12,699 nucleotides of DNA from Promethearchaeota archaeon. GTDB taxonomy: Archaea; Asgardarchaeota; Lokiarchaeia; Sigyniarchaeales; SOKP01. The notes under the pieces are model-generated. The model made no database searches. It saw only the letters and a list, made by a program, of their open reading frames with translations, and was not told where the DNA came from. Both the position numbers and the translations under genes were made by a program. Shown here piece by piece: positions 1 to 12,699 of the stretch. Position 1 is the first letter of the stretch. Every line of letters begins with the position of its first letter. Location of the stretch: positions 1 through 12,699 of the forward strand of contig JAFGGO010000002.1 of the NCBI GenBank assembly GCA_016930515.1. Direction: 5' to 3'.

Positions 1-565
1 AAAGCGGGTAGAAAGGTTTTATTAACGAAGAAGGTTGAAAGAATTTATAATTCTTCATTCATTTATAAAATTACCCGAGAGGATTTTTATTTTTTCATCT
101 AAATTTTTCTTTTTTTTTGCTCGCGTCCCTCTCTATATAGGAATCCCGACATATTTAAACGAAATGGGATTGTTTTCTTTTTGGGCGTCTTTTTAACGAT
201 AGATCAAATTTCATTGATTTTCTTACCAGTTATAATTAGAAAATTGAGTGATAAATACGGAAATGTTCTCGTTGCGAGGTATTGAAGGTTAATTTTTTCA
301 GTATTATTTTTTTCCTTTTACGAACCCGTTATTTTTGTAATATTTTTAATTATCCCAGTTTTTTCCAGGAGTTTTAACAGTTCTCTCACGCCTCACGTTC
401 CCGAGATAATTTATTCCGAAACGATTCTTAATTTTAAAAAAATAAAAAAAGAGAAAGGAACCATTCTTAAGAGACCCTCCAACGAAATATTTTTTATCGT
501 TTATATCGTCTTTTTCCCCGAGAGTCAAGAATTTGTATCAATTCAGAGAATTATTTACAGAAACA

Positions 566-573
566 TTATAAAT
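566..573 (+). promoter_or_regulatory. Candidate archaeal TATA box for the SPT-like gene
   Basis: TTATAAAT is preceded by purine-rich CAGAAAC (BRE-like) and lies about 90 bp upstream of the start. The AT-rich background limits specificity. Confidence 0.3.
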
Positions 574-661
574 AGTACTTAATTTCATATGTATAGTAAG
601 TAAACCTGTCGGGGATTTTTACAAAAAGGTAATACTAACGAATTTCATCAATGTGCACGCC

Positions 662-1873
662 ATGAACGAGATAAAACAAAGAATTTTAAGATATTGGATG
701 GAAGGAGATCCAATTAAGGCTAAGACCCAGAATTATTATACTTATTTTTTTAAAATCGCAGGGGAATTGGAGCCTCGAATCAGAATGGAAAACACTGATG
801 TATTAATGTTAGGTAGCAATAATTACTTGGGAATGACATCACACCCTTTAGTAAAACAAAAAGTAAAGGAAACCATCGACGAGTTTGGAGTCGGAACAAC
901 CGGTTCTCGATTGTTAAACGGCACGATGGAGTTGCACGTCAAATTAGAAGAGAGATTAGCACGTTTTTTAGGTACCGAGGAATGCGTGGTATTTACTACG
1001 GGGATGCAAGCTAATTTAGGGGGCATCTCGTCGCTTCTAACGGAAGGGGACGAATGGGTCATATCAGACGAGGCGAATCACGCATCCATCATCGACGGCA
1101 TGCGATTGGGTAAGGTAAAACCCAAGCACAGGCTCATTTACAAACACGGAAACATGGAGGACCTTGAGAAAAAGCTGAAAAAGGCGCCAAGGGGCAAATG
1201 CCTAATCATCACCGAAGGAGTGTTCTCCATGGAGGGAGATATGGGGCCGTTGGATCAGTTAACCGATCTGGCTGAAGATCACGACGCAATGGTTTATGTG
1301 GACGATGCTCATGGCATGGGCGTCATGGGAAGCCACGGAAGGGGCACATGTAACCAATTTGGTTGTCAAGACAAGGTCGATATTTTAATGGGCACGTTTT
1401 CCAAGAGTTTTGCAAGCGTTGGAGGATTTATTGGATGCAATAAAGAAATGAGTAATTGGCTAAAGCACAACGCCCGTTCATTCATTTTTTCGGCTTCTCC
1501 ACCGCCTTCCGTGTGTGCAACGGTCTTGTCAATACTCGATATCATTGAATCGGACGATTCTTATCAAAAAAAATTACATTCGGTCTCTTATAAAATGAGG
1601 AAGGGTCTTCTAGAAGCAGGATTTAACATTGATGAATCCCAATCGGCAATTATTCCCATATTAATTGGTGATAGACTCAAGATGTTCGAATTTTTCAACA
1701 AGCTCTTTCGAGCTAAGCCAATTGGAGTATTTACGAACCCTATCAGGGCTCCTGCCGTTCCTCACGGAAGAGAACTCCTACGAACATCGTACATGGCCAC
1801 GATGGACGACGAATTTATCGATTTAGCCCTTGAAATCATTATAAATGTTGGCAGGGAGATTGGAATAATTTAG
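662..1873 (+). CDS. PLP-dependent alpha-oxoamine synthase (aminotransferase class I/II; AONS/KBL/SPT family), most similar in motifs to bacterial serine palmitoyltransferase
   Basis: Motifs LGSNNYLG, GTTGSRLLNGT, NHASIIDG (PLP-stacking His), EGVFSMEGD, VDDAHGMG, GTFSKS (PLP lysine, codon 1403-1405), FIFSAS and LLRTSYMAT. The ORF opens at GTG 653; ATG 662 is the more likely start. Confidence 0.88.
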   Translation: MNEIKQRILRYWMEGDPIKAKTQNYYTYFFKIAGELEPRIRMENTDVLMLGSNNYLGMTSHPLVKQKVKETIDEFGVGTTGSRLLNGTMELHVKLEERLARFLGTEECVVFTTGMQANLGGISSLLTEGDEWVISDEANHASIIDGMRLGKVKPKHRLIYKHGNMEDLEKKLKKAPRGKCLIITEGVFSMEGDMGPLDQLTDLAEDHDAMVYVDDAHGMGVMGSHGRGTCNQFGCQDKVDILMGTFSKSFASVGGFIGCNKEMSNWLKHNARSFIFSASPPPSVCATVLSILDIIESDDSYQKKLHSVSYKMRKGLLEAGFNIDESQSAIIPILIGDRLKMFEFFNKLFRAKPIGVFTNPIRAPAVPHGRELLRTSYMATMDDEFIDLALEIIINVGREIGII

Positions 1874-1903
1874 ATGAGTTCATAAAAGCGATTTTTTAAT
1901 GAC

Positions 1904-2420
1904 TTATCCTCTATTTTGAATCTCTCGTATTTTTTTCTTTAAACTCGGTTCGAACTCAAACCATCGACTGCCAATCACGAATAAAACACCCACGAGAATC
2001 AAGACAATGCTAATCATAAAAAAACCAAAAGCTATTATAAAATCCCACAATTGAGGATTTGTTCCATATATATGTGGATTATATCCAGTTGGGCTAATAA
2101 GAAAAATAGAATCCAGGAATAACTGAATAAGACCTACCAATTCTATTCCCAAAGCTTTTTTATCATTTTCCTTTTTTTCGTTTAAGAATTTAATAGCGTA
2201 AATAAGTCTATAACATATGATAAAAGAGCTAAAAACGGTTAGAATAGTACCTCCATCAAGAAAAAATGTTCTATAACGCCAAAATTGTGCACTTTCTCAA
2301 GAGTATGCATCAAATTCTGCCTCGTTTTGAATAATATAATCACAAGCAGGATACCAACCGACATGAATATAATCCCTAATGAAACGAGTACTATTCTAGT
2401 ATTAAGGCTTTTTTTTTCAT
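1904..2420 (-). pseudogene. Disrupted gene for a small multi-pass (~4 TM) membrane protein
   Basis: The 82 aa ORF (1904-2152) continues upstream in frame through a hydrophobic segment (WRYRTFFLDGGTILTVFSSFIICYRLIYAIKFLNEKKENDKKALGIELVG) up to an in-frame TGA near 2298. A further TM-like segment (TRIVLVSLGIIFMSVGILLVI, ~2340-2400) lies in a neighbouring frame, and the ATG at 2420 is followed by an A9 run in a third frame. Confidence 0.45.
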
Positions 2421-2754
2421 ATTTTTCAGTATTATTTTTTTTAATTAATTCAATAATTTTTTCATATACAAATCTAATTAGTATTTAAAAGTTATTGGTT
2501 AAATTTTGAATTACCACGATCTATTTTTTTTTAATTATGGATTCTCTTCTGTTTATAATGTCAATTCTCCATCAAATCATAAATATTATTGTATTTACAT
2601 CAAAAGAAAAGAATTCTTATCGTATTATTTATTGATTTTATGTAATTTATTAAGATTTTTTCAAAAGCGTTAGAAAAATTGTTGATTAGGCTTAATATAA
2701 TAATTAGCTTTTAACTAAAATCGAGAGTTCAAAAATATTCATAAAGAGACTATA

Positions 2755-4146
2755 ATGGAAAATATCAATTACATCCCCGAATGGACCAAGGATGCTGTAA
2801 TATATCATATCTACCCCTTGGGTTTTTTTGGTGCTCCAAGATTTGGAAAGGCCGAACAAGATACGGTTCCACGATTGGAGCAAATTCGGGTTTATTACGA
2901 TCATTTCGAAGATTTGGGCGTAAACACTATTCAATTTGGTCCATTGTTTGAATCCGAACGGCACGGATACGATACTATAGAGTATTTCAAGATCGATCAC
3001 CGATTGGGCACGAACGAAGTGTTTAAGAAAATCGTGGCTGAATTACACGATCGCAACATTAGAGTCGTTGTTGACGGGGTGTTTAACCACGTGAGTCGCG
3101 AGTTTCCATCCTTCAAGGATGTGCAAGCATATCGAGAAAATTCCTGGAGAAAACATTGGCACTTTATCGATTTCTCCAAGGATAACCCTCGCGGCGATGG
3201 TTTCGATTATAAAACTTGGGAAGGCCATTATAACCTCGTCAAGTTGAACCTTGCAGAGTCAGATGTTAAGAACCACATTTTTTCTGCGGCTCGATATTGG
3301 CTCGGGGAGATCGGTATCGACGGTTGGCGGTTGGATGTTGCCTATCTACTCCCCTACGGGTTTTTACAGGAGTTTCGTAGTATTTGCAAGATGTCCAAAC
3401 CCGATTGCTTGCTTGTAGGGGAGGCAATTCATGGACCATATTCAAAATTGGTAGGATCAGCCGCACTGGACGCTGCCACGGGTTTTCAGGTGCAAAAGTC
3501 GATTTGGAGCGCGTTTAATAATCGTAACCTTTTCGAGCTCAAGGCGATCTTGGAACGATCGTTTCACCCCCAATGGGGTCAAGAAAGGAACGTGACACTC
3601 GTTAATTTCCTGGGAAACCACGATACAAACCGCATCTCGTCCCAACTGGACGATAAGCGCAACCTATACCCCGCCGTCTTGTTATTGTTTACGCTAAACG
3701 GAATCCCCAAAATATATTATGGAGACGAAATTGGCCTGCTTGGCAAGAAAATTCCCACTTCGGACGATCCCGTGAGACAAGCAATGCCACCTTACCCGTT
3801 CGACCTGTCAAAAGAGAATTTTAACTTATTAAATCATTACAAGCTATGTATAAGACTGAGAAAAAACCATCACGCATTAAAAGTGGGAAACCTCGTTTCG
3901 CTTCACGCAGGAAGTCACGAATTGGCATTCATGCGACAATCGTCGCGAGAAACCCTCTTGATCGCAATTTCAAGTGCCTCCGAAACAACTTCCATGTCGA
4001 TTCCGCTCTGGAATTTGGAATTGGAAGGTAAGATTTTCGTCGAACAATTGGAGCAAGGAGGTGCCAAGGAATATCGAGTTGAGCGTAACCGGCTTCATAT
4101 TCCCGAGATATACCCTCATTGGGGACGAATCCTAAAATTGGAATAA
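2755..4146 (+). CDS. Glycoside hydrolase family 13 (alpha-amylase/neopullulanase/cyclomaltodextrinase-like), cytoplasmic
   Basis: GH13 conserved regions: VIYHIYP, HGYDT.EY, VDGVFNH (region I), DGWRLDVA (Asp nucleophile), VGEAIH (Glu acid/base), FLGNHD (region IV) and GIPKIYYGDEIG. No signal peptide is evident. Confidence 0.93.
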   Translation: MENINYIPEWTKDAVIYHIYPLGFFGAPRFGKAEQDTVPRLEQIRVYYDHFEDLGVNTIQFGPLFESERHGYDTIEYFKIDHRLGTNEVFKKIVAELHDRNIRVVVDGVFNHVSREFPSFKDVQAYRENSWRKHWHFIDFSKDNPRGDGFDYKTWEGHYNLVKLNLAESDVKNHIFSAARYWLGEIGIDGWRLDVAYLLPYGFLQEFRSICKMSKPDCLLVGEAIHGPYSKLVGSAALDAATGFQVQKSIWSAFNNRNLFELKAILERSFHPQWGQERNVTLVNFLGNHDTNRISSQLDDKRNLYPAVLLLFTLNGIPKIYYGDEIGLLGKKIPTSDDPVRQAMPPYPFDLSKENFNLLNHYKLCIRLRKNHHALKVGNLVSLHAGSHELAFMRQSSRETLLIAISSASETTSMSIPLWNLELEGKIFVEQLEQGGAKEYRVERNRLHIPEIYPHWGRILKLE

Positions 4147-4149
4147 AAA

Positions 4150-4560
4150 TTTTAAATAATTCAATTTAATCCTCGTTCTTGTCTCAATGCTTGGTCTTAC
4201 AGATCGATATTGAACGCTTGCAGAAAATTGCCTCCCTTGAGCTTCAATCAGGCACCTCTTCTCTTTGGATATGTTCTTTATAATCGCCTTATCGATGACG
4301 CTCAGCGGGATTCCTTCCTTAGGAACCACGGCTCCGAAACCAAACAGATGTTTGATTATAGTATTTCTCCAGATCATCTCCATTACATTCGGGAACGATG
4401 ATATATTTCAACAAGTCAATTTCAAACTCGATTTCTGGTACAAACGCAGAAAATAGATCTATGAGATATCCAATTTCGCTCATCTGACTGTCCCGCAAGG
4501 ATTCTTTCCGATGGATCTGAACCTATTGAGTCTTACTATTGCACCCATTCTTTTTTTCAT
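4150..4560 (-). pseudogene. Possible degraded gene remnant (unknown product)
   Basis: The composition is coding-like and GC-richer than the flanking intergenic DNA. Short overlapping minus-strand frames are present: 4483-4319 (MSEIGYLIDLFSAFVPEIEFEIDLLKY...) and 4383-4132. No family is recognisable. Confidence 0.25.
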
Positions 4561-4766
4561 TTTGGTAAATTATCATATTAGGAGTCTTTAAATCTTACTA
4601 AAACAGTTAAAAAGAAAGATAATATCCTTATTATCGATAAACACCAATTAAATGCTATTGAAAATATACTCGTAAAAGGGAATTCAAATAGAAGATTAAC
4701 ACGCTAATAAAAATCCAACTATTAAATGATCTAACTTTTTAAATCGATCCATGTTAACATTACTTA

Positions 4767-5903
4767 ATGAACGAATTTTTTATTAAAACCTACAATTACC
4801 TAGTCGACCATATCGAAACGGCCATGAAGGGAATTGACAAGAACACGGTAACAAATTGCTTGGAGTTGTTAAATAAGGGTAAAACAAACAAGAGAGTCAT
4901 CGTGGATGGCGCGGGACGGTCTTTACAAAGCGTTCTCTTGCTTACCAACGAGCTTGACAACGCGTATGGAATACGAGTGAACCAAGTAAGCAACGCAAAC
5001 TTGAGACCATTGAGAAGTGGTGACATCTTCATCGTCAATTCACGATCAGGAAGCGGCAAATCGTACGAAAGCGCCATGTTCGCTAAGAAAAAAGGTTTAG
5101 ATGTTATATTCATAACGGGCAACGAAAAATTAAAAGACGATTTCGAAAATGTCATACTAGTCAAGGCGAATTCGAATCGAGATGTTAAATGTGCCCCGCT
5201 TGGAACAGAGTTCGAACAAGCCAGCGCCGTGTTTTGCTCCTGTGTTGGATACGCTTATGGGGAATCTGAAATGACCAAGGCTTACGATTTGTACTCGAGC
5301 GTCGCCGTTGAAGGAATGCGCTCGAACTTAAACAATCTAAAGCGCGAGGAAAAGATAATCGATAACTTCATATCGCTGATAACCGAGTTGTTAGATCCAC
5401 AAAACGAGAGCGTGGTTTATTTTAAGGGTGTTGGGAGCAACGAGATCATAGCCCGCGTTATTGCAATTAGGTATGGGCATTTAAACAAAGAGGGAAAGAA
5501 GGATCTAAATGTAGTATATGAGGGACACTGGAAGAGCAGGAAGAAAAATGATCTCGCCATTCTCATGAGCGGAAGTGGAGAGACGGATCAAATCTTAAAA
5601 TACGCCCACCAAGCTGGGGACATTGGGATGAATTTATTCACGATCACCTCGTTCAAGGATTCGAGCCTGGCTCGGAGAAACAAGTGGTATCGAAATTACG
5701 CTGGGAATCTCATCATCGAAGGAAGACCGGAAATGCTTAGCTATTATAATAAATCTATTCATAACATCGAAGAAAAATTCTTTCCACAATTCGAGTTAAA
5801 CACCTATGTGACGCTTGACGCCCTCCTTGCTGCAATAGCCAAGGAAAACGATATTACAGAGGACGATATGAAAAAAACCCATCGAGATAAGGAATTAGAG
5901 TAA
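4767..5903 (+). CDS. Tandem SIS-domain sugar-phosphate isomerase; both halves resemble 6-phospho-3-hexuloisomerase (HxlB/PHI)
   Basis: N half: VIVDGAGRS, GDIFIVNSRSGSG, VIFIT, APLGTEFEQ. C half: VYFKGVGSN, DLAILMSGSGET, ITSFKDSSLA, QFEL...LDALLA and a C-terminal EDDMKKTH...LE matching the PHI ending. It is about twice the normal PHI length. Confidence 0.8.
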   Translation: MNEFFIKTYNYLVDHIETAMKGIDKNTVTNCLELLNKGKTNKRVIVDGAGRSLQSVLLLTNELDNAYGIRVNQVSNANLRPLRSGDIFIVNSRSGSGKSYESAMFAKKKGLDVIFITGNEKLKDDFENVILVKANSNRDVKCAPLGTEFEQASAVFCSCVGYAYGESEMTKAYDLYSSVAVEGMRSNLNNLKREEKIIDNFISLITELLDPQNESVVYFKGVGSNEIIARVIAIRYGHLNKEGKKDLNVVYEGHWKSRKKNDLAILMSGSGETDQILKYAHQAGDIGMNLFTITSFKDSSLARRNKWYRNYAGNLIIEGRPEMLSYYNKSIHNIEEKFFPQFELNTYVTLDALLAAIAKENDITEDDMKKTHRDKELE

Positions 5904-5930
5904 AAAATGTTTAATTATCTCACAATAGAG

Positions 5931-5938
5931 TTTTTTTT
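5931..5938 (+). terminator. Oligo-T archaeal terminator candidate
   Basis: A T8 tract lies about 28 nt after the SIS gene stop. Confidence 0.45.
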
Positions 5939-6150
5939 CATTCTAAAATTCTGTTTATATCAATTGATATTAGAAATAAGATAATAACAGTTCACTTTTA
6001 TGCCAATTTATTTTTTATTATTCCTTGCTTTTGATTATATAAATGACGATAAAGATGGAAATATTCTTATGTGATTTATGCAATAAACGTTATAGATTAA
6101 GCACTAGATAGCAGTTAAAATTTATTTAAGACCAAATAAAGTGAAAACAA

Positions 6151-7980
6151 ATGAGTGAAGACATGTTTATAATTGAAGATTTAGAAAAAATCACCGGAGT
6201 TACATTTAAACGGATTGCAATGCCTTATTACACGATCGTAAGTAATTGGTATATGAAAGACAATGAGGATCGCGTTGTGGCTTTAAGCGTAGACCTGGCG
6301 GAGTTAAACTTGAACTCTGAGAAGCTCAAACTGTTTGGGGAAAGCATTAAAAAGTTGTCTTTTATAGATAAGCTTCTCCTAAAACTCCCGGAGAGCGGAC
6401 TTTTTCCCGAATGGTGTGTAAAATTTAAAAACATCAAATCCTTAATCGTTAAAGACAGTCACTTAACGAGGTTTCCAGAATTATTCAGACAATTCAAGAA
6501 CCTCGAAGTGTTAAACTTGGAGGGAAACGATTTAAAATCACTTCCAGACTGGTTTGCGGAACTTGATAAGATCACCGAACTGAATCTAAGCAACAACAAA
6601 TTCGATCAATTACCCGATCTTTTAACCATGGCGTACTTAAAAAAACTGGACATCGAAAGTCCTACCCCATTATCTGATTTGACAGAAGAAACGCTCAATA
6701 AAATTGCAGAGCTACTTAAAAAAGGAGTGGAAATTAATAGTTGGTTAGTAAAAGCGCTTTTCGAGTTAAAAGTATCCAAAGAACAAGTGAAAGTTCTTTC
6801 AAACATTCGAAATGAGGCGGGAAAAAATGTAGTTAGGATTGATCTAATGGATTCAAAGGACGATCAATACACCATAAACGGACAAGCTCGTTTCAATTAC
6901 TATCAATGCGTTCACGCCCGCGTGTGGGACGGAAAAATACGACAAATCACTGCAAACGAATATAACTTGGTAAATTTACCAAAGGATCTGGCAAAGATAG
7001 AGAGTCTTGAATATCTCAGTTTGAGAGGTAATAAATTACGTACCTTACCAGATACATTTGGGAAACTAGTAAACCTCAAGGACCTCGATCTTTCTGATAA
7101 CGCACTTTCGAGTTTACCAGACTCATTTTCAGACTTAAAGTCCTTGGTAAAACTAAATTTGAATAAAAACCAATTTGTCGAAATTCCAACGGAATTATGG
7201 GCAGTAAAGGAACTCGTGGAATTAAACATGAACGATAATCCCTTAACCAGCGAGGAAATCATCGTCTCGCAAAAAGTTCCCGACTTGATCAGAAAGCACC
7301 TTCGAAAGAAAGCAACCATCAAGGTGTTCATATCACACGCTGTCGTGGATTTTGAGAAGTATCGAGTTGCTGAACTTTCAGAATTTCTGGAACACCAAAA
7401 AGAGATATCCCAAGTCTTTTTCTGCGAGGAAAATTTAGCAGGAAACATCGACCAATGGATGTTGGAAGCCGTTCAAAAATGTCATCTCGTACTTTTTATC
7501 GCCACATATAAGTCTGTTTTTGATTCTCCAGATTGCGATAACGAGCTCAAATTAGCGGATAAATTTTCGATCCCCGTGATTCCAATAAAAGGTGAGGATG
7601 TAGAATGGTTCGATCTTGCTGAAAAAAACCTTTCAAGGGAATTGGGATTGGAATTCGATGGAAAAAACTTCGAAGATTTTAGCGAAAACCTCTATAAATA
7701 CATTGAAAATGTCAAGCGAGAAATAAATTTACTGGAGAAGGAAGAAAGAAGGTCTGGAGTGGTGGATGTATACGAGCGTTTTCGGCTCATCATGGACGAC
7801 AAGCTGAGAGAATTCGACAAGAAGATAGAGCGCAAGTTAAGAGAGATTACCAAGGATTTCAACGAAAAAATAGGTGAACTTGAAAAAAAGATCGATTATC
7901 TGACATTTAAAAACATGCAGGGAAGTTCTGATCTTCAAGAAAGGATATCGGAGCTAAAGAAGCGATTATTAGGTCCTTAA
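6151..7980 (+). CDS. Leucine-rich repeat protein with TIR domain and C-terminal coiled coil (LRR-LRR-TIR-CC)
   Basis: Two blocks of LxxLxLxxNxLxxLP repeats (e.g. LEVLNLEGNDLKSLP, LEYLSLRGNKLRTLP, LKDLDLSDNALSSLP). TIR box 1 KVFISHA starts at residue 391 (nt 7321), followed by LVLFIAT, SPDCDNEL (Glu465) and IPVIPI. The last ~90 aa are charged and heptad-like. A GTGA RBS-like motif precedes the ATG. Confidence 0.9.
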   Translation: MSEDMFIIEDLEKITGVTFKRIAMPYYTIVSNWYMKDNEDRVVALSVDLAELNLNSEKLKLFGESIKKLSFIDKLLLKLPESGLFPEWCVKFKNIKSLIVKDSHLTRFPELFRQFKNLEVLNLEGNDLKSLPDWFAELDKITELNLSNNKFDQLPDLLTMAYLKKLDIESPTPLSDLTEETLNKIAELLKKGVEINSWLVKALFELKVSKEQVKVLSNIRNEAGKNVVRIDLMDSKDDQYTINGQARFNYYQCVHARVWDGKIRQITANEYNLVNLPKDLAKIESLEYLSLRGNKLRTLPDTFGKLVNLKDLDLSDNALSSLPDSFSDLKSLVKLNLNKNQFVEIPTELWAVKELVELNMNDNPLTSEEIIVSQKVPDLIRKHLRKKATIKVFISHAVVDFEKYRVAELSEFLEHQKEISQVFFCEENLAGNIDQWMLEAVQKCHLVLFIATYKSVFDSPDCDNELKLADKFSIPVIPIKGEDVEWFDLAEKNLSRELGLEFDGKNFEDFSENLYKYIENVKREINLLEKEERRSGVVDVYERFRLIMDDKLREFDKKIERKLREITKDFNEKIGELEKKIDYLTFKNMQGSSDLQERISELKKRLLGP

Positions 7981-8118
7981 ATCTGTAATCTTTTTTCCAA
8001 CACATTTTTTCCATATTAATTTTTATAAATAAGAAGTAAATTAAAATCTCGCTAACCATAATCATAATCACCTTTTATGGAAAAAGCAGAGCATAGATTT
8101 AAATCCCATAATTTAAAT

Positions 8119-8147
8119 GTGAATCAATATTATTCACTCTATATAAA
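8119..8147 (+). promoter_or_regulatory. Palindromic operator candidate (GTGAAT-N7-ATTCAC) abutting a TATA box
   Basis: Inverted repeat at 8119-8137 and TATATAAA at 8140-8147, about 30 nt upstream of ATG 8175. Confidence 0.45.
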
Positions 8148-8174
8148 AAATTTTACTGGATGTGAGATACAAGC

Positions 8175-8393
8175 ATGGAATTAAAAAAAAACGAGACCTT
8201 TCTCGATGCGTTGACCAAGCAAGTAGGAAAAATCGTTGATATTGTTCTAAAAAACGGCCAAATTATCAACTGCAAGGTAATATTAGCAGGTCAATTTTGC
8301 ACGCATGTTGAGAGATTAGACTCAAAAAGCTTTTACGATACTATCATCCGCAACGAGGATATAATCGCCATTGAAGTAAAAGTAAGATCATAA
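8175..8393 (+). CDS. Small Sm/Hfq-like (LSm-fold) protein of unknown function
   Basis: 72 aa with an N-terminal helix followed by L..QVGKIVDIVLKNGQIINCKV (Sm1-like) and IIRNEDIIAIE (Sm2-like). It has its own TATA box and GTGA RBS-like motif. Confidence 0.65.
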   Translation: MELKKNETFLDALTKQVGKIVDIVLKNGQIINCKVILAGQFCTHVERLDSKSFYDTIIRNEDIIAIEVKVRS

Positions 8394-8620
8394 AAGAATG
8401 GGTATTAGGAAACAATTCAATTCAATACTTATTTTTTCATTTTTCTAAACAACTGCTATAATTCTAAATTTCTACATTAAAAGGATTAAAATTACAAGAC
8501 TATCTTCCCTAAATATAATTTTAGCAAGACCAAAAATCAAATAATTAACGATAAAATTAATATGTAAAAAAAATATAAGATTTCATAATATTTTTCAAAC
8601 CTCATTATTGGTGAAAAAAA

Positions 8621-9424
8621 ACGAAATTTATAGATCTTTCTATCCCCATTATTAATCCAGAAGAGATGCTCTTCGATCCCCCCCTCACGAGACCAAAAAT
8701 CGAATATAATGACCATCACGAGGGGGGATTAGAAATGGCGGATGCGTTTCCAGAGTTGAATCCTGAAGTACACTTGCCGGACGGTTGTGGGTGGGCAACG
8801 GAAAAGATTACGCTTGGAACGCATAGCGGAACTCACATGGACGCACCATGGCATTTTGCACCCATTCAGGATAGGAGCATAGGCGAGCGTAAGGCCATGA
8901 CTATAGACGAGTTTCCCTTGGAGTGGGGCATTGGATCCCTCGTTGTCTTGGACTGTACTGATTTCGAGGAGGGCCATGTGCTCAGGCCAGAAGAGATTGA
9001 CGCAAAATTGGAAACCATTGGCCACAAATTAAGAGAAGGGGATGTCGTTTGCGTTCACACGAACGCTCAAAAACACGTCAAATCCAGAGAATATCTCATG
9101 TACGGCGTGGGAGTTGGGAAGGAAGCAACTTTACACTTAATAAGAAATGGCGTCCATGTCGTTGGTACAGACGCTTGGTCATGGGATGCTCCATTCTCCA
9201 TTACGGCCGATAAATGGATTAAATCAGTGGAAAACAATTGTCCGGATCCTTCAATCATTTGGGAAGGTCATTTCGCAGGGCGTGATCTTGGATACTTCCA
9301 ACTAGAGAAATTAACCAACTTGGATAAAGTCCCCGCAGTTGGAGCTACCATATATTGCTTTCCCGTGAAAATCGCACGGGCGGGAGCTGGTTGGGTTCGT
9401 GCAGTAGCCACGATACCTGAGTAG
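8621..9424 (+). CDS. Cyclase family metal-dependent hydrolase (kynurenine formamidase KynB-like)
   Basis: Signature HSGTHMDAPWHF, plus VGTDAWSWD, QLEKLTNL and FPVKI...GAGWVRAVA. The first ATG is at 8666, but the family-typical N-terminus KFIDLSIPI is in frame upstream, beginning at ACG 8621. Confidence 0.88.
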   Translation, partial: TKFIDLSIPIINPEEMLFDPPLTRPKIEYNDHHEGGLEMADAFPELNPEVHLPDGCGWATEKITLGTHSGTHMDAPWHFAPIQDRSIGERKAMTIDEFPLEWGIGSLVVLDCTDFEEGHVLRPEEIDAKLETIGHKLREGDVVCVHTNAQKHVKSREYLMYGVGVGKEATLHLIRNGVHVVGTDAWSWDAPFSITADKWIKSVENNCPDPSIIWEGHFAGRDLGYFQLEKLTNLDKVPAVGATIYCFPVKIARAGAGWVRAVATIPE

Positions 9425-9491
9425 TGATAAAAATTAAATTATCTGAGTTTCGATTAAATATTTAATACTAAACACTTTTTTTCCTTATATT

Positions 9492-10592
9492 ATGATAACC
9501 CCAAATAATAAAATAGCACTGATAACAGATAGGGAGTTCGAGCGAAAACACATTCCACCTTACCCCAGACCTTCTTTTTTTTCCAACGAACATCCCATTC
9601 GGATCAAAGTTGTATTAGATTACTTGGAACAGAAAGGATTTTTTCAAGACGAGCGTATTAGGATCGAAAAGCCAACTACGGTTTCCGAAAAAATCTTGAG
9701 ACTCTCGCATTCAAAGTATAATATTGAAACGATAAAGCGATTGTCTAATTTTGGACAAGGCATCATCGGTGAGGAAGTGTTTATCACCAAGACTACTTTT
9801 GACCTCGCAAAAAAGGCAATAGGAGGCGTTATAAAGGCAATAGATCTCGTCTTGAACGAGAAAGCCACACAGTCCTTTGCTTTAGTTCGACCTCCAGGAC
9901 ACCACGCCACGAAAGAAAAATCGTCTGGATTGTGCATTTTTAACAACATCGCAACTGCCATCCTATATTTTCGAAAAGAATTTGGATACGAGAAGAAAAT
10001 TGCGATAATAGATATTGACGACCATTTTGGTGACGGAATTGCCCAATATTTTTACGAAGATCCGAGCGTTCTTTATTGCTCCATTCACGAGTTCGATTTT
10101 GAAGAGGGAGATATTGGTTTTATTAGTGAATTTGGTGATGGTGAAGGTCTGGGAACAAATATTAATTTTCCTGTTCCAATGGGAATAACCGATGGTGATT
10201 TTGTTGAGTTTACATCTTTGATAGAACCAATCTTGAAGCAGTTTCGTCCGGATCTCGTGATAGTTGCGGCAGGTTTTGACATGTATTGGAGCGATCCCGT
10301 GGGAAATTGCTTACTAACGAGCAAGACTTATTACGATTTTACAACCTGGATCTTGAAATTAGCTCGTGATGCATGCGATGGAAAGATTGTATTCGTTTTG
10401 GAGGGCGGATATAGCTTGACAGGCCTTCCTATCTGCGTTTTTTCCGTGCTGAGGGCTTTGTTGGGCGAAAAGTACGAACATCCCGAATCGGAATTCGTTG
10501 ATTTTTCTATGTTATCAAAAAGAGAGGAAGTTGACAAGATTAAGAATGTCTTACAGCGCGAATTAAGCAGATTCTGGTTCTTGAAATATTAA
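9492..10592 (+). CDS. Zn-dependent histone deacetylase-family protein (class II-like HDAC/acetylpolyamine amidohydrolase superfamily)
   Basis: E.P.R near the N-terminus, RPPGHHA, GLCIFNN, IDIDDHFGDG, SIH, G.G.G.G...N.P, AGFD....DP and LEGGY. The Zn ligands and catalytic His-His/Tyr appear intact. Confidence 0.93.
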   Translation: MITPNNKIALITDREFERKHIPPYPRPSFFSNEHPIRIKVVLDYLEQKGFFQDERIRIEKPTTVSEKILRLSHSKYNIETIKRLSNFGQGIIGEEVFITKTTFDLAKKAIGGVIKAIDLVLNEKATQSFALVRPPGHHATKEKSSGLCIFNNIATAILYFRKEFGYEKKIAIIDIDDHFGDGIAQYFYEDPSVLYCSIHEFDFEEGDIGFISEFGDGEGLGTNINFPVPMGITDGDFVEFTSLIEPILKQFRPDLVIVAAGFDMYWSDPVGNCLLTSKTYYDFTTWILKLARDACDGKIVFVLEGGYSLTGLPICVFSVLRALLGEKYEHPESEFVDFSMLSKREEVDKIKNVLQRELSRFWFLKY

Positions 10593-10600
10593 AGTTAAAG

Positions 10601-10625
10601 AAAAGAAATTAAAAACGGAAAAAAT
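10601..10625 (-). terminator. T-rich terminator candidate for profilin
   Basis: An A-rich tract on + (T-rich on -) lies in the 48 bp gap between the convergent HDAC and profilin genes. Confidence 0.4.
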
Positions 10626-10640
10626 TTCGATTTGAAATAT

Positions 10641-11042
10641 TTATACTAGCGGCGCAAGTTTCAAGGCGTAAGTCTGGACATTTAAAAGGGCGTCTCGAGG
10701 ACCTGCCGCCGGATTAATGTAACATATTAGGGCTCCCGTTCCTCCTATGGGTATGGGGGCTATTATCACGTGTCCTTTACCGGTGACGTTTGTTCCTATC
10801 TTTCTCTCCTCCGTATTCTCGACGATCATGTACTTAATTCCTTGTAACGAGATGCTCGTAATTCCCTTTTGCCCGAGTTCTAATTTAAGATTAAGCAACT
10901 CGTTAATGGCTTGCAAGTCCCCTGAAAGATCCCAGTTCTCTGTCTGCGTGATTAATGATCCGTTCTTTCCAACGATCGCCACTCCAAGCACATTTTCTTC
11001 CGCGTTTAGCAGGTCGTCTATGATATTTTCAATATCTGTCAT
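10641..11042 (-). CDS. Asgard (Loki-type) profilin
   Basis: IIDDLLN.EEN..G.AI.GK.G..ITQTENW, QGIKYMIVENTEERKIGTN.TGKGHV, PIPIGG.GALI.Y.NP.AGPRD.L.NVQ.YA closely match my recollection of characterised Lokiarchaeal profilins. An alternative ATG lies at 11057. Confidence 0.9.
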   Translation of the reverse strand: MTDIENIIDDLLNAEENVLGVAIVGKNGSLITQTENWDLSGDLQAINELLNLKLELGQKGITSISLQGIKYMIVENTEERKIGTNVTGKGHVIIAPIPIGGTGALICYINPAAGPRDALLNVQTYALKLAPLV

Positions 11043-11057
11043 TTTAATCCCAAACAT

Positions 11058-11134
11058 TTTATTAGTTTATTACCATTTATATAACACCAAACAAATTTAA
11101 ATAATAACATTTAAAAAATTCTAGTGTTTCAAAC
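11058..11134. promoter_or_regulatory. Compact divergent promoter region (profilin / ABC transporter)
   Basis: 77 bp AT-rich spacer with TTATATAA on the minus strand (11084-11077) and TTTAAATA (11096-11103) / TTTAAAAA (11110-11117) on plus. Confidence 0.5.
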
Positions 11135-11689
11135 ATGGTCATGCGATTATGGAAAAAAGCTTGGAAAATGAGCACGAGAGACAAGAAGACGTTTACCGTG
11201 TTCGCCTTGCTTTACACGTTTTTAACGTTCACGACAAGTTTCATGCTGGATTACGTGATTACATCGCCCGATCCGCTCAGATCAGCCTTTTTTTACCCAT
11301 TAGTTATTATCATCGTGGCATCCTTGGTCCTCACCCTGCTTTACGCGTGGTTGACTGTACGAAGGAACAGAAAGGTTTGGGCAACACTCAAGTGCATTGG
11401 GTGGCGTAGCAGCGAGATCAGCTGGCTGATATTGGGTTATATCTTTTACACGACTATCATGGGACTGTTCATCACGGTGGAATTCTGCCTTCACTGGGTC
11501 GCCATCACGGGATACATCCACTCGGCGTTTCCAGACCTAATTACCGAAGTCGAACCCTTGGTATCCCTTCAAGCAGTTGGCTTGACGGTTGCCATCTTTA
11601 TTGCGGTTCAATTCGTGGGATACATTGCGGCACGAGGTAGAATAACCAAGGTCAGGCCAATGTTAGCACTGAAACGAGTAGGGGAATGA
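11135..11689 (+). CDS. FtsX/MacB/LolE-like ABC transporter permease, minimal 4-TM form
   Basis: Basic amphipathic N-terminal helix and four hydrophobic segments. VRRNRKVWATLKCIGW...I matches the FtsX-domain R.REIA.LKA.G motif, and the C-terminus is AAR..ITKVRP..ALK. It lies directly upstream of a LolD-type ATPase. Confidence 0.8.
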   Translation: MVMRLWKKAWKMSTRDKKTFTVFALLYTFLTFTTSFMLDYVITSPDPLRSAFFYPLVIIIVASLVLTLLYAWLTVRRNRKVWATLKCIGWRSSEISWLILGYIFYTTIMGLFITVEFCLHWVAITGYIHSAFPDLITEVEPLVSLQAVGLTVAIFIAVQFVGYIAARGRITKVRPMLALKRVGE

Positions 11690-11702
11690 GGAGGTGAAGT
11701 AA

Positions 11703-12395
11703 ATGCCAGTAGATAGAGATACCATGATAGAAGTCACGGACGTGAACAAGGAATATCGCCGTGCAGGTGCCATCATTCACGCTCTCGTCGACGTGAACCT
11801 CACGATAAAATCAGGAGACTTTGTCATGATTCAAGGTCCGACGGGATGTGGTAAATCCACTTTACTCAATGTAATGAGCGGATTGGACCTTCCAGACAGC
11901 GGCAGGATTATATTTGACGGAGAGAACATCGCTCGCGCCAAGGAAGACCGCCTGTCCAAGTTAAGGCGTCAAAAAGTTGGATTCGTCTTCCAAGACTATA
12001 ACTTGATCAACACCTTGACCGCCATGGAAAACATCGAAGCCTTGCTTTGGCCAACCGTGCTCAGTTCTCGGGAGATCGAGAATCGTGCCATTGCCGCCCT
12101 TAGAGATGTGGGGATGCTCGAAAGGAAGGATCACTTTCCCGTGGAAATGTCGGGAGGTGAGAAGCAGCGAGTTGCGCTCGCCAGGGCAATCGTGAGCAAG
12201 CCACGAGTGATCTTTGGAGACGAGGTCACGGGCAACCTCGACCCGGAAAGCGAGACTATGATAATGACCCTGCTCAAGAAGATCAACGAAGAATACGAAA
12301 CGACCATGGTCATCGTCACGCACCGCGAGAACGTGGCAAAATTCGGCAACGTTCAGGTGAAGATGAACAAGGGCAAGATAGTCAGCGTGAAATAA
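11703..12395 (+). CDS. ABC transporter ATP-binding protein (LolD/MacB/FtsE family)
   Basis: Walker A GPTGCGKST, Q-loop GFVFQDYNL, signature MSGGEKQRVALARA, Walker B/D-loop IFGDEVTGNLD and H-loop VTH. A strong RBS (GGAGGTGA) precedes the start. Confidence 0.95.
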   Translation: MPVDRDTMIEVTDVNKEYRRAGAIIHALVDVNLTIKSGDFVMIQGPTGCGKSTLLNVMSGLDLPDSGRIIFDGENIARAKEDRLSKLRRQKVGFVFQDYNLINTLTAMENIEALLWPTVLSSREIENRAIAALRDVGMLERKDHFPVEMSGGEKQRVALARAIVSKPRVIFGDEVTGNLDPESETMIMTLLKKINEEYETTMVIVTHRENVAKFGNVQVKMNKGKIVSVK

Positions 12396-12409
12396 ACGAA
12401 TCTAAGTCA

Positions 12410-12431
12410 TTTTTTACTCTTTTTTTATTTT
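12410..12431 (+). terminator. Oligo-T terminator candidate after the ABC operon
   Basis: Several T runs (T6, T7, T5) start about 15 nt after the stop codon. Confidence 0.5.
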
Positions 12432-12570
12432 CAAATTAAGACAAAACACATTTTTCGTGTCGAAAGTTACTTCAGGAAGGGGACTATTTCCAAAAGGTTC
12501 ACTTTTCTACCAAGCGATTTTATAAAGTTCCGTGCATTTCAGTCTTCGTGGATAAAAATACTATTAAAAA

Positions 12571-12699
12571 ATGACGCCTAAAAACGGGTTCAAAGTCAAC
12601 GACTACATCACGCTCAAGCTGGAAGGAAGGAAAACCAATATTTACGTGGGAGGCAAGGAGTTCATGCAATGCAAGTACCTTGCTTTTAACATTCCAATA
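12571..12699 (+). CDS. Partial CDS (5' end): Lokiarchaeal N-terminal domain commonly found on LRR-family proteins
   Basis: Not in the ORF track. It reads MTPKNGFKVNDYITLKLEGRKTNIYVGGKEFMQCKYLAFNIPI and stays open to the window edge. I recall the F.VN.YITLKLE..KTNIYV....F.QCK.L..NIP pattern from an expanded Lokiarchaeal family. Confidence 0.75.
   Translation, partial: MTPKNGFKVNDYITLKLEGRKTNIYVGGKEFMQCKYLAFNIPI

Follow-up and report, generated by a model that had tools for sequence, protein, structure and literature searches.

Does an archaeal protein in which leucine-rich repeats (LRRs) precede a TIR domain act as a sensor coupled to an effector, and does it bear on the origin of eukaryotic immunity? 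Few immune modules are common to bacteria, plants, and animals; TIR domains are one of them, and to our knowledge their use in Asgard archaea is essentially undescribed. A literature search found no paper on the LRR-TIR family considered here; a 2026 preprint describes the LRR proteins of Asgard archaea as being of unknown function. The gene in question lies on contig JAFGGO010000002.1 of a Lokiarchaeia genome (GCA_016930515.1), and "the window" denotes the whole stretch of 12,699 nucleotides that was analyzed. Its features are the following.

6151..7980, + strand: whole LRR-TIR-helix gene, 609 aa plus stop, from the ORF list and translation
6151..6402, + strand: N-terminal cap (residues 1-84), a helix and then beta strands leading into the first solenoid, from the secondary structure of the model
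6403..6630, + strand: LRR block 1 (residues about 85-160), Pfam LRR_8 E=2.3e-10 at 94-151, also LRR_4
6631..6975, + strand: variable middle segment (residues 161-275), model elements H179-217 and E228-267
6976..7248, + strand: LRR block 2 (residues 276-366), four 23-residue repeats, best Pfam LRR_8 stretch 285-342
7249..7317, + strand: conserved linker helices (residues 367-389, ...QKVPDLIRKHLRKKAT), column entropy 0.82 bits
7318..7728, + strand: TIR domain (residues 390-526)
7531..7545, + strand: DCDNE motif (residues 461-465), from the sequence and clade frequencies
7729..7977, + strand: predicted C-terminal amphipathic helix (residues 527-609), model helices 530-588 and 594-607
8175..8393, + strand: small Sm-like ORF (72 aa), a recurrent LRR-TIR neighbor
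10641-11057: profilin gene

Architecture of the LRR-TIR Protein

The open reading frame starts with ATG, the reading frame upstream of it being closed by a stop after just two sense codons, and its product has more than 300 full-length homologs at 40-60% identity that carry the names Promethearchaeota or Lokiarchaeota. The gene is thus real, and the names of these homologs together with the profilin gene at 10641-11057 mark the DNA as that of a Loki-type Asgard archaeon; its product is a soluble protein of LRRs joined to a divergent TIR domain. The full-length predicted model (pLDDT 84.7, pTM 0.70) opens with a capped LRR solenoid of two blocks, after which come the conserved linker, a genuine TIR fold, and the long amphipathic helix. 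The two LRR blocks of the original prediction are borne out by Pfam (LRR_8, E=5.9e-29; blocks at about 85-160 and 276-366), a Pfam check for LRR and TIR_2 matched both, and block 2 also shows in the repeat register and the per-position entropy. The LRRs span residues 85-366, N-terminal to the TIR at 390-526. Two parts vary most across the family: the cap, with a mean column entropy of 2.04 bits, and the middle segment, with 2.13 bits. The middle segment consists in the model of helices and then a beta-hairpin that caps LRR block 2, and it matched no Pfam family of its own in the Pfam scan. Block 1 has a column entropy of 1.71 bits. In the linker, P377, I380, and L384 are invariant, and within this genome the linker is restricted to TIR paralogs. 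The protein had also been read as soluble and free of a P-loop, and both statements hold: the 19-residue Kyte-Doolittle mean peaks at 0.93, which leaves no transmembrane (TM) segment, a hydrophobic N-terminus and a Walker A motif are absent, and Pfam, NCBIfam, and PADLOC found no NTPase family.

A Foldseek search with the whole model was led by the C. tepidum Roco LRR, Leptospira LRR proteins, SHOC2, and LRRK2, and the top structural match of the full-length model is Chlorobium tepidum Roco (E=3.2e-12). The modeled repeats resemble the cytosolic Roco/SHOC2-like type, unlike TLR ectodomains. With the Roco proteins (C. tepidum Roco, LRRK2) the protein shares a cytosolic LRR, a conserved linker behind it, and then an output domain of the alpha/beta kind, but the Roc GTPase, COR, and P-loop are missing and the LRR part alone is similar. 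We considered whether a TIR had replaced a Roc GTPase, and a tblastn search of the genome with LRR block 2 plus the linker returned 26 LRR ORFs and no P-loops. A Roc-to-TIR swap is without support, because none of these 26 block-2-like LRR ORFs has a P-loop and because the linker occurs in TIR paralogs only.

The proposed C-terminal coiled coil survives as one long predicted helix but not as clean heptads. Its hydrophobic periodicity peaks at 3.6-3.67 rather than 3.5 (power 1.87 vs 0.24 for shuffles), and the best canonical heptad register is hydrophobic at only 10 of 24 a/d positions. The tail is best described as an amphipathic, hendecad-like predicted helix. With one exception, the homologs listed have tails shorter by approximately 23 to 50 residues, the range being 25-50 among the 22 that were aligned.

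The TIR Domain and Its DCxxE Motif

The TIR domain, first recognized from KVFISHA at residues 391-397, is upheld by Pfam and by the structure model. When residues 380-530 are scanned alone, TIR_2 matches residues 392-488 at 33 bits against a cut-off of 28 bits (E=9.8e-8); TIR_2 is missing from the list of the full-length scan, and PF13676 is precomputed for the protein. The predicted domain superposes on solved TIRs with the flavodoxin-like five-strand alpha/beta fold, and its best structural matches are mostly enzymatic (SPARTA, RUN1/RPV1, RPS4, SARM1, TIR-1, and AbTir). Conserved core motifs besides the glutamate are FISH..D, the BB-loop Gly, S..C..EL, and IPxIPxKG.

The helix SPDCDNEL had been taken to place Glu465 at the glutamate of a WCxxEL motif. 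Glu465 (codon GAG at 7543-7545, within DCDNEL) does occupy the position of the catalytic glutamate, but the helix is of the form DCxxE, with Asp461 where WxxxE has Trp and Cys462 where plant TIRs have Cys. The series S459-x-x-C462-x-x-E465-L466 matches the TIR-wide S69-x-W-C-x-x-E75-L, and Glu465, like the TIR-wide E75 (PMC7075850), is in the helix that joins strands C and D. Interpolation of aligned ranges puts SARM1 E642 within approximately 5 and RUN1 E100 within approximately 2 residues of Glu465 (model residue 90). When the TIR, the TIR plus tail, the family profile, and the TIR of a more canonical paralog were searched by sequence against solved structures, no TIR chain came up at E<=10, with the exception of a match between the paralog and the weak TIR-like N-terminus of 9m0n (E=0.077). 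Because a solved TIR is not matched at the sequence level, Glu465 is placed only via motif, secondary structure, and aligned ranges. It is invariant across 86 orthologs, and among 265 TIR segments of the clade the glutamate is kept in 258, the cysteine in 258, and the aspartate in 223; Trp never occurs, and the members without Asp have A, N, P, E, or K at its position.

Published roles of these motif residues (PMC7075850; PMC10641520; bioRxiv 10.64898/2026.10.06.757174) underlie our reading of DCDNE. In AbTir, the Trp of WxxxE is reported to be required for NAD+ cleavage and for cyclization to cADPR, and NAD-RNA decapping likewise depends on it; in plant L7, the Cys whose position Cys462 matches is needed for cNMP synthetase activity (bioRxiv 10.64898/2026.10.06.757174). 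An E75-type glutamate is found in more than 90% of the TIRs of TLR1/2/6/10, for which NADase activity is unreported (PMC7075850). The NADase/cADPR step is weaker than first proposed, because this protein has Asp in place of the Trp, which no member of the clade retains, and because the same glutamate is conserved in the non-enzymatic TLR TIRs (PMC7075850). Judged from its sequence, NADase activity of this TIR cannot be assumed.

An alternative is that the TIR is a non-enzymatic assembly domain whose conserved glutamate is structural or part of an interface, and that soluble LRR-TIR proteins are adaptors or scaffolds in a network of TIR-TIR contacts, as when TLRs recruit MyD88-type adaptors. 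The missing Trp fits this account, the extreme conservation of the TIR surface (0.58 bits) would be expected of a domain with many protein contacts, and in the non-enzymatic TLR TIRs E75 is retained as the sole exposed conserved residue (PMC7075850). However, the joint retention of Cys462 and Glu465 in 258 of 265 segments, divergent members included, looks more like an active site than an interface, and the closest structural neighbors are enzymatic TIRs. We consider a purely scaffolding role rather unlikely, though a serious competitor.

Distribution and Divergence of the Family

The TIR clade is narrow and comprises 395 clusters among 1.84 billion representatives. It is present in 20 of 40 genomes of the same family and in 2 of 3 genomes of the sister family, but in none of 158 genomes from 25 other families of the phylum, and among the genomes searched it is restricted to one order, where its occurrence is patchy. 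The present genome, at 4 Mb, encodes seven LRR-TIR paralogs together with a WD40-TIR, a TIR-LRR, and one more TIR_2-bearing ORF (contig C32).

The two halves of the protein diverge at different rates. Column entropy in the TIR is 0.58 bits as against 2.0-2.1 bits in the N-terminal parts, and comparison with the syntenic ortholog gives 59% identity overall, 37% at the N-terminus, and 83% in the TIR, where six flanking genes are 67-92% identical to those of the syntenic relative. The N-terminal half evolves faster than the neighboring genes, and the TIR is conserved like those neighbors. The paralogs, the patchiness, and the fast N-terminal half fit a sensor-effector under diversifying pressure, a pattern that resembles that of receptor families.

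LRRs are present in 52 of the 69 long members of the TIR clade, and the other fusion partners are LVIVD propellers, WD40 repeats, and single-pass or multi-pass membrane parts. Because it is joined to such varied repeat and receptor modules, we regard this TIR as a portable output domain. In proteins of Loki- and Hel-labeled MAGs it directly follows a TM helix, behind ectodomains of 750-1230 aa with a signal peptide and LVIVD/TSP3, and there are tandem-TIR proteins in the clade (P0121 and P0123). Both arrangements favor the scaffolding alternative, in which the TIR-TIR network in related archaea would include ectodomain-TM-TIR receptors. Yet none of the ten TIR-bearing ORFs of this genome has a TM-like segment, and neither a membrane receptor partner nor a death-domain or kinase-type downstream module was seen here.

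Genomic Context

The gene lies among housekeeping genes (aminotransferase, amylase, SIS, cyclase, HDAC, profilin, and ABC transporter) that are syntenic in a relative, and its neighbors are the SIS gene and the 72-aa Sm-like ORF. Its GC content equals that of the flanks, with no compositional break in the window and no sign of a mobile island, and the window has no tRNA genes. Among the sequencing datasets listed for this stretch there is no RNA set, and the single DNA set is a sediment metagenome that may be its source. PADLOC gave no defense model for the protein or for a paralog. Among the four other loci with long flanks, three (L012, L013, and L014) are not defense islands, although L014 has a HEPN-nucleotidyltransferase pair nearby; the fourth, L011, has a type IIG restriction-modification gene nearby.

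The genome also encodes a second family in which an NAD-linked effector domain is joined to repeats, namely eight SIR2-TPR paralogs (SIR2_2 genes, with TPR detected in 7 of 8). These share the design of DSR-type SIR2 proteins, which the LRR-TIR protein resembles in combining an NAD-linked effector domain with a repeat sensor and no NTPase, and from which it differs in having TIR rather than SIR2 as the effector fold. A Thoeris-like pairing of SIR2 and TIR genes was considered and rejected: one SIR2-TPR gene is the convergent neighbor of a paralog on contig C139, but none lies near the LRR-TIR gene, and the chance of one such adjacency is an estimated 1 in 10 (approximately 9 SIR2 and 10 TIR genes in 4 Mb). 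The protein further differs from Thoeris ThsB in having no ThsA neighbor, no ThsB_TIR match, and no PADLOC match.

Proposed Function

We favor, with a probability of about 0.5, the hypothesis that the protein is a sensor-effector of the conflict or defense type, acting as a soluble single chain and belonging to an Asgard-specific LRR-TIR family. The variable LRR half would recognize a trigger, which would most likely be a macromolecule, protein or otherwise, that belongs to a virus or mobile element, and binding would free or cluster the TIR domains, with the C-terminal helix serving as an element for self-association or autoinhibition. Clustered TIRs could then jointly form an active site centered on Glu465, at which a nucleotide would be cleaved. 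The substrate may be NAD+ or possibly a related compound (NAD-capped RNA or nucleic acid), given that the motif is DCxxE, with a Cys as in plant TIRs but without the Trp. The outcome would be growth arrest or a signal. For the one-component sensor-effector first envisaged, the anatomy is as described (LRR, TIR with a conserved Glu, helical tail, soluble, no NTPase), whereas the interpretation is partly supported. Arguing against it are a context that is not a defense island, the lack of a matching PADLOC model, the replacement of the Trp of WxxxE, and the occurrence of the conserved Glu in TLR TIRs as well.

Comparison with characterized TIR proteins sets this one apart. Enzymatic TIRs linked to sensors, such as the SPARTA TIR-APAZ with its short Argonaute, SARM1, and plant RUN1/RPS4, carry WxxxE where the LRR-TIR protein has DCxxE, and no sequence-level match to a solved TIR joins it to them. 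Its sensor is an LRR in place of an Argonaute, ARM-SAM, or NB-ARC, and its helix is C-terminal. The bacterial CC-TIR proteins AbTir and TcpB/BtpA have an N-terminal helix, an intact WxxxE, and no LRR, whereas here the helix comes after the TIR and has a periodicity of approximately 3.6-3.67 residues. NLR/TNL (STAND) proteins differ in possessing a central NB-ARC or NACHT P-loop NTPase.

Relation to Eukaryotic Innate Immunity

The domain order had been likened to that of Toll-like receptors. It is true that the LRR precedes the TIR in both and that the E75-type glutamate is common to TLR1/2/6/10, but the TLR ectodomain and TM helix have no counterpart: the protein has no signal peptide or TM helix (hydropathy maximum 0.93), and its repeats are short, of 23 residues and of the Roco/SHOC2 type, with no TLR ectodomain horseshoe. 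We know of no adaptor proteins for it of the kind that serve Toll-like receptors. The ectodomain-TM-TIR relatives in the same clade have LVIVD propellers in place of the LRRs of TLRs.

The suggestion that the gene bears on the origin of eukaryotic immunity is unsupported, as the clade is confined to one order among the genomes searched, its LRR is Roco/SHOC2-like, and the structural clusters closest to it, apart from its own, consist of TIR_2 from bacteria and archaea. Independent domain shuffling had been offered as an equally possible explanation; it is possible, but "equally" understates it, and we prefer shuffling because nothing ties the LRR-TIR family specifically to eukaryotic TIRs. Having no special affinity to those TIRs, the gene alone is uninformative about how eukaryotic immunity arose. 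Its value lies instead in being a concrete, expressible example of a sensor-plus-TIR protein from an Asgard archaeon, with three testable oddities, namely an invariant Glu without its partner Trp, a C-terminal amphipathic helix, and a dedicated Sm-like neighbor. An active TIR would extend the sequence space known for TIR enzymes; an inactive one would make the protein a prokaryotic case of a scaffold-type TIR.

An Sm-Like Neighbor of Some LRR-TIR Genes

What is new here is a 72-aa Sm-like ORF that recurs next to LRR-TIR genes. It adjoins the LRR-TIR gene in all 12 loci with enough flank, in at least five distinct contexts, with homologs at L010, L011/L019, L014, L015, L017 (divergent), L018, L020, L021, L022, and L023. 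Some LRR-TIR genes, this one included, are paired with a small Sm-like gene. The Sm-like family comprises 23 clusters, archaeal wherever named, and 13 of 21 members match Pfam LSM at E<=0.05 (best 1.2e-5). By score, the best LSM match is that of the L011 copy (22.9 bits, under the Pfam cut-off of 23.4; E=7e-5); the copy in the window gives only a weak SM-ATX match (E=0.014), the family profile reaches E values of 0.045-1 against LSm6, SmD1, and Hfq chains, and PADLOC gave no match for the ORF. With the present query, 4 of the 61 family genomes yielded the gene, and this genome has one copy for its seven LRR-TIR genes, so it is not an obligate partner of the whole family. If the LRR-TIR protein is the sensor-effector that we favor, the Sm-like protein may be a modulator or downstream partner in the subfamily that carries it.

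The pairing also raises the possibility of a non-immune regulator, RNA-linked or otherwise physiological, in which the LRR would read an endogenous ligand and the TIR, together with its neighbor, would target either RNA, by removing NAD caps or forming 2',3'-cNMP, or nucleotide pools. The constancy of the Sm/LSm-like neighbor in this subfamily speaks for such a role, as do the housekeeping, syntenic context free of a defense island, an LRR type known from the cytosolic signaling scaffolds Roco and SHOC2, and the Cys beside the missing Trp, at the position of the plant L7 cNMP-synthetase Cys. Nevertheless, a neighbor with so narrow a distribution cannot explain the whole family, its LSM match stays below the Pfam cut-off, housekeeping regulators are seldom patchy, multi-copy, and fast-evolving in their sensors, and the NAD-RNA decapping of AbTir also requires the Trp (bioRxiv 10.64898/2026.10.06.757174). 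We judge this role improbable.

A long shot, in our estimation, is that the DCxxE clade constitutes a distinct TIR signaling system of non-canonical chemistry, whose output is shared by LRR-TIRs and ectodomain-TM-TIRs and which in one subfamily includes the Sm-like gene as part of a two-gene cassette. The Sm-like ring protein might then hand RNA or NAD-capped RNA to the TIR, or bind the product of the TIR. Were this true, the closest prokaryotic relatives of eukaryotes would possess a TIR pathway of a new kind.

A 102-aa ORF on a 1-kb contig (P0292) was examined as a fusion of LRR and Sm-like parts, but it contains no more of the small ORF than its final 28 residues, and we take it to be a truncation or an assembly artifact. 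Between the two genes of the window, an oligo-T run at approximately 7990-8011 and a TATA-like TATATAAAA at approximately 8139-8147 were noted by eye, and together they suggest that the Sm-like ORF may have a promoter of its own.

The LRR-TIR protein and its predicted fold

On the basis of its anatomy and evolutionary pattern, we regard the LRR-TIR protein as a candidate single-chain sensor-effector of the conflict or defense type, a reading to which we assign a probability of about 0.5. The gene is intact, its ATG is preceded by just two sense codons and then a stop, and its GC content is that of the flanks.

Features of the window
6151-7980, + strand: LRR-TIR ORF, ATG start, 609 residues
7543-7545: GAG codon of Glu465, within S459-P-D-C462-D-N-E465-L466
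8175-8393, + strand: Sm-like ORF, 72 aa, with homologs directly downstream of LRR-TIR genes
10641-11057, - strand: gene for profilin, a eukaryotic signature protein (Pfam Profilin E=1.1e-5)

The original prediction of two LRR blocks, a TIR domain and neither a transmembrane (TM) segment nor a P-loop is upheld. Pfam places the LRR blocks at residues ~85-160 and 276-366 (LRR_8 E=5.9e-29). TIR_2 is missing from a Pfam scan of the full-length protein and scores 33 bits, against a cut-off of 28 bits, in a scan restricted to residues 380-530. Modeled with 48 family sequences, residues 376-609 show strands and helices in TIR order and then a single long helix (pLDDT 83.6). The protein contains neither a Walker A motif nor a hydrophobic stretch (hydropathy over 19 residues peaks at 0.93), and PADLOC returns no match for it. 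The TIR is divergent, given that no solved TIR can be reached from the protein by sequence search. In the full-length model (pLDDT 84.7, pTM 0.70) there are two LRR stretches, each capped separately, and the closest structural matches are the Chlorobium tepidum Roco LRR, Leptospira LRR proteins, SHOC2 and LRRK2. As modeled, the LRR is thus of the cytosolic 23-residue type seen in C. tepidum Roco, SHOC2 and LRRK2, unlike the ectodomain of Toll-like receptors.

A C-terminal coiled coil had also been proposed. A long helix is indeed predicted (residues 530-588 and 594-607 of the full-length model), but heptads fit it poorly, with hydrophobic residues at 10 of 24 a/d positions, and hydrophobic periodicity peaks at 3.6-3.67 residues both in the protein and in 40 relatives (power 1.87 and 1.88, respectively, versus 0.24 for shuffles). 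Between 541 and 584 the hydrophobic residues are spaced 3-4-4. The tail is predicted to be an amphipathic, hendecad-like helix, which could bundle, restrain the TIR as the helix of bacterial CC-TIR proteins does, or bind a surface.

A DCxxE signature at the catalytic position

Glu465 lies in the helix between strands C and D, in a segment that matches the TIR-wide pattern S69-x-W-C-x-x-E75-L (Toshchakov and Neuwald, PMC7075850). Judging from aligned ranges, it is model residue 90 and falls within ~5 residues of the catalytic Glu of SARM1 (E642) and ~2 of that of RUN1 (E100); it is invariant in 86 orthologs, and across the wider clade 258 of 265 TIR segments have Glu there. The pattern match and the aligned ranges place Glu465 at the position of the catalytic glutamate, as predicted. 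The Trp of the supposed WCxxEL motif fares less well: its position is occupied by Asp461 and is never Trp among the 265 segments. The following Cys462 is kept in 258 of them, and the clade signature is therefore DCxxE. In AbTir, the Trp four residues before Glu, where the LRR-TIR protein has Asp461, is reported to be required for NAD+ cleavage, cyclization and NAD-RNA decapping (bioRxiv 10.64898/2026.10.06.757174; PMC10641520). The Cys of the flax L7 TIR that corresponds in position to Cys462 has been linked to cNMP synthetase activity (bioRxiv 10.64898/2026.10.06.757174). Furthermore, E75 is more than 90% conserved in TLR1/2/6/10 as well (PMC7075850), and the Glu is therefore no proof of enzymatic activity. 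With the Trp replaced and E75 common to these receptors, the NADase or cADPR-type chemistry read from the Glu is less well supported than proposed; the chemistry of the DCxxE clade cannot be deduced from known TIRs. A TIR of scaffold type seems to us unlikely though far from negligible.

Distribution, evolution and other architectures

More than 300 full-length homologs share the architecture at 40-60% identity. Among 1.84 billion cluster representatives, just 395 match residues 380-609 at E<=1e-3, and the clade is thus narrow. In a sample of 201 genomes from across the phylum, it was found in 20 of 40 from the window's family and two of three from another family in that order, and in 0 of 158 from 25 other families. 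Within genera it is patchy (13 of 16, 2 of 10 and 0 of 4 genomes). The window's own genome (4.0 Mb, 94% complete) encodes seven LRR-TIR paralogs, a WD40-TIR, a TIR-LRR and one further TIR_2 gene, all soluble. Column entropy over the 86 orthologs is 2.04 bits in the N-cap, 1.71 in LRR block 1, 2.13 in the middle, 1.18 in LRR block 2, 0.82 in the linker, 0.58 in the TIR and 1.38 in the tail; identity to the ortholog at L010, the syntenic MAG locus, is 59% over the whole protein, below the 67-92% of the flanking proteins, with 37% in the N-terminal part and 83% across the TIR.

Several sensor modules recur in the clade: among 69 long members scanned, 52 have LRRs, eight LVIVD propellers, five TSP3 repeats and two WD40. 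A hydropathy scan found TM-like segments in 35 of 265 clade proteins. In about 11 of them, a hydrophobic segment at the N-terminus is followed by an ectodomain of 750-1230 aa (LVIVD/TSP3) and then by one TM helix, 5-20 residues ahead of the TIR; others have 4-8 TM helices preceding the TIR. A topology like that of Toll-like receptors therefore exists in the clade, but with propellers instead of LRRs. It is found in P0168, P0178, P0189, P0198, P0206, P0218, P0229, P0236 and P0257, relatives from outside the window with a signal-peptide-like start, and nowhere in the window's genome; two single-TM proteins are named as Helarchaeota and Lokiarchaeota MAG proteins.

We favor the sensor-effector reading because a variable sensor is joined to a conserved output, because paralogy accompanies a patchy, order-restricted distribution, and because a portable TIR is fused to many sensor modules. 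The one-component design that had been predicted thus fits in anatomy and evolutionary pattern but is weakened by the lack of a defense-island signal and by a DCxxE signature, with no predictable chemistry, in place of the Trp motif. Neither the distribution nor the LRR type nor the structural neighbors support the proposal that the protein informs how eukaryotic innate immunity arose. Our literature search found no published description of the family; an Asgard defense survey mentions TIR solely within named bacterial-type systems, and a preprint from 2026 describes the function of Asgard LRR proteins as unknown.

Tandem arrays of two or three LRR-TIR genes occur in several genomes, including loci L011 (8001-11986), L020 (TIR matches at 1274-1786 and 3574-4086) and L022 (1-4933). 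The WD40-TIR paralog (C94:5864-7276, - strand; locus L008) has one in-frame TAG within its TIR match; the stop may be a sequencing error, or the locus may be a pseudogene or a pair of genes.

Gene neighborhood and the Sm-like ORF

The neighbors are an aminotransferase, an alpha-amylase-family enzyme, a SIS protein, the 72-aa ORF, a cyclase, a histone-deacetylase-family enzyme, the profilin, an FtsX-like protein and an ABC ATPase. The profilin, together with homologs of the LRR-TIR protein named Promethearchaeota and Lokiarchaeota, indicates a Loki-type Asgard archaeon. Gene order from SIS through LRR-TIR, small ORF, cyclase, HDAC, profilin and FtsX-like to ABC ATPase is common to the window (4767-5903 and 8666-12395) and L010 (6527-7663 and 10577-14317), with flanking proteins 67-92% identical (profilin 84%). 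Of four other long-flank loci, three (L012, L013, L014) show no defense island and have unrelated, mostly metabolic neighbors. The only defense-type neighbors seen are a HEPN-nucleotidyltransferase pair upstream of the LRR-TIR gene in L014 (6153-6978) and, downstream of it in the fourth, L011, a type IIG restriction-modification gene (N6-methyltransferase/Eco57I-like; 12354-14429).

Homologs of the Sm-like ORF (locus, coordinates)
L010, 10193-10408
L011, 12045-12266
L014, 10026-10256
L021, 5001-5213
L022, 5001-5222
L023, 1763-1939

The Sm-like ORF (70-76 aa across loci) adjoins LRR-TIR in every locus with enough flank; one locus, L016, ends at a contig edge. This holds for the syntenic L010 and for loci with unrelated flanks, namely L011/L019 (His operon, type IIG gene), L014 and L023 (DnaJ, EamA), L015, L018, L020, L021 and L022. 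In L022 it follows three tandem LRR-TIR genes and precedes a gene for an 807-aa WD40 protein, and in L017 it is divergent to the LRR-TIR gene. The family is tiny, with 23 clusters in 5.8 billion sequences, and archaeal as far as its members are named; it looks Sm-like, as 13 of 21 members match Pfam LSM at E<=0.05 (the top score falls just short of the cut-off) and its profile weakly matches LSm6, SmD1 and Hfq chains. By eye, the window has an oligo-T run after the LRR-TIR stop and a TATA-like box ~28 bp ahead of the ATG of the Sm-like ORF, which probably has its own promoter here; the gap at other loci is just 60-70 bp (60 bp in L021). We consider the ORF a candidate partner for one LRR-TIR subfamily. 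As a partner of the whole family it was rejected, being single-copy in the window's genome and found in 4 of 61 genomes of the window's family when searched with the window copy. A role in RNA-linked regulation together with the Sm-like protein, which would draw on the recurrent adjacency and has the same narrow occurrence set against it, appears improbable. In P0292 (102 aa, on a 1-kb metagenome contig), LRR repeats run into the final 28 residues of the Sm-like ORF, probably through a deletion or an assembly artifact.

Other LRR and SIR2 genes in the genome

At least 26 ORFs of the window's genome have LRRs like block 2, none with a P-loop. Eight proteins (588-1056 aa) carry SIR2_2 at the N-terminus, and in seven TPR repeats are detected toward the C-terminus.

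SIR2_2 genes of the window's genome (contig:coordinates)
C139:21425-23188
C13:2004-4607
C36:7640-10234
C130:14169-16604
C7:8803-11091
C43:5592-8759
C115:30159-33077
C100:35833-38523

By their domains, these form a second paralogous effector-plus-repeat family, with an NAD-linked domain. The C139 gene is the convergent neighbor of an LRR-TIR paralog, an adjacency with an estimated chance probability of about one in 10, and the C13 copy matches the SIR2 part of PADLOC ThsA models (E=1.5e-9).
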